From positions 1-63,545 of the IMG/VR virus record IMGVR_UViG_3300022536_000073: DNA of 63,545 bases. One strand, written 5' to 3'. Source of the DNA: a virus (taxonomy: Duplodnaviria; Caudoviricetes). This document shows, piece by piece, positions 1 to 63,545 of this stretch. The translations under genes and the position numbers were made by a program. The notes below the pieces were generated by a model, which searched no databases, was not told where the DNA came from, and saw nothing but the letters and a program-made list of their open reading frames with translations. Position 1 is the first letter of the stretch. Each line of letters begins with the position of its first letter.

Positions 1-2
1 CC

Positions 3-1763
3 ATATCGTGGTGTTTGTACGGAAAAATCCCAAAAGAAGCTAAGATGGACGATGTGATATCTCATGGGGACAGATCCTGTGACGTCGAAGTAGTATTCGA
101 GGACGGAACTATTGTTAAGAGAACTCGAGGACCCAACACCCTAGATATTATGCAACCGACTCTGAACTACGACGATAATTTCACCAGCATTAAAGGTAAA
201 GATGCTCGCGAGACTCAGACTATAATAGAGAAGTATGTCGGAGTATCCTTTGAGACCTTTTGTCAGACTGTTTACTTCGCGCAAAACTACACTAAGAAAT
301 TCATCACCTCTAACCAAGAGGACAAAGCTAAGATCTTGTCGGAAGTCCAAGATTTAAAGATTTTCGATCGCGCTCGAAAAGAGGTAGTAACTCTACTTAA
401 AGCCAACGAAAAGCAACTCCAAGATCTTAAGCACAGTTTAGCGTTGCAAACCAAAGAACTAGAGTTAAATAAGCGAGATATAGAGGCCGAACGGACAAAG
501 TTAACTCATGCCAAAGAACAGTATGAACAAAAAATAAAAGCAGTTCAAGACCGTATTGCCGCAGAGGAAAAAGAACTAAATCCAGCTGAGGCTTCCTATG
601 AGGAACTTTTAAAAACAGTAGTCGGTTTTACACATGATCAAGAACTAGAGGAAACATTAATCGCACAACAAGATTCGTTGAGTCGGGAAGGCGCTGTACT
701 CGAAGCCCAGAAGGCTGACTACCAGACGATGCTCCAACGCAGGGAAATGAATGAACTTCACGCTAAAAGTATAGCGGGCCGATACAAGGAAGCTGAGGCG
801 AGGGCAGCAGAACTCAGTAAATCAATTCAGAATCCAACCAAGACCTGCCATTATTGTGGCTCCGAGATGAGCAATACAGACACTAGTCATGCGGAGGCTG
901 AACTACTAAAAGTGATCAATATGAAAAACGGACTTCGTGAGGAGTTGGTAAGTTTGGGGAAAGATCTCCAGACTCCTTTGCAGTCTAAAGAGAACTTGAC
1001 TCAACTATTAAAAGATAATTCTGAAAAACAAGTAGATGTTCGAAACCAATTAAACGAGATTCGAATAAAAAAAGAGAGCATGGTGAAAACAGAAGCACAT
1101 CTCCAAGCATTACGTCGAACTATAGATCTAAAAAAATCTAATCTTCAGGAACTTAAAAATGCTTTGACCATGATCCCAGCTCCCGACGTTGACGACACTA
1201 AGTTATCGGGATTAACGAGTCAGCGGAGGGTGATTAAAGATTCTATAAGGGATGTTTCCGTTCTTATAGAGGACAAAACTAATCATGAGGGTCGTCTAGA
1301 ACTATTAAAGGAAGGGTTCAAGAATATTAAATCTTACGTCTTTAATACGATCTTAAATGAGATTAATGCCCGGGTGCATGCGCACCTTTCGCACTTATTC
1401 GAAGTTCCAGTAACTGTACGGTTCAGAAACGACAACATGAAGATCGCCACCGATGTTACTTTTAATGGTGCTGAGCGAGGTCTGGGCCTTCTAAGTGGGG
1501 GGCAATTTCGCCGGGTAAGTCTGGCGGTAGATCTGGCATTGTCAGACGTCACCACGGCCCGTAAGGACGCAAAGATTGGAATGTTAATTCTAGATGAGTA
1601 TTTCAAAGATTTAAGTGAGACGAGTATGGAAAAATGCTTAACTTTGTTAGAGAGCCGGAGGCAGCCCGTATTGCTAATTGAGCATAATTCAATTTTTAAG
1701 AATATCGTCACTAATACGGTAACTGTGCGATTAGAAAACGGAGTATCGCGTGTCGAAACTTAA
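3..1763 (+). CDS. SbcC/Rad50-like (T4 gp46-like) recombination ATPase, 5' truncated by the window edge
   Basis: Frame is open to the window edge (ISWCLYGK...). Long coiled coil with CHYC zinc hook, LSGGQ signature and MLILDE Walker B. Confidence 0.9.
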   Translation: MSWCLYGKIPKEAKMDDVISHGDRSCDVEVVFEDGTIVKRTRGPNTLDIMQPTLNYDDNFTSIKGKDARETQTIIEKYVGVSFETFCQTVYFAQNYTKKFITSNQEDKAKILSEVQDLKIFDRARKEVVTLLKANEKQLQDLKHSLALQTKELELNKRDIEAERTKLTHAKEQYEQKIKAVQDRIAAEEKELNPAEASYEELLKTVVGFTHDQELEETLIAQQDSLSREGAVLEAQKADYQTMLQRREMNELHAKSIAGRYKEAEARAAELSKSIQNPTKTCHYCGSEMSNTDTSHAEAELLKVINMKNGLREELVSLGKDLQTPLQSKENLTQLLKDNSEKQVDVRNQLNEIRIKKESMVKTEAHLQALRRTIDLKKSNLQELKNALTMIPAPDVDDTKLSGLTSQRRVIKDSIRDVSVLIEDKTNHEGRLELLKEGFKNIKSYVFNTILNEINARVHAHLSHLFEVPVTVRFRNDNMKIATDVTFNGAERGLGLLSGGQFRRVSLAVDLALSDVTTARKDAKIGMLILDEYFKDLSETSMEKCLTLLESRRQPVLLIEHNSIFKNIVTNTVTVRLENGVSRVET

Positions 1764-2172
1764 AGTAGTGAGCTCTTCTAATGTGAGGGTCCTTTCGTCT
1801 AGAGCAATGGAGATTATGGAGTTAGAGGGGTTAATAAAACTAAAGGCTAATCCCACAAACCGGGATCGCATTGTTTTTGCGTATCATTTTTGTAGACTGG
1901 GAAACCCTTTAAAGGCCCAGGTACAGTTAAACCTACTTTCTGAGGACTATTTTGAAAACGAAATCTTTAGAGACCTTTGGAAAGCTATGTTAGCTTTCTC
2001 TTTCAGAACTACCTCACCACAAGCTTTTACGGGAAATATGGGCAGGGCTTTTGAATATTTCTTGATTATCAGAAAAGTGGAAAAAGTGTTTTTGGATCTC
2101 AATTTCAAACTTAAGTCGAATTTTTTGAAGTTTATTGCTGAGTTTAATAAAGATTGCTTTTTTACAGAGTAG
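1750..2172 (+). CDS. hypothetical protein
   Basis: ORF overlapping the preceding stop; no recognised motif. Confidence 0.55.
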   Translation: MSKLKVVSSSNVRVLSSRAMEIMELEGLIKLKANPTNRDRIVFAYHFCRLGNPLKAQVQLNLLSEDYFENEIFRDLWKAMLAFSFRTTSPQAFTGNMGRAFEYFLIIRKVEKVFLDLNFKLKSNFLKFIAEFNKDCFFTE

Positions 2173-2197
2173 CTTTAATTAGGTACAATAAGAGGGT

Positions 2198-2512
2198 ATG
2201 CCCCTAAAATACTTTAAAAATAAGGATACAGGTGAGATCCGAAGAAGTTTAAAAAGTCTAGACCCAGAACTCTGGGAAGAGGTTATTTGCGCCCCTAACC
2301 AAAAATTCATGGTTTCTGCAAACAAGGCTACCGGAAAGTCTAAACTAAAAGATGCTACCAAAGTCTTAACTGAACGAGCCCGGAACCACTCCAGAGAACA
2401 CGATCTGGATGAGGTTATCCAACTTAACCGGGCTAACGGTCTAAAAGCGCAAGTTAAGCAATCTTTTCTAAATGAAAAAGGGGAACGAAGAAAAAAGGTG
2501 GACGATATCTAA
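2198..2512 (+). CDS. hypothetical protein
   Basis: 104 aa ORF with TAATG coupling to the next gene. Confidence 0.6.
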   Translation: MPLKYFKNKDTGEIRRSLKSLDPELWEEVICAPNQKFMVSANKATGKSKLKDATKVLTERARNHSREHDLDEVIQLNRANGLKAQVKQSFLNEKGERRKKVDDI

Positions 2513-3144
2513 TGAAACGACGTCCAATTTTTTTCACTAGCGATCTACACATAGGGCACAAGACCGTACTGAACCCCACTTTCGATAATCGACCTTTTAC
2601 TGATCTAGACCACATGCACAGGGTCTTAGTTAATAACTTTAACGCAACGGTCCCGGAAGACGGAATAACCTATTTTTTAGGGGATGTAGGTCTTTGTAAA
2701 AAAGCCACGGTAAAGGACATAGTGAAGTCTTTGAACGGGACAAAGATATTGGTAACGGGTAACCATGATAGAGGGGCTAACTCCATGTTGGACGTTGGCT
2801 TCGATTTGGTAACTCATGGGGTTAAGTTGGTGATTGCCAATCGAATAGTCACTCTCTCACACTGCCCTCTTCAAGGGGTCTGGCGGGAAGATACTAGAGG
2901 GATGCTGGGGACTGATGGGACAGAAAACTGGCACGGGGAAAAACGCCACAAAAGATTCAGCTTCTCAGATGAGGGCCAGTTCCACCTCCACGGCCACATC
3001 CACTCCCCCAATCGAGGCAAGTCACAAAAAACTCTCGGAAAACAGTATGACGTGGGGGTAACTGCAAATAATTATAGGCCCGTATCAATCTCCCAAATCG
3101 AGGCTTGGATTTCCGCATATGAAAAAAACTCTACTAAGCCTTGA
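2512..3144 (+). CDS. calcineurin-like metallophosphoesterase
   Basis: SDLH, LGD, GNHD, HCP and HGHIH motifs. Confidence 0.9.
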   Translation: MKRRPIFFTSDLHIGHKTVLNPTFDNRPFTDLDHMHRVLVNNFNATVPEDGITYFLGDVGLCKKATVKDIVKSLNGTKILVTGNHDRGANSMLDVGFDLVTHGVKLVIANRIVTLSHCPLQGVWREDTRGMLGTDGTENWHGEKRHKRFSFSDEGQFHLHGHIHSPNRGKSQKTLGKQYDVGVTANNYRPVSISQIEAWISAYEKNSTKP

Positions 3145-3727
3145 TATGAGCACGACCTGTACGGGTTGGGCTCTTTTCGACATAGAGTCAAAAGAACTCC
3201 TTGCTTATGATAAACTTAAACCTTCCGTAAAAGGGGGGTCAAAGATGACATACCCCCGAGCACAGCTAGAACGCATGAAAAGTATTGCCGAGCAGATCTT
3301 GGGCTTAGTAGAGTCCTACAAGCCCCACGGCATTGTGATAGAAGAGATTACGGGCTCTAAACAACGATTGGGACAAAAAACTCTCGACGGCCTTCACTTC
3401 ATTGTGGCCTATTATTTGCAAGAATATTTAGATATAGTGTCCTATTATGACGTCACGGGACTCAATGGTTGGAGAACCCATTTAAATCTGAGACTTAGTG
3501 ATGCGGATAAAGCCTCAAATAAAGAGAGTAAAAAACTTAACAAAAAGCTGCCTCCTAGACAAAAACTACCCATCATAGGTCCGAAACACTTAGCATGCAG
3601 GCACGCAAACAGACGTTTTGGCATGAATCTTGATGTAGAGGTCACAAAAACAGATGCCGATATAGCTGACGCTCTTTGCCTGGGGGACGCTTTTTTGAAA
3701 TTTAGGTTTACAGAGTTAATATTCTAA
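3119..3727 (+). CDS. RuvC-like Holliday junction resolvase
   Basis: LSLDMSTTCTGWA, IVIEE and DIADA acidic motifs. Confidence 0.8.
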   Translation: MKKTLLSLDMSTTCTGWALFDIESKELLAYDKLKPSVKGGSKMTYPRAQLERMKSIAEQILGLVESYKPHGIVIEEITGSKQRLGQKTLDGLHFIVAYYLQEYLDIVSYYDVTGLNGWRTHLNLRLSDADKASNKESKKLNKKLPPRQKLPIIGPKHLACRHANRRFGMNLDVEVTKTDADIADALCLGDAFLKFRFTELIF

Positions 3728-3742
3728 CGTAGGATTTATATT

Positions 3743-4150
3743 ATGGACGATAAGACATCAATGCAAGCTCAGGGTCTAAAGTGGCTGTACGAAATGCAGC
3801 TAGTAGGGGACACTCAGCTGATAAATAACTTAAAGTTAAATATTTTAAGTATCTCTAAAAATATCAAAGAGATAGAAATCCTAACGTCGTCTTCCCATAA
3901 AGCTATGTTGGTGTATCTAGAATTATCCTTTTTGGGAAAGCTTTTTTACAAAAAACGCTTAACAATCGAGGTCTTAGATCTCTTAAAAAATTCTTTATCA
4001 CAGTACCGATTTAGGGTTACTTGTGATAAGCTAGTATTTAACCAGGCTGTTAGTAACGTAAAGAGAGCTTTATCTAATCTACCTAGCGGAGGGGAAAATG
4101 AAAACACTACTGACGATCCTAGCGATCTTCCCGACAACAGTTCTAGCTAA
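3743..4150 (+). CDS. hypothetical protein
   Basis: 135 aa ORF in the operon. Confidence 0.55.
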   Translation: MDDKTSMQAQGLKWLYEMQLVGDTQLINNLKLNILSISKNIKEIEILTSSSHKAMLVYLELSFLGKLFYKKRLTIEVLDLLKNSLSQYRFRVTCDKLVFNQAVSNVKRALSNLPSGGENENTTDDPSDLPDNSSS

Positions 4151-4709
4151 ACCACAAACCACAATAAGTTGCGAAAAACATCCGATCTTCTGTGATATTT
4201 TGACAGTAAAACCATCCATAAACCGAAGTTATGCGATGGAACTTTCTAACTATATTAATAAGTGGTCCTCTTATTACGGTACCAATCCCAAACACTCCGT
4301 GGCTATTGCTATGCAAGAGTCAAGTCTTATTAACCAAGACCGCAAAGGGACCGTTATCACAAAAGAGGGGAAAAAGGTTAGAGGGGTGACGGATGTCGGG
4401 GTTTTTCAAATTCACATAGAAACCATAGCTAATATGAATGAGCGTCTTAATTGGGAGATTGATTTCCAGAGACTGCGGTCTGATATCGAATATCAAACCC
4501 AAATCCACACAAGAGTGCTTCGGCGGAAAATTAAGATCTGCAGTTCTGCGAAATACAAAAAGAAGTTAAAAGTTAAGTCAGGGCGGGAATGGGCGTGTTA
4601 TCACTCTTTCACTCCCAAAAAGCGGGCAATCTATTTCAAGGATGTTAGTGAGCACTTGAATAAGATCTCGAACCCGATTCTGTTCGCGAGAGCCCCCAAC
4701 TCTCTATAG
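4098..4709 (+). CDS. SLT-type lytic transglycosylase with signal peptide
   Basis: Hydrophobic N-terminus; AIAMQESS catalytic Glu motif; DVGVFQI motif. Confidence 0.75.
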   Translation: MKTLLTILAIFPTTVLAKPQTTISCEKHPIFCDILTVKPSINRSYAMELSNYINKWSSYYGTNPKHSVAIAMQESSLINQDRKGTVITKEGKKVRGVTDVGVFQIHIETIANMNERLNWEIDFQRLRSDIEYQTQIHTRVLRRKIKICSSAKYKKKLKVKSGREWACYHSFTPKKRAIYFKDVSEHLNKISNPILFARAPNSL

Positions 4710-4730
4710 ACCCTCGATTCCCCTTATTTT

Positions 4731-4739
4731 TGGTATAAT
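4731..4739 (+). promoter_or_regulatory. putative late promoter TGGTATAAT
   Basis: Recurring intergenic motif, here upstream of the small terminase. Confidence 0.65.
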
Positions 4740-4761
4740 TTACCTAGAATAGGAGGTTCTA

Positions 4762-5382
4762 GTGTCAGAAGATCGGGATAGCGATAAAAAATACTACTTA
4801 GTCCCCCAAAAAGAGTCCGGAAAAGCTAGACATCCCGTTTCTGTGGATGTCGTGAAAAGTGCCTTTATTGCGGAAGGCCTGACCGTTGAAGAAATCTCTA
4901 GCCGATATTTCCTCTCCCAAGAAATTGTTCAAAAGGTAGTAGCAGACCATAAGCTGCAAGAACTCCGGAATGCTTATATAAGACAAGGCATCGCCAAAAT
5001 ACAAAACGTGCAGTTGGGGCAAGCCCAAGAGTTACTAGACGTAGAGCTTGGATTCAAAAAGATGCGGTTAGTTCAACTACAGTCCAAGCTACAGGACTAT
5101 ATGGCCTACTACGCTCGTCATAACGATTTTTATAAAAGACATCCGGTAACTGGAGATATCCTAAAGGATACTGATGGGATACCCATGCAGCTGAACATCC
5201 CAAATGTTGCGAGAGAGATTAACCAACTCAAGGAAAGTGTAACCCTCTCCGAAGGTCTCAAAAAATTGATGTCAGACCTGGACTCACTCATAAACAGTAA
5301 GCCAGAACCTGAATCGATTGATGGCGACGGGGACGTAATCGACATGGAAGAAGTCGATAAGTATTTTCGAAAGAAAGTTTAA
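4762..5382 (+). CDS. probable terminase small subunit
   Basis: N-terminal HTH-like segment, helical body, position upstream of the large terminase. Confidence 0.55.
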   Translation: MSEDRDSDKKYYLVPQKESGKARHPVSVDVVKSAFIAEGLTVEEISSRYFLSQEIVQKVVADHKLQELRNAYIRQGIAKIQNVQLGQAQELLDVELGFKKMRLVQLQSKLQDYMAYYARHNDFYKRHPVTGDILKDTDGIPMQLNIPNVAREINQLKESVTLSEGLKKLMSDLDSLINSKPEPESIDGDGDVIDMEEVDKYFRKKV

Positions 5383-6041
5383 TGGATTACCGACAACACT
5401 ATAACAACCTGATAGAAAAAAGAAAAATAAGTATCCCAGAGGGTTATGGGGAGGTGCATCATATCGTACCTAAATGTATGGGAGGCTCAAATAAAAAATC
5501 TAATTTAATAAAACTAACCCCTCGAGAACATTTTTTCGCCCATTTGCTATTAGCGAAAGTTTATAAGGGAAAGCTTTGGGCAGCCGTTAACAGAATGATG
5601 AACTCTAATGTTCACAATAGTAGGGAATATGCCTGGGCTAGAAAAAACTTTTCTAAAAGTATTCAAGGCCCTGGAAATGGGCGGTATGGGAAGTTAGTGA
5701 CTGAAGAGACTAGACAAAAAATTTCTAAAAAAAATAAAGGAAAACCTTGTCCAAAACACGTAAAAGAAATAGCGTCCAAGACCCACCTAGGGAGAAAACA
5801 ACCTTATAAAGAGCGGTCTAATAAAGCGAGGGCAAGAGGTGGTCGACCCTTCAAAGTGTACAGAGCAACCGTTGTGGGAAGTAACCCAAGATGGCAGAGA
5901 GTCTATAAAGAAGAATTAGTAGGAATTTGGGAGATCCAAAGAGAGTGTTCTAAGGACCTAGGCATTCCCCACCAACCTATCAATAAATGTCTTAGAGGGA
6001 TAGGGAAACACGTTAAAGGGTTTGTTTTCGAATGGATATAG
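5382..6041 (+). CDS. free-standing HNH homing endonuclease with NUMOD3-like repeats
   Basis: EVHHIVPKCMGGSN...NLIKLTPREHFFAHLLL and ETRQKIS motifs. Confidence 0.9.
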   Translation: MDYRQHYNNLIEKRKISIPEGYGEVHHIVPKCMGGSNKKSNLIKLTPREHFFAHLLLAKVYKGKLWAAVNRMMNSNVHNSREYAWARKNFSKSIQGPGNGRYGKLVTEETRQKISKKNKGKPCPKHVKEIASKTHLGRKQPYKERSNKARARGGRPFKVYRATVVGSNPRWQRVYKEELVGIWEIQRECSKDLGIPHQPINKCLRGIGKHVKGFVFEWI

Positions 6042-7867
6042 GGAAGTTACCAGATAAACAGTTTGCGGCTTTGTATAGTAAAATTATACAAAAGATTAAG
6101 GCAGACCCTATAGAAAATTTCGTGAAGGCCGGGGGTTTTATCGACCTAGAACCCACTGCCGCTCAAGAGGTGATCCTTAAAGTAGTCTTTCAAAAAAAGC
6201 TAGATCCTATAACAAAAAAACAAGTCCGAATTGAATCAGAGACAGAGGATGGGAGTTTTTTACTTCTAGATACCCTAATGACTGAGGTCGAGCTTTACGA
6301 GTTCATGACCGAGAAGGCGTACGACCCTAAAAAAATCGAAGAAGTCAAGGTTAATAAAATCAACTTAATCTGTGGTCGACGTTCTGGTAAAACACTTTTA
6401 TCCGCTATTATTGCTATCTATTGTTCGATTTCCAATAACTGGAAGCCTTTTTTGAAAAAGACACCATTTGCGACAGTTCTAGTGATGTCACACTCTCGAG
6501 AGTTTTCTGATGAGATTTTAGATGTTATCAAAAGTTTAGTAGAAAACTCCCCCATCCTAACGAGGTTGATTAATAAGAAAGCGAAGCAAACATCATCAAC
6601 TTTTAATCTAAGAGTTCCTTGGATAGAAAAAAATAAAATTATTTATTCCAGAGTTCAGATTAAGGTCGGAGCGGCCTCAAGTAAGACAACTCGGGGTGTT
6701 GCGGCATGTACGGTCCTGTTGGATGAGATCGCATATTTTAACTTAGATGAAAATATGAAAGAAACTGACGTCAAAATTCTAAAAGCTGTTAGACCCGCCC
6801 TAAAACAGTTCGGTTCCTTGGCGATGTTGATTAAACTCTCTTCCCCCGGCATTAAGCAGGGGGTTTTGTATAGCGAATATGAGATGAACAAAAAGGGAAC
6901 TCTCCCACAATCCTACGCTGTGTTTAAGGCCCCAAGCTGGATGATGAATAATATCCTACCTAAAGAAGAGTTTTATGAAGAGGAGAAACTCGATCCAGAC
7001 GGGTTCGATACTGAGTACCGTTCAAATTTCGCGGACTCCTTAAGTAACTTCATCATGCCTCAGTACATCGATTTAGCTAAGCAAAATGGGCTAAAATTCC
7101 TACCCCCCAAAGACGAGGAAAAAGACATTAAATACTTCGCATCCATCGATGCGGCGTTTAAAAAGGATAAGTTCACTTTCAGTCTCGTGTCGGTATCGGA
7201 AAACCGAGTCACTCAACACGTGATTATGGGTTGGGAGGGTAGCAGAAAACAGCCCGTAAAAGCACATACTGTGGCCCAATGGGTTAGAAACGTTATTAGA
7301 ACCTTTCCTGTAGACTATGTAGCTGCCGACCAGTTCGCCTTCCAACCCCTAAAAGAGATTTTTGATCAATATGGAGTAACTCTTAGGGAGTATACTTTTA
7401 GCGCCAAATTCAAGAAACAAATTTACTTTAACTTGAAAAAGTTAATCCATTCCCAACAACTCGACCTCTTAGACCACGAATTGCAGGCGAAAGAGCTCAA
7501 AGAGTTAATCGTAGAGCAGTCTGCAACGGGTAATATCAAGATCGGACATCCTGCAGCAGGCTCAGACGACTTCGCGGATTCCTTGGCGGTTTCGACCTTC
7601 CTTGCTACGGAGGGGCAATCTAAAGGGAAATTCGAGTTTGAAGCACTGGGTGGAGGCAAAGACTACGGAATTCAGACAGACGCTAACGGGGTTGCGTTTA
7701 AGGCCCCCTCGGCTGATATGTTGGTCTCTTCGGGACATTTGGCAGAGAATATCATGGATAACTCCGCTCTTTACGGTAAGGACCCTGTAGACGGTAAACT
7801 GAAGCGTCGGGAGGACTTTATTGGGGGAGACGACGATGACGACAGTGCTCATTTTAGTTTCGGCTAG
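6032..7867 (+). CDS. terL: terminase large subunit
   Basis: GRRSGKT Walker A, VLLDE Walker B, and a C-terminal nuclease domain (ASIDAA, DDFADS). Confidence 0.93.
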   Translation: MDIGKLPDKQFAALYSKIIQKIKADPIENFVKAGGFIDLEPTAAQEVILKVVFQKKLDPITKKQVRIESETEDGSFLLLDTLMTEVELYEFMTEKAYDPKKIEEVKVNKINLICGRRSGKTLLSAIIAIYCSISNNWKPFLKKTPFATVLVMSHSREFSDEILDVIKSLVENSPILTRLINKKAKQTSSTFNLRVPWIEKNKIIYSRVQIKVGAASSKTTRGVAACTVLLDEIAYFNLDENMKETDVKILKAVRPALKQFGSLAMLIKLSSPGIKQGVLYSEYEMNKKGTLPQSYAVFKAPSWMMNNILPKEEFYEEEKLDPDGFDTEYRSNFADSLSNFIMPQYIDLAKQNGLKFLPPKDEEKDIKYFASIDAAFKKDKFTFSLVSVSENRVTQHVIMGWEGSRKQPVKAHTVAQWVRNVIRTFPVDYVAADQFAFQPLKEIFDQYGVTLREYTFSAKFKKQIYFNLKKLIHSQQLDLLDHELQAKELKELIVEQSATGNIKIGHPAAGSDDFADSLAVSTFLATEGQSKGKFEFEALGGGKDYGIQTDANGVAFKAPSADMLVSSGHLAENIMDNSALYGKDPVDGKLKRREDFIGGDDDDDSAHFSFG

Positions 7868-7875
7868 GTCTTTTT

Positions 7876-7884
7876 TGATATAAT
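7876..7884 (+). promoter_or_regulatory. putative late promoter TGATATAAT
   Basis: Motif upstream of the portal gene. Confidence 0.6.
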
Positions 7885-7924
7885 TTAAAAAGTATAGTCC
7901 CATAGTTATAGGAAAATTAATATA

Positions 7925-9904
7925 ATGTCAGACCAAGGTTCGGATAACAAAAAACCCTCTATTTTTCAAAAAGCCTTAGAAATGGGATCCGTTTGGATGG
8001 ATACTCAAATTCTCAAGGCCAAAAGCGAGGTTATGAACCAGATCGATAACTCCGATTTTGACTTTGGTAAGGCCGTCACTGAGGACCCCAGTTACGCTAT
8101 CAATGCCTCGGGATGGAAAGATAAGCCACACAGACTCCAAAACGGACATTTGAAGCAGATGTCTCTGAAGAGTTCTCCGGTTTCAGCTGTTATCCAAACC
8201 CGTCAAAATCAAGTCGCAAATCACTCAAAATTAGTTAAGTCAGAAAAAGAACGGGGTTGGATGCTTTGTCTGCGGGACGAAGAACAACTTTTAGAAAAAA
8301 TTAAAGAAGAGCTAAAAGCTGAAATGGACTCTCAGAATACCCCCGCAGGTAGCGAAATACTACCCGATGAGGTAGAAAAGTCGACCATTCTCAGAAAATC
8401 GGATGAAATTGAGACCGACGGGGAAATAGAGACGGATCCTTCCAAAGACGGTAAGTCGGACGACGCCGTAGAGGCATACAACTGGGAGCTCGAGCGCAAG
8501 GCCCGGGAGAAGCTAGAAGAGCAGTTCTCAAAGGACCGCAAAAGAGCTCAAGACTACATCCTTAATTGTGGTGAAGACGTTTCTAAGAAACCTTTTGAGT
8601 ATCGAAAGTGGAATTTTGACTCAATTCTCCGTGCTTGGGTACGAGATACCCTAACTTACGATCTCTATGCCACGGAGGTGGTTCCCAATAAACTAAACAA
8701 ACCCAGTTATTTTTTCCCTGTAGATGGGGCCACGGTTAAGTTTGCTTCAAATCGACTAAAGGACTACAAAGAAGTAGCTGAAAATTTCCTAAATTTAGAC
8801 ATTCTTTATCCAGAAAAAAAGACCGAAGCTATTGAAAAGCAAAAGGTCCTAGACTTAGATCAGAAGCTACTGGCAGAAGACCTGTATAAGTATGTTCAAG
8901 TAATCCGTGGGAAGATTGAGCGCGCATATACCGATGACGAGCTCAAGGTGGGGATTAGAAACCAAACCACGGATATCTACAACAACGGTTACGGGATTTC
9001 AGAGCTAGAACTGGTAGTAAGTCTCGTCACCGGACACCTAAACGCAGAGTTCTATAACCAAGCCTATTTCACTCAAGGTTTTTCCGCTAAAGGTATTCTC
9101 CACGTTAAAGCTGACCTCAACCCACGTAAATTGGAGACTTTGAGACAAAAGTGGCAGCACATGGTCCGGGGAGCACGTAACTCTTTTCAGACCCCTATTC
9201 TGGCAGGACTAGAGGGTGTGGAGTGGATCCCTCTAACCCAAAACCACGCTGATATCGGTTTTGAGAGTTGGATGCGCTATTTGATTAAAATGATTTGTGC
9301 TATTTATCAAATCGAGCCACATGAGATTGGGCTTGGTTTTAAAGATGAGGGTAGCGGGGGTATGTCGGGAGACAATACCAAAGAAAAGATGAACCAATCG
9401 AAAGATAAAGGTCTATACCCACTTCTCAGACACATTGAGAACTACATAAACGAGGAAATCCTAAAGCCTTATGATGACCGGTTCATCTTAAAGTTTACTG
9501 GAGTTACCTCCGAATCCCAGGCAGAAGCTTTGGATCGTCAAGAGCGCGAAAGTAAGTTTAAAAAGACCCTAAATGAAGTCCGTTCTGAGGACGGTTTACC
9601 CCCTATCCCAGGAGGGGACGAGATCATTTTGGGAACGGAATACATGCAGTGGTATCTACAAATGAGCCCTAAAGCCTTAGAACAACAAGAAGCCTCCCAA
9701 CAAGATGCTATGGGGGGAACTCTCGGAGATATGCCAGAATACGATGATCCGTTTTCGGATATTACCGAAGACTCGCTAATGCGAGAGGAGGATCTGGAAA
9801 ACGGGATCCTATCCCCAGAAGTAGAAGACTCTATGGAAAAGTCTACAAAGGGCAAGAAAACCCCAAAAAAAGTTAAAATCGAATACTACAAACTGGAGGA
9901 CTAA
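7925..9904 (+). CDS. portal protein
   Basis: YGISELE, YFTQG, KGIL and KTLNEVR...GLPPIPGGD portal motifs; follows terL. Confidence 0.92.
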   Translation: MSDQGSDNKKPSIFQKALEMGSVWMDTQILKAKSEVMNQIDNSDFDFGKAVTEDPSYAINASGWKDKPHRLQNGHLKQMSLKSSPVSAVIQTRQNQVANHSKLVKSEKERGWMLCLRDEEQLLEKIKEELKAEMDSQNTPAGSEILPDEVEKSTILRKSDEIETDGEIETDPSKDGKSDDAVEAYNWELERKAREKLEEQFSKDRKRAQDYILNCGEDVSKKPFEYRKWNFDSILRAWVRDTLTYDLYATEVVPNKLNKPSYFFPVDGATVKFASNRLKDYKEVAENFLNLDILYPEKKTEAIEKQKVLDLDQKLLAEDLYKYVQVIRGKIERAYTDDELKVGIRNQTTDIYNNGYGISELELVVSLVTGHLNAEFYNQAYFTQGFSAKGILHVKADLNPRKLETLRQKWQHMVRGARNSFQTPILAGLEGVEWIPLTQNHADIGFESWMRYLIKMICAIYQIEPHEIGLGFKDEGSGGMSGDNTKEKMNQSKDKGLYPLLRHIENYINEEILKPYDDRFILKFTGVTSESQAEALDRQERESKFKKTLNEVRSEDGLPPIPGGDEIILGTEYMQWYLQMSPKALEQQEASQQDAMGGTLGDMPEYDDPFSDITEDSLMREEDLENGILSPEVEDSMEKSTKGKKTPKKVKIEYYKLED

Positions 9905-9909
9905 AAACT

Positions 9910-10134
9910 ATGGCGAAAGTTAAAGTCTTTTTAGAAAAAGGTGAAACGGAATTAGACGCTCAGATAGCCATAGAAAAAGCCCTCCAACTGCACTCAAGCG
10001 GGGACATTCACACCGAGTCCTTTGAGGACCCCGCTATGATTCATGCCCAACAACGCTTTGAGGAAATCCACGATCGGATCTATAAGGAAATGTTAGATGA
10101 GATCATGGATGAGTTGGATAAGGAGTATTCCTAA
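9910..10134 (+). CDS. small hypothetical (possible head) protein
   Basis: ORF between the portal and MuF-like genes. Confidence 0.55.
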   Translation: MAKVKVFLEKGETELDAQIAIEKALQLHSSGDIHTESFEDPAMIHAQQRFEEIHDRIYKEMLDEIMDELDKEYS

Positions 10135-10137
10135 GCC

Positions 10138-11046
10138 ATGGTCATCTCCAGAGAACGTTTAGAAAAAATCAGGGAAATTATCGAAAAGAACTACTCTAAG
10201 CTAGTGATATCTACCCTAGGCCGCGGAGTGTTTTCTCAAAAAGAACTCAGACAGTTGAAAGAAGAGGGGGTAGATGTTTCAAACGATACCTCTCTTTTGT
10301 CTCTTATTTATAATCATAATTTTATTAACTCTCCCATTGACTCCCGCTCTCCTACATCCGTAGAAGAGATGAAGGGTCAGCAATCCCAGCCCGGCATCAC
10401 CCCTTCGGGAGAGGCCCACGACTATACTTTAGAAAACCTAAACGACAAAACGAGACAATTGATCGATAAGTTGCGGGGAGATGTTCAGACCCGCTTAGAG
10501 GGGATTATCAGAGATAACAATGATTCCTATAAACTCGAAGCCTTACAGAACTTGGATAGGTCCGAGATCGCTGACCAGTTAGTTAAGGAGTCCACATTAG
10601 GAAGAGTTAAGCAACGGCTCCGAGACACGACAAAAGACGGTACTCGAGACTGGATGCGGGTAGCTCTAACCGAGATGAGCAACGCCATCGGTACGGGATC
10701 CGTGGATCGAATTGTATCAGACAACAGGGATAATGATCTAGAAGATGTATACGTTTACAGGGTAATTGTGGGAGATGACTTAACTTGTAAATGGTGTAGA
10801 AAGTTTTACGGAGACGTGGGAGAGGCCCCAAAAGTATATAAACTTTCCACTCTTTTAGCCAACGGGTCTAATTACGGTAAAAAATCGGATACCTGGGGAC
10901 CCGTAATAGGAGCCACTCACCCAAATACTCGAACTTCCCAAATTATCGAACTTCGGCCCGGCTTTGCTGTACAAGCCGGAGGCTCCGTCACATATATCGG
11001 AATGGATAAGTGGCCAGAGTATATTCACGAAGTTTTAGTTGCCTAA
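10138..11046 (+). CDS. head morphogenesis protein (MuF/SPP1 gp7-like)
   Basis: RVALTE, TCKWC and HPNTR (variant of HPNCR); lies after the portal. Confidence 0.7.
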   Translation: MVISRERLEKIREIIEKNYSKLVISTLGRGVFSQKELRQLKEEGVDVSNDTSLLSLIYNHNFINSPIDSRSPTSVEEMKGQQSQPGITPSGEAHDYTLENLNDKTRQLIDKLRGDVQTRLEGIIRDNNDSYKLEALQNLDRSEIADQLVKESTLGRVKQRLRDTTKDGTRDWMRVALTEMSNAIGTGSVDRIVSDNRDNDLEDVYVYRVIVGDDLTCKWCRKFYGDVGEAPKVYKLSTLLANGSNYGKKSDTWGPVIGATHPNTRTSQIIELRPGFAVQAGGSVTYIGMDKWPEYIHEVLVA

Positions 11047-11092
11047 AAGTTTTTAGGTATACTTATCCCGCCCCATAAAATATAATCAAAAC

Positions 11093-11299
11093 ATGATCAC
11101 TTCTTTTTTAGAGGGAGAAACTTACCGACACAAAGACTACGGGGAGGTAGTTATGGTGTTGGGCATTGGGGAGGAGACCCCTGATGAGGTTGTGCTTGCT
11201 ATCCTGAGAATCGATCCAGATACCATGGAAAGTATTGGGGGCGGGGAGCTAACCGTTGCCAAAGACGAGTTTCAAAATTGGGAAATGCTGGCCCTATGA
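11093..11299 (+). CDS. hypothetical protein
   Basis: TATAAT 6 nt upstream of ATG; ATGA overlap with the next gene. Confidence 0.55.
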
Positions 11300-11808
11300 G
11301 TAAGATCGAACAAAGAATCAAAGCCCTAAAAGCGCAAGAAGAGAAGTTAATCTTGGAAGGCATCAAGATTGAGTTCCTTCAGTACATCATGGACCAGGCC
11401 ACGGGTTGTGAAGAACCTCATTTCCAAAACGTTAAAGAACCCGTAGTCTCACTACTCCAAACATTTGTAAAGAAGGCTATACAATCCATTGAGGCCGAAA
11501 CTCCTTTAGATATTAAACTGAAATCAGAAGTTAAGCCTGTTCCTAAACAAAAAAAGAAAACTCAACCAGAAGACCTCCCCAAAGAAGAAGAGAAAACTGA
11601 GATTAACCAAAGTGGTGACCCTAACGATAAGCTAAGCTTTGCTTTAGCCAATCGACACCTCTCGGGCAAGAAGGTTAAGTTAGCTAATCCCGAAGATCCT
11701 AACCTCCCCTTTACTGGAGAGGTGGTGGGACTAGACGCCCCCTATGTGATCGTTAGAACCGATAACGGGCCTGTAATTAAGGCTCCCGTAGATAAGGTAG
11801 TGTTATGA
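11296..11808 (+). CDS. hypothetical protein
   Basis: Start placed at the ATGA overlap. Confidence 0.55.
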
Positions 11809-12251
11809 TCCAAGGCCTTAATCTTCTAAGTCCCGAGAAACAGAAAACTGCACTAAAGACAAAAGAGTCCCTAGATCATATTTTTAACGAGATTTCAGAG
11901 GATCTCACGGGAGGTGCCTCTTATGCTGCAGACCAAAGGACAAAAGAGTTCCTAAAAAGGTTTGTCGGACCCGGAATTTCTTTTGATGATGTTGAGGCTT
12001 TTCACGCAGCAGCAAACTCCCATAAAAACGGAGTATTTACTTATAGTGGAGTGTTTTTCATAAAAACTCCTCTCGGTAACGTCCTGCCCGTAACGGAATA
12101 CACTACTTATCTAGAGAAGTGTGTGCTTGCTAACGAGGAGTTAGTTTCCGGGGCTATCGAGCAACAAAACTACTTTAATTCTTTATCGTTTTTTGGTTTA
12201 ATGAAACTAGCATTCAAAAATCTTTTCAAAAGGAGTGAATTAGATGGGTAA
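11805..12251 (+). CDS. hypothetical protein
   Basis: ATGA-coupled ORF. Confidence 0.55.
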
Positions 12252-12789
12252 GAAGAAACGTCAACAACCACAGCAATCTTTCCAACAAATGGTGTCGGAT
12301 GCCACGTTAGCGAAGTTCAAGCCGTATATCGATTCACAAATTCAGGGGGTAGCTGCTGCCCTGGCTCAACAACAACGACAACAGATGGAAAATGTTTTTC
12401 TTAGATTGACGGTCTTGGAACAGGTCGTAGAGGAGAAACTTGACATCTCTAAAGACGAGTTAGCTGGCCGAGTGGCGGATGTTGAGGACCAAGCCCAAGG
12501 TTTTCTCCCTGTAAAAACCGTAGAAGAGGGAGACCGGGTACGAATGGAAATCCGCACTAAAGCTGCGGATCAAGACGAGTATCAAGGCGAGTCTCGTCTA
12601 ATGGTAGACAACGTCGGTTCTGGCCAAACTCTGGGTCCTGAGATCGAAAAACCAGTTGTAGGAATGGCTACAGGGGAAGTAAAAGAAATCAAATTTGGCA
12701 AAGACCAAAGCATGACGGCTCAAGTGACAATCAACCGAGTATCTCGTGCACCTAAACAGGAGGAATCCGATGATTCAAATGAGGGGTAA
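12244..12789 (+). CDS. coiled-coil protein with trigger-factor-like FKBP domain
   Basis: VEEGDRVRM...VGSGQTLGPEIEKPVVGMATGEVKEI resembles the trigger factor PPIase domain. Confidence 0.6.
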   Translation: MGKKKRQQPQQSFQQMVSDATLAKFKPYIDSQIQGVAAALAQQQRQQMENVFLRLTVLEQVVEEKLDISKDELAGRVADVEDQAQGFLPVKTVEEGDRVRMEIRTKAADQDEYQGESRLMVDNVGSGQTLGPEIEKPVVGMATGEVKEIKFGKDQSMTAQVTINRVSRAPKQEESDDSNEG

Positions 12790-13078
12790 AAACGTAGGTG
12801 TCGTTAAAGTAAAGGAAACTAAAAAGTCTGCAGGAACTTTTGATTCTATAATTGCTTTGCCTGATGACGACAATTCAGCGGGGATCATTAAGTACCTAGG
12901 CAAGGAAATGTCTGAGAATTCAGACCTTAAGGTGGGTACCAAGGTTTATTTTGGGGGCAAACGGTATACTGTGGTCATCGGGGGTGAGGAGATCCTGATT
13001 ATGGACGAAGATAATATCGTTGCGGTCTCTGAGGAGCCTATCACAAAGGACGCTAGAAATGTCCAAGCAGAAGGCTAA
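12770..13078 (+). CDS. groES: GroES/Cpn10-like co-chaperonin
   Basis: Mobile-loop-like KKSAG..IIALP, LKVGTKVYF and EILIMDEDNIVAV; AGGAGG RBS before ATG 12770. Confidence 0.75.
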   Translation: MIQMRGKNVGVVKVKETKKSAGTFDSIIALPDDDNSAGIIKYLGKEMSENSDLKVGTKVYFGGKRYTVVIGGEEILIMDEDNIVAVSEEPITKDARNVQAEG

Positions 13079-13685
13079 AGCTAGTCGAGGCTCACAAAAA
13101 AATCTATCCAATATTGGTAGAACGACGGTAGATAACAAACTCACACACTCCGCAATGATGCTCAACTATCAATTTGAGTGGGGAGTGGACTTCACTAATC
13201 GGATAATCAATCTAGTTGGCGAAATCGACGAAAAAGCGTTTGAGAAGGTAGATCAGGCCCTGACTACCATGGAAGCTGATAACCGACAAAAAATCACTAT
13301 AAAAATTAACTCTCCGGGGGGAGATACCTACCAAGCTTTAGCAATCGTTGGTAGGATGCGGGAGAGCCCGTGTTATATCCATACTAAGGGATATGGCCAC
13401 ATCATGTCTGCGGCCGCCCTAATCCTAGCCGCGGGAAATAAACGACGCATGTCAGACGTCGCCTTTTTTATGTGGCACGAAGCATCTTACGGGATTGAGG
13501 GCCGTCACTCGGAAAATAAAGCCGTAGTAAAGCAGATGGAAAAAGAAGAGAGACTTTGGGCACAGCAAATGGCGGAGTGTTCCAATAAATCCGAAACATA
13601 TTGGTCAGAAAACGGCATTCACATCGACGCTTACTATACGGCAGAACAATTACTAAAAATGGAGGTTGTTGATGAGCTCTTCTAG
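13059..13685 (+). CDS. clpP: ClpP-like serine protease
   Basis: INSPGG, MSAA (catalytic Ser) and FMWHE (His). Confidence 0.85.
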   Translation: MSKQKAKASRGSQKNLSNIGRTTVDNKLTHSAMMLNYQFEWGVDFTNRIINLVGEIDEKAFEKVDQALTTMEADNRQKITIKINSPGGDTYQALAIVGRMRESPCYIHTKGYGHIMSAAALILAAGNKRRMSDVAFFMWHEASYGIEGRHSENKAVVKQMEKEERLWAQQMAECSNKSETYWSENGIHIDAYYTAEQLLKMEVVDELF

Positions 13686-13950
13686 CATTACGGACAGAAT
13701 CGTAAATGCCAAGCGTTTTTGCACTAGCCACTCCCGGAGAGTTAAGGACTTGAGGGTAAACCCAAAATTTTTAGATAAGTGGAGCAAAGAGTTTTGGACT
13801 GGTTCAAAATTTGAAGGAAAAAAGCTGAAACTGTTTTTTGTGGATGATGTTGAAATTCCGGTAATTGAGGATGATAAGGTTAAAGAGTTTTATTTAAGGT
13901 TCGATAGTCCATTGACTGTTTATGGGGTGTGGAGCAATGGATTCTTCTAA
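13666..13950 (+). CDS. hypothetical protein
   Basis: Overlapping ORF in the operon. Confidence 0.5.
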   Translation: MLMSSSSITDRIVNAKRFCTSHSRRVKDLRVNPKFLDKWSKEFWTGSKFEGKKLKLFFVDDVEIPVIEDDKVKEFYLRFDSPLTVYGVWSNGFF

Positions 13951-14704
13951 AAAAGACCTCATCACCATATACAATAAGTCGGTCGACCGTCCCAGAAAAA
14001 AATCAAAGACTAAGTCTACCCCCTCAATTAAACCTTCTATGCTAGGCTCCCCATGCATGAGGAAGAACTTCTATTCATATAATAAGGTAGAAGAGGACAT
14101 CAAATTTCCTCTTAAAAATGCGCGCATAGTGAAGTTGGGGGACGCAATTGGGAATATGTTGTTCGAAGCTTTTGAAAAAGAAGGCGTAGCTATTAGATGT
14201 AGAAAACCCGATGGGTCATATTATACAGGCTTTGACGGCAAACCTGATTACGAGTTTAGATTAACGTACCCCGAACTAGGAGTTAAGCTTGGGAAAATCG
14301 ATTTAGTCGCAGTTTTGGATAGTCGTTTATGGTTGGGAGAGTTTAAGTCGATCAATGAAAGAGGCTTCAGAACCCTCAACGGCCCCAAACCCGCTCACTT
14401 AGTACAGGGGGTTTTGTATCTATATTTATTTAATAAAGCTTTGTCTGAGGGGATGTTTGACCACATTGAGGAGCTAGAGCCTTTCACCAAGGCCGAAGGC
14501 ATGAAGTTTTTGTATTACCAAAAAGATGGCTCAAATCTTAAAGAATTTTCTGTTACACAAGCTGATGACACCTTCAAAAGTATAGTCCAAAAAATTCAGC
14601 AAATCAAGTGGCATGCTGAAGAGGACGTTCTCCCCCCTAAAACCCCCGATTTCTGCGGAACATGCCCGTGGAAAAATAAATGTGCACAAAATAAAAAGAA
14701 ATAA
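13922..14704 (+). CDS. Cas4-like PD-(D/E)XK exonuclease
   Basis: PS..G.PC.R, GKID, EFKS, Q...Y and C-terminal CxxCx5C; true start may be 13937. Confidence 0.8.
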   Translation: MGCGAMDSSKKDLITIYNKSVDRPRKKSKTKSTPSIKPSMLGSPCMRKNFYSYNKVEEDIKFPLKNARIVKLGDAIGNMLFEAFEKEGVAIRCRKPDGSYYTGFDGKPDYEFRLTYPELGVKLGKIDLVAVLDSRLWLGEFKSINERGFRTLNGPKPAHLVQGVLYLYLFNKALSEGMFDHIEELEPFTKAEGMKFLYYQKDGSNLKEFSVTQADDTFKSIVQKIQQIKWHAEEDVLPPKTPDFCGTCPWKNKCAQNKKK

Positions 14705-14740
14705 CCCCCTACCCCCTCTTTTTTTAGATACAATTAACTT

Positions 14741-14926
14741 ATGGAAGCGTTGGAACTTAACTTAATTGCTAAAAAACAAGAGCTAGAGGATGTACTTACC
14801 TATGCCCTCAACCATGCTCCTGTTTATTTAACAGTAGTCAAGAAGCTCAAGGAAGATATAGAGTTTTGTGATCTAGCGCTAAAAGAACTACGCTCTAAGA
14901 AGGCTTTTTCCGCTCTTCTGGGCTAA
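14741..14926 (+). CDS. hypothetical protein
   Basis: TACAAT 6 nt before ATG. Confidence 0.5.
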   Translation: MEALELNLIAKKQELEDVLTYALNHAPVYLTVVKKLKEDIEFCDLALKELRSKKAFSALLG

Positions 14927-14958
14927 AAATAAAAAATACCGAAGGATTGGTGTATTAA

Positions 14959-15915
14959 ATGAAAACCGCTCTAATTGTTTTTGGGTCATTCCTAGCATTG
15001 TTGGTAGCCCCTACTGTTCATAAATCAGTTCCGGGCAAACTCGAGAAGACCTCCGAAGTTGTGAACGTAGGTACTTACGCTCCGGAAATTCTCCCACAAC
15101 TAAACTCTGACCTTAGAGAAAATAAACCTATTAAAATTTTCCCCGTTAGAAAGATCATCACCCTCGAGGCGTCTAATACCGTAGTTTTCCGAGGACCTGT
15201 TACCGCAGAGTCTGTTGGCAAGGCCATGGCGGAGCTCAAGGCGATTAGCTCTAAAGTGTCTCACAAAACCCCAATCTATCTAGTTCTCGATACTCCAGGC
15301 GGGTCGGTCTTTGACGGTTTGGATTTTATTGATTTCACTAAGGCCCTTCCTCAAGAAGTTCACACCGTTACGCTTTTCGCCGCTTCTATGGGGTTTCAAA
15401 TTGCCCAAAACCTAAATCGCCGCTACATCACACGAAACGGCATCCTTATGAGCCACCGTGCGTCTTTGTCCGGCTTAACAGGACAAATTGACGGGGAGTT
15501 CGAGACCCGCTATAGAATGATTAAACGGGCAGTCGATTATCTAGACGTTCGAGCAGCGTCTAGAATGAAGCTAAGCGTGAAAACCTACAAATCTATGATC
15601 TATAATGAGTATTGGGTACGTGGTTTTGATGCTCCGAGGGAAAATGCCGCTGACCAACAGATCATGTTAAGGTGTGGAAAAAGTCTCGACGGAGAGAGCA
15701 TTGAATACGTACAGTCCTTCTTCGGCATGGTGCGCTTAACTTTTTCGAATTGCCCCATGATCAGAGCTCCTTTAAAAGTGGACTTTTCAGGCCTTGTATC
15801 TGGAATAGAGGATCCCCAGAATTTTAAAAATAACTTCATGATGGCTTTTACAAACCAATCCCGATTCGTAGAGAGGTTTGTTGTCAATAACGAGTTTAGA
15901 AAGATTTTCCCATAG
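14959..15915 (+). CDS. ClpP-fold protease with N-terminal signal or anchor
   Basis: Hydrophobic N-terminus; LDTPGGSV, AASMG and LMSHRA motifs. Confidence 0.75.
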   Translation: MKTALIVFGSFLALLVAPTVHKSVPGKLEKTSEVVNVGTYAPEILPQLNSDLRENKPIKIFPVRKIITLEASNTVVFRGPVTAESVGKAMAELKAISSKVSHKTPIYLVLDTPGGSVFDGLDFIDFTKALPQEVHTVTLFAASMGFQIAQNLNRRYITRNGILMSHRASLSGLTGQIDGEFETRYRMIKRAVDYLDVRAASRMKLSVKTYKSMIYNEYWVRGFDAPRENAADQQIMLRCGKSLDGESIEYVQSFFGMVRLTFSNCPMIRAPLKVDFSGLVSGIEDPQNFKNNFMMAFTNQSRFVERFVVNNEFRKIFP

Positions 15916-15949
15916 AGCGTAGTCGGGGATAGTTTTAGGAGTTCACGGA

Positions 15950-16360
15950 ATGAACGACAAGCCAAAACTAAAGCTTATCAAGCCCGATCCAGGTCCTAAG
16001 AGATCTTGTAGGAAGGGTGGGGCGTGCGGTTCTAACGCTTCGGAAGATTGCGCCACTTCCTGCGAATGGTGGTTAAACCACAAAGAGTCTCATTATTGTT
16101 TTTGGACATATGTTCTGAATAAATCGGACGAAAATGGTATGATGAAAGAATTGGTGCAATCCGAGTTAGCTCAACTTTTTGGGTGGTCAGACACCAAAAC
16201 TCATTTCGTCCTAAAACAGGCTATTGAGGAACTGACCGTAGCCTTGCGGAAAAATGGGGCAGAGGAACTACTAACGGCTCTAGAAGAGGGTTCAGACGAG
16301 TCCTCAGACCCTACGACCCGCACTACCTCCCCGCCCCAAGACGACGATTTTAGCGAATAA
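15950..16360 (+). CDS. Cys-rich protein with sigma-region-4-like HTH
   Basis: Several Cys residues followed by LVQSELAQLFGWSDTKTHFVLKQAIEEL. Confidence 0.45.
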   Translation: MNDKPKLKLIKPDPGPKRSCRKGGACGSNASEDCATSCEWWLNHKESHYCFWTYVLNKSDENGMMKELVQSELAQLFGWSDTKTHFVLKQAIEELTVALRKNGAEELLTALEEGSDESSDPTTRTTSPPQDDDFSE

Positions 16361-16392
16361 TTGAAAACTTAATTTTTTAGTAAAATATAATT

Positions 16393-17502
16393 ATGGAAAA
16401 ATTTAATTTCACTATGCCCGCTGAGATTGTTAAGTCAAAGGATGGCGAATATAAGATCGCAGGGCTAGCCTCTACCGAAGACGTTGACCAACAACAAGAA
16501 GTGATTATCCAAAAGGGGATTGACTTAACTCCGGTAGACGAGGGTAAGGGATTTTTCAATTTTGACCACTCTAACCGCCCCGAGGACCTGATCGGTACCG
16601 TGGATGGCTATCACCGCGATGCTAAGGGCCTGTACGTCCATGGGAAGCTTTTCAAGGGTCATGAGCGTGCCGAGGCCGTTTATGCCATTATGAAGGGCTT
16701 GGGGGAGCGAAAGCGCGGAGCCGTGGGTCTCTCGGTTGAGGGGCAAATCCTAGAGCGGGACACCTCCAATCCTAAAGTAATCAAAAAATGCCGAATTAAG
16801 AACGTTGCCGTCACTTTTAGCCCCGTTAACAAAAACACCTACGCCGACCTCATGAAATCTATGTCAGCTGACGCGGAAGTAGAGTTTGAGGCTACTAAAG
16901 AGAACCTCGAAACTAACGGAGATGAGCAAGATCCACAAGCTACCTTCACCGCTAACCAGGTCATGGCTATTGTTCAAAAAGCACTGGGTGTGGGGGCTGG
17001 TTATACCCAGGCTCCGGTTGATCGATCGGGTGGGGACGCCATGGCTACTTCAGATATGAAGGCGGAAGAGAAAAAGAAGAAAAAGGAAGAGCCCGAGGTC
17101 CAAGGTGAGCAAAAAGCCTACAAAATGAAGAAAATGGCTAAATCAGAGTTCGCCAAAAGCCTTACTTCAATTCTAGATAAACTTCAGGTTCTATATCCCG
17201 AAAATAGCCGCTCTGAGCTTTGGGAAGCTGTCAAAGACCGTTTGGACACTAAATTCCCAGCAATTCACAAAGGTCTCCGACTAAAACAGACCACGGCTAA
17301 AGAGCGAGAGCATAAACTATATGAGGATGCTCGCCAACGTTCCGATTATGAAGACAATAAGGATAAATCTCGTCAACAACTAGCGGAAACGGCCCGAGAA
17401 TCAGGAGCCCCAGCTAAAGAGAGGGCTCAAATCCGAGCTCAAGCAGACGCAGCTAAACAAGTTGGTGACCGGGACCATGTACGTCCCGGTGTACGTGGCT
17501 AA
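16393..17502 (+). CDS. prohead protease
   Basis: IAGLASTEDVD, FNFDH and GLSVEG; precedes scaffold and major capsid. Confidence 0.88.
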   Translation: MEKFNFTMPAEIVKSKDGEYKIAGLASTEDVDQQQEVIIQKGIDLTPVDEGKGFFNFDHSNRPEDLIGTVDGYHRDAKGLYVHGKLFKGHERAEAVYAIMKGLGERKRGAVGLSVEGQILERDTSNPKVIKKCRIKNVAVTFSPVNKNTYADLMKSMSADAEVEFEATKENLETNGDEQDPQATFTANQVMAIVQKALGVGAGYTQAPVDRSGGDAMATSDMKAEEKKKKKEEPEVQGEQKAYKMKKMAKSEFAKSLTSILDKLQVLYPENSRSELWEAVKDRLDTKFPAIHKGLRLKQTTAKEREHKLYEDARQRSDYEDNKDKSRQQLAETARESGAPAKERAQIRAQADAAKQVGDRDHVRPGVRG

Positions 17503-17523
17503 AAAAGTAAAAAAATAAGTTTT

Positions 17524-17532
17524 GGATATAAT
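17524..17532 (+). promoter_or_regulatory. putative late promoter GGATATAAT
   Basis: Variant motif upstream of scaffold and major capsid. Confidence 0.55.
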
Positions 17533-17570
17533 TGGACTATAACGTTTTTAATTTTTAGGAGTTATTTATA

Positions 17571-18413
17571 ATGAACGAAGAACAACTTACTAAGTCAATT
17601 GACGCTTTGATCGACGATCTCTTCACTGCTGAACCAGAAGAAGTTGAAAAATCGATTGAAATCGCAAAAGACGCAGACACTACCGCTGATAAAGCCGTTG
17701 GAAAAGCTCCTAAGGCGCAAAAAGACGAAGCACGCGGGGCGGGTCGTCCTAAACAAATCTCTGACATTCCTCAAGAGGATATGGACGGAGACCGGGCCAA
17801 TGAGTATGACGACGAAATCTCTGAAAACGACGATAAAGAGACTCAACCAGAAGAAACTCAACAATCTCCATCTATCGACCAGGCCTGCGAGGGCAAAGGT
17901 CGTCTGAAGTCATCTCCTAAAGCTCCCGCTATACGACCTTTCAAAAAGTCTGAAACTGGTGAGTCAGAAGAAATCTCTGATGAAGACTGGGCTGCTTTCC
18001 AAGAGTTCAAGAAATCTCAAGCTGAAGCCGAAGAGCTCAAAAAAGCTGAAGAAGCTAAAAAAGAGCAAGAAGAGCTAGTGAAAAGCGCCGTAGCTGCCGC
18101 TATTGCCGACGTGAGAAAAGAGAACGAAGAACTCCGCAAGTCGGTATCTGAGTCTCAAGAGCTTCTTAAGGCTATGGCCTCTACACCAGCTAAACCGAAG
18201 TCAATCACTAATGTCCAAGCTTTGGAAAAATCAGAATCTCCCGAAGAAAAAGGTCCAGAGACCTTTACTAAATCAGAAATCCTTGACGGGATGGAAGAGC
18301 TAGTTAAAGCCGGTAAGCTTTCTGATCAAGTAGTATACGAATACGAGATGACGGACCGAGTAACCGATCCCGAAACTCGTAAAGCCGTAGAAGACTACAT
18401 GTCGAAGCGATAA
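17571..18413 (+). CDS. capsid scaffolding protein
   Basis: Acidic coiled coil between the protease and major capsid; many (hydrophobic)xK(S/A) sites. Confidence 0.75.
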   Translation: MNEEQLTKSIDALIDDLFTAEPEEVEKSIEIAKDADTTADKAVGKAPKAQKDEARGAGRPKQISDIPQEDMDGDRANEYDDEISENDDKETQPEETQQSPSIDQACEGKGRLKSSPKAPAIRPFKKSETGESEEISDEDWAAFQEFKKSQAEAEELKKAEEAKKEQEELVKSAVAAAIADVRKENEELRKSVSESQELLKAMASTPAKPKSITNVQALEKSESPEEKGPETFTKSEILDGMEELVKAGKLSDQVVYEYEMTDRVTDPETRKAVEDYMSKR

Positions 18414-18499
18414 AAAAGTTTAGTTTTTAACAAATCAAAACTACAATTAACCAATAACAAAAATAACTTAAACATCAACCTTGTAAGGAGACATTTATT

Positions 18500-19909
18500 A
18501 TGTCTAATGTAATCGACCAGGTTGCTAATGATCCATCTCTAACTGGATTTGGTTCTCATTCAGCAGCTCAAATTGAGCAACTTCAAAAGGCTCTATCGAT
18601 TTCTCAAAACTATGGTACGACTGCTCCCCAGGATCTAGCTGGTGGATCTGCTCTTGCTGTTGAGGACCTCGATCGCACTTTGAAGCTTGTTACCCATGGT
18701 TTGGAACACTTGAAGTTGTGGAAAGACATCCTCAAGGAAAAAGTTCCTCAAACCGTTCATGAATATAACGTTCAAAACTCTTACGGTCAAGAAGTTTCTC
18801 CATTCTTCTCAATGGGCGGAACTCCAGTCAACACTGACGCTAACTATGACCGTGAAGTTGTCCAAGTTAAGTATCTTGGAACCCAAGGACAAGTTCAACA
18901 CAACTTGACTTTGATCCAAGCTGCTCACGGACCCGTGATTGCACGAGAAGTTAAGAACAAAACTATCGAACTTTTGGCTCGAAACGAGCGCTCAATGTTC
19001 GAAGCTGACGAAGACATCAACGCTCTTGAGTACGATGGAATCGAAAAGCAAATCCGCGAAAAAGAAGCTCTCGCTCAGTACAAATCTACGGCTTTCGCTG
19101 GTTACGAGTCTGCTGGTGCAGATGAGTCTGTAATCCTCGATATTCGTGGTGCGTTCTCTGACGAAGTTGCTGAAGACATGGCGCTTAAAAACGTCAATAA
19201 CTTTGGTATGGCTATGGACTGTTACCTCGGTACCGATGTCCACTCTGCCTTCTCGAAGGACTTCTTCAACAAGCAACGTACGCTTCCAGGTGAGACCCTC
19301 ACTTCTGGTAACCGTGTAAAAGAGCACACTGGAACTATCGATTTCCGATTCAAGCCTAGCTTGTTCAATCGTCCTCGTAAAGCTCCTTTGGCTGCTACGG
19401 TTTCTGGATCTGCGGCTCCTGTTACAGCGAACGGTGACTCTCCGGTAGATGCGAATTCAGAATTCGCAGCTGGCGATGCTGGTACTTACAGCTACAAAAT
19501 CTCAGCTGTATACAGCGACGGTGAGACTTTGCCTTCAGCTAACGAAGAAATCGTAGTTACTGCAGGCGATAAAGTAACGACTGAGATCACTTATGTAGGT
19601 GCTCCTCTTTACTTTAACGTTTTCCGAGCTCCAGTTGATACAGCTGCTGGTTGGGAAATGATCGGACGGGTAGCTCCTGCTGGAACTGGTAACGCCCACG
19701 ACATCGATCTCAACTCAACGCTTCCTGGTTCTGCTAAAGCGTTCTTGTTGATGCACGATAGCGATGCTCTTTGCTGGAAACAGCTTGGTAGCATGATCAA
19801 ATACGATCTCGCTGTTACCGACACCAGCTACAAGTGGTTGCAACTCCTTTATGGAACGCCGCTTGTTACTGCTGCTCGTAAGCAGACTATCGCGAAGAAC
19901 TTGACCTAA
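18500..19909 (+). CDS. major capsid protein (SPO1/Twort-like)
   Basis: QKAL..GGSALAVEDLDRTLK, EYDGIEK, inserted Fn3-like segment, strongly biased codons, followed by a terminator. Confidence 0.92.
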   Translation: MSNVIDQVANDPSLTGFGSHSAAQIEQLQKALSISQNYGTTAPQDLAGGSALAVEDLDRTLKLVTHGLEHLKLWKDILKEKVPQTVHEYNVQNSYGQEVSPFFSMGGTPVNTDANYDREVVQVKYLGTQGQVQHNLTLIQAAHGPVIAREVKNKTIELLARNERSMFEADEDINALEYDGIEKQIREKEALAQYKSTAFAGYESAGADESVILDIRGAFSDEVAEDMALKNVNNFGMAMDCYLGTDVHSAFSKDFFNKQRTLPGETLTSGNRVKEHTGTIDFRFKPSLFNRPRKAPLAATVSGSAAPVTANGDSPVDANSEFAAGDAGTYSYKISAVYSDGETLPSANEEIVVTAGDKVTTEITYVGAPLYFNVFRAPVDTAAGWEMIGRVAPAGTGNAHDIDLNSTLPGSAKAFLLMHDSDALCWKQLGSMIKYDLAVTDTSYKWLQLLYGTPLVTAARKQTIAKNLT

Positions 19910-19936
19910 GTTTTTCCGTTAGCCGCAATGGCTTAT

Positions 19937-19971
19937 AAGGCCCGGGAGTTAACGCTTCCGGGCCTTTTTTT
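19937..19971 (+). terminator. rho-independent terminator
   Basis: AAGGCCCGGGAG/CTTCCGGGCCTT stem followed by a T tract. Confidence 0.9.
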
Positions 19972-19978
19972 ATTTCAT

Positions 19979-20194
19979 TTATTCTTCCATTAATGTGTCA
20001 TATACCAAATCTGAGATACGATTTTCTAGCTCACTATCTAGAAACCACTCCCCTTGTACTCTATTGCCATCAATAACCACTTCACCAACAGTGTAATCGA
20101 ATTCAGGGGGGTAATTATATGTTGCTGGTAGATAATAAGGGTTAATTATCTCAATATTGTAATATTTATTTTTATATTCAAAATCCAGATTCAC
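19979..20194 (-). CDS. hypothetical protein
   Basis: AT-rich ORF, GTGA-coupled to the upstream gene. Confidence 0.5.
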   Translation of the reverse strand: MNLDFEYKNKYYNIEIINPYYLPATYNYPPEFDYTVGEVVIDGNRVQGEWFLDSELENRISDLVYDTLMEE

Positions 20195-20346
20195 TTTAGA
20201 AACCTCAGGTAAACAAAAGGTGCCAGTACAGTATAGGTCAAACCAATAATTAAATCAACAGTATGTTGAGTTACAAAAAAGAAGGTAGATAAGAAACCCA
20301 AACCACCGGCTAATAAAGCCACAAATAAAACCCACATTTTATTCAT
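20191..20346 (-). CDS. small two-TM membrane protein (51 aa, absent from the ORF track)
   Basis: Hand translation MNKMWVLFVALLAGGLGFLSTFFFVTQHTVDLIIGLTYTVLAPFVYLRFLK; GGAGG upstream. Confidence 0.55.
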   Translation of the reverse strand: MNKMWVLFVALLAGGLGFLSTFFFVTQHTVDLIIGLTYTVLAPFVYLRFLK

Positions 20347-20356
20347 CGCTCGCCTC

Positions 20357-20836
20357 CTAATTCAAAGGTACCAAATACCTCAAATACAAATAATCCCTAC
20401 CAACGTTAGGAAGTTCTATTCCAGCGTTACTGAAATGTTTGATGCCAAATTGCCATTGCTTATAGCCCACATTCACTTCTTCTGTAAACTGAAACGGGGT
20501 GGACAACAAAGCATCCGGTGCAGTCATAACAACCACACCCACCATAAAAGTAGCGTTTAGTCCCGTATAGTCTCCTAACCTGCGTCCGAGCAGCAAGGAT
20601 CCATAAAAAGCACCAGAATGACCCTTCTGGTTATCTGACCAGAACCCAGCTTCTAGTTTGTGGGTGTAGTGTTTTTGGAAATAAGTCTCCACGCCTGCAT
20701 TAAAGAACCCCGAATCTAGATTATTGGTGAATCCCTGACCCGCGGATAACGTCAAAACAGTCTCATTAGCTGTGGAAGGGGTTGAATATAGTAGAGATAG
20801 GGATAGCAATCCAAGGGCTAGGTTTTTAAGATTCAT
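20357..20836 (-). CDS. pagL: PagL-like lipid A 3-O-deacylase (outer-membrane beta-barrel)
   Basis: Signal peptide; amphipathic strands; FQF.E and HFSNAG..PN.G motifs. Confidence 0.75.
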   Translation of the reverse strand: MNLKNLALGLLSLSLLYSTPSTANETVLTLSAGQGFTNNLDSGFFNAGVETYFQKHYTHKLEAGFWSDNQKGHSGAFYGSLLLGRRLGDYTGLNATFMVGVVVMTAPDALLSTPFQFTEEVNVGYKQWQFGIKHFSNAGIELPNVGRDYLYLRYLVPLN

Positions 20837-21143
20837 TAGAATTCTCCGATGGTTGCGCGAGAAAACCAACATGCACGTAGTCAGAAGGGTCTGCTCCTAT
20901 GTTTTGACGGTACACTGAATGTGACCCCTCCGATTTTGATTTAAATTCTTCGGGAGGTTCGGCATCCCTGTTGACCACAGCTTCCTCTTCTTTAGGCTCT
21001 TCTTTCGGAAGCTGACTTTCTAACTCTTCGATCTTTTTCAGATATTGCTCTTCTAATTGAATTAGGATCTCAAACACCTTTTTGGTGTGGGGGTGCACGG
21101 GGTGCGTATATAGTAATTGATCGATTACGTCGGCGATTTTCAT
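20826..21143 (-). CDS. hypothetical protein
   Basis: ORF in the minus-strand block. Confidence 0.5.
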   Translation of the reverse strand: MKIADVIDQLLYTHPVHPHTKKVFEILIQLEEQYLKKIEELESQLPKEEPKEEEAVVNRDAEPPEEFKSKSEGSHSVYRQNIGADPSDYVHVGFLAQPSENSNES

Positions 21144-21273
21144 AAACTACTCCAATCTAACCGTTTTCCCCAAAAGAGTCACGAAAGATAATTCTTTTTC
21201 GGCTTCTGGGGACGTCCCAGCATCCTTTTTATCTGGGATCATAATAACTGCAAACGGGTCCAGACCCTGCAAC

Positions 21274-21501
21274 TCAAGCATTAGTTGTTGAACTGTCATT
21301 TTTTGTCACTCCTTCTCGGTTTTCCACGGCTTTCAATAAAGCTGAAATATCCACTCCCGAACCGTCACACAAGGTGAGTAGACGGGTCACAAAACGCACG
21401 TCAGACATATGTGGCTCTCCCATTAACTGCTTAAGGAAGTTAATTTGGAAGTTAGTTACGTCGTTTTCTCGAATTCTCATTCCATCTCCAATCCGATACA
21501 C
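21274..21501 (-). CDS. hypothetical protein
   Basis: ORF in the minus-strand block; start uncertain. Confidence 0.4.
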   Translation of the reverse strand: MYRIGDGMRIRENDVTNFQINFLKQLMGEPHMSDVRFVTRLLTLCDGSGVDISALLKAVENREGVTKNDSSTTNA

Positions 21502-21719
21502 TCAGACAAAGCATCTTGAAGTCGGGTATTCATTGTTTCGTAGGAACCAATTAGATAATGCTGGAAACCTACAAAGATCGAAAGCGACAAAACCATAAAA
21601 ATCAAAACTCGATCTCTCACTGAACCACCTCTAAATACTTCAAGACCCCAATCACCGCTACCGCAGTCAAAACTCCTAACAAGGAACCCTCACTAGCGAT
21701 GGCTAGACTTGAGCGTCCA

Positions 21720-22172
21720 TTAATAGATCTTTTTGTACTCTGCTCTAGCTTTGCGAATATACTTTTTAATTTCTTCAACATCTGTAATTACTCCTCTCAA
21801 TTCAGTACCTTTTTTATAAGTTCTGAGAAATCCGTCAACAATATCATGGTAGTAGTCATAGTCCTCGTCTTGAGTACCGCAGACCAGCTTCCAATCAGAC
21901 TCCCCTTGATCATACATTTTGATCAAAGCTTTAGGAGTAACCATGAGCTCTACCCCAGGATGAAGCGAATATTGTCCAATCACAATCACATCCAGAGGAT
22001 CACCATCGTCCCAAAGGGTCTTATTCAAATAACCGTAATTGAAGGGAATGTTAACCTTCATAATACGGTCTACTTCCATGACGTCACGATCTTTGTTATA
22101 CTCGTACTTCACGTTAGACCCTTTGGGAATTTCAATCTTTACACGAACTTGATACGGATTCTCATTACTCAT
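21720..22172 (-). CDS. ppa: family I inorganic pyrophosphatase
   Basis: IEIPKGS.VKYE, NYGY and DGDPLDV motifs. Confidence 0.92.
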   Translation of the reverse strand: MSNENPYQVRVKIEIPKGSNVKYEYNKDRDVMEVDRIMKVNIPFNYGYLNKTLWDDGDPLDVIVIGQYSLHPGVELMVTPKALIKMYDQGESDWKLVCGTQDEDYDYYHDIVDGFLRTYKKGTELRGVITDVEEIKKYIRKARAEYKKIY

Positions 22173-22407
22173 CTGCTTTTACCACCATACCTTTAATGTA
22201 TTTGCGTAAGGAGAGTAGTTCAAAACTCCTCAAAACCCCTACACCCTCTACTGCGTGATCTAGGGCGTCCAGAATCCTTCTACGAGCTGTGAAAAAGCCC
22301 TGAATACGAGCCTCGTTTACAACGGTATTGAGATCCCCCACAAGTTTATCCCAAGTGTGGTGCTCGTAATAATATTCGTTCAAAATTTGTTCTACCGTTT
22401 TTTCCAT
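22165..22407 (-). CDS. hypothetical protein
   Basis: ORF directly after a sigma70-like promoter. Confidence 0.55.
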   Translation of the reverse strand: MEKTVEQILNEYYYEHHTWDKLVGDLNTVVNEARIQGFFTARRRILDALDHAVEGVGVLRSFELLSLRKYIKGMVVKADE

Positions 22408-22412
22408 AAGCT

Positions 22413-22442
22413 ATCTTAACCCCGTGCACAGAAGGTTGTCAA
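22413..22442 (-). promoter_or_regulatory. sigma70-type promoter TTGACA-18-TAAGAT
   Basis: Perfect -35 box; -10 lies 5 nt before ATG 22407. Confidence 0.55.
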
Positions 22443-22452
22443 CCCCCCCATC

Positions 22453-22692
22453 TTATTGATTAGCGTTCCCATCGTCTTCGTCAAATTCTTTCAACGTTTT
22501 TAGTAGACTTTCCCTCTCCCGAGCCGCTCCTAGCTTATCGGCGTATTTCAAGGCCTCCAGAAGGCTTCGCTCTAAACTGAAATAAAGATCAGGGCTCTTG
22601 CCCGTTTCTATGGTTTTCACGACGTTGTCGGTGAGTTTTTTAACCAAACTTCTAGCTAGGTCTCGATAGAGGTGTGCGGGGTTCGTGGACAT
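22453..22692 (-). CDS. hypothetical protein
   Basis: TAATG-coupled ORF. Confidence 0.55.
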   Translation of the reverse strand: MSTNPAHLYRDLARSLVKKLTDNVVKTIETGKSPDLYFSLERSLLEALKYADKLGAARERESLLKTLKEFDEDDGNANQ

Positions 22693-22928
22693 TAAGCTGC
22701 TCTCTTATATCGGGGTAGGGTTTGCGCTCTGCGTTGATCAATACCCTCTAGTTCGGTGAGGGCGTTTTTTAGGTCCGTCACATCGATCAAGGCATACAAG
22801 CTGACCAAACGCTCGAGAATCTTATTGGCCTCTATATTAGCACCACCTTGTTCTGAGTGGTTTTTGAGCTCCGCTCGAACGGCCTCGACAGCTTCTAGGA
22901 TCATTTTGTGGTTATTGTAGTCTCTCAT
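22692..22928 (-). CDS. hypothetical protein
   Basis: GGAGG RBS. Confidence 0.55.
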   Translation of the reverse strand: MRDYNNHKMILEAVEAVRAELKNHSEQGGANIEANKILERLVSLYALIDVTDLKNALTELEGIDQRRAQTLPRYKRAA

Positions 22929-23113
22929 ACGTGCCTCCTATATCCCTTTTTTGAGGATATGTTTATATTGTATAGGAATTTTTTGGAAAAGCAAACCAAA
23001 AAATGAGTCAAAAAACTCAATGATTTCGGCTGTTTGTCATTTTTTCGATCTAGTCTCCAAAAACCTAGGTACTATGAGAGGTGTAAGAACAGTCTATAGG
23101 AGGACCCACACAA

Positions 23114-23416
23114 ATGAACGAAATCACTTTAGAGAAAGAAGTCACCAAATTAGAAAAGTTCCTAAAAAATGAGGGTAGACAAGATTTTATCGACGAGATG
23201 CGTACGGTAGACTTGGAGGCTCTAGATGCCAAAATCCTGAATCTAGCCAAGCATCGTCAGGAGATCCTGAATACCCGAGCCAATGACGCGGAGCTAGAAC
23301 GGGCAAAAGAGGTAAAAAAAGACCTCGAAGCCCCCTACAAAGAACAGCTTAAAATGAATGAGAAGCTTACCCGATTCGTGTCCCTAGTAATGAAAGATCG
23401 AAACCTGGAGTCCTAG
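23114..23416 (+). CDS. coiled-coil hypothetical protein
   Basis: AGGAGG RBS. Confidence 0.6.
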   Translation: MNEITLEKEVTKLEKFLKNEGRQDFIDEMRTVDLEALDAKILNLAKHRQEILNTRANDAELERAKEVKKDLEAPYKEQLKMNEKLTRFVSLVMKDRNLES

Positions 23417-23466
23417 AATTAGTTAAGTTTTGTTAACTCTTCTAGCCGTCTTTTTTATGTCAGACT

Positions 23467-23475
23467 TGATATAAT
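23467..23475 (+). promoter_or_regulatory. putative late promoter TGATATAAT
   Basis: Recurring motif. Confidence 0.55.
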
Positions 23476-23496
23476 TTGAGTAGGTTAGGAGATTTT

Positions 23497-23781
23497 ATGT
23501 TTACTAAGACCTGTGAATGCGGGAAAACTCAAAAAAACTTCAAATTTGACATTGGAGGCCCCTTCCGCACAACTTGCTGCGACGAAGCAGATGCCGCTAA
23601 GGCCAAGGAAATCGTAGTCGAGTCTAAAAGTACATTAGTGGTCGAAGACAAGCCCGAATTCAGTAAAAAAGCTCTAAAAGGCATGAAAGTTGCAGAACTT
23701 CGAGGACTTGCCGAAGAGCGAGGTATTGAGGGTTGTTCTGAGATGAAGAAAAAGGACTTGATTAAAGTCTTGGTAGGCTAG
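23497..23781 (+). CDS. protein with C-terminal Rho-N/HeH domain
   Basis: LKGMKVAELRGLAEERGIEGCSEMKKKDLI; AGGAG RBS. Confidence 0.65.
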   Translation: MFTKTCECGKTQKNFKFDIGGPFRTTCCDEADAAKAKEIVVESKSTLVVEDKPEFSKKALKGMKVAELRGLAEERGIEGCSEMKKKDLIKVLVG

Positions 23782-23790
23782 GTGGTTAAT

Positions 23791-24042
23791 ATGGCAAAGG
23801 ATGATGCCGTATTTCGAACCCAAAATGTTGATCTAGCTACCTTTTTAATGTTAGAAGGGATCGAATTTTTGGGGTGTCAACGGAGTGACAAAAACGGAAA
23901 AGTTGTTATTTTGAGTTTCGCTGACCCCTTGGGGAAGTGCAGAGATCTCGAGAGGATCTACATCAGCAGCGACTTCAAAAGATACCGGGATTTCCATAAA
24001 TGGCTTCTTAGTAAGATCCATGAAACGCTAAGGGAGACGTAA
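23791..24042 (+). CDS. small phage protein (DUF5659-like)
   Basis: T.N.DLATFL...G pattern recalled from this family. Confidence 0.45.
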   Translation: MAKDDAVFRTQNVDLATFLMLEGIEFLGCQRSDKNGKVVILSFADPLGKCRDLERIYISSDFKRYRDFHKWLLSKIHETLRET

Positions 24043-24054
24043 AAGAGGGTTTAT

Positions 24055-24363
24055 ATGGGCTCGAGACGTATTAGCGAATTATTAGACCGGGACTGGTTTG
24101 GAACCAACAGAGTCATGTGTAACGTCCTAGAAGACATTCGGTCCCTCGACAAGACTAAGAACTACGGGCCACTTCTCGGGTTAGTGGAGGAGTTACAGGT
24201 CATGGGTAATCGGATGGAGTCGGCGTTAGCGGATCAAAAAGATTTAATCAAACTCCAGCAAAGGACTTCGGAACTTCGCCGGGAGTACAAAAACCTCAAA
24301 AAAGAGGTTGAGGAACTTCTGAAGAAAAAAGAAGAATTAGAACCAAAAGAAGTTAAGGAATAA
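24055..24363 (+). CDS. coiled-coil hypothetical protein
   Basis: ORF in the operon. Confidence 0.55.
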   Translation: MGSRRISELLDRDWFGTNRVMCNVLEDIRSLDKTKNYGPLLGLVEELQVMGNRMESALADQKDLIKLQQRTSELRREYKNLKKEVEELLKKKEELEPKEVKE

Positions 24364-24421
24364 AAGCCTACTTTTATAAAACCCGCCTCACGGGAGGACT
24401 AAACGGGTTGGGAACGGGAAA

Positions 24422-25114
24422 ATGGCTATTGAAAGAAAATGGGAAGCAGTAGCTTCTCAAAATTTAACAGCAGACGGCACCACCGATGGGGTTTTGACCA
24501 TCGCCAATGCAGGTGCATTCAAAGTGGGTCAAATTATTCAATTAGGCTCTGCTGCCCAGCCCACCGTTAGCTTCAAAGTAAAAAGAATCCCCAACGGAAC
24601 TACTCTACAGGTAGGACCCGATAAAACCAACATTAATGAGCGCTCGGACGTCAGCGCCTATCTGGCAGCTGACGCGGCCTTCGTAAGAGCCTTAGAACAA
24701 AATCGCCCCAATATTGCCCCAGACGACGTAGACCGCGCTACTTATGAGGAGGAGCCTACAGTAGCGCGTAGGATTATTCCCGTAGATATCTTAGGACGCC
24801 CGGTCACCGAGGATAACCCACTACCCGTTACGGGTGACTTCGCCGCCAACTTCGAAGCTGGTCCCAAAGAACAATTAAACGCTTTTTTGGGTAATTTAGA
24901 CTCTTTTGAGAAAGTTGAACAAGAAACAATCTCAGGAACCGTCTATTACAACGTATACCAAGCTGGGGCGAGGGTTTTGCGGTTAAAACAAACCACTACG
25001 GCTGGCGGCTTTTGTCTAGAGGTAGAATTTGCAAAAATTCTTCAAGAGAACGATTTTGTTCTTTTGCAGGAAAATGGCGACGCTTTATTAAAGGAGAATC
25101 TTAATGGCGGATAG
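24422..25114 (+). CDS. putative virion structural protein
   Basis: Beta-rich; NPLPV and LLQENGDALL motifs typical of fibre-associated proteins. Confidence 0.5.
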   Translation: MAIERKWEAVASQNLTADGTTDGVLTIANAGAFKVGQIIQLGSAAQPTVSFKVKRIPNGTTLQVGPDKTNINERSDVSAYLAADAAFVRALEQNRPNIAPDDVDRATYEEEPTVARRIIPVDILGRPVTEDNPLPVTGDFAANFEAGPKEQLNAFLGNLDSFEKVEQETISGTVYYNVYQAGARVLRLKQTTTAGGFCLEVEFAKILQENDFVLLQENGDALLKENLNGG

Positions 25115-27848
25115 TAGGATTTCACAATTAAATGAATTAGCTTCTGGTGACCTAGCTTTAGCAGATCTTTTAGCTATTGTAGACTCATCGGCTACTGAAA
25201 CTAAAAAAGTAACTATTCAGAGTTTAGACGCTAGATGGAAAGACGGTACTGAGAATGTAGTGTCAGTTCAAAAAGACCCTAGCGCTGAACAGTTCTCGAC
25301 TATCCAAGCGGCTTTAGATTCAATCACCGATGCGACCGCGATTAACCCATATACCGTAAATGTGGGACCTGGAATTTATGTGGAAAGCATAACTATGAAG
25401 CCTTTTGTCCAAGTTTGTGGTGCAGGACAAGAGACTACTATTATCCAGCCGACTAACTTAAACCAAAGCGCTGTCACAGCCTCTGTGAACTCAAGGATCT
25501 GTAATGTTAAAATCGAAGGCTCAACAGGAGCTTCGGTATCCGGCATAAACATCAACGCAATATCTGGATTATTTATTATCTCAGACATATCCTTTGGTAG
25601 TAACACTACTCAGATTAACGCAGTATCTGGAGGGTTAGATCAAGTAGTTTATATTAAAAATGTAACCATTACACAAGGATCTATCTTCACTACTGGTGTT
25701 AAAATTGACGGTTCCAATGCTGGGGAACATAGGGTTTTCCTGAACTCACTACTATACAATAGGCCCACAACTGTTACCGGAGTGTTTACCGGTATCCATG
25801 TCCTAGGTGCTCAAGCGGAGGCAGAATTAAACAATATCACTATGCTTGATAACAATGAGAGCGTGGGGTTAAAGGTTGAGACCGGGGCTAAGGTAATTTT
25901 AAATGGATTCTCAACTACAAACTTTAATCAAGGGATTTTCCTTCCTAACAACGGTACAGGCACCGTTTTATCTGGTCACGGACTTCACATTTCTTCAGGT
26001 ACTGAAAATGTGCGGATTGCCAGTACTAGCGCTACAGTAACACTTACAGGCTGCTTTGCAAGATCAAAAACTTTTGTAGACACCTCTGCTACCGTTGGAA
26101 TGGCCCATCTAGATGGCGAAACTCAGGATTTTGAAATTATCGGGGAATTGAGGCAAGCTGATCGTTTCGATAGATCTATGAATCTGTCTAAACTAGTACG
26201 ACAAGCTTCTGCTCTCGGTTTAAATGAGGGCGGGACTCTTTCTATAAACGCTGGGCTAAGTATCGACGTGGCAGCGGGATCTGGGTTCTTGAATGATATG
26301 ACCGACAGCTTCATCAAAGAAGTTTTGTGGACTTCGAATACTATCGCTCTCCCAGCTAACAGCACTTCTTATATTTTCATCGACACTAACAGCACAATCC
26401 AAACAAGCGCTTCTCAGCCCGTATTGGAGAATGTGGTTCTTTTAGGTCGGGTAGTTACTCAAGGAGCTAGTGTAGATTTTATTGACCGATCCGCTGTTGT
26501 GATGGTCCACCACGGGAATAATGTTGAGGATGCTTGGAGAAGGTCTCTAGGCCCAGTATACGCATCGGGATCTACCGTAGTAGAAAATGGAGCCAATGAT
26601 AAGAAGCTAGATATTACGGCAGGGGCTTATAATTTCGGAACCGTGGCGTTCTCTCCCTCAGGAGGAACGGAAGTTGAATGGATAGCTCATTACAGAGATG
26701 GGGCTAGCGATTTTATCAAAATCACGCAAGACACCATAACTGCTCAATATGATGATGACTCAGGAACACTACAAAACCTCAGTTCTGGGAATTTCGCTAA
26801 ACATTCTTTGTATGTTGTGGGAGATGGTTCGGACGAAAAGTATCTTTTAGTTTATTCTCAAGCTGAGTATGCGACCGAACAAAACGCAATTGATGCAGAC
26901 ATCCCAACACCCCCCACAGCTTTTATAGATTCTGTTACCTTAATTGCTACAATTATTATTCAAGAGGGGCAAGACAACTTAACTCGTATTAGGGACGAAA
27001 GACCTGTAATCGGGTTTAAAGCTTCCGGAACCAGCCCTGCTTCAAGCCATAGTAGCTTGACAGATTTGACCAATGACGACCACACTCAGTATCTTTTAGT
27101 GTCTGGGGGAAGAGCATTATCGGGCAATTTAGACCTAGGGACTAATAACATCACCAACGTAGGTACGGTCGATGGTGTGGATGTTAGCTCACACCAATCA
27201 AGACACGTCCCCGGTGGTGCAGATGCTTTACCTACAGGCGTTCCTTCTAATGTCGGCACCACAAACCAAGAAGGTACAGAAGCCTCGTTTGCACGTAGAG
27301 ACCATATCCATGCTCACGGAAACCAAGCTGGTGGTTCGTTACACGCAGATGCTACAGGATCAGTAGCAGGCTTCATGTCTGCTACCGACAAAAACAAACT
27401 AGATTCGGTTGAGTCGAATGCTAAGGACGACCAGAACGCTAGTGAAGTTCCTTTTACTCCGGCAGGAGACGTTGCTGCAACAAATGTGCAAGATGCCATT
27501 ACTGAGCTAGACACTGAAAAACTCACGAACACTCGTGCGGACGTTAAGGAAGCGCTAGGGACTAACGCCATCACTATTAACGCGGGTGCGGACGTTACTA
27601 TTAACTGGACTGAAACTATTATCCAGAAAAAGACTATTGCTGCGGGGACTTCTGTGCTTACTTTTACCAATCCGGCACAACCAAGTGACTTAACTTTGAT
27701 TTTGGATAATTCTGGTGGTGGTTCTTTTATTCTACCGGCAATTACTTGGCAGGCGGGGATCGCTCCAGACTTCTCGGTTCAAGATGTCTATATCATAAAC
27801 TTATTATTTGATGGAACAACTTATTTCGGTAGTTTCGGGAGATTTTAA
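25104..27848 (+). CDS. fibre/spike-like protein with pectin-lyase-like beta-helix
   Basis: ADSRISQL N-terminus, FSTIQAALDSI..VGPGIY cap, beta-helix repeats, DDHTQY and GFMSATDK.KLD fibre motifs. Confidence 0.7.
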   Translation: MADSRISQLNELASGDLALADLLAIVDSSATETKKVTIQSLDARWKDGTENVVSVQKDPSAEQFSTIQAALDSITDATAINPYTVNVGPGIYVESITMKPFVQVCGAGQETTIIQPTNLNQSAVTASVNSRICNVKIEGSTGASVSGININAISGLFIISDISFGSNTTQINAVSGGLDQVVYIKNVTITQGSIFTTGVKIDGSNAGEHRVFLNSLLYNRPTTVTGVFTGIHVLGAQAEAELNNITMLDNNESVGLKVETGAKVILNGFSTTNFNQGIFLPNNGTGTVLSGHGLHISSGTENVRIASTSATVTLTGCFARSKTFVDTSATVGMAHLDGETQDFEIIGELRQADRFDRSMNLSKLVRQASALGLNEGGTLSINAGLSIDVAAGSGFLNDMTDSFIKEVLWTSNTIALPANSTSYIFIDTNSTIQTSASQPVLENVVLLGRVVTQGASVDFIDRSAVVMVHHGNNVEDAWRRSLGPVYASGSTVVENGANDKKLDITAGAYNFGTVAFSPSGGTEVEWIAHYRDGASDFIKITQDTITAQYDDDSGTLQNLSSGNFAKHSLYVVGDGSDEKYLLVYSQAEYATEQNAIDADIPTPPTAFIDSVTLIATIIIQEGQDNLTRIRDERPVIGFKASGTSPASSHSSLTDLTNDDHTQYLLVSGGRALSGNLDLGTNNITNVGTVDGVDVSSHQSRHVPGGADALPTGVPSNVGTTNQEGTEASFARRDHIHAHGNQAGGSLHADATGSVAGFMSATDKNKLDSVESNAKDDQNASEVPFTPAGDVAATNVQDAITELDTEKLTNTRADVKEALGTNAITINAGADVTINWTETIIQKKTIAAGTSVLTFTNPAQPSDLTLILDNSGGGSFILPAITWQAGIAPDFSVQDVYIINLLFDGTTYFGSFGRF

Positions 27849-27850
27849 GA

Positions 27851-28897
27851 ATGGGAGCTTTTCCTCACTTTAATCGACAGTTTCGCTATAAATTTACTGT
27901 AAACTCAGTCGAAGTGGACGAAACTCTCACAGATTATCCAGTATACCTAGACCTATCAATACTTCCTTCACAATTTTTTAACAATGTTAACGCGAACGGT
28001 GGTGATATAATTATTACTGATAATTCAGATAATCGACTCCCTGTTGAGGTGGTATTTGTGGATACCGTCGGAAATTTAGGGGAGGTATATTTCAAAGCGG
28101 GAATATCAGACACCATGGACACAGATTTCTTTATCTATTTCGGTAATAGCGGAGCCAACCAACCTGCAGTGACCGACGCTTTTGGAAGAAATGCCGTTTG
28201 GAGCAACGGGTATGGAGCGGTATATCATTTCCAGGATGCAGCTACGAGTATTGTTGATTCTACAGGGAATGGTAATACGGGAACTCCCGCAGGTACTTTA
28301 ACAGTTGATACCAGCGCCGCCACAAACGGCGGAGATGGGTTAATTTTCGACGGTACAACTTCTCGAATTAATATTGGCCAAGACGCGTCTATTAGAGATT
28401 TCACAGATGATGAAATGACTATTTCTGCTTGGTTTAAAACAACAAATGTTACGGATAATAGAATTATTTCTGCATGGAATGGCGGAGCTAACGACGATTG
28501 GTGTCTCAGGACCGGAGAGGGTGGAGATTTCCTTACAAGCAGACTAAACGGGGCCAATCAAGTGGAAAATTCTGCTGCTATTGATGATGGTAATCTCCAC
28601 TTTGGGGTTCTAACTTACGAGTCAGGAGATAGAAGAACTATCCGAGATGGCACTAATATCGCCTCTGCCATGCCAACCGTCACTATAAATAACAATAATG
28701 AAGATGTTTTTATTGGGGATCGTGGTAGCAATAATCGGAAATTTGACGGCACCATCGATGAAGTACGCATTGCTAGTGTGGTTAGAACAAACGGTTGGAT
28801 TTCTACGGAATACAGTAACTTCACCGAAGCTGGGTTTTTTACTGTAGATACGACTTTAGAGACTTACAACTTCATTACTAGGTTTAGGAATGGTTAA
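27851..28897 (+). CDS. DUF2341-like plus LamG/ConA-like domain virion protein
   Basis: LTDYPV, FIYFGN, AVYHF, TISAWFK and FDGTIDEVRI motifs. Confidence 0.75.
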   Translation: MGAFPHFNRQFRYKFTVNSVEVDETLTDYPVYLDLSILPSQFFNNVNANGGDIIITDNSDNRLPVEVVFVDTVGNLGEVYFKAGISDTMDTDFFIYFGNSGANQPAVTDAFGRNAVWSNGYGAVYHFQDAATSIVDSTGNGNTGTPAGTLTVDTSAATNGGDGLIFDGTTSRINIGQDASIRDFTDDEMTISAWFKTTNVTDNRIISAWNGGANDDWCLRTGEGGDFLTSRLNGANQVENSAAIDDGNLHFGVLTYESGDRRTIRDGTNIASAMPTVTINNNNEDVFIGDRGSNNRKFDGTIDEVRIASVVRTNGWISTEYSNFTEAGFFTVDTTLETYNFITRFRNG

Positions 28898-29595
28898 TGA
28901 ATAAACTAATCGTAAATAACAGCGGTTCTAGTAAGAATTATTTGGGGAAAGACATCCCAGACGGAGCCGTATATCCTGTTTTAGAGACAGAATTGCCTAT
29001 TTTACGAGCTAACAATGATTTTATCAATGATTTGATCAACTCTACCGTAACCATGAAGAACGTACATGCTACAGTAGAATATTCGGGTTTGGATGCTCTG
29101 GCGTATTTATTCGAAGGTTCTGCTATTGAAGTTACTACCCAACACGAAAAAGAAGATAAAATATTAAAGATTTCATCTGCATTAGCTAAGGTAGACCCTA
29201 GGACTGGACTAGCTAACTTAATATTACCGGTTCCCGGCCAGTTTAATGGAGTAAATCCAGTAACTGGAGCAAATGGTCGTTATATAGAGTGGGGAAAGCT
29301 TTGGTTTAGCGATATTCACGAGGGTGACCGAGTACTGAGGGTTAAAATCATGGATATCGATAACGTCTTGGGGTTAGGCCCTTTATACGTCCCGACCACA
29401 TACCATGATGAGGATGCTACGGACGATAACCTAGGTTGGTTCGTGCCCCATAAAGAAGGACATCTAGAGATCTCAGCACTAGGGGGATTTGGCTTTGTAC
29501 CATCTGGGTTATATGTGGTTCTAACGGTGCAAAAATCTAAAGGAAATTATTCAGGTAATGTTTACGCAAATATTAAATGGGGTAAGAGACAATGA
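28897..29595 (+). CDS. hypothetical (probable virion) protein
   Basis: TAATG-coupled gene in the fibre cluster. Confidence 0.55.
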   Translation: MNKLIVNNSGSSKNYLGKDIPDGAVYPVLETELPILRANNDFINDLINSTVTMKNVHATVEYSGLDALAYLFEGSAIEVTTQHEKEDKILKISSALAKVDPRTGLANLILPVPGQFNGVNPVTGANGRYIEWGKLWFSDIHEGDRVLRVKIMDIDNVLGLGPLYVPTTYHDEDATDDNLGWFVPHKEGHLEISALGGFGFVPSGLYVVLTVQKSKGNYSGNVYANIKWGKRQ

Positions 29596-30449
29596 AAAAA
29601 ACTGTAGTTGTTATGTCGGGGGGCTCTGCGCTAGGTAGTCGTGAGATAGGGTGTCTTGAAGAGCTAGAACGTCAAGGGAAGCTAAAGGGAGTAAAAGACT
29701 TCTACGGAGTCTCTGTAGGGGCGCTGAATGCTATGGGGATGGCATATCTTGGTATCAAAGGCTTGAGAAAAGTTTGGGACGGGATTGAGAAATTCAGTGA
29801 TATTTTAAAGTTTAATTGGGTTACTTTAGGCCCAGTTCTTGGTTTGGGAGTGTTCAGTACCAAACCTCTTAGAAAGTTAATCGACCAAGTTTTGTCGAGC
29901 AATAAGAACCTAGGACGAGCTACAGCTACTTTTGTAGACGTTGAGACAGGCGGGATAGTTCACGTAAACTCCAAAGATGTGGACGCCATAGACTTTGGCG
30001 ACGCTGTCGAGGCAAGCGCTGCTCAGCCCGTAATTATGACAGCGGTTAAGGGCAAATGGGTAGATGGTGGGGTGCGGGACATTACCCCCCTCAAACAAGC
30101 AATTAAAGACGGTGCTGAAAAGATTATCGTTATTCTTGCATCACCTTGGGGTAAAAATCCCCCTAAATGGGAGATGCCCAAAGTAGTTTGGTATAAGCCT
30201 TGGACTTGGTTTTGTAGAAGTATAGCTCTCCTTAACCGCACAATCGGGATCATGCTCCACGAGATTTTTGTACAAGACATCAAAGCGTGTTTGGTTAAAA
30301 ACGGAGATTCTAGGTACAAAGAGATCGAAATCGAACTCTACGCACCTACTGACAACTCAGTAGAGGCTTTTGGTTTTAACCAAGAAAATATCCAAAAAGG
30401 GATCAAACAAGGTCATGAGATGGCTAAGAACGGTCCCGTTGAGATTTAG
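29592..30449 (+). CDS. patatin-like phospholipase
   Basis: SGGSALG, GVSVG and DGG motifs. Confidence 0.88.
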   Translation: MKKTVVVMSGGSALGSREIGCLEELERQGKLKGVKDFYGVSVGALNAMGMAYLGIKGLRKVWDGIEKFSDILKFNWVTLGPVLGLGVFSTKPLRKLIDQVLSSNKNLGRATATFVDVETGGIVHVNSKDVDAIDFGDAVEASAAQPVIMTAVKGKWVDGGVRDITPLKQAIKDGAEKIIVILASPWGKNPPKWEMPKVVWYKPWTWFCRSIALLNRTIGIMLHEIFVQDIKACLVKNGDSRYKEIEIELYAPTDNSVEAFGFNQENIQKGIKQGHEMAKNGPVEI

Positions 30450-30651
30450 ACGTCTTCATTCCGCACCTTTTAGAACACCAAATTTCTCCATGTCCGTGGG
30501 TTATTGAATGGTGCCCCCAAGCGTATCTCGGATCTAATCCCACTTTATCGCATCCCGCGCATTTAGTGGTCTTAAGAATACCCAATAACAGCGGCCTTTT
30601 TCCGTCTTTGGGAGGAACCCACGTATTTAAGTGTACTGGGAACACAGGCAT
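30424..30651 (-). CDS. small Cys-containing hypothetical protein
   Basis: CxxC and CxxxC motifs. Confidence 0.4.
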   Translation of the reverse strand: MPVFPVHLNTWVPPKDGKRPLLLGILKTTKCAGCDKVGLDPRYAWGHHSITHGHGEIWCSKRCGMKTSKSQRDRS

Positions 30652-30704
30652 ATTAAGCTATCTCCTCGTATTTCCAGGGTTTATTCACGGTCTCGCCCCC
30701 ACAA

Positions 30705-31217
30705 TTAAAAACTTAACCCCAACCCACCGCTAAAGGTCTTGTTGGTTTGACCCTGGATCAATAAACGAACTCCCATGCTACGTGAGTTATAAATATCGCG
30801 CTCATATTGAAGGCCCAAGACTAAGCCCTGATCGCTTGTGATCCGGTCATTACCGTGCTCATCCTGAGTGTGGGTGAGTGTTCCCAAAGCTCCGTATCCC
30901 GCTAAAGCTGAGACCCGGTTTTTGTTATACACGGGTCTCACATATCGCTTTTTTACGATCTGTTTCTTTACTTTGTATTTAACTACGGGAACCTTTTTAA
31001 CGATAGTCCGGTACCGAACTACCGGCACTTTTTTGATCACGGTTTTGGTCTTATACACCACTTTAGGCTTAGTGCAAGTCTTAACTACCTTGGGGGCAGC
31101 ATTGCAAACTTGAACTACGGTTTTATTGCCGTCCGAGTTATCTCCCAGTTTAACGAGATCGTCGTTGGCGTATACAGACAGACTGAACATTCCTACAATA
31201 AGTGTCAAAGTTTTCAT
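30705..31217 (-). CDS. exported protein with C-terminal outer-membrane-type beta strands
   Basis: Signal peptide, KKVPVV repeats, ends in GGLGLSF. Confidence 0.55.
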   Translation of the reverse strand: MKTLTLIVGMFSLSVYANDDLVKLGDNSDGNKTVVQVCNAAPKVVKTCTKPKVVYKTKTVIKKVPVVRYRTIVKKVPVVKYKVKKQIVKKRYVRPVYNKNRVSALAGYGALGTLTHTQDEHGNDRITSDQGLVLGLQYERDIYNSRSMGVRLLIQGQTNKTFSGGLGLSF

Positions 31218-31945
31218 TATTTTCTCTCCTTTTGTAAAACTAAAATGGATTTAATTACATTAAGAGTTTGTTCACATTCTTCCTCACTATAACCCTCTTT
31301 TTTCCCTATTTCTTCGTAATTCTTTTCAAACTCTTCTAAACTAGTCCATTCTCTACAACCAACATGAAACCAGTTGGGAGTAATTGTTATATTATGTCTC
31401 AAGTTAGTAATATTGATACATTCTGAGGGTTTAGTTACTTTAGCATATCCAGAAACTACAGCATTTCCAAAAACTTGAGCATTTCCAGAAACTCTAGCAT
31501 TTCCATCAACTACAGCATCTTCATAAACTTTAGCATCTCCATAAACTTTAGCATTTCCAGAAACTACAGCATTTCCAAAAACTGAAGCATCTCCATGAAC
31601 TCTAGCATTTCCAGAAACTGTAGCATATCCAGAAACGCGAGCACGTCCAAAAACTAGAGCATATCCAGAAACTGCAGCATCTCCAGAAACTTTAGCATCT
31701 CCAGAAACTGCAGCATCTCCGTAAACTAAAGCATCTCCAGAAACCCCAGAATTTACAGAAACTCTAGCATTTCCAAAAACTTTAGCATTTCCAGAAACCC
31801 AACAATCACCCTCTTGACTTAGATTATCCTCAGACTCAACCCAACCTCCTAAAGCACCTTTTTTAATGTTGCGTTTAGGGATATCCCGAAGGGCTCTGAT
31901 TTGAGTTAATCCGTCTTTTTTGTTATCAGTTAATTCGTATTTCAT
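31217..31945 (-). CDS. hexapeptide-repeat (left-handed beta-helix) protein, copy 1
   Basis: About 20 (V)xG(N/D/Y)Ax repeats; paralog at 60761-61435. Confidence 0.85.
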   Translation of the reverse strand: MKYELTDNKKDGLTQIRALRDIPKRNIKKGALGGWVESEDNLSQEGDCWVSGNAKVFGNARVSVNSGVSGDALVYGDAAVSGDAKVSGDAAVSGYALVFGRARVSGYATVSGNARVHGDASVFGNAVVSGNAKVYGDAKVYEDAVVDGNARVSGNAQVFGNAVVSGYAKVTKPSECINITNLRHNITITPNWFHVGCREWTSLEEFEKNYEEIGKKEGYSEEECEQTLNVIKSILVLQKERK

Positions 31946-31957
31946 CGTTCTTTTTAT

Positions 31958-32539
31958 CTATTGGAAATCAATTTCATAAAATACGATATCGGAATAAGCA
32001 CCCTCAATCGAAAACTGACGTCGACCTACCCAACAAACCTCGTTAGAGTTCCCACTCTCACCATCACGCATATCGTTGCAGTAATGATCCCGAGGACTAG
32101 GTCCGTGGTCGCACTTATCGTTATTATAGATATCTGCGTGACCCCCTTCGTTCTCAGCCCACACACCGTCTCCTAAATCTACGCACTCACCACGGTTAGG
32201 TAGGGGGTGGACTTTTAGCACTGAGCCCGGGGACCCAGGATCTCCTTTATCACCTTTCGGCCCTTTAGGACCAGGGACGCCAGGTAACCCATGGTCACCT
32301 TTATCACCACGATCTCCCTTTTCGCCTTTTTCTCCGGTCACACCTTTTGGCCCAGGTAGCCCTTGATCACCGTTGTCGCCCTTCGGCCCTTTAGGGCCTC
32401 TAGGCCCCATAACCCCAGGCGTTCCGTCCATACCATCTACCCCATTTTTACCCTTGGTGATGATTTCTTGATTCTCCCAACAACCCGTTATGAGTACCAG
32501 AAAAAGACCAGCTACAATCGTTTGAAATTTAGTGTTCAT
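31958..32539 (-). CDS. collagen-repeat lipoprotein
   Basis: LITGC lipobox, long Gly-X-Y run, Cys-containing C-terminal domain. Confidence 0.8.
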
Positions 32540-32583
32540 AAAGCAATAATAACCCACCTCAAATAGAATGGGAAGCTGTTTTT

Positions 32584-32592
32584 TGGTATAAT
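32584..32592 (+). promoter_or_regulatory. putative late promoter TGGTATAAT
   Basis: Recurring motif at the restart of the + strand island. Confidence 0.6.
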
Positions 32593-32661
32593 TTAGTTAA
32601 GATTGTTTAAGATTACCAAAAGTCACAAAGATTAACAATATATACGGGTTACGGGAACAAA

Positions 32662-33036
32662 ATGTCAGAAAACGGTGAAGGCGGCGACGGCCGGGTCCTC
32701 AAAACTTTAGACAAACTCCAGGATCGATTAGACGAAAAATTGGAGAAAATCGACACTCGTTTGGACTCTATTGAGAAAATTCAAATTGAGCACAAAGGGG
32801 TCCTAGATCACCACATTTACCGTACCGACCTCGCCGAAAAGAAATCCGACCTCCTAGAACAAAGCATCGAAAAGAATACCCAAACCCTTGCCAAAGACCT
32901 CAAAGACTTCAAAAAAGAAATGGTTCCAGTAAAACGCCACGTAGACTACATGAACGGAACCCTTAAATCTATCGGCCTCCTAGCCTCCCTAGCAGCTGTA
33001 ATATCAGGTGTCGTAGCTCTCATAACTATACTCTAG
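32662..33036 (+). CDS. coiled-coil protein with C-terminal TM (XhlA/holin-like)
   Basis: Coiled coil followed by a hydrophobic C-terminus. Confidence 0.5.
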   Translation: MSENGEGGDGRVLKTLDKLQDRLDEKLEKIDTRLDSIEKIQIEHKGVLDHHIYRTDLAEKKSDLLEQSIEKNTQTLAKDLKDFKKEMVPVKRHVDYMNGTLKSIGLLASLAAVISGVVALITIL

Positions 33037-33060
33037 CCCCCGTAGTTAAGTCCCTGATTT

Positions 33061-33069
33061 TGGTATAAT
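33061..33069 (+). promoter_or_regulatory. putative late promoter TGGTATAAT
   Basis: Recurring motif. Confidence 0.6.
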
Positions 33070-33091
33070 TTATCAAGAGGACCTCTTTACC

Positions 33092-33478
33092 ATGATCAAT
33101 GCCCGAATTATCTCACCAGACGCTACCTTGAATAATTTCACAGAGTTAAGCACCGTTAAAATCACCCCAGGAGAGAATGCTGATGTAGCTATTCGTCTTT
33201 TTGACGAAAATAAAGACATCCGGTACGTAACGGCGGCTACAGCACAAGTTAAGTTGAGGTTCACCAATAAAGACGGCACCACCCTAGAAAAGACGGCCAC
33301 CGCAGTGGATGTCGGCGATAGATCCATGTGGCGGATATCCCTCACACAAATGGAGACTGCTAACCTGGGGGGCACCAATATTGAGGTAGAACTTGATCTC
33401 GCTAACGACGATGTGACGGTATGGCTTGCCGCAATTCGAGGCGGGGTTTCTCTAGTCTTAACCTCGGGGAACTGTTAA
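33092..33478 (+). CDS. putative Ig-like/BppU-N-like virion protein
   Basis: Beta-sandwich pattern; precedes the neck gene. Confidence 0.45.
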   Translation: MINARIISPDATLNNFTELSTVKITPGENADVAIRLFDENKDIRYVTAATAQVKLRFTNKDGTTLEKTATAVDVGDRSMWRISLTQMETANLGGTNIEVELDLANDDVTVWLAAIRGGVSLVLTSGNC

Positions 33479-34320
33479 TGGGTGTAGTAAATGGCGGAAA
33501 AGACGGTTTAGTCGTCGACAGCACTTTCAATACTAAGTCAGAAGCTTTGGTAGATGTAGACAAGCTCCGGGGGGTGTACCTCTTTGGGCTTGATATCAAA
33601 AACCCAAATACCGGAAAACCCCTCCCAGATGACGTTTATCAACAATATATCGATAACGCCGTATCGATGCTTGAGCACTACCTAGACATCTCAATCACTC
33701 CCGTAAGAGATCACGTAGAGCACAAAGATTATCGTCTAAACGACTATGCTGATTGGGGTTTTTATTATTTAAACAACTTCCCGGCTATCTGCATCCGTAA
33801 AATCGAATTAGTTTACTTTAGAGACGAAAACGGAGACCCCGAAGTAGTTCAGACCATCCCCAATAACTGGGTACGTCTCCAAGCCCATGACGGGATTGTG
33901 CGACTTATTCCAAACGCTAGGTTCCCCGCCAATCTTCAGATCTCTCAAACCGGGTCCTATTTCCCAGAGATTCTAAGAAGCCAATTCGTCCCCCATTTGT
34001 GGCAGATTACCTATGATTACGGTTTTGAGCCCGGTAAGATCCCTGTACTGGTGAATCAGGCTATCTCTATTTTAGCCTCTATCCAAGCCCTTGTCGTAGG
34101 CGGTAACCTCGTTCTGGGGGCAGGTATTGCGGGCTCTAGTATTTCCTTAGACGGGTTAAGTCAATCGATTCAAACCACTCAGTCTGCGGAGAACTCTGCT
34201 TACTCAGCTACTATTAAAGATTACGGGGACCGACTTTTTGGGAAGACAAAAGATGATCCGACAGCAATCCTGACTATTCTCAAGAAGTACTACAAAGGGA
34301 CTAATATTAGTATTATTTAG
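33478..34320 (+). CDS. head-tail adaptor/neck protein
   Basis: YLFG.D, ITYDYGF, GAGIAGSSISLDGLSQS and SAYSA motifs of SPO1/Twort-like neck proteins. Confidence 0.75.
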   Translation: MGVVNGGKDGLVVDSTFNTKSEALVDVDKLRGVYLFGLDIKNPNTGKPLPDDVYQQYIDNAVSMLEHYLDISITPVRDHVEHKDYRLNDYADWGFYYLNNFPAICIRKIELVYFRDENGDPEVVQTIPNNWVRLQAHDGIVRLIPNARFPANLQISQTGSYFPEILRSQFVPHLWQITYDYGFEPGKIPVLVNQAISILASIQALVVGGNLVLGAGIAGSSISLDGLSQSIQTTQSAENSAYSATIKDYGDRLFGKTKDDPTAILTILKKYYKGTNISII

Positions 34321-34330
34321 GGAAGATGAT

Positions 34331-35335
34331 ATGAAAGCACAAAACTCAGACAATACGCTCTCTTTATTAGAAAAGCTCTCTAAAGGTGGTGTGGGCTCAG
34401 GAGTCCGTGGCCACAAAACTGCCCGAGACCCCAAAGCTCAAAAAAATAAACTCCAAAATCATCTAGAGATGCTAAAGCAGGGTGGGGTTATCCCAGGAGT
34501 TTCTACTCAATCTGGGAAACCTATCGTAACCAGCATCAAACAAGCCCGTATTCATCAATATAGCTCCCAAGACCATATGGACGCCGTAAATGCCCATTAT
34601 GAGCTAGCAGAGCGCACTCAGAAGACCCTGGATAAACTGACTGCAAGTGGGCTCGACATCCCCAAAGAGGGTAAAGAGATTGCCAAGTTTCATTTAGACA
34701 AGATGAAGGAACACATGGTAGAACGAAACCGTACCGAAGATCAAACGGAACGCAAAAAACGTGCCATGGAGTCTTATGCCAAAAAAGAAAAAGTAGAAAA
34801 AGCCGTAACCATGGTAGGTGAGGGGCAAGAGGGGGCGGACATCGATACCGGCAATTTCGCTACTGCCAGAGCTCATGCTGACCCCGAACTACTACAGAAG
34901 CTGTATGAGACCATGCAGAACTGCGATTTTGGGGATGTTAGGGACCTAGACCTAGATAAAGGTAAGCTACACCTAGCTAAAGTGGACGACGGACTATATA
35001 CGGGCTATTTTACGACTTTAAAGCCTGTTGAAGGTGGGGAGCTTGAGGATAACTCAAAAATCCGCATTGAACGCATCACCGTGCCTGATTTAGCTCAACT
35101 AATCGATGCCAAGGAGTGGAATGGGATCCCTCAAGACGTAGATGCAGAGCCTGAGGTAGAAAAGTTTAATGTAGGGGCTATCCCAGCGGCCTTTTCGGAA
35201 AACGCTCCGGAAGACGCCGATTACGCCGCTTTGACTGAGAAGTTAGCAGGACCCCCCGAGGACACCCCCATAGAAGCCCCAAGTGTGGAACAAAAGATCC
35301 GTTTACTGGAGCTCGTGAATAAGTTAATCTCATAG
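34331..35335 (+). CDS. putative internal head protein
   Basis: LSKGGVGSG..GH motif and protease-type sites. Confidence 0.45.
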   Translation: MKAQNSDNTLSLLEKLSKGGVGSGVRGHKTARDPKAQKNKLQNHLEMLKQGGVIPGVSTQSGKPIVTSIKQARIHQYSSQDHMDAVNAHYELAERTQKTLDKLTASGLDIPKEGKEIAKFHLDKMKEHMVERNRTEDQTERKKRAMESYAKKEKVEKAVTMVGEGQEGADIDTGNFATARAHADPELLQKLYETMQNCDFGDVRDLDLDKGKLHLAKVDDGLYTGYFTTLKPVEGGELEDNSKIRIERITVPDLAQLIDAKEWNGIPQDVDAEPEVEKFNVGAIPAAFSENAPEDADYAALTEKLAGPPEDTPIEAPSVEQKIRLLELVNKLIS

Positions 35336-35339
35336 CCTT

Positions 35340-35348
35340 TGATATAAT
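35340..35348 (+). promoter_or_regulatory. putative late promoter TGATATAAT
   Basis: Recurring motif. Confidence 0.6.
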
Positions 35349-35387
35349 TAAGTTAAGTAATTACTGTAATTTTAGGAGACCCTCAAA

Positions 35388-36476
35388 ATGTCTGACCTCA
35401 ACACCGAAATCGAAGAAATGGCCGAAAAGATGGAAAAATCAACTAAAGAGCCAAAAGAGCTTTTAATTGAAACCCTCCAAGAAATGGGCCCAGATAAACT
35501 TCGTGAGAAAATCCCTACTCTGAATAAGTCCGAAAAAGAAGTTCTTTTTAACGCCCTAGAGGAGATGAAAAAGGCCGTGTCTATGGACGACGCATACGCT
35601 GCTCCCGTTATCGAAGGTGATATTGAGGACACTAAACTTCAAGAAGAAATCGCTAGTGATGATGCTGACGAGAAGCTAGTGAAGCCAGAAGCCGCTAAAC
35701 ACAACCACCAAGGTGACGTGAGTCCTGAGGGTCGTGACGGTCACGTGATCAAAGGTATGTCAGACAAAGAAGAAGACAAAAAGATCGCTGAAAAAGAAGC
35801 TAAAAAAGAAGTCAAAGAACACGAAAAAGAAATGCATGCTAAAAAAGCTTGTATGACTAAATCAGAGGATGAAGAAATGAAAGAAAAGTTAATTGCTCTT
35901 AAAAAGTCTATTGAAGAAGAGGTGGGCGAAAGAGCTACTCCTGAGCTAGTTAAAGCTGAGATGAAAAAGCGTATGCTTAAAGAAGAAGGCCAACTAGGGG
36001 ACGCTCCAGAAATGGAAAAAGAGAAGACTCGTGGCGACAAAGCCCGCCCCGAAGCCATCAAAGTCGAAGAAGAGAATAGAGAGGCTCAAGACAAAGTAGA
36101 CGATAAGAGTCAAGGCCAAGAAAAAAAGATGAAGAAGTCTGTTAACTGGGCCGATGAGAATGAGCTATTTAAGTCATCTAAAGGTGGGCGTAACCACTCG
36201 TTCTCTGTAGGGGCTTACTACGACGAAGCCATTAAAAAGAGCGAAGAAGAGCCAAAAGAAGAAGTTAAAAAATCTGAAGGCGAAGCTAAAGAGGACTTGA
36301 ATGACATCATCGAAAAGGGCGGAGACGCGTCTTGGGACGACGTCACGACCGAGCGTATGATCAAGTCCAACAAAGAAAAGGTTACTGGTAGGTTCTATAA
36401 ATCTTTCGCTACTAACGAGATCGCAGAAGCTTTGGGCCTTACTGAGGAACAAGCTAAAGAGGTTCTCGGAGAGTAA
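35388..36476 (+). CDS. acidic, scaffold-like putative internal head protein
   Basis: E/K-rich with many (hydrophobic)xK(S/A/G) sites; has its own promoter and terminator. Confidence 0.55.
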   Translation: MSDLNTEIEEMAEKMEKSTKEPKELLIETLQEMGPDKLREKIPTLNKSEKEVLFNALEEMKKAVSMDDAYAAPVIEGDIEDTKLQEEIASDDADEKLVKPEAAKHNHQGDVSPEGRDGHVIKGMSDKEEDKKIAEKEAKKEVKEHEKEMHAKKACMTKSEDEEMKEKLIALKKSIEEEVGERATPELVKAEMKKRMLKEEGQLGDAPEMEKEKTRGDKARPEAIKVEEENREAQDKVDDKSQGQEKKMKKSVNWADENELFKSSKGGRNHSFSVGAYYDEAIKKSEEEPKEEVKKSEGEAKEDLNDIIEKGGDASWDDVTTERMIKSNKEKVTGRFYKSFATNEIAEALGLTEEQAKEVLGE

Positions 36477-36523
36477 AGTTTATTCACTCATTTTGTGGCT
36501 AGCGCCTCAATACGGTGGGGTTT

Positions 36524-36559
36524 GGGAGGGGGAGCTGGTTTCAGCCCCCTCCCGTTTTT
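36524..36559 (+). terminator. rho-independent terminator
   Basis: GGGAGGGGG.GCTG/CAGCCCCCTCCC stem followed by a T tract. Confidence 0.75.
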
Positions 36560-36570
36560 GTTTTAGGAGT

Positions 36571-36804
36571 ATGAAAATGGCAATGCCTCAATGGTTAAAA
36601 GACGTGATTAGTTTCATCAACGGTTTTCGTAAGTTTACTGTTATGGTATTGCTACTCGTCACAGGGATCTCTTTCCGAGTCACAGACTTCATCACGGGCT
36701 CTGAATTCGTAGAACTCCTCAGATACACGACAGTAGCCTACATGGGCACAAACGCGCTAGAACATATGTCTAAAGCCGTTGTGGAATGGGTTAAAAAGAA
36801 GTAA
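36571..36804 (+). CDS. putative holin
   Basis: Small protein with RKF followed by hydrophobic segments and a basic C-terminus; MKM start. Confidence 0.5.
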   Translation: MKMAMPQWLKDVISFINGFRKFTVMVLLLVTGISFRVTDFITGSEFVELLRYTTVAYMGTNALEHMSKAVVEWVKKK

Positions 36805-36827
36805 AAGCAACTTAAGAGTGAACTCCG

Positions 36828-36836
36828 TGATATAAT
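36828..36836 (+). promoter_or_regulatory. putative late promoter TGATATAAT
   Basis: Recurring motif. Confidence 0.55.
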
Positions 36837-36896
36837 TGATGAGTACGGGAGCGAAGACTTCGACTAAGCCGTTCGCATTGACGAGATTAAGAGAGG

Positions 36897-37238
36897 TTGG
36901 CATCGATGAGCTACCGGAAACGGAACATCGGAAACTGGAACCAAGGCAAAGCCTACAAGGGCACAAGAAAGGCCAAAGAACGTCAATATGGCGTGAAAGA
37001 GGTCAATCAGCAGTTAGCTGAGGATCAAGACCCAAACTTTAGGTATCGACACTACTCTCATACTAAGAATGAGGTAGAGAGTTTGAAAGCTCAGCTCCAG
37101 CGTTACGAGCACTTGTACGAGACCTGCAAAAAAGCCGGCAGAGACATGTGGCGAAATTATTGGTTAGACTGCGCCAAAAAAGCGCGAAAGAAATTAACAA
37201 AGGTTGAGCAAGAGTCTCAGCAACGGAGCGGGAACTAG
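36897..37238 (+). CDS. basic hypothetical protein
   Basis: K/R-rich; GAGG RBS. Confidence 0.5.
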   Translation: MASMSYRKRNIGNWNQGKAYKGTRKAKERQYGVKEVNQQLAEDQDPNFRYRHYSHTKNEVESLKAQLQRYEHLYETCKKAGRDMWRNYWLDCAKKARKKLTKVEQESQQRSGN

Positions 37239-38053
37239 TGTCAGATAAACACGGCCACAATAGGAAAACTAAAAATGTCCCCTCTTGGAAGGTCAAGGAG
37301 TCTGAACTCCAAGAAGAGACCGCTCCCATTGAGCGTGTTGACCTAGACCCCTTTAAGTTCGAACGTTTAATCGAGCAAAAGGGCGTGAATGTGAAAGTAT
37401 TCCGCACCAGCTACTGTCCTAAAGTTAAGTCCGTAGACGGGGCTGAACATGAGATCGATTGCGTGATTTGCAATGGTTCGGGCTTTGTAGACCTCGACCC
37501 TATCTGCGTCAAAGCCTTCATGCAGACCCAAGAGTTAGAGAAAATGCATAACGTCGAGGGGTTCGTAGACGGTAACCAAGTCCTAATGACCTTCCCTATC
37601 GGAGTAGAACTCCAGTACTTTACTAAAGTGGAATTAGAGGACTTCACAGACATTTTCATGCAACGAGTTTTAAGGTCCCCAGGAACTAATACGGACGTCT
37701 TGAAATACAACGCTTGTCGGGTAAACTTTATCTTGGACTATAATAATGTCCGTTACTACCAAGATCAAGACTTCAAGATCGATCAAAATGGGAATATTGA
37801 GTGGGGGTTAGGCAACACTCCCGCAGACAACCTTCCTTACTCTGTGCATTATGAAGCGGCAGTTCAGTTCCGAGCTACCCGAGCTATGCACGTCAATAGG
37901 TTTAGTCAATATAAGACCGCAGGTAAGATCGAGCACTTGAAGTATCAAGAGCAGTGGCTCATGACCAAGGAATTCTTGGTGAAGCGTCTGGATGAAAACG
38001 GCAACGAACTAGAACAGTCCCCTTACGATAACCACACTATTGTGGAAGAGTAG
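37238..38053 (+). CDS. neck/head-closure protein
   Basis: FERLIEQKG, YCP and CVICNGSG, as in SPO1/Twort-like neck proteins. Confidence 0.7.
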   Translation: MSDKHGHNRKTKNVPSWKVKESELQEETAPIERVDLDPFKFERLIEQKGVNVKVFRTSYCPKVKSVDGAEHEIDCVICNGSGFVDLDPICVKAFMQTQELEKMHNVEGFVDGNQVLMTFPIGVELQYFTKVELEDFTDIFMQRVLRSPGTNTDVLKYNACRVNFILDYNNVRYYQDQDFKIDQNGNIEWGLGNTPADNLPYSVHYEAAVQFRATRAMHVNRFSQYKTAGKIEHLKYQEQWLMTKEFLVKRLDENGNELEQSPYDNHTIVEE

Positions 38054-38208
38054 TTAATCCTTTTCATCTAATTCGGGCATCTTAAAATCGATTTTAGGCA
38101 GTGGGACATAAGTCTCAAACACCGCGACCTCATCATCTACTCTCATGACTACCGGCTTCTTCATGCCTTCGGCAGCCTTTTTAAGGTTCTCAATAAAATC
38201 CTCTATGA

Positions 38209-38418
38209 TCATGCTTTTTCTTCCTCATATCCAGGCACTTCTTTGCCCTTGCGGACGTAGGCGTAGCACTTCAAACAGTAGTAATCTGAGCATACCTCAT
38301 CATTTTGGAGATAATGACAACCTACTTCCGAAGGCGCACCGCAAATTTTACAAACTTCATCGTTCTCACTCATGCCGCATCTTTCCATCGGTCTCGATCT
38401 CGGTCGCACCCGCAACAC
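38209..38418 (-). CDS. small zinc-finger hypothetical protein
   Basis: CxxC...CxxC; start uncertain. Confidence 0.4.
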   Translation of the reverse strand: MLRVRPRSRPMERCGMSENDEVCKICGAPSEVGCHYLQNDEVCSDYYCLKCYAYVRKGKEVPGYEEEKA

Positions 38419-38639
38419 TCAATACAAGCGTCGCAGCTAATACACAACCAGGTCACGTATTTTCCGCATTCAGGGCACCAGGAGTACTCTGTTTTATCCC
38501 TATAGATCCAGTTTAACACAGAAGCAAGCACAATAACACCTAAAAGTATCAAAGCGATCTCTGGACTTTCCGTTTCCGGATCACTTGGGAAACGCCTCAT
38601 AGTGGCGTAGGCTTGAGTTAAAGTAAAAGCGTTTAACAT
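38370..38639 (-). CDS. TM plus Cys-rich hypothetical protein
   Basis: Hydrophobic helix and several CxxC motifs. Confidence 0.45.
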   Translation of the reverse strand: MLNAFTLTQAYATMRRFPSDPETESPEIALILLGVIVLASVLNWIYRDKTEYSWCPECGKYVTWLCISCDACIECCGCDRDRDRWKDAA

Positions 38640-38950
38640 TTCAAATACTCATCCACACTCACGGTACTAATCTCTAAGTCTGTGTCTTGGGCCTTTTTGA
38701 CGTATCCAGAATAGACCTCTTCACTCAAATTGGTAAATCCTCGGCAGTTTTTGTGACATTTATATACTGAACCCGACACATTCTTCATGAGGTAGAAATC
38801 TCCATCTTCGATCACTTCCCCTAGGCCAGAAGACAATCGCCACGATTCTCCGCTTAAGTACCCACCTAACCATCCAGCGAGGACTTTATAAACCGGATCT
38901 TTATCGCCATCTTTTATTTTAATGATTTCCCATCTATCAGGTGTGGTCAT
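38633..38950 (-). CDS. conserved phage hypothetical protein
   Basis: PD.W...YKVLAGW.GGYL.GESWRLSSG motif recalled from other phages. Confidence 0.65.
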   Translation of the reverse strand: MTTPDRWEIIKIKDGDKDPVYKVLAGWLGGYLSGESWRLSSGLGEVIEDGDFYLMKNVSGSVYKCHKNCRGFTNLSEEVYSGYVKKAQDTDLEISTVSVDEYLKC

Positions 38951-38954
38951 CTTT

Positions 38955-39245
38955 TTACTCCTTGATCCCTAGAAGTTGATTTACTTCTTTTAAAATCTTA
39001 CGAGCTGAAGTCCCATTGTCGGAGTTAACGAGCATTACATCGCAGCCTTCCTTAGCGGCTCCCTCTGAATCCATCGCGTAAAACTTCAAGCCTTCCTTCA
39101 TCTTCAAAACCGCTTTCACTAATGCTTTGACGGTTTCCTCGTTAGCTTGAGCTCTAAAATACTCGTCTGGGAGCGGATTCTTTGATCCTTTTTCTTCCCA
39201 TTCGCAGGCTTCTAGAAGTTTCTCTAAATCAATCGGTCGGGTCAT
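38955..39245 (-). CDS. hypothetical protein
   Basis: ATGA-coupled ORF. Confidence 0.5.
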   Translation of the reverse strand: MTRPIDLEKLLEACEWEEKGSKNPLPDEYFRAQANEETVKALVKAVLKMKEGLKFYAMDSEGAAKEGCDVMLVNSDNGTSARKILKEVNQLLGIKE

Positions 39246-39454
39246 CGTACCCTCACTTCGTGAGATTTGAGTGGCACCGTGAAGCTTGTGAGATCTTTAG
39301 TTGTGATCTCGGCAAATTTGTTGTCGATGATAACGATATCCAGGACATCAAATTCGACTTTCAAATCTCGTACCTCAACTTCGCTATCTGCCTCCTTTCG
39401 GGTTGAAATATAGCCTTGAAAAATTCCTTGATCAAATTCTAGTGTCTGTTTCAT
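39242..39454 (-). CDS. hypothetical protein
   Basis: ATGA-coupled, AGGAGG RBS. Confidence 0.5.
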   Translation of the reverse strand: MKQTLEFDQGIFQGYISTRKEADSEVEVRDLKVEFDVLDIVIIDNKFAEITTKDLTSFTVPLKSHEVRVR

Positions 39455-39777
39455 CTTTCCTCCTTAAAAAATACCTTTCTTCGCTCATAATCCTCGCGAC
39501 TGATCGGGTTAGGGTGGTCTACCACGAGAAATTCTTGACCGTATTCGTCGTAATCAACCGACAAAACATGCGTAGTTTTCCCCGCAGTTCCGTAGTGAGT
39601 AACTGCACCTGAATCTGACCCGCCGATGGTCTTGACCTCACCTTCGCGAACCATGCGCTTGAATTCTTCCTGGCTTTTAAGTTTTACTCTCATCTTCCCT
39701 TCTCTCACGGAGTCAATCCAAGCGTCACAAATTTCCCAATCAGGGTGATACTCTTTGCAGTGATTGCATTTGTTCAT
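39451..39777 (-). CDS. hypothetical protein
   Basis: ORF downstream of the methyltransferase. Confidence 0.5.
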   Translation of the reverse strand: MNKCNHCKEYHPDWEICDAWIDSVREGKMRVKLKSQEEFKRMVREGEVKTIGGSDSGAVTHYGTAGKTTHVLSVDYDEYGQEFLVVDHPNPISREDYERRKVFFKEER

Positions 39778-39799
39778 CTTTCATCTTCCCTCCACTCTC

Positions 39800-40615
39800 T
39801 TAAACTCGATTACCCAGACCCATCAATCTTTTGAACGCTTCCCGCGCTTGGAGCGGTACCACTGCATTGCCCAAGGCTTTAATTCGGTCCACTCTAAACT
39901 GTATCCCATTAGCCACTCGACCCACGTCGGGTTCAATGGACCAGGGAGGTGCTCCGAAAGCGGTTTTGCGTTCTTTTTCTTGCCCCTCGAGGAGCTTTTC
40001 CAGTCCCGACTTGTTGGCATAGGCCAAAGATTCTTTCGAGCCATTGTTGAAAGGCTCGGTCTGCTTTTCCCTACTCGACCCGCTCCGCCGCCCCGATTCG
40101 TTCCCGCTTCGCTCGCTGCGGGAGTGGGCCAGTAAGAACCACCTTTTTCTAAGGTGTGGGGCTCCAAGTTCTGCGGCAGAAACACACGTCCATCGACAGT
40201 CATACCCCAAATCGGTAAATGCCCCGATGACTTCCTTAAGTCCGCGAGTTCTAATGGCTGGGACGTTTTCGAGAAACACCCAAGGCGAGTTTGTTTCTTC
40301 GACGAGTCGGATAACTTCGAAGAAAAGTCCGCTTCGCCCTCCTTCCAAGCCCTTTCCATGTCCTGCAACGCTAATGTCCTGGCACGGGAACCCTCCGTAA
40401 ACGATGTCCACTCTGGACGATGGAAGATAACTTCCTTTGAGTGTTCGCACGTCATCCCAGATTGGAGCGACGGGCAGTTTCCCTTCTGACATCCTCGACA
40501 AGAGAACGCCTTGACAGTATCGATCGACCTCACAGTAGGCGACGGGTCTGACCCATGGTGCCAAGGCCATGGTGAGTCCTCCGATGCCACTAAATAAATC
40601 CAAGCCATTTAACAC
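39800..40615 (-). CDS. C5-cytosine DNA methyltransferase (alpha polypeptide)
   Basis: DLFSGIGG (I), GGFPCQD (IV), ENV (VI), H.RKRW (VIII) and LGNAV (X); motif IX not evident. Confidence 0.92.
   Translation of the reverse strand: MLNGLDLFSGIGGLTMALAPWVRPVAYCEVDRYCQGVLLSRMSEGKLPVAPIWDDVRTLKGSYLPSSRVDIVYGGFPCQDISVAGHGKGLEGGRSGLFFEVIRLVEETNSPWVFLENVPAIRTRGLKEVIGAFTDLGYDCRWTCVSAAELGAPHLRKRWFLLAHSRSERSGNESGRRSGSSREKQTEPFNNGSKESLAYANKSGLEKLLEGQEKERKTAFGAPPWSIEPDVGRVANGIQFRVDRIKALGNAVVPLQAREAFKRLMGLGNRV
39823..40608 (-). CDS. overlapping +1-frame ORF, putative methyltransferase beta polypeptide
   Basis: 261 stop-free codons; WPTP/WPMPT repeats and motif IX-like LNPTWVEWLMGY..EWT. Confidence 0.65.
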   Translation of the reverse strand: MAWIYLVASEDSPWPWHHGSDPSPTVRSIDTVKAFSCRGCQKGNCPSLQSGMTCEHSKEVIFHRPEWTSFTEGSRARTLALQDMERAWKEGEADFSSKLSDSSKKQTRLGCFSKTSQPLELADLRKSSGHLPIWGMTVDGRVFLPQNLEPHTLEKGGSYWPTPAASEAGTNRGGGAGRVGKSRPSLSTMARKNLWPMPTSRDWKSSSRGKKKNAKPLSEHLPGPLNPTWVEWLMGYSLEWTELKPWAMQWYRSKRGKRSKD

Positions 40616-40815
40616 CCCTCCCCCTTCCTGATCTGCTCATGCTTCCTCTTGAATCTCGAATCAGAGGCTCTTTTCATAATGGACAAGATCTGAGTGAGCG
40701 CGACAAGGAATTCACCGGAGAAAGGTATCTCGTGATTGTGGCATTCTTCCTCGCCGATAGCGTAGCTGTATGAGACCTTATCCCCTTCGAGCTTTAGCGA
40801 CATTTCCAGTTTCAC
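40609..40815 (-). CDS. hypothetical protein
   Basis: Coupled ORF. Confidence 0.5.
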   Translation of the reverse strand: MKLEMSLKLEGDKVSYSYAIGEEECHNHEIPFSGEFLVALTQILSIMKRASDSRFKRKHEQIRKGEGC

Positions 40816-41264
40816 TCACAAGCCCCCTTCCTAATCCGCTCGGCTCGGGCGAGGACTTGGTGGGCCATGGTGCCATCCTCGTATTGAAATTCTGCACCTT
40901 CTGCACCACCACAGAGGATATTAAGTGGCTCTCCGCTAGGGGTTTCAGGTGCATACTCGTCGTCACCACAATACTCAAAATGCGACCCATCTGCGTAATG
41001 GCTTAACCCCTCCCTCAATACCCCATTCTCTCGCTTCAATTTTTCAACTTCCTTTGCCCACTGCTCGGATTGACGAATGAGCCTGGCTTGATTGCGCTCG
41101 TCTTCTTGCTTGAGGGATTTGATTTCTTCTTGCGCTAGCTCCCATGCTTTGTTGAAGCCTTCCTTATATATCCCCTCCCCGACGGTCCAACCACGGTACT
41201 CTGCCAACTTCTCCGCCATCTCGTCCCGCTGCTTTGCAATGTGTTCAGGTAGTTTAGGGGTCAT
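40812..41264 (-). CDS. hypothetical protein
   Basis: Coupled ORF with coiled coil. Confidence 0.55.
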   Translation of the reverse strand: MTPKLPEHIAKQRDEMAEKLAEYRGWTVGEGIYKEGFNKAWELAQEEIKSLKQEDERNQARLIRQSEQWAKEVEKLKRENGVLREGLSHYADGSHFEYCGDDEYAPETPSGEPLNILCGGAEGAEFQYEDGTMAHQVLARAERIRKGACE

Positions 41265-41458
41265 TTTGAATCTCCAGTAGTAGAAAAGGTTTTAAAAGAT
41301 CTTGGTTTACCACAGGTATTGCACATGCCCCCTGTGCCAACATCTTCTAAAGGGCATGTACATTCGGAAATTTCTTTACTCGACGGGCAATAAGGGCACT
41401 CAATAACACTAGGTGCAAATACACGACCGCACTCAGAGCATTTCCAGCCTTCACTCAT
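41261..41458 (-). CDS. zinc-ribbon protein
   Basis: GWKCSECGRVFAP...CPYC. Confidence 0.55.
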   Translation of the reverse strand: MSEGWKCSECGRVFAPSVIECPYCPSSKEISECTCPLEDVGTGGMCNTCGKPRSFKTFSTTGDSK

Positions 41459-41460
41459 TA

Positions 41461-41700
41461 CTACTTCCTTCCATTAAAAATTTTGCACGGGGCCGGGCTT
41501 GCATTCATGTCCGGGTCGCCGGTAAACGTCCAATGAAGAACCAGTCCTACTACAACCAGACCTATCGCTACATACTCCGCTATTTTGGTTTTACCCACCT
41601 TTCTCGAAAGCAAGTACCTCACTACGTCGGTGGTTATCATTATCCCAAGAACACTAAGAACAATCGTGATACCTCTTAATAAAAACTCTTCTATATTCAT
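41461..41700 (-). CDS. two-TM membrane protein
   Basis: Two hydrophobic helices. Confidence 0.55.
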   Translation of the reverse strand: MNIEEFLLRGITIVLSVLGIMITTDVVRYLLSRKVGKTKIAEYVAIGLVVVGLVLHWTFTGDPDMNASPAPCKIFNGRK

Positions 41701-42011
41701 TACTCTTCCCCCTCGTCTTCGCGTTTCTTAATACGCTCTTTTAGGTCCGCAACTCTTTCTTCTGCCTCTTCCAAACGTTCTTTAATTTCTTGATCATCAG
41801 GATACTTACGATGAAGTTTCCGGTAGTGGTACATCTCCTCCTCAGCCTCTCGGAGCAGTCTACGGAGCTCCTGAAGTGAGACTCTCTTCTCTAGTTTAGC
41901 CACAGACTTAACCGAGGCGTGTCTGGCATCTAGAAAAAAGAACCCAGCAAACAGCGTGGCACATAGCCCTAGGACCGCTGAAATCTTTTTTGCGATATCA
42001 CTTATGTTCAT
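41700..42011 (-). CDS. N-terminal TM plus coiled-coil protein
   Basis: Hydrophobic helix followed by heptads. Confidence 0.55.
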   Translation of the reverse strand: MNISDIAKKISAVLGLCATLFAGFFFLDARHASVKSVAKLEKRVSLQELRRLLREAEEEMYHYRKLHRKYPDDQEIKERLEEAEERVADLKERIKKREDEGEE

Positions 42012-42307
42012 TATTCTCGACTCCAGTCAAAAGGTCTAATAACCTTATCTATCACAACTCTTACTCTATATATACCACATGCTCCCTCATCTGTACAGCA
42101 TTTTCTTTGCTTAACTAAACTTTTAATGCTGGGATAGACTGGAGTGTCTGGCATCGCATAACCCAGCTCATGATCAAAGTCCGTAGAGCACATATACCCA
42201 TACCGAACCCCTTCCTCATCTTCGGGACGATCGTCGTCTTTTTCCAAAAAGTCTTTTATGTTATCAATAGCTTCTTGCATGAGCCTATCTTTAATGGACT
42301 TACTCAT
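42011..42307 (-). CDS. hypothetical protein
   Basis: TAATG-coupled ORF. Confidence 0.55.
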   Translation of the reverse strand: MSKSIKDRLMQEAIDNIKDFLEKDDDRPEDEEGVRYGYMCSTDFDHELGYAMPDTPVYPSIKSLVKQRKCCTDEGACGIYRVRVVIDKVIRPFDWSRE

Positions 42308-42752
42308 TCACGTAGTCCTCTCGCTTAGCCCCACATTTCAAACAATCATAGTATTCGTCCAAATGAAAACCTTTGGTTACGGTCCAAGCCTCATCGCACT
42401 CGGGACAGGCTGTCATTGGGTTGACGTATTTTACCCGCTCACCATTAACGGTTTGCCACTCTAACTGCTCAGCAGGCACCGTGTCTTTAGGTGGGATTAG
42501 GTCTTTATTATCGTACTGGATCCTCACGCGCCCATCGTCTAGCGCCCGAATGACTCTAGCTTTAAATCTTCCGTGATCGCAAACGTGCTCAACGTAGTCT
42601 CCCGTACGGAGTTTCCGATTAACTGTTTTCGTATCAGTATCGTCAAGCATGCGTTCGAACTCTTGTAGGAGATCTGAGTCCTCAGTCATAGAGGTAATCT
42701 CTCGACCCCCGATTTTCAGTTTGAAATCTTCTCCTTTTAAGACTTTACCCAT
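42300..42752 (-). CDS. SH3/Tudor-like plus zinc-ribbon hypothetical protein
   Basis: GDYVE..KARVI..VRIQYD and CPEC...CLKC. Confidence 0.5.
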   Translation of the reverse strand: MGKVLKGEDFKLKIGGREITSMTEDSDLLQEFERMLDDTDTKTVNRKLRTGDYVEHVCDHGRFKARVIRALDDGRVRIQYDNKDLIPPKDTVPAEQLEWQTVNGERVKYVNPMTACPECDEAWTVTKGFHLDEYYDCLKCGAKREDYVNE

Positions 42753-42802
42753 GTTTCGCTCGCTTTCTATAACAGAATACTCTAATTAGAGAATGATGCA
42801 AA

Positions 42803-43348
42803 CTATTTTTTGAGAGCCTCATCTAGAACCTCTCTTTTAGTCTTCCTGCGGCCCGATCCCCCGTAAATATCCACTATAACTTTATCCTCAATAGAAGACT
42901 TTTCAAAGGCTTTTAAAAAATCTAACTGCTCGCCTTCTCTTCGAAAGTAATCCAAACAATCGGGATCCTCGGACCAAGAGGAGTCGATTAGCAAAACCAT
43001 ACGCATATTAGAGGTGTCATATTGACGCTCTAAGTCGAAAATATAGTCCCCAGAATACTCGAAGTATTTGGGGGCGTATGCTACTTCTTTGAGGTGTCCG
43101 CCATCAAGCATTAATCTATAACCCCCTTCAACCATCTCAAAGACTTGTCTGTGGTGTTTAGTAGCGAACATATATTCGTTAGGTGCGACGATTTCCTTAT
43201 TTTTCGCATAATAGTTTAAGTGTTTTGGTCCCATATAGTCTATTTTTGTAAAATACCCCAACTCATCCATCAGGTTATTAGCAAGCGAAGTCTTTCCGAG
43301 ATAGCTAACACCATCTACATACCAGGTTCTGGGAGTTTTATTACTCAT
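42803..43348 (-). CDS. nucleoside monophosphate (thymidylate-like) kinase
   Basis: P-loop VDGVSYLGKTSL; LD..H..E..Y motif. Confidence 0.7.
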   Translation of the reverse strand: MSNKTPRTWYVDGVSYLGKTSLANNLMDELGYFTKIDYMGPKHLNYYAKNKEIVAPNEYMFATKHHRQVFEMVEGGYRLMLDGGHLKEVAYAPKYFEYSGDYIFDLERQYDTSNMRMVLLIDSSWSEDPDCLDYFRREGEQLDFLKAFEKSSIEDKVIVDIYGGSGRRKTKREVLDEALKK

Positions 43349-43373
43349 ATTCTCTTTTTATCAAAGTTTTCCC

Positions 43374-43402
43374 TAGACGAAATCCTTTTTTTGTTCTATT
43401 AT
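43374..43402 (+). promoter_or_regulatory. sigma70-type promoter TAGACG-17-TATTAT
   Basis: Upstream of the sigma gene with canonical spacing. Confidence 0.4.
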
Positions 43403-43430
43403 TAGGAAGTCATAGGAGACTTTTTTAAAA

Positions 43431-44816
43431 ATGAGTAAAGTGGATTCTAGTTTAAAAATTTATTTAACGAAGTTGAACAACGAGCCTCTTTTAACTAAAG
43501 CGGAAGAGGACGCCTTATTAGCCAATATCGAGAAATATCAAAACGCGATTTTATGGGAATGCGTCTCATCTACTGTATTTAGAGGGGAGTTATTTGACCT
43601 ACTCACCTCCAAAAAAGTTCAAGACATCGTCAAAATTTCACGAAAGCTGAACGATACATCCTCAAAACAAGACGTTAAGGAAGTTAAAGAGGCTTTAAAA
43701 AGTTTAATCAAAACCTTATCTACCAAATCTGTGAAAGCAGGGATCAAACGAGATCTGAAGAAGATCGGCTTATCGGGAACCTTGGTACACGCCCTGGTCC
43801 TGCGTATTAAAAAGAAGTATGTAAAAATAGATGAGCATGAGTTAGCCTTGAAACGTTTACTCACCTACTTCGAAGCTGAGAACCCTACACAGCTAGAGGA
43901 GATAATTCACAAGATTCAAAACGAGGACCTTGCTAAGAAGTTTTATGCTTTGAAATTTACGACATCCGAGCAGAGGTTGTTAAGTAGGGTGCATGACTAT
44001 AAAGAGTATCTCAAAGAAGAGAAAGCTCTAGCGTCTTTGGAGATAGACGGAGCGAATAAAGAAGACGTTAAAAAACTATACAAATCTATTGTGAGTAATG
44101 AAGAGCGGATGCAGTCTTATAAAGAGGAGCTAGTGCGTCGAAATTTGAGATTAGTAGTTTCAAGAGCCAAAAAGTTTAATAATAGAGGTCTGGAATTTGA
44201 GGACCTAATCCAGGAGGGGAATATCGGGTTAATCAAGGCCATTAATAAACACGATTCCTCACGAGGAACCAAAGTAGCGACCTACGCTACGTGGTGGATT
44301 GACCAAGCTATCCGTAGGGCAATATCTAATAAAGCTAGGACCGTCCGGATCCCTACCCACATTGAGTTCCTACAGACTCAATTAGCAGCAGCAACTACTG
44401 CATTGACTGGGGAACTGGGGAGACCCCCCAAAAAGTGGGAGCTAGCCGATCGGGTTGGGGTTTCTGTAGAGGTCTTGGAAAAACTAGATCAAGCCGCCGT
44501 TCACAAAGTTGGTATGGATGATGAAATGCCAAGCGGGTATACTATGGCAGAGCTGTTAGCTTCTGATCCAGACGACAACCCGTTCCGAATTGCTTCTAAA
44601 AAGATTTTGCGAGACCGTATTAAAACGGTTTTAGGCACTCTATCCCCCCGAACTGAGAAAATCATTCGACTTAGGTTTGGGATCGGGGAGGCTCGAGAGG
44701 GTATGACTTTACAAGAGTTGGCAAATGCTTTAGGCATCACTAAAATGGGCGTTAAGGTCGTCCAAAGTAGTGGGTTGAAGAAAATGAAAAAAAAGGGGAA
44801 CCTAAATGAATTCTGA
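43431..44816 (+). CDS. RpoD-like sigma70 factor lacking region 1.1
   Basis: Region 1.2 (YL....PLLT..EE), non-conserved region, [30 protein letters not shown] and region 4 IIRLRFG. Confidence 0.92.
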
Positions 44817-45393
44817 TTATGAAAAACTTCTACTATTAGACGCAGTCATCACAGGCCTCATGGTTGGGGTTGGTTTTTACGTACTACTGAACGTTATTAT
44901 TATTGCGGTAAAAATCTTTAAAAATGAAAAAATTTATAAAACCCTACCTAGATTAGTCAAATTCTCTGAAGAACGGGCCTGTAAGGGTCCTCATAGTTGG
45001 GAATACGTTACTTTGGCCATGCGAGGATTGGAGCCCGGAAAATACCAAGTATGCAATAAGTGTGGGAAGATCATGGGCTATGATGATAAGATGTTAAGCG
45101 AAGAGGGTGTTGCACAACTCAAGGAAGCCGCAGAAATCAGGGAACGCATAGAAAAAGAGCAAAAAGAATATCAAGATCGAGTTAATGCCCTTGCGGACTC
45201 TTATATCGATCGCTACATTAGTAATACATTCGACAAAAAAGAAGTTTCTTTGGATAAGCTAAAAGCCTTGGTACAGTACGCTTTTGTTGCCCAGGCTCAA
45301 GCTTCCGAGAAAGTAGAGGCCGAATATGCCGCTCAAGAGGATCTTGATCAAAGATACGAAGACTGGCAAAACAACATAAAGGGGAACGCATAA
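44806..45393 (+). CDS. membrane-anchored hypothetical protein
   Basis: N-terminal TM, C..H and CxxC motifs, coiled coil. Confidence 0.55.
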
Positions 45394-45668
45394 TGCCGTA
45401 TATCAAAGAAGAAAAACGTTTGGAAATCATGTCTATCGAGGAGCCTTCTTCTTGTAGATATGTCTGCCTAGATAACGTTGAGACCGCTGGAGACTTAAAT
45501 TACCTAATCACAGAACTGGTCAAGAACTATTTCCTGACTCGGGGGGCTAACTACCAAGCTATTAACGACGTTGTGGGGGCTTTAGAGAACGCTAAGGTCG
45601 AGTTTCAGAGACGTGTAGTGGCTCCTTACGAGGACCGAAAAATTAAGGAAAATGGGGATGTCTATTAA
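45393..45668 (+). CDS. conserved phage protein (DUF6899-like)
   Basis: MPYI...GDLNY.IT...GALE.AK.EF.RR...PYED.KI.ENGDVY pattern. Confidence 0.65.
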   Translation: MPYIKEEKRLEIMSIEEPSSCRYVCLDNVETAGDLNYLITELVKNYFLTRGANYQAINDVVGALENAKVEFQRRVVAPYEDRKIKENGDVY

Positions 45669-46143
45669 GCGTCGAAAAACTAGAATGATCAATAACCAAA
45701 GACGTAAGAATTCTTGCGGACCCACAGCTTTGGCAAACGTTTTGAAGTGGCTTAAATATCCAACCTCTCACGATCATATGGTGGCTTTTTGTGAAGGAAA
45801 CCAACTATACGATCCAGAGGTTGGGATGTATTCTGCAGAATTATTCCAAATGTTAAAGATATTAACAATGGACTTCTCTTATAGGCAAAGGATTGTGACC
45901 CGGGAACTGGACCAAGCTTTGGACTCGGGTAAGGGTGTGATTTTATTATATAAAACCGAGGAAGCCACGTACCACGCTGTTTTTATTGACGCTAAGACCC
46001 CCAAAAAGTACCGGGTATGGAACTCGGGCCTAAAGGTACCGGGCACTCCTTGGTTGAAGCGTGGGGTGGTCACAAAGGCGATAAAAAGGACCCTGAAAAC
46101 GAACAAAAGGTGTGAGGCATTTATTTTTGGGCCTAATCAATAA
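45652..46143 (+). CDS. C39-like cysteine peptidase
   Basis: Q....SCGPTAL and downstream HAVFI. Confidence 0.65.
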   Translation: MGMSIKRRKTRMINNQRRKNSCGPTALANVLKWLKYPTSHDHMVAFCEGNQLYDPEVGMYSAELFQMLKILTMDFSYRQRIVTRELDQALDSGKGVILLYKTEEATYHAVFIDAKTPKKYRVWNSGLKVPGTPWLKRGVVTKAIKRTLKTNKRCEAFIFGPNQ

Positions 46144-46149
46144 AAGGGC

Positions 46150-46178
46150 TTTACAAACCGAAAAAACTATATTAGTAT
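46150..46178 (+). promoter_or_regulatory. sigma70-type promoter TTTACA-17-TAGTAT
   Basis: Canonical spacing upstream of 46212. Confidence 0.5.
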
Positions 46179-46211
46179 TTATTTAAGTCGTAGATAAAGG
46201 AGGACTTAAAA

Positions 46212-46529
46212 ATGGAAGCACATACCGTAGAAACAACAGAACAAGTAGTAGCACCGACTACCAGCGAAGTTCTAAAACAAAAAGAAGCGGTTTACCATTT
46301 TGTTAACCAAGCTTTGGAAGGCACTGATGTAACTGTTGCTCAGTTGAAAGACGTATCCGTAAAAACTGCAGCTAAAAAGGCAGTTTTGAAGCAGGTTCGC
46401 GTTAACTTGTTTCACGGATTTCGCAACGGTACCGTTAAGATTTCCAAGCAAAAATCTGACGGAGAGCTAAAGAAATACTGCTCAATCATTACTTGTAATT
46501 GGTTGAGGAAAGATAAACGTTTCTTTTAG
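46212..46529 (+). CDS. hypothetical protein
   Basis: AGGAGG RBS; C-terminal NWLRKDKR. Confidence 0.65.
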   Translation: MEAHTVETTEQVVAPTTSEVLKQKEAVYHFVNQALEGTDVTVAQLKDVSVKTAAKKAVLKQVRVNLFHGFRNGTVKISKQKSDGELKKYCSIITCNWLRKDKRFF

Positions 46530-46542
46530 CTCCCTCTTCACG

Positions 46543-46591
46543 AGTAGAGGGTCGACACACCCCCTTACCCCCCCCCCGTCGACCCTCTACT
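46543..46591. repeat. 14-bp perfect inverted repeat with a C-rich 21-nt loop
   Basis: AGTAGAGGGTCGAC ... GTCGACCCTCTACT. Confidence 0.85.
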
Positions 46592-46611
46592 AATTTACTC
46601 TACTTAACTTT

Positions 46612-46620
46612 TGATATAAT
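46612..46620 (+). promoter_or_regulatory. putative late promoter TGATATAAT
   Basis: Recurring motif; ATG lies 6 nt downstream. Confidence 0.6.
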
Positions 46621-46626
46621 TTAACC

Positions 46627-46932
46627 ATGGAAGACGCCAACGAGTTCGGAGAAAGAGTAAAGTTTAAAGTTGGGGATAAAGTAAAAGTCTGGAAAGTTTT
46701 CAAAAACCCCGTTGGTAGCGTTGAAAAAGTAACCATAGACCCCGAAAAGAAGCCCATATTCTACTCCGTAAAATATACTTACCCAGATACGGGCACCGAA
46801 TACACCGAAGAATTCGAATCGTCTGACTTAACTTTGCACGAAAAAGAGGCTATGCTATACCAAAGAAAATGTGAATGCGGGGGAGAGGCCTCTGGAGGCT
46901 GGCATTCTCATTGGTGCCCCAAAAGAGGTTAA
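46627..46932 (+). CDS. SH3-like plus Cys/His hypothetical protein
   Basis: FKVGDKVKV and CECG...HSHWCP. Confidence 0.55.
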   Translation: MEDANEFGERVKFKVGDKVKVWKVFKNPVGSVEKVTIDPEKKPIFYSVKYTYPDTGTEYTEEFESSDLTLHEKEAMLYQRKCECGGEASGGWHSHWCPKRG

Positions 46933-46934
46933 AT

Positions 46935-47702
46935 GTGTCAGATATAGATATCCAATTAATCGCAGACGAGCTACAAAAAGACCTAGAAAATGCGTTGCCC
47001 CACATCCAAGAAGAGATTGAAAACGCCGTAGAGAATCTAGCAAATGCTACTTACGCCTCGATAATTTCCCAGATTCAGGGGATGTCTCTAAATCCAGAGG
47101 ATCGCCAAGACTACCTGCGTGCTCTGAAATATGATAAACTGGGAAACGCTACGTGGATTATATACCTAGATTCCGTAGAAGCTAAAAAATTAGAGGAAGG
47201 CAGAGATCCTTACTCTATAAAAGACGATTTATTGGCGTCCGAAAAAAAAGTCCAAGTAGGGTCCCGAGCCGGACAGCCTTGGGTACGAACTTCTAAAAAG
47301 GGCAAGAAGTATGCTGCGGTACCTTTCCAACAGAGGCCAATGTCTGGGGAGAGTTTTTATGGAAATCTAGCAGATGACATCAAAAAGCTCTCTGTAATGA
47401 ACCGTAAGACCAAAAAGACTCAACCTATAACTAAACTTTTTAATGATCTAGACGGCGCCCCCATACACGGAAAAGTGGCAACGGCTAAAAAGGTTCCTGG
47501 ACACCCCAACTTAGACGGACTCACAAAGTATCAACACGTTCACGAGTCGGGGGCAGTATCTAGCCTGTATATGACCTTTCGCATCGTGCATGAAGACTCC
47601 ACGGGTTGGCAGCATCCGGGAACCAAGGGATTTCAGCTTTTCGAAAAGGCCGAAAAGGTTGTTGAAGCCGAGTTGAAGAATATCCTAGAGACTTTACTTT
47701 AA
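46935..47702 (+). CDS. putative neck/tail completion protein
   Basis: YAAVPF, YMTFRIV and GWQHPG motifs; GTG start after GAGG. Confidence 0.65.
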   Translation: MSDIDIQLIADELQKDLENALPHIQEEIENAVENLANATYASIISQIQGMSLNPEDRQDYLRALKYDKLGNATWIIYLDSVEAKKLEEGRDPYSIKDDLLASEKKVQVGSRAGQPWVRTSKKGKKYAAVPFQQRPMSGESFYGNLADDIKKLSVMNRKTKKTQPITKLFNDLDGAPIHGKVATAKKVPGHPNLDGLTKYQHVHESGAVSSLYMTFRIVHEDSTGWQHPGTKGFQLFEKAEKVVEAELKNILETLL

Positions 47703-47716
47703 TTTGGACTTATGTT

Positions 47717-47725
47717 CGGTATAAT
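47717..47725 (+). promoter_or_regulatory. putative late promoter CGGTATAAT
   Basis: Variant of the recurring motif. Confidence 0.5.
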
Positions 47726-47746
47726 AAAAGTAAGGAGAAATAAAAG

Positions 47747-47971
47747 ATGATAATCAAGGCTAACACAATAGATGGCAGAAACGCAAAAGTATTCAATGCA
47801 GACGGGACTCAGGTTAATCTGCTTATCTCAGAATACGACACCGAGACTCAGATCGCTAAATACTATCCGATGGGGGAGAATGGAAAACCTGAGGTCAGTG
47901 CCGAGGGACCCGTACTCCAAGAAGTTCACCTGCCCGGATCTTATGCGGAAATTAAAGGAAAGCGATGTTAA
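47747..47971 (+). CDS. hypothetical protein
   Basis: AAGGAG RBS. Confidence 0.6.
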   Translation: MIIKANTIDGRNAKVFNADGTQVNLLISEYDTETQIAKYYPMGENGKPEVSAEGPVLQEVHLPGSYAEIKGKRC

Positions 47972-48081
47972 CAGCTATCTATTTTTTAATTTGTGCTATG
48001 CTCGCCGTCTCTCTTACTCCCACAGAAGCTGACGTGAGGTTGGAGCGTATCAGAAAACGTCGACACGACGATTAGGGACTT

Positions 48082-48981
48082 ATGGGAATTATCTTACCTG
48101 ACTTAATCATTGAGACAACTATTCGGGATGGTTTAGCCTTTTTGGGAGACAACCCTGACCGAATTGACGAGATCTTCGAGGAGATGTTGGAGGGTTACGC
48201 TTCGCGTAAATACGGACAAGCAGAGATCGACCGCATTAAAACTTTCCTCCAAAAGAAGAATATAGCCGTGGTTCACTCATTTCACGAAGCCGCAGCAAAG
48301 TCCCCTTGTTATTCTATTCAACTCGCTAGCGAGTCCGAGGCCACAAATCGCGCCCATCTAGAGGACTTCGAGGAAGACGTTCAGGTTCAATTAACAGCCC
48401 CCGCAGATCTTGCGGCCCTGATTAGGGTAAATAACCTAGTACCCACAGCATATGACCCCCTCTCTGGGAAGGTTTCGGTACCCGACTCCGCAGACCTAAG
48501 CACTGTGGGAGTTAAGTTTATTTACGAGGACGGCTCGGGGACTGAGTTTGAGCTAAAACCGGGAATTTCGAATGTAGACGGCAATAAGTTCTTCTTCATC
48601 GATAAAAACGCTACCCCAGACATCGTGAATCCAGGCTTTATCAGAACCTTCCTAGACTATACTCAGCACCAAGTAAAGGGCGACACCTCTAGGGCCTCAA
48701 TCCTAATCGGAGCCCATTCCAAAGAAGCCCTCCTCACCAAGTATATGTATGTGGTCTTAAAGCACATCATGAAGTCTCGTAAAGAGGACCTAATTAAGAG
48801 GTGCTTTATAAACTCTACTTTTTCGGGTTCTGATTTCACTCGAGATACGAGGTACCAGGGTGATATGGTATTTACCCGATACTTCACTATTACCGGGGAT
48901 GTGGATGATACTTGGAGGACTGACGATATCGAGCTCATCGATCAGATCGAGATCCAAGCTGAACCCGCCGAGGACTGCTAG
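48082..48981 (+). CDS. putative tail terminator/completion protein
   Basis: Position just upstream of the sheath gene. Confidence 0.55.
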   Translation: MGIILPDLIIETTIRDGLAFLGDNPDRIDEIFEEMLEGYASRKYGQAEIDRIKTFLQKKNIAVVHSFHEAAAKSPCYSIQLASESEATNRAHLEDFEEDVQVQLTAPADLAALIRVNNLVPTAYDPLSGKVSVPDSADLSTVGVKFIYEDGSGTEFELKPGISNVDGNKFFFIDKNATPDIVNPGFIRTFLDYTQHQVKGDTSRASILIGAHSKEALLTKYMYVVLKHIMKSRKEDLIKRCFINSTFSGSDFTRDTRYQGDMVFTRYFTITGDVDDTWRTDDIELIDQIEIQAEPAEDC

Positions 48982-49021
48982 ACACCCCCCCCCCTGCACT
49001 AGAAGTGAAGAACTATAAATT

Positions 49022-49030
49022 CGGTATAAT
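49022..49030 (+). promoter_or_regulatory. putative late promoter CGGTATAAT
   Basis: Motif with ATG 6 nt downstream; heads the sheath operon. Confidence 0.55.
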
Positions 49031-49036
49031 TGTTTT

Positions 49037-49255
49037 ATGGAAAAGAGACGTCGCAAAAAGCGCCGTTCTGGCAACGGTAAACCTAAAAAGTTAAGTCCCG
49101 AGCCCGTTCTAATGCGTCGATTTCTAGAAAAATGCGCTAGAGAGGGTAAAATTCGACCCTGGCAAATCGCTGAACTCGAGTCATTTTTTAGAGATACTAA
49201 ATTAAAAGAAAAAGAAGATCCAAAAGTTTACGAAGAAACACTGAAAAAGTACTAA
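49037..49255 (+). CDS. small basic hypothetical protein
   Basis: ORF preceding the sheath. Confidence 0.55.
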   Translation: MEKRRRKKRRSGNGKPKKLSPEPVLMRRFLEKCAREGKIRPWQIAELESFFRDTKLKEKEDPKVYEETLKKY

Positions 49256-49273
49256 TTTAGGGAGAAAGAAGAA

Positions 49274-51133
49274 ATGGCAATTAAAAAATCATTCGGCGGA
49301 GCAACGATTCTAAAACCAGGAGCATACTCCAAGTTTAAGGTCGACAACTCAGCAGGTGGGGACTTGGCATCAAATGATACCTTGTTCCTAATCGGAGAAG
49401 CTGCAAAAGGCGCTCCCGGTTCTACAGAAGGCATCGTAACTTTCAACTCTTCTCGACTTAACTCTTTGATTGAGAAGTATGGATCTGGACCTCTAGTAGA
49501 CGCTGCGGTAGCCGCTGTACGCCCCTCTAAGACCCCTGGAGTTGGTGGTGCGGGCCGTATCATGATTTATAAGACTAATGCCTCTACCCAGGCTCAGACC
49601 ATCCTACAACAATCAGCTACGGACATGATCACAGTTAAGGACTCTGCATGGGGAGAAGACGGTAACCTTCTAACGGTAGTTGTAGCTGCAGGTAGCTCAG
49701 CGGACCAGAAAACTATCTCAGTTGAGCTCCTAGGCGGAACTACTGAAGATCTCGGAGAAAACGCCGCTCAAAGCATTCTCTCGGTTCAGTACACCGGGGA
49801 CGCTACCACAGCTACTATCGAGATTGCGGGAGCCACTCGAAGCGCTTTGACCCTAAGCACCACCCTCGCAGGTGATCAAACGGATGGTTCTGTTGACCTA
49901 AGTCTACCACTAACAGGTAAAACTATGTCCCAAATCCGCGATCAAATCAACGCGGCTACAGGCTACACTTGTTCTTTGGTAACCACTTCTAAAGCTGCTA
50001 CAGCGGCTACAGAGCTTGATCCTGTTGCAGCTACGGACGTGACTTCAGCGGTAAGCCTCAAGAGACTTCAACGTGAGATTCTAGACCTCATCAATGAGTC
50101 AGCTAGGGTTGAAGCTACTGAGGCTACTCAACCTCTCGGGGGGGTTCCAGATAACGCCTCTCAACAAATGACAGGCGGGGCTCAGGGCGCTTCTACGAAC
50201 TCTAACTTCTCTACAGGTCTTTCAGACTCTTTGGCTCAAGACTACAACGTAGTTCTTCCCTGTGTGTCTAGAGACGCTGCTACGGACATCGCAGATGAGG
50301 ACCTAGGGTTCACCGACGGATCTTCCACTTATACGATCTCATCGATCTTGACAGCAACTAACTCTCACTTGATTTTGAGAGGTTCTGTTAAAAACCGCCG
50401 AGAAGCTCAAGGTATGGGTGGGTTCAGAAACTCAGCTAAAGCTACGTGTTTCACTACAATTGCGGGACTAGCTTCTGAGGACATGCAAGTAACTATGCAA
50501 GACGTGGTTTTCTTGGATGCTACAGGGAACCTCAAAGTGGGCCAACCACACATCATGGCAGCTATGGCCGCCGGGATTCGGTTGGGAACTGAGGTGGGAG
50601 AGCCTTTGACTCACAAGTTTATCAACGCCGTTCAGATCGGCCACATCATCGATCCAGACACTCTTCTTGAGTCTGGGGACTTCAATGCCAGTCTTGATGT
50701 AGATGAGGCTATCGAAAACGGAGTTCTTTTCTGTGAGAAGTTCAATAACGGTTTCCGAGTTGTGGTTGATAACACCACCTATGGTGCTGACGACTCTTTC
50801 GTATTTAACCGAGGTTCTGTTGTAGAGGCATCTTACTTTGTATTCAGAACTCTCAGAGAGACTGCCGAAAGCCTTTTCGTAGGTAAGAAGGTCAGTAACG
50901 GTCTAGCACAATCGATCAAAGAAGCTGTACGAAATAAGCTTCGAGAGTTGAATGCCGATGACGTCAACATCATCACCTCAAGTGACGACGCTCCGGAGGG
51001 ATATGTTGAAGAGACTTTTGTTGTTACTGTGTCTGGTAATACGGCCACCGTTCAGGTAGAATTCAAACCGGTTCAAGGATTGGATTTCGTTTTCTTCGAC
51101 TTCACTCTAGGCGATATTCAACAATCAGCCTAA
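49274..51133 (+). CDS. tail sheath protein
   Basis: F.G.TILKPGAYS, LIGEAAKG, EPLTHK and C-terminal PVQGLDFV. Confidence 0.92.
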   Translation: MAIKKSFGGATILKPGAYSKFKVDNSAGGDLASNDTLFLIGEAAKGAPGSTEGIVTFNSSRLNSLIEKYGSGPLVDAAVAAVRPSKTPGVGGAGRIMIYKTNASTQAQTILQQSATDMITVKDSAWGEDGNLLTVVVAAGSSADQKTISVELLGGTTEDLGENAAQSILSVQYTGDATTATIEIAGATRSALTLSTTLAGDQTDGSVDLSLPLTGKTMSQIRDQINAATGYTCSLVTTSKAATAATELDPVAATDVTSAVSLKRLQREILDLINESARVEATEATQPLGGVPDNASQQMTGGAQGASTNSNFSTGLSDSLAQDYNVVLPCVSRDAATDIADEDLGFTDGSSTYTISSILTATNSHLILRGSVKNRREAQGMGGFRNSAKATCFTTIAGLASEDMQVTMQDVVFLDATGNLKVGQPHIMAAMAAGIRLGTEVGEPLTHKFINAVQIGHIIDPDTLLESGDFNASLDVDEAIENGVLFCEKFNNGFRVVVDNTTYGADDSFVFNRGSVVEASYFVFRTLRETAESLFVGKKVSNGLAQSIKEAVRNKLRELNADDVNIITSSDDAPEGYVEETFVVTVSGNTATVQVEFKPVQGLDFVFFDFTLGDIQQSA

Positions 51134-51160
51134 CTTTTTCTCTTTTCTTCATGATGCGCT

Positions 51161-51190
51161 AGGGGGGCTTTACGGCCCCCCTTTCTTTTT
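51161..51190 (+). terminator. rho-independent terminator
   Basis: AGGGGGGC/GCCCCCCT stem plus T tract; overlaps the stop of the convergent gene. Confidence 0.7.
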
Positions 51191-52972
51191 GACCCATTTA
51201 GCTTGCCCCGCATCGTAAATCTTAACCCACCCCAACTCCTCAGCGTGTTCAGCTTCTGTTAACTTACGCTTATCCATGTTAGCCCTACAAGCCCGTCGGT
51301 TAAAGGTCCTTGTGAAATCGGTCCATTGCCACCCCAAAGTCACCCCTTCTAGAACAAACCCTAGAGTTTTTAAAGACTCTCCTGTCCCGTACCTCAGATC
51401 AACAAAAGATTGAATAAACTCAGGGTCCTCAAGACGCTCTATTTGTTTAAGTAGTTTCGATAAACCCCCTACTACCGTAATGTTTAGCTCATTGGCGAAC
51501 CTAACGATATCTACCCCCGTTTTGTGTTTTTTGTAAGTAACCACAGCAAGTAAGACCCCCGTGGACTTATCCCTTAACCCCAGGCCCTTAGCTGTGGGCC
51601 CAGGACCCATTAAATGCGTCCTTTTTAAGAATTCAGAAGACTCCCTAAAACTCAAAGAAACAACTTCGGTTTTCCTAGCATAATACCGCACACTTCGACC
51701 CAATTTACTTTTAACGATGGAAGAGACTATCGGCTCTTTAGTTTCTACCTCATCGGAAAAGAATTGGAGTAAGGTTACTCCCTCTTTTCCAGCAGCTTCG
51801 AATTTCTTTTGATGGTATTTTTTATCCTTGAATTTGGCAGAATGCCAGTACAGAGCTCCGGGATCGATTCCCACCCCATGCTCAGGTAGTAGAATGTCTA
51901 TTTCTTTCCCTTTTAAAGTATTGTAGTCGTGGGTTACGAACTTTAAACCTTCGTCATTTAAGATTTTGTGAAAGACCAGCTCTAATTTAGAGGGGTTAGT
52001 TCGATCCCTATTTTTGAGGGTGTCTTGAGCTTTAGTCTTAATCTCCTCAAGTTTCATGGGATTATCCACCCCATAAGTCGCTAACATGGTTTCCTTAAAT
52101 CTATCTTTAGCCTCTGACGTAGCGGAGTCCTTACCTGAACACATTCGACATCTGGGGGCAGAATTAGGGTAGTTCAAAATGGCTTGGGGCGTCTTTTGGA
52201 TCCCCGCCCCACAATTAGTACACTTGAGGTTTAGTTTTTCGGTGTTTTTATAGTATCGATTTGGGATGTCTTGGTCATGCTCCTTAAGGTATGCGTGGAG
52301 TTTCTTTGTATAGGTCATAGACTTCTCCCCCTTCGTTTTGCCCGTAGAAACACTGCAAGACCCGCACCTAGGAGGCTTGTCGGGATTTCTGCACAAGTTG
52401 TGCGCCTCCACCTTCAGCATTACGTCACAATCCTCAAAACACGGGATATTCACGTATGGGGGAAAGTTATCAAATGCTTGTTCGATAACGTTTTCGTGGT
52501 AGAATTGTCTTAAATACTTTTTGGCTTTTTCTCTGGTCTGGTTTTCTAGTTTCTTATAATACTCTTTGTTTTGTTGATGGTTGAGGCACTTACCACATAG
52601 CGGTGGGTTTCCTTTTTTAACCAGGTTCTTCATACCCCTAACCATTTTGACCCCGCACGCACACGTTAGCTCGAGCCGCGAGTTGGTATTTACAGGGGTT
52701 TCAGGGATTTTTTGATTATACTTTCTCAGATAAGCTATTACCCTATCCGAACTCTTGGGTTTTCTGGGGGCTCGGTTCAGAGCGGCTTTTTTGGAACTAC
52801 ACGAGAAACATTCGTACTTCCCCGAGCGTTTGATCTTTTGGGTGAGATTTGACACCAAGACCACACTGGTTTTAGTGCATGTGGGACAGGTGACCACTAC
52901 TCGATCCCGAGACCTAATGGCCTCTTTTTTTAGCTTAAACTCTTCCGTTAAATACTCGTACCAATCTTTCAC
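51170..52972 (-). CDS. Hef/Vsr-like endonuclease with zinc ribbons and C-terminal GNAT-like domain
   Basis: Multiple CxxC, YGVDNP, EIDI...YWHS, YARK...HLMG...VVGGLSKLL and IYDAG. Confidence 0.75.
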   Translation of the reverse strand: MKDWYEYLTEEFKLKKEAIRSRDRVVVTCPTCTKTSVVLVSNLTQKIKRSGKYECFSCSSKKAALNRAPRKPKSSDRVIAYLRKYNQKIPETPVNTNSRLELTCACGVKMVRGMKNLVKKGNPPLCGKCLNHQQNKEYYKKLENQTREKAKKYLRQFYHENVIEQAFDNFPPYVNIPCFEDCDVMLKVEAHNLCRNPDKPPRCGSCSVSTGKTKGEKSMTYTKKLHAYLKEHDQDIPNRYYKNTEKLNLKCTNCGAGIQKTPQAILNYPNSAPRCRMCSGKDSATSEAKDRFKETMLATYGVDNPMKLEEIKTKAQDTLKNRDRTNPSKLELVFHKILNDEGLKFVTHDYNTLKGKEIDILLPEHGVGIDPGALYWHSAKFKDKKYHQKKFEAAGKEGVTLLQFFSDEVETKEPIVSSIVKSKLGRSVRYYARKTEVVSLSFRESSEFLKRTHLMGPGPTAKGLGLRDKSTGVLLAVVTYKKHKTGVDIVRFANELNITVVGGLSKLLKQIERLEDPEFIQSFVDLRYGTGESLKTLGFVLEGVTLGWQWTDFTRTFNRRACRANMDKRKLTEAEHAEELGWVKIYDAGQAKWVKKKGGP

Positions 52973-53004
52973 ACCTTTTGTCTCCTATAGTGTTGCCTTT
53001 TAAC

Positions 53005-53013
53005 ATTATATCA
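53005..53013 (-). promoter_or_regulatory. putative late promoter TGATATAAT (minus strand)
   Basis: Upstream of the endonuclease gene. Confidence 0.5.
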
Positions 53014-53057
53014 CCATATTCGGAAGAAGTATAACCCCCCTTAGATAAAATATAATT

Positions 53058-53600
53058 ATGTCTAAGAAGATCGTTTGGAAAGACACCCCGTATAGCCCTA
53101 AACGAAAAGCCGGGACCTATAGTTCATATCGAGAGTTTTTGGAAAAAGCCAATAAACTTCAAGACGAACAAGAAAAAGCCCGGGAGTACCTAAATAAAGC
53201 CAAACCCGCTATGTCTAAGCTACTCGAGATTCGAATGACTAATGGGGAGCCTTTAACGGTTATGCGACCTTTTAGATATCAGACCACCGTTATGAGGTCT
53301 GAGCTTCTGAAGGGTAGTGAGGACGCCGCTAGTGATGCCGCCTTTTATGGAGGCGCTGCTAACGACCCTAATAACGAGTTCACAAAGGCCAAGAACGCCA
53401 CTTTTGTGGAGGTCACAAAAACGATTAATCCCGGGATGCAGATCATACTAAAGGGTATTGATCCAAATCTCAGGGAGTTTATTTTTCAAGACGCTTTGGG
53501 AGAAGAACACGCAATCCCCTACGATTCTAGGGATGCGTTAATGATGCAAACGAACGTATTTGAAGACGTTCAAAAACTGATGGAAGGTAAGGAAGAGTAA
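53058..53600 (+). CDS. hypothetical (possible virion) protein
   Basis: Lies between the sheath and tube genes. Confidence 0.6.
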   Translation: MSKKIVWKDTPYSPKRKAGTYSSYREFLEKANKLQDEQEKAREYLNKAKPAMSKLLEIRMTNGEPLTVMRPFRYQTTVMRSELLKGSEDAASDAAFYGGAANDPNNEFTKAKNATFVEVTKTINPGMQIILKGIDPNLREFIFQDALGEEHAIPYDSRDALMMQTNVFEDVQKLMEGKEE

Positions 53601-53602
53601 TT

Positions 53603-54010
53603 ATGAGTAAAGTATTAACAGGGTCGAAAGCGGCTCTTAAGCTAAACGGAGTAAAGGTAGCATTTGTTGGTAGTGTTAACATCAATGAAGACAATACCCT
53701 AACTGATATTGACGTGATTGATCAGCTAGAAGTAGCTGAGCATGCTGAGACGGGTCACAAAGTAAGTTTCACGTGTAACCTCTTTAAGATCGATGGAAAC
53801 AGTGTTAGCCAACTCGGCATTCGTGCTGATAACATTTCCGATATCTTGACTCAACCAGAACTTACTATGGAGCTTTTTAACTCTGTAGAAGACCGAATTG
53901 AGTACACGATCTCTGGAGTTAAGTTCGAAGGTGGTAGCGGGAGCCTCGATGCCCGGGGAGTTTGGCAAGGGACTTGGAATTTCCGTGGTCGAAAAGGTAG
54001 CGGACTATAA
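53603..54010 (+). CDS. tail tube protein
   Basis: 135 aa beta-rich protein (VLTG....L.LNG.KV) after the sheath. Confidence 0.75.
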   Translation: MSKVLTGSKAALKLNGVKVAFVGSVNINEDNTLTDIDVIDQLEVAEHAETGHKVSFTCNLFKIDGNSVSQLGIRADNISDILTQPELTMELFNSVEDRIEYTISGVKFEGGSGSLDARGVWQGTWNFRGRKGSGL

Positions 54011-54059
54011 TCCTAGAATAAACTTCTAGCTAAAAAATTCTGAAGGTGGTGCGGGTATG

Positions 54060-54068
54060 TGATATAAT
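54060..54068 (+). promoter_or_regulatory. putative late promoter TGATATAAT
   Basis: Upstream of the second endonuclease. Confidence 0.55.
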
Positions 54069-54077
54069 TTTTATATC

Positions 54078-55391
54078 ATGATTAACCCCACCACCTTTAT
54101 TTTTTTAAACTCTAGGAATAAAACTAGACTAAAAAAATTGGGCTACAACGTTCCTGAAAATTTCAAACGGGGTGCCAAACTAGAGATAGCTGTAGAACAT
54201 TTGAGTAAGGGTTCTCGCACCAAGGTAACCCGCATTTGCGACTCTTGTGGTAAAGTGGACCGGGTATGTTTTCGGGATCTAGGCTCCAAAGAGCTTTGTA
54301 AAAAATGTTCCGCCAAAGCACTAGTGGGAGAGAAGAACCCCTTTTACGGTAAACAGCATACCCAAAAAACCAAAGAAAAGTTAAGCAAGCTTAATAAAAT
54401 AAGTGATCTAGAAGAGTGTGAGATAATAAAGAAGCTTGAGTCTTTGGCAATCTCACCTACATCGGATAAAGCCAGTGAACTACTTGGCTACCACAAAATG
54501 CCCATCTTAAATATACTAAATCGGAATGGTAGGAGGGATCTCCTTTTTCAGAATAAGACTCGTTCGGGGTATGAATTAGAGCTCCTGGAGATACTAAAAA
54601 AGGACTACAAAGGACAAATCGAATTGAACTACAGAGGTCTGCAGGACGTATATGAAGTAGATCTGTTTTTTCCCGAAAAGGGGTTAGCGGTAGAGCTCAA
54701 TGGGCTGTGGTGGCATTCCGAGAAGTATAAAGATAAAAAAGACCACCAAAATAAATACTTAGCCTGCTTGCAGCAGGGAGTTAAGTTGTTAACTATCTGG
54801 GAACATACTTGGCTAAATAGAAAAGATGCGGTTATTAAATTAATCAAAGCACACTTAGGGCTTTCACAAAAAACCTATGCCAGAAAATGTAAACTAAACT
54901 TTGATCAAAAAATGCTTAAAGCCTTTATGGAAGACAACCATATCCAAGGAGCCCATCCAAACCACCGTCTCTTGGGGTTAGAGGATGCAGAAGGTCTGGT
55001 ATTAGCGGTTTCTTGGGGAGCTCACCATAGAGGTGGTACAGAGTCCGAAGTTTTATCTCGGGTATGTTTTTCTGATAAAAGGGTGGTCGGAGGTTTGGAT
55101 AAACTACTTAAACACATACCCGCTCCCACATTAATAACTTGGTCTGACAACTGTTATTCCCCAAACCCCACCCTATACAAAAACTCTGGATTTCGTAAAG
55201 TGGTGGACTTAGCTCCCGATTATTTTTACACCCGAGGATACGGGAAAGCTTTTTCCAAACAATCTCAAGCCAAATCCAGAGTAGACTGCCCTTCAGACAA
55301 AACAGAAGCAACTTGGGCCAAAGAACGTGGATTGTATAGAGTATGGGACTGTGGAAAGGTCAAATGGGAGTTAAAAAGACCCAGGCCTTGA
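54078..55391 (+). CDS. Hef/Vsr-like endonuclease with NUMOD3 and C-terminal GNAT-like domain
   Basis: NPFYGKQHT.KTKEKLS, EVDLF..AVELNGLWWHS, YARKC...HIQG...VVGGLDKLL and VWDCG. Confidence 0.8.
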   Translation: MINPTTFIFLNSRNKTRLKKLGYNVPENFKRGAKLEIAVEHLSKGSRTKVTRICDSCGKVDRVCFRDLGSKELCKKCSAKALVGEKNPFYGKQHTQKTKEKLSKLNKISDLEECEIIKKLESLAISPTSDKASELLGYHKMPILNILNRNGRRDLLFQNKTRSGYELELLEILKKDYKGQIELNYRGLQDVYEVDLFFPEKGLAVELNGLWWHSEKYKDKKDHQNKYLACLQQGVKLLTIWEHTWLNRKDAVIKLIKAHLGLSQKTYARKCKLNFDQKMLKAFMEDNHIQGAHPNHRLLGLEDAEGLVLAVSWGAHHRGGTESEVLSRVCFSDKRVVGGLDKLLKHIPAPTLITWSDNCYSPNPTLYKNSGFRKVVDLAPDYFYTRGYGKAFSKQSQAKSRVDCPSDKTEATWAKERGLYRVWDCGKVKWELKRPRP

Positions 55392-55404
55392 AAGACCCAG
55401 GTCT
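55371..55404 (-). terminator. terminator downstream of the tRNA
   Basis: Minus strand AGACCTGGGTCTT-TC-AAGGCCTGGGTCT with G-U pairs, followed by TTTT. Confidence 0.55.
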
Positions 55405-55418
55405 CGTTAGAGTTCAAT

Positions 55419-55494
55419 TGGCTGGGCAGGTAGGCCTTGAACCTACGACTTCCTGGTTAACAGCCAGGCGTTCTACCAACTGAACTACTGCCCA
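55419..55494 (-). tRNA. tRNA-Asn (GTT)
   Basis: Cloverleaf: TGGGCAG/CTGCCCA acceptor, CCTGG-CTGTTAA-CCAGG anticodon arm, TTCAA T-loop, G discriminator, encoded CCA. Confidence 0.95.
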
Positions 55495-55497
55495 CTT

Positions 55498-55704
55498 TTA
55501 CAAATCTTCCCCGTCTTCCCAGTTATTTCCCGGTTTTACAATTCTAGCGTCAGTTACTTCAATCCTGACTTCCCAATCTACTTCAAAGATAGCGCCACAA
55601 TCATCGCATTCCATAGCCTGGGTCCCGTAGGGTGGGGATCCGGTAGGAAAGCTAGAACAAGAGTTTCCACATTGTGGGCAATTGGCCCAAATATCGTCAT
55701 TCAT
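55498..55704 (-). CDS. zinc-ribbon protein
   Basis: CPQC...CDDC; AGGAGG RBS. Confidence 0.55.
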   Translation of the reverse strand: MNDDIWANCPQCGNSCSSFPTGSPPYGTQAMECDDCGAIFEVDWEVRIEVTDARIVKPGNNWEDGEDL

Positions 55705-55923
55705 CGTCTCTCTTCCTCCTAGGCAAGCTAACTTAGAGATTCCGGCCAAAGCTTATATACTATAGTATATAGTACTTTGCGTTAATCTTCAATTAAAATA
55801 ATTTCTTTTTTAATGCCGAAACTAGCAGGTCGGTCGCGGGGCCAGAAGAGGCTCCCAAACTTGTACCGGCTTGGGGACTGGTGGTTAAAAGAGCGATTAA
55901 ACTTAACGTCAACATTTTCATTT

Positions 55924-57234
55924 TTAGGAACCTTTTTTGTCTTTCCGTTCTTTTTCTGAGACATTGCTTGTAACGTTATTTAACCTCGCCCGTGCAATCT
56001 CAACATACTCAGCGTCCTGCTCAATCCCTAGAAACTTAAACCCCTCGCTCGTTGCCGCGACTCCTGTAGAGCCCGAACCTGTAAACGGATCAAGTACGGT
56101 ACCACCTGGCGGGGTGATCATGCGGCATAAGTAGCGCATGAGTTTTTGGGGTTTGACCGTTGGATGGTGATTGCCCGTTTTGTGACTCTGGTCATGGTCA
56201 GGAAACTTGCCTGTCATGTCCGCGCTGTTCGGCCTGGCACCGTTGGCCTTAGTTTCGCCCTGCCCACACCCAGCATTCCGCTCTCTCTTCGACGCCTTCG
56301 CCGCATAGATAAATCGATCAGCGCCGTCGAAGAAGAAACGAGATGCGCCTCCACCTTTGTCGTTTTGGTAGGTCCGATCAGCTTTATTGTCGTATGAAAC
56401 GTGGTACCCACTTGCGGAATAATCGTTTGCGGGTTTGTTCGTTTTATTGCCTGCAGGATGCAAAAACCCACTCTGTTCATCCAATACGTCCCTAGCCTCG
56501 CCTGAGACTATGAAGTTAGCGGGGAAGCGGCCTTGGGTGTATTGTTTGTGGGGCCCATTCTCATAGCCTTTGCCTGCAGCAACCGATCCGCCGGAATGCC
56601 CCTCGCTCTCAACCCTACACTCATTAATATTCAACCCACCGGTCCCGTGCTCTAGAACATTCTTAGCGACGGTGCCCTTGAAAGGCTTACGAACGAGCCA
56701 CCATACCTCATGAGCGGGTTTTAGGGCTGTGCCCCAGCCGTCCCATTGTTTTGTGGCGTCGGTTGCTGGGGCTGTGATTTTGACTTCTGACTGAGGGCGA
56801 TCTGTAGCAAAACTTAGTGTGTTCCCCTTACCAGTCCACCGGTCAGGCTTGCTTCCAACGATATTTTCAACACCCGCCGCCTTATCAATCGCCTTGCTGA
56901 TATTGTGACTCTTAGGAAACCCCGAACCAAACACATGGTGTACTGAATCGCGGACCTCAAACCCCGCTTCTTCCAAAGCCCATGCTGTCCAGTGAGAAGT
57001 ACGAGGCAAGGCCCAGACGAAACCATGAGCGCCAGGCTTCAATACGCGATGACACTCTCGCATCACTTTCGTCATCCACTTGACCCAGGCGTCACGACCG
57101 CCTTTGTCTTTATCCCAGTCCTTACCCATGAATGCGATGCCCGCAGGGGGGTCAGTGACAAGTGAGTCAATTGAATCCGATTCAAGTTTCTTGAGTTCTT
57201 CTAAGCAATCGCCGTGTAAAATAGTTTCTAACAT
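55924..57234 (-). CDS. N6-adenine/N4-cytosine DNA methyltransferase (beta class)
   Basis: GDCLE, TDPPA, HPTVKP and LDPFTGSGSTG motifs. Confidence 0.9.
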   Translation of the reverse strand: MLETILHGDCLEELKKLESDSIDSLVTDPPAGIAFMGKDWDKDKGGRDAWVKWMTKVMRECHRVLKPGAHGFVWALPRTSHWTAWALEEAGFEVRDSVHHVFGSGFPKSHNISKAIDKAAGVENIVGSKPDRWTGKGNTLSFATDRPQSEVKITAPATDATKQWDGWGTALKPAHEVWWLVRKPFKGTVAKNVLEHGTGGLNINECRVESEGHSGGSVAAGKGYENGPHKQYTQGRFPANFIVSGEARDVLDEQSGFLHPAGNKTNKPANDYSASGYHVSYDNKADRTYQNDKGGGASRFFFDGADRFIYAAKASKRERNAGCGQGETKANGARPNSADMTGKFPDHDQSHKTGNHHPTVKPQKLMRYLCRMITPPGGTVLDPFTGSGSTGVAATSEGFKFLGIEQDAEYVEIARARLNNVTSNVSEKERKDKKGS

Positions 57235-57235
57235 C

Positions 57236-57610
57236 TTATTTATCTCCTTTTTTGTCTTTACGTTCTTTTGCCAATTCTTCAGTAAATCCTTCGGGAAATC
57301 TTCTTTTTAATTTGGAGATGTTCATCTCCATCACTTCTTCGAAATCGCTACCCAATTCATCCAACAAAACCGCCATGTACCACAAAACGTCCCCGATCTC
57401 TTCCTTTAAATGAACTAGATCGAGTGTTTTCGAGTACATTACGTGCTTTTTCACGATATCAGCTACTTCTCCCGCCTCTCCAGAGACGCCCAGAGCAGCG
57501 TGCATTAATCTAAGGTGTGGAGGCTTTAATTTACGCAAAGACTCTGCATAGCCTGCATCATCCAAGTCAGTTCTAAGAGCTAGTTTCTGGTAATTTGCTT
57601 TTTTACTCAC
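57236..57610 (-). CDS. MazG-like NTP pyrophosphohydrolase
   Basis: GEAGEV.D, EEIGDVLWY and N..KL..R motifs. Confidence 0.88.
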   Translation of the reverse strand: MSKKANYQKLALRTDLDDAGYAESLRKLKPPHLRLMHAALGVSGEAGEVADIVKKHVMYSKTLDLVHLKEEIGDVLWYMAVLLDELGSDFEEVMEMNISKLKRRFPEGFTEELAKERKDKKGDK

Positions 57611-58209
57611 TATACCCCTCTCCCACTCGTACCTACTAAAAACTCGGGACTTGCGATATCTGGGTGATCGAGCCCTAATTCGATAGCAACGTCTCTCGCC
57701 CAACGCCTAGCATCGACCTCCCAAGGAAGGTTAAGGTAGTCTTCGTACGACTCAACTACATACTCTTTCCTAACACCCTTCCATATTACCTCAAAACATC
57801 TTTCGTGGTTAGCTATTTTCGTAATTTTTATAATTTCCAAGTCCCCTATTTGAAACTGCCACCAATGTCGCATTTCGTGAGCCAGGATATGTTGGAGTTT
57901 ATCAAAAGACGGATCATAGACACTCCCAATCGTATTTGTGGAGCCATTGTACAAACCCTCCACGCCGCGTAGAAGAGAAACTTGTACTAGTTTGGGTAGG
58001 GGGTATTTATTGTGAGGATCCAATTTTTTAGCTAAAACTGGCAAAACATCTAGTCTAAGTTTGTTGAAACATTTTCTCTCTTTTTTTATAAGCACTAGAA
58101 CAAGAATCCACAGGTAGGCTGAAAATAAACCTAAGCCCAACACAACATTCTTTAGGGAGATGTACGCAGCTAAACAGGTAAAAAGCAAGGTTAAATAGCG
58201 CTCAATCAT
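57610..58209 (-). CDS. membrane-anchored zinc metallopeptidase-like protein
   Basis: Two TM segments, HEMRH and Y...PWE.DA. Confidence 0.65.
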   Translation of the reverse strand: MIERYLTLLFTCLAAYISLKNVVLGLGLFSAYLWILVLVLIKKERKCFNKLRLDVLPVLAKKLDPHNKYPLPKLVQVSLLRGVEGLYNGSTNTIGSVYDPSFDKLQHILAHEMRHWWQFQIGDLEIIKITKIANHERCFEVIWKGVRKEYVVESYEDYLNLPWEVDARRWARDVAIELGLDHPDIASPEFLVGTSGRGV

Positions 58210-58624
58210 AAAAAAGTTCCTCGATATACTCATCTCTCCACAGACTGTAACACCTTCTAGGCAGTACGTGGGGATGCATTATACTTTTTGGACACCCTTG
58301 GACGACCGTATCTACATGGCCCCTATCTAAAATACAGTGAGCGAGTTCGTGGAACATTACACCCTCTCTCCGAAGGTTGTCAGAACGTTCCCAATACTCC
58401 CGGCTAATGATAATTTCCGGAGGTGAGGAAGGCTTACAAAGCCCAACCGTTTTTGGAGAATGTGTGGTAGTATCACCAAATCCCGCTACTAAATCGTCGA
58501 CTTTAAAACCCCCATAATTCTCAAAACTCCTAACATAAGGTTCTAATTCCGGATCAACCTCGTAAGTCTTTGCGCACCCGACCCCTAAGAAGGCTATGAC
58601 GAAAAAAGGAACTAAACTTTTCAT
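58202..58624 (-). CDS. lipoprotein zinc metallopeptidase (metzincin-like)
   Basis: LGVGC lipobox, HELAHCILDRGH and SIM Met-turn. Confidence 0.75.
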   Translation of the reverse strand: MKSLVPFFVIAFLGVGCAKTYEVDPELEPYVRSFENYGGFKVDDLVAGFGDTTTHSPKTVGLCKPSSPPEIIISREYWERSDNLRREGVMFHELAHCILDRGHVDTVVQGCPKSIMHPHVLPRRCYSLWRDEYIEELFYD

Positions 58625-59088
58625 TGCAGAAGTTCCTTTAATGCCTCTACATGATGGTTTAATAATCCAGTAGCTTGTGAGGTCTTTACGCAATTAGAAA
58701 CTAGGGAGCCCATATCGCTTATATCGTCATCTACAATAGCAAAGTGGGTGACTTTGGGGTGATCCCCCAACCACATCTTGATCTGGTCCCCCCTGGAACT
58801 CGCAAATATATTCTGCATGGAGTCCGGAGTTCTCCCAATAATGTAGTCTGCGAAATCGGGCAGTAAAAGTTTCAAGTCTTCCAAAGAACGCCCAATACGC
58901 CAAGAGGATGAGACCACCATTTTGGTGTTTGGTAACTCCTTGAATAATGTTTTTAAGGTACGGACTGCTTTAGGGTCTAAGTCGGCCCGATCATCAAACA
59001 TTGAGTATCCCCGCACGCGCTCGGGTTGGGAGGCGAACCATTCCCTAGAATTGAGCACCCCGTCAATGTCTAAAAAAAGCACCCTCAT
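58621..59088 (-). CDS. HAD-superfamily protein (RNA-repair 'Swiss army knife' type)
   Basis: FLDIDGVLN, VVSSSWR and IVDDD motifs. Confidence 0.85.
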   Translation of the reverse strand: MRVLFLDIDGVLNSREWFASQPERVRGYSMFDDRADLDPKAVRTLKTLFKELPNTKMVVSSSWRIGRSLEDLKLLLPDFADYIIGRTPDSMQNIFASSRGDQIKMWLGDHPKVTHFAIVDDDISDMGSLVSNCVKTSQATGLLNHHVEALKELLQ

Positions 59089-59090
59089 TA

Positions 59091-59354
59091 TCAGTCCTCG
59101 TTGCTAGGTTTTCTTTCGGAAAGTCTATCTAAATAGGAGCTATCGGTATAGAAGTTATCTGGTTCCCCCCAGCAATCTGGAAGTTTTGAGGACGACGTCG
59201 TTAGGTCATAGACGGAAGGGAAATGTTTGAGTATCCTACTGGCCTGTTGGCGTACGGCTTTGGGGACTCTGGGGGTGGTCTTTGGAGAACATAAGTCAAT
59301 TAAAAAGTCCCGGGCTCTGAGAACTGCCAAAGTTCGTTCGTTAGGTACTGTCAT
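59091..59354 (-). CDS. conserved hypothetical protein (BPSL0761-like)
   Basis: MT.P.ERT.AV...TPRVP..VR..A...L.HFP pattern. Confidence 0.65.
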   Translation of the reverse strand: MTVPNERTLAVLRARDFLIDLCSPKTTPRVPKAVRQQASRILKHFPSVYDLTTSSSKLPDCWGEPDNFYTDSSYLDRLSERKPSNED

Positions 59355-59457
59355 TTTAACCTCTCTACCGTGGGGATATTTGTGGTTTCTTTAACCCTAG
59401 CAAGTTTAACATACACGCTAAGTAACGAGGCTAGAACCACCGAAAACACTCCCAGGA

Positions 59458-59712
59458 TTATTTTTCTTCGCACTCGAGCCCCACCACTTCTAATAGCTTG
59501 TCGGCGAGTTTCCTCGCCGTCTCCGGGGTGAGTCTCAAGCCTATTCCCACTTCTTGCTCTTTGTTGAAATCTAGATAATAGGCACTTTTTGGTCCCGTCG
59601 AGGGTGAGTATAAAACGAAAAGTTTACCCAAATCTGGGTGCGTACCCCCCCTAATCTCCAAAAGATTATTGATCTTACTCACTTTTTTATACTCGGGCTC
59701 TGCTTTATTCAT
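59458..59712 (-). CDS. hypothetical protein
   Basis: ORF in the minus-strand block. Confidence 0.5.
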   Translation of the reverse strand: MNKAEPEYKKVSKINNLLEIRGGTHPDLGKLFVLYSPSTGPKSAYYLDFNKEQEVGIGLRLTPETARKLADKLLEVVGLECEEK

Positions 59713-60007
59713 TAAGTAAACCTTTCAGGCCATTGTAGTATCGATTGGCCTCCTCTCTCCAAGAATTTCTATCTTCAATCATTGTCTGAAGTACGTGTTT
59801 ACTTTTGAATTTTTTACCTTCACGCATTTCTACTTTATAAGGACGTTCCGCGAACTGGTCAGTTTTAGTTATCTTAAGTACATAACCAAGCTCTTTACGT
59901 AGTAAATCGGCATTTTCTTTTGAAACACATATTGGATATCCACCGAACGCGTCGAAATCTGAATGAAAGTGTTGGATGGTACTGAAAATATAAAGCTCAT
60001 TTTGCAT
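59705..60007 (-). CDS. hypothetical protein
   Basis: ORF in the minus-strand block. Confidence 0.5.
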   Translation of the reverse strand: MQNELYIFSTIQHFHSDFDAFGGYPICVSKENADLLRKELGYVLKITKTDQFAERPYKVEMREGKKFKSKHVLQTMIEDRNSWREEANRYYNGLKGLLNE

Positions 60008-60008
60008 A

Positions 60009-60761
60009 TTACACCTCGAAAATTAAATATTTGGGATCGTTGTAGTCTGACCCACTATTGAGCACTCTACAAGAATCCTCTACATTATCCTTCCTCTGGT
60101 GGTTATGCCCACAACAGAAGTAGTCAAAACGTTCCTTTACTATATCATAGAATTTTGGATTAGCGCAACATTTTTCCCATTTTTTATCGTTCACATAGGG
60201 GTTATGGTGTGTCACGGCTACAGAGGCTCGGTAAGGGGTTAAATCTATTGCTAAAATTTCATCGAATTGCTGCCAAGCTCTGTTTGACATAAATACGTGC
60301 ATTGGGCATCCCTGCACGTCTTGGAACATATTATAAGCGTCGTTTGTTGGGGGGTCTGCGTCCCCATACCACCCGTCCCAACCACAAAAAAGAACGTTGT
60401 CAATTACTTTGGGACCACGTTCTAAATGGTGGATATCGTATTTTTTGAAAAGGTGTTGGTGTAAGTACTCAAGTCTGTGAAAACCTCTATGGCCCGCTTG
60501 CTCATCCTTGCGGTCTAAGACATCCCAAAAATCATGATTGCCACGTACAAGCAGGATTGGAATATCGACGTGCTCCCGGGCTTGCTCGATACTTCTTTTA
60601 AACTGTCTTTGTTTATTGACGGCTACGTCTCCTGCCCAAATCAAGACTTTGATGTCTTGGGTTTCGATTTCTTTTTGGATCTTTTTCCAAAATTTTGAGT
60701 GCTTGGAGTGGGTTTTACCATTTAACCCGTAATGTGTGTCTGAAGTTAATAAAACCTTCAT
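60009..60761 (-). CDS. metallophosphoesterase
   Basis: SDTH, AGD, GNHD, THH and GHNH motifs. Confidence 0.88.
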   Translation of the reverse strand: MKVLLTSDTHYGLNGKTHSKHSKFWKKIQKEIETQDIKVLIWAGDVAVNKQRQFKRSIEQAREHVDIPILLVRGNHDFWDVLDRKDEQAGHRGFHRLEYLHQHLFKKYDIHHLERGPKVIDNVLFCGWDGWYGDADPPTNDAYNMFQDVQGCPMHVFMSNRAWQQFDEILAIDLTPYRASVAVTHHNPYVNDKKWEKCCANPKFYDIVKERFDYFCCGHNHQRKDNVEDSCRVLNSGSDYNDPKYLIFEV

Positions 60762-61435
60762 TATTTTGAGATTTCCATAATTTTAAAATGTGTTTTTATT
60801 AAACTAGCCACTAACTCACATTCTTCTCCGCTATAACCTTCTTCTTTACCAACTTCTTTGTAATTCTTTTCAAACTCTTTTAATGATTTCCATGTCTTAC
60901 ACCCTACATGAAACCAGTTTGGTGTAATTGTTATGTTATGTCTTAAGTTAATAATGTTGATACATTCTGAGGATTTAGTTACCTTAGCATCTCCATAAAC
61001 TTTAGCATCTCCAAAAACCCAAGCATCATCAGAAACTACAGCTTTTCCAGAAACTCTAGCATTTCCAGAAACTTGAGCATATCCAGAAACTTGAGCATTT
61101 TCATAAACTCTAGCATCATGAGAAACTCTAGCATTTCCAGAAACTTGAGCGTATCCAGTAACTACAGCATTTCCAGAAACTTGAGCGTATCCAGTAACTA
61201 CAGCATTTCCAGAAACTTGAGCGTATCCAGTAACTACAGCATTTCCCAAAACCCAAGCATCTCCAGAAATCCAAGCATTTCCAGAGATCCAACAATCACC
61301 TTCTTGACTTAGGTTTTTCTCTGATCTAACCCAACCTCCTAAATCACCTTTCTTGATACCGTATAAAGGAATATCTCGAAGTGCTCTGATTTGAGTTAGA
61401 CCGTCTTTTTTGTTGGTAGTTAATTCGTATTTCAT
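60761..61435 (-). CDS. hexapeptide-repeat protein, copy 2
   Basis: Paralog of 31217-31945. Confidence 0.85.
   Translation of the reverse strand: MKYELTTNKKDGLTQIRALRDIPLYGIKKGDLGGWVRSEKNLSQEGDCWISGNAWISGDAWVLGNAVVTGYAQVSGNAVVTGYAQVSGNAVVTGYAQVSGNARVSHDARVYENAQVSGYAQVSGNARVSGKAVVSDDAWVFGDAKVYGDAKVTKSSECINIINLRHNITITPNWFHVGCKTWKSLKEFEKNYKEVGKEEGYSGEECELVASLIKTHFKIMEISK
61130..61237. repeat. three exact tandem 36-bp repeats
   Basis: AGCATTTCCAGAAACTTGAGCGTATCCAGTAACTAC x3, coding for VVTGYAQVSGNA. Confidence 0.9.
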
Positions 61436-61662
61436 CGTTTTATCTCCCTAAACGCCAACCTCGGTTTAATTAACAAAAAAGCTTCGAGCCTAGTCCCACA
61501 TTTGGGGCACTCTTCTTGCTCCCCTGCGATGTCACAGGCTACTGTTGCGGGAACAGTTTGCTCATCAAATTTATCTAACAAACACTCCCCCGCTTTTGAC
61601 TGAAACTCAATTTCAGTTGTGCAGTTAGGGCACTCAACAACTACGGAATCATATAATCCCAT
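61432..61662 (-). CDS. zinc-ribbon protein
   Basis: MGLYD...CPNC...FQSK...CPKC. Confidence 0.6.
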   Translation of the reverse strand: MGLYDSVVVECPNCTTEIEFQSKAGECLLDKFDEQTVPATVACDIAGEQEECPKCGTRLEAFLLIKPRLAFREIKR

Positions 61663-61665
61663 ACA

Positions 61666-61896
61666 CTAAGCTGCCTTGGAGTCTTTCCCAGTCATGATAA
61701 ACCAACCAAGAATCCCGAAATCAGCATAATCATGGTCGTGATACTCTAATTCAAAAATAGCGATATCAAACTCTTGTGATTTAATGCCCATCCCCACAGC
61801 TTGTGTTTTGATGGCCGTCAAAGTACCTTCAAAAGCTTTGCCAGTCTTACTGTGGATTTGATAAATTCCTGTTTTTAAATCTCTAAGCCTGTACAT
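61666..61896 (-). CDS. hypothetical protein
   Basis: GGAGG RBS. Confidence 0.55.
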   Translation of the reverse strand: MYRLRDLKTGIYQIHSKTGKAFEGTLTAIKTQAVGMGIKSQEFDIAIFELEYHDHDYADFGILGWFIMTGKDSKAA

Positions 61897-62086
61897 AAAA
61901 CCTCCATTATTGTGTTCGTGGTGTACCATTAGAAAGTAACTCTTTTTAATACTTTGCTGTAACCCTTTTTGATCTTACTATGCAGGGATTTGTTTTTCAG
62001 TAAAGAGTGAATCAACAACAATCCGCCCCCAGGAGCTACGACTACCGTAGTCCAAAAAGCAATCTGTTTAAAGGTCTTCTTTTTGC

Positions 62087-63016
62087 TCATTTCAAACTCC
62101 TCAAAGCCTTCCCAGCATTAAGTCTACTTTCGGACCTTACCTTACCCTTTAAGTTAGGTGTTGTATCCGCTTCTTTGATTATAATCTCAGATAACTGTTC
62201 GGGGGTCAACTGTGTCTTTTTTGACTTCAATAAAGCGGCCACACCGCTTACAAAGGCGGTGGCCTGTGAGCTACCGCTCAGTGCTGCTCTTCCGTTTTTG
62301 GGGTAAGTACTCGAGATCCTCACTCCAGGAGCCGCTATGTCTACGCTCTTTTTTCCATAGTTAAAACGGGCACCTACAACATCTTTTTCATCTGTCCCCG
62401 TAACACAAAGTACGTTAGAAAGTTCGTAAGCACACGGAAAGAAACGTTTTTCAAGTCTATCATCTATATCTGCTTCATTGTTCCCGGCTGCTGCAACTAC
62501 TAGGATCCCTGCCTGACGGGCCCGTAACAAAGTTAAATACTCCGCCTCTACAAAACGCATACCTCCCGCACTAAAATTAATAATATCTACCCGACGTTTG
62601 ATCGCATAATCCACAGCTTTTATAGCGTAGTGTAGGTTTTGTGGCCCTGTGTTGTTAGAGGAATAGTACTTGATCGGCAAAATAGAGACCCCTGGAGCCA
62701 CTTTCCGCACAATACCTGCTACGTGCGTTCCGTGGCCGTTCACGTCACTATGGTCCCCAAAGGGGGGTGTGAAGCTTTTACCCCACATAACGCCTGGGAG
62801 GTCTGGATGATCTGCTTGCACTCCGGTGTCGATCACCGCCACGACTACGTCTTTATGGCCTCTGGTAACTTCCCATGCCTTGAGTATGTCGATTTTAGCC
62901 AAGCCCCAGTTCTCTGGAGAGTTGATTAGAGCCTTTTTCTGAGTACTTTCGGCATGGTCTCCGTAAGTCAGAATTCCTAAGATAGCCAATATAGCTGCAT
63001 AAAAAGTATAGTTCAT
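62087..63016 (-). CDS. secreted subtilisin-like (S8) serine protease
   Basis: Signal peptide; VAVIDTG, HGTHVAG, AAGN and GSSQA motifs. Confidence 0.9.
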   Translation of the reverse strand: MNYTFYAAILAILGILTYGDHAESTQKKALINSPENWGLAKIDILKAWEVTRGHKDVVVAVIDTGVQADHPDLPGVMWGKSFTPPFGDHSDVNGHGTHVAGIVRKVAPGVSILPIKYYSSNNTGPQNLHYAIKAVDYAIKRRVDIINFSAGGMRFVEAEYLTLLRARQAGILVVAAAGNNEADIDDRLEKRFFPCAYELSNVLCVTGTDEKDVVGARFNYGKKSVDIAAPGVRISSTYPKNGRAALSGSSQATAFVSGVAALLKSKKTQLTPEQLSEIIIKEADTTPNLKGKVRSESRLNAGKALRSLK

Positions 63017-63062
63017 AATCCCAACATAACACGTCTTGGGGGGGTTTGGGAACCCCCTATTT

Positions 63063-63071
63063 TGGTATAAT
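63063..63071 (+). promoter_or_regulatory. putative late promoter TGGTATAAT
   Basis: Motif at the restart of the tail genes. Confidence 0.6.
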
Positions 63072-63110
63072 TGGATTAGATATATAGATTTAGATTGGAG
63101 ATCTCCCAAA

Positions 63111-63545
63111 ATGAGTAAATTCAAGAACTTAGCAAAAGATGTGCCCCCTACAGAGCATACTTTTATTGTGGACGTTGAGGGTCAAGCTACCAAAAAACGG
63201 TATGTAGGTGAGTTTACTTGCAAAATCCCTACCCAAAAAGACCAATGTCTCATTGCTAAACACAGAGCGTTCCTTAATGGAGAGTTTGCTCAATATCTCG
63301 ACCCGATTACTTTAAACACCCACCACATGATTTCTTATCTCAGATTCACTATCCAGACCGACGGCTGCCCTAAGTGGTGGGTAGATTCGGATTTGGGCTA
63401 TGAATTAATCGACGCCAACGTTACCGAAGTCGTGTATAACAGCGTGTTGGAGTTCGAGCGTGACTGGATGAAGCAGATTTGGGGAGAAGAAGAGATACAA
63501 AAGCTAGAGGACCAAGACGGTGACCGAGAGGAAGTCCAAGAAGCA
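63111..63545 (+). CDS. putative tail assembly chaperone, 3' truncated (absent from the ORF track)
   Basis: Hand translation MSKFKNLAKD...YVGEFTCKIPT...PKWW...; GGAG RBS; next + strand gene after the tube island. Confidence 0.55.
   Translation, partial: MSKFKNLAKDVPPTEHTFIVDVEGQATKKRYVGEFTCKIPTQKDQCLIAKHRAFLNGEFAQYLDPITLNTHHMISYLRFTIQTDGCPKWWVDSDLGYELIDANVTEVVYNSVLEFERDWMKQIWGEEEIQKLEDQDGDREEVQEA

Follow-up and report, generated by a model that had tools for sequence, protein, structure and literature searches.

A gene on the minus strand of the window (the whole stretch of phage DNA that was analysed, 63,545 nucleotides) probably encodes a two-chain DNA cytosine-5 methyltransferase, which would be translated from two reading frames, assemble from both products and resemble M.EcoHK31I and M.AquI in design. 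Frame A (39,800–40,615, minus strand; 271 aa, GTG start, stop codon included) contains the large domain, a linker and motif X and would give the alpha chain. Frame B (39,823–40,608, minus strand; 261 aa, ATG start, stop codon included) is +1 relative to A and would give the beta chain. The first-pass annotation of this DNA had reported two overlapping ORFs here, the +1 frame starting 7 nt after A. The ORF listing agrees on both points: the two frames are open over 271 and 261 codons, and the ATG of B lies 7 nt downstream of the GTG of A on the minus strand.

The C5 methyltransferase motifs I, IV, VI, VIII and X are all found in one chain, that of frame A. On the minus strand, motif I (LDLFSGIGG, AdoMet binding) locates at 40,577–40,603, motif IV (YGGFPCQDIS, with the catalytic Cys78) at 40,370–40,399 and motif VI (WVFLENV) at 40,262–40,282. 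Motif VIII (GAPHLRKRWFLLA, containing HLRKRWFLLA) occupies 40,127–40,165 and overlaps the first conserved B block, and motif X (RVDRIKALGNAVVPLQ, containing ALGNAVVP) occupies 39,848–39,895. In 68 frame A sequences, F8 and G10 of motif I, L248, G249 and N250 of motif X, and P77, C78, Q79, E116, N117 and R158 are invariant. Pfam PF00145 matches the A protein with an E value of 1.5e-37 (130.2 bits versus a cut-off of 22), and the match spans only residues 3–216, which correspond to profile positions 2–216 of 324. TIGR00675 (7.8e-29, 101.3 bits versus a cut-off of 100.65) and phrog_363 (1e-60 over residues 3–267) also match A. In the AF2 model of A (pTM 0.73), residues 1–170 are mostly above 90 pLDDT, the 10-residue block means are 42–56 in residues 171–240, and the C-terminal helices (241–250 and 254–265) have block means of 79, 94 and 87. 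Foldseek ranks M.HhaI and M.HaeIII highest for this model, over about 171 columns with an E value of about 1e-13; for M.HhaI the E value is 4.6e-14 over 171 columns with an rmsd of 3.8. The aligned part, just about 171 columns, is the large domain, and the model of frame A has the fold of a C5 methyltransferase large domain.

Between motifs VIII and X, frame A contains a linker of residues 166–235 (39,911–40,120, minus strand), which is rich in S, E, G, R and K and is open but unconserved. The mean pairwise identity of codons 166–225 is 0.06–0.12, equal to the +2 control. With an unconserved linker of low pLDDT in this place, the TRD and motif IX are absent from the A chain. The earlier description of A as a chain with motifs I, IV, VI, VIII and X and without TRD or motif IX is borne out by the motif positions and by this linker.

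The selected part of frame B starts with the GM..G block HLPIWGMTVDGRVFLPQ (40,171–40,221, minus strand), which is conserved above the control; none of 22 B proteins departs from its G135 or G140. The recognition-type region (39,937–40,134, minus strand) contains two PTP modules (YWPTPAAS... and LWPMPTS...), in which P161, T162 and P196 are invariant. The number of PTP modules per relative ranges from 1 to 5 or more, and whole modules are gained and lost in-frame in B among the relatives. Variability in the PTP region peaks at the third position of B (0.70 versus 0.57 and 0.55). At the end of B, the motif-IX-like segment LNPTWVEWLMGYSLEWTEL (39,880–39,936, minus strand) is encoded by the same bases that read EPDVGRVANGIQFRVDRIK in A. 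TRD-like repeats and an IX-like segment had been proposed for the +1 frame, and YWPTPAAS, LWPMPTS and LNPTWVEWLMGYSLEWTEL are indeed located in B. The IX-like segment had also been placed just before motif X, which was wrong: it shares nucleotides with the pre-X segment EPDVGRVANGIQFRVDRIK of A, and motif X comes directly after. By eye, LNPTWVEWLMGYSLEWTEL resembles motif IX of two canonical enzymes (LNVREYARIQAFPDSW and ITVREMARLHGFPDWF); the label 'motif IX' for the end of B is given by position and by this likeness. An HMM of the IX-like segment gave no alignment at motif IX of the two canonical enzymes.

Frame B was also compared with protein families and structures. PF00145 is absent from B, from 82 B relatives and from three B proteins of other layouts, including those that carry IX and X, and NCBIfam gave no match for B. 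The PHROG matches of B are phrog_1008 (4.2e-14) and phrog_26627 (1.5e-7). With a threshold of E≤1e-3, 1639 predicted proteins in a database of 5.8 billion proteins matched B, and coverage of B is 68–100% for the best 120 of the 1639. At the same threshold a profile of B matched 43,186 cluster representatives; frame B ORFs of phrog_363-type methyltransferases account for cluster representatives in the tens of thousands. Folded by itself in AF2, B gives a poor model (mean pLDDT 58, residues 1–71 below 50), which counts against the two-chain reading. This poor model had no Foldseek match in the PDB at E≤0.001 and gave only long-helix matches with Z≤3.7 in a wide VIA-align search, outcomes that bear on the fold of B in neither direction. 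The B profile found nothing relevant among PDB sequences at E≤10, and the ESM Atlas gave no usable match for B. When B residues 125–261 were searched against longer proteins for fused single-chain forms, 6 matches were obtained, all without a Pfam domain; fused forms of 143–457 aa could still sit beyond the best 120 of the 1639 B matches.

The second ORF inside the alpha gene is kept by selection. In the window gene (G+C 53%), the B span contains 0 stops in +1 and 13 in +2. When the codons of A were shuffled synonymously with the A protein kept (n=5000), the +1 frame had 6.0 stops on average (sd 1.7) and only 2 of the 5000 shuffles reached zero, so the open +1 frame exceeds chance. The +2 null of the same shuffles was 12.7, versus 13 observed. 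Eighty viral homologous loci were retrieved by frame A alone (48–71% identical by the best tblastn segment). The mean number of stops in 71 viral loci (13 loci dropped by the start rule) was 1.9 in +1 versus 16.4 in +2, with median open fractions of 0.98 versus 0.19. Against synonymous shuffles of 72 viral loci, the observed +1 mean was 1.17 with a null of 8.07 (p≤0.005 in 67 of 72), and the +2 frame of these loci had 15.4 stops with a null of 14.5. From A codon 7 to motif VIII, where 24 loci were dropped by the motif VIII rule, the +1 mean was 0.15 stops versus 3.7 expected, and 46 of 53 loci had zero. The A frame is kept open in the same way across the B-selected linker region, with 0 stops versus a shuffle null of 2.5 (50 loci); the third frame of this region has 3.3 stops versus 3.1 in the null. 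As controls, two canonical C5 methyltransferase genes that encode a single chain were examined over motifs I–VIII, where their +1 frames contain 9 and 5 stops, versus 0 in the window gene. Another 80 loci, retrieved through frame A from assemblies of bacteria and archaea, have 1.65 stops in +1 versus 11.9 in +2. The first-pass annotation had proposed depletion of +1 stops across homologs as a check of its claim, and the outcome is strongly positive in viral as well as in bacterial and archaeal loci.

The selected frame changes from A to B and back to A along the gene. In codons 1–135 selection acts in A only, and B is no better conserved than the +2 control. The bases of motif IV, for example, read SRARTL in B as a by-product, and the B conservation there equals the +2 control. 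In codons 136–165 the mean pairwise identity is 0.61–0.70 for A, 0.48–0.49 for B and 0.32–0.36 for the +2 control. Identity and wobble variability put selection in B in codons 166–240. At codons 226–240 the identity is 0.60 for B, 0.39 for A and 0.32 for the control, and variability is highest at the third position of B (0.49) and lowest at the third position of A (0.30). Selection returns to A in codons 241–270, where the third position of A is the most variable in motif X (0.49). About 30–45 codons, around motif VIII and the IX/X junction, are constrained in both frames, and outside them the second frame is merely stop-free. About 780 nt had been proposed to be potentially dual-coding. They do not encode two selected proteins over this length: both frames are kept stop-free and these 30–45 codons are doubly constrained, but elsewhere conservation and wobble reveal a mosaic with one frame selected.

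In the start region (40,605–40,640, minus strand), AGGAAGGGGGAGGGG, the GTG start of A, TTAA and the ATG start of B come in this order, and the consensus over 57 loci of the gene family is aTg.T.AATGGCTTGGAT. The Shine-Dalgarno spacing is 9–12 nt to the ATG of B and consequently 2–5 nt to the A start. Neither fits cleanly, which counts against the two-chain reading. The ATG of B is located between -5 and +13 nt from the A start in 59 of 83 loci. In the window, the TAA stop of an upstream 68-aa ORF abuts the ATG of B. Translational coupling of B to an upstream gene ending at its ATG was considered, and the arrangement exists in the window and not family-wide: a stop directly precedes the ATG of B in 37 loci, 8 of which have a same-frame upstream ORF of at least 50 aa.

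The layout is present in all ten phage records inspected. Their hosts are distant from one another and include Synechococcus, Acinetobacter, Lacticaseibacillus, Mycobacterium, Microcystis and Salmonella. All ten records matched by B are also matched by A in the same place, frame A of the tenth being known from a tblastn match (L087). The +1 ORF carries the IX-like motif in 57 of the 80 bacterial and archaeal loci. In total, 131 of 171 loci combine an IX-like motif read in +1 with a motif X read in frame 0, and the IX-to-X distance among loci with this layout ranges from 14 to 431 nt. Three findings on distribution count against the two-chain reading: motif X is in frame 0 with the IX pattern unmatched in 28 of 171 loci, B is open only from about codon 25–60 onwards in several distant phages, and RefSeq annotates frame A alone in E. 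coli prophages. In two relatives (L172 and L133), frame A stops once motif VIII has been read, while modules, IX-like segment and motif X are all encoded by the +1 ORF in a single frame. With this gene structure, a working enzyme there requires translation of frame B. Two further loci (L095 and L112), in which the IX-like segment seemed to lie in the motif IV frame, are not single-chain forms: they proved to be indel or deletion variants, and their motif X is read in the third frame.

The gene can be compared with three known designs. M.AquI and M.EcoHK31I are two-polypeptide enzymes according to the available text of PMC3404938. The window gene is like M.EcoHK31I (E. coli, YGGCCR) in having a second polypeptide frame within the alpha gene; the available text of PMC2836561 describes an alpha chain with motifs I–VIII and X, a motif IX part read as beta from the other frame inside alpha, a requirement for both chains, and use of the enzyme in engineering as a naturally split methyltransferase. 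In this respect the comparison with M.EcoHK31I made in the first-pass annotation is apt. The window gene differs in that B covers 261 of the 271 codons, has its start 7 nt downstream of that of A and holds the whole recognition-type region, the two being compared here by description. The beta chain of M.EcoHK31I, which is 61 aa long, carries motif IX only, with the TRD in alpha. In the window gene, the alpha stretch matching the place of the TRD is the unconserved linker, and the conserved region of recognition type lies in frame B instead. M.AquI (CYCGRG) likewise has two polypeptides, divided either behind motif VIII or inside the variable region, as stated in the available text of PMC3404938. 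L172 and L133 share this division, with motifs I–VIII in alpha and the modules, IX and X in beta. In contrast, motif X of the window gene is back in the alpha frame, overlapping the end of the IX-like segment, and for this reason the window ORFs overlap over nearly their full length, whereas those of M.AquI are mostly consecutive. The canonical M.HhaI and M.HaeIII (PF00145) share the large-domain fold and motifs I, IV, VI, VIII and X with frame A, but consist of one chain in one frame.

In the two-chain model, alpha would be made from frame A and would provide AdoMet binding and catalysis through motifs I, IV (with Cys78), VI and VIII, followed by a floppy linker of 70 residues and the helices of motif X. 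Beta would be made from frame B, presumably starting at the ATG 7 nt after the A start. Its first 125 residues or so would be an unselected leader dictated by frame A, and its last 135 or so would form a small DNA-recognition domain made of the GM..G block, the two PTP modules and the motif-IX-like end. Alpha and beta would assemble by analogy with M.EcoHK31I and M.AquI, and the PTP modules may act in target choice. The enzyme would methylate phage DNA, presumably protecting it against host restriction. A leader of 125 residues without residue-level selection is odd to translate, and this counts against the two-chain reading.

A variant of the two-chain enzyme, in which beta begins at an internal start shortly before the GM..G block and the long 5' part of B stays untranslated, would account for the first 125 or so B residues, which have no selection beyond the +2 control and are predicted to be disordered. 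Internal methionines served as starts for the beta chain of M.EcoHK31I in the available text of PMC2836561, and S-H1, R9.1, Che9d and C72C1 have internal ATGs in a frame B that is closed near its 5' end. However, an untranslated 5' part needs no stop avoidance, yet the depletion from codon 7 to motif VIII (0.15 versus 3.7 stops, zero in 46 of 53 loci) falls in this part, and an ATG lies within 13 nt of the A start in 59 of 83 loci. An internal start is therefore considered unlikely. A single chain made by two programmed frameshifts, one of +1 downstream of motif VIII and one of -1 where the IX-like segment gives way to motif X, would restore the order I–VIII, TRD, IX, X, and the selected segments A, B and A do give the canonical enzyme order with two frame changes. 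But frameshifting would call for neither 135 open codons of B upstream nor an A frame that stays open across the linker, and both are present. Reading the window by eye showed neither a zero-frame stop where A gives way to B nor an X_XXY_YYZ heptamer where B gives way to A. Among loci of this layout, the IX-like segment and motif X are anywhere from 14 to 431 nt apart, L172 and L133 require no second shift, and the available text of a review of recoding contains no such case. Frameshifting, which the first-pass annotation had offered as an alternative, is thus very improbable.

Two other accounts take frame B out of the enzyme. Frame A could function alone, as a TRD-less methyltransferase or an inactive relic, with B as an untranslated shadow of an ancestral frame. 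Databases annotate just A in nine of the ten phage records inspected and in E. coli, and B has no Pfam or NCBIfam family, which speaks for this account. A shadow frame would nevertheless gain stops, and no such accumulation is seen in loci 48–71% identical or in distant phages. The wobble pattern of codons 226–240, with the third position of A least variable and that of B most variable, and the in-frame gain and loss of entire PTP modules in B also oppose this account, which we regard as quite improbable. Alternatively, B could be a protein of separate function, for example in DNA binding or anti-defence, overprinted on the methyltransferase gene. The lack of a detectable family or fold match for B suits this idea, but B is found only with this methyltransferase frame (co-located in 10 of 10 phage records), exactly fills the VIII-to-X gap of A, and runs on into motif X in L172 and L133. 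A separate function has very little probability. The two-chain methyltransferase, with beta starting near the 5' end of the gene, is the reading we prefer.

Taking all parts jointly, we lean slightly towards a broader reading, in which the short phage and prophage C5 methyltransferases of the phrog_363 type would be obligate two-chain, two-frame enzymes. Their recognition chain would come from a full-length +1 ORF starting a few bases after the catalytic chain, and exchangeable PTP modules of variable number would set the specificity. An M.AquI-like split would have occurred first, and the alpha frame would then have recaptured motif X. The unselected leader of 125 residues would exist only because translation must begin at the shared 5' ribosome site. 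In a literature search, with most subscription journals lying outside its coverage, the layout was undescribed for phage C5 methyltransferases, and it is not described in the available texts of PMC5009743, PMC8256090 and PMC3711429.

The layout is common to a very large phage gene family, the members of which are annotated as single proteins yet most likely consist of two chains. If this is true, phage and prophage genes labelled 'DNA cytosine methyltransferase', a very common class, are mis-annotated, and the recognition half sits unannotated in the +1 frame. Predicting the methylation specificity of these enzymes, and engineering them as natural split methyltransferases, would then have to use the second frame, and gene finders and frameshift detectors would have to accommodate such loci. 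Relatives with motif X in either frame would make up an intermediate series between the M.AquI and M.EcoHK31I designs. The gene family would provide a natural, deeply conserved same-strand overlap of near-full length, with each segment selected in one frame only, and would be a useful test case for theories on the origin and persistence of overlapping genes. If the broader reading of obligate two-frame enzymes is also true, these overlaps would rank with the longest and most widely distributed conserved same-strand overlaps in DNA phages, of a kind that standard annotation misses.

Two overlapping open reading frames lie on the minus strand of this complete virus record (63,545 bases). Frame A, the alpha frame of the C5 methyltransferase, has a GTG start and 271 aa in the ORF listing (39800..40615, minus strand). 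Frame B, the putative beta chain, is in the +1 frame relative to A and encodes 261 aa from an ATG 7 nt downstream of the A start (39823..40608, minus strand). Within the stretch covered by B, the +1 frame is free of stop codons, whereas the +2 frame, the third frame on the same strand, contains 13. In synonymous-codon shuffles that preserve protein A, the +1 frame contained 6.0 ± 1.7 stops and was stop-free in 2 of 5000 cases, and the +2 frame contained 12.7. The two open overlapping frames reported in the first-pass annotation are therefore real, and chance is excluded as the source of the open +1 frame. The G+C content of the gene is 53%, versus about 44% for the genome.

Frame A contains motifs I (LDLFSGIGG), IV (GGFPCQDIS), VI (FLENV), VIII (HLRKRWFLLA) and X (ALGNAVVP). 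It matches Pfam PF00145 over residues 3–216 only (1.5e-37), TIGR00675 (7.8e-29) and, over its full length, phrog_363 (1e-60). Its structure was predicted with an alignment of 68 relatives as input (pTM 0.73). The 10-residue block means of pLDDT were mostly >90 for residues 1–170 except in the catalytic loop, 42–56 for residues 171–240, and 79–94 for the blocks with the C-terminal helices 241–250 and 254–265. In Foldseek, about 171 columns of the model were aligned to M.HhaI and M.HaeIII with E about 1e-13. The predicted fold of frame A is a confident large domain.

Frame B reads YWPTPAAS, LWPMPTS and LNPTWVEWLMGYSLEWTEL; repeats such as the first two are referred to as PTP modules. Its motif-IX-like end (the IX-like segment, 39880–39936, minus strand) had been placed just before motif X of frame A, but the bases that encode it actually also encode the pre-X segment of A. 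No family was found for frame B in Pfam and NCBIfam. Residues 65–211 match phrog_1008 ('DNA methyltransferase', 4.2e-14). The match of phrog_26627 (1.5e-7), whose profile has 71 positions and no assigned function, is limited to residues 222–251, the IX-like piece (window 39880–39945). This profile may bring together small annotated ORFs that resemble the short M.EcoHK31I beta. The structure of B predicted alone was poor (mean pLDDT 58, residues 1–71 <50), and fold searches with this model were uninformative on the B fold. In a collection of 5.8 billion proteins, B was matched by 1639 predicted proteins at E<=1e-3. Of these, the best 120 covered 68–100% of B with 36–59% identity and contained no Pfam domains. 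When a profile of 82 B sequences was searched against cluster representatives, 43,186 were matched at E<=1e-3, 24,714 at 1e-10 and 5,057 at 1e-30. Judging from these matches, the predicted frame B protein is widespread. The relatives of B share the MAWIYL N-terminus and differ by whole PTP modules, which number from 1 to at least 6 and are gained or lost in frame as units of 30–40 residues. The linker length of frame A follows the PTP module number of B among the relatives, including L171 and L172 described below.

Stop depletion in the +1 frame among homologs was confirmed. Viral loci (80, with 48–71% identity by the best tblastn segment) were retrieved with protein A alone. In the 71 loci passing the start rule (13 were left out), the mean number of stops was 1.9 in the +1 frame versus 16.4 in the +2 frame, and the median open fraction was 0.98 versus 0.19. 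In the shuffle test, the observed mean for the +1 frame was 1.17 versus 8.07 expected, with p<=0.005 in 67 of 72 loci, while the +2 frame showed 15.4 versus 14.5. In the catalytic half only (A codon 7 to motif VIII), 0.15 stops were observed in the +1 frame versus 3.7 expected, and 46 of 53 loci had none; 24 of the 77 distinct genes were left out here as the motif VIII pattern failed. As controls, two canonical single-chain C5 methyltransferase genes had 9 and 5 stops in the +1 frame over motifs I–VIII. Across the B-selected region of 50 loci, frame A had 0 stops versus 2.5 expected, and the third frame 3.3 versus 3.1. For 80 loci retrieved with the A alignment from bacterial and archaeal assemblies, the stops were 1.65 in the +1 frame versus 11.9 in the +2 frame, and the IX-like pattern was found within the +1 ORF of 57.

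The translation of each frame was aligned for 77 distinct genes, and mean pairwise identity was calculated per 15-codon window. In codons 1–135, A (0.41–0.79) is far above B (0.22–0.49), which is about equal to the +2 control (0.16–0.46). In codons 136–165, both A (0.61–0.70) and B (0.48–0.49) exceed the control (0.32–0.36). B (0.15–0.19) is above A (0.06–0.12) in codons 166–225, where A equals the control (0.04–0.11). B is the highest in codons 226–240 (0.60, versus 0.39 for A and 0.32 for +2), and A in codons 241–255 (0.68, versus 0.43 and 0.33). The most variable codon position agrees with this pattern. The variability at positions 1, 2 and 3 was 0.33, 0.24 and 0.58 in codons 7–130 and 0.32, 0.20 and 0.49 in codons 241–255 when aligned by A, and 0.57, 0.55 and 0.70 in codons 166–225 and 0.33, 0.29 and 0.49 in codons 226–240 when aligned by B. 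In codons 226–240, variability is lowest at the third A position (0.30). Therefore, the gene is a mosaic with one selected frame per segment, the other frame being merely kept open, and double constraint is confined to roughly 30–45 codons.

The two starts lie close together. The ATG of B is at -5 to +13 nt from the A start in 59 of 83 loci, with an offset of 7 nt in 29 loci and 4 nt in 15. The consensus around both starts is aTg.T.AATGGCTTGGAT (57 loci), and GGAG/GAGG cores are mostly located 9–12 nt 5' of the B ATG, that is 2–5 nt 5' of the A start. In the window, the purine-rich run AGGAAGGGGGAGGGG lies 5' of both starts. An upstream 68-aa ORF in the window has its TAA directly 5' of the B ATG; such abutment was rejected as a family feature, with an upstream ORF of at least 50 aa in 8 of 37 loci.

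When B was searched by tblastn, 10 phage records were matched, and every matched place was also matched by A in the other frame. The 10 phage records inspected are Synechococcus phage S-H1, Acinetobacter phage ABMM1, Lacticaseibacillus phage R9.1, Mycobacterium phage Che9d, Microcystis phage Mel-JY01, Salmonella phage S9-5, Virus Rctr197k, Phage C72C1 and two uncultured podoviruses. In all 10, a gene encoding motifs I–VIII and X has a +1 frame that contains the GM..NG block, PTP modules and IX-like segment; for Virus Rctr197k, frame A was placed by its tblastn match. Only frame A is annotated in 9 of the 10 and only frame B in Virus Rctr197k; frame A is also the sole annotated frame in RefSeq E. 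coli genomes. The Virus Rctr197k locus (L087; KX853510.1, 677–1357) was deposited as a frame B 'conserved hypothetical protein' with A unannotated.

The methyltransferase of the window belongs to a run of small ORFs (38633–43348, minus strand), in which 11 of 13 ORFs scanned had no PHROG match. Within this run, 41700–42011 matches phrog_1009 (unknown function, 1.4e-4), and 42803–43348 has a weak thymidylate-kinase-like match (phrog_761, 3.7e-5). Divergent from this block is a 461-aa ORF (43431–44816, plus strand) similar to phage RNA polymerase sigma-factor families (phrog_351, 7.6e-59).

Among 171 loci, 131 combine a +1 IX-like segment with motif X in frame 0 (frame A). Motif X is likewise in frame 0 in 28 loci with the IX pattern unmatched, and 12 fall into other classes. 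In L171, B has six modules and ends upstream of motif X, which is in A. In L172 (585–1889, minus strand, of a cyanobacterial assembly, G001:C216), frame A ends after motif VIII (186 aa), and five LPTP modules, the IX-like segment and motif X (RLKALGNAVVP) follow one another in a single frame within the 435-aa +1 ORF. L133 (539–1768) is similar, with a 233-aa frame A ending after motif VIII and a 410-aa +1 ORF containing PTP modules, IX-like segment and motif X. The single-frame arrangement in these two loci anchors the IX-like segment by its position before motif X. Their division of labour is as in M.AquI, and from the predicted ORFs, frame B must be translated in both for any enzyme to exist. 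In L095 and L112, both on assembly contigs, motif IV shares its frame with the IX-like segment, motif X is found in the third frame, and L112 is without motif VIII. Both seem to derive from indels or deletions and are probably decayed copies or assembly errors. In each of L119 and L128, one in-frame stop splits frame A, and frame B is intact. The stop precedes motif VIII in L119. In L128 it falls within the linker, with an ATG and the piece containing motif X immediately after it.

The simplest reading of these sequences is that the gene product would be a two-chain enzyme. Alpha from frame A would form the entire large domain with a floppy linker, and beta from frame B would form a small recognition domain preceded by an unselected leader. 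A single chain made by double ribosomal frameshifting would restore the canonical motif order. However, it would leave unexplained why both frames are open far past the switch points, and neither a zero-frame stop nor a slippery heptamer was seen when the window sequence was read by eye. Beta may instead start inside the gene, for which M.EcoHK31I offers a precedent (PMC2836561), but this leaves the stop-free 5' half unexplained.

According to two reports (PMC2836561, PMC3404938), the beta chain of M.EcoHK31I is encoded in another frame within alpha and both chains are needed, alpha containing motifs I–VIII, X and the TRD, and beta containing motif IX. Unlike M.EcoHK31I and M.AquI, the window gene has its entire recognition region in the second frame with motif X in the first, and its two ORFs overlap almost fully. 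This two-frame layout was not found described for phage methyltransferases in the literature searched, which included few subscription journals.
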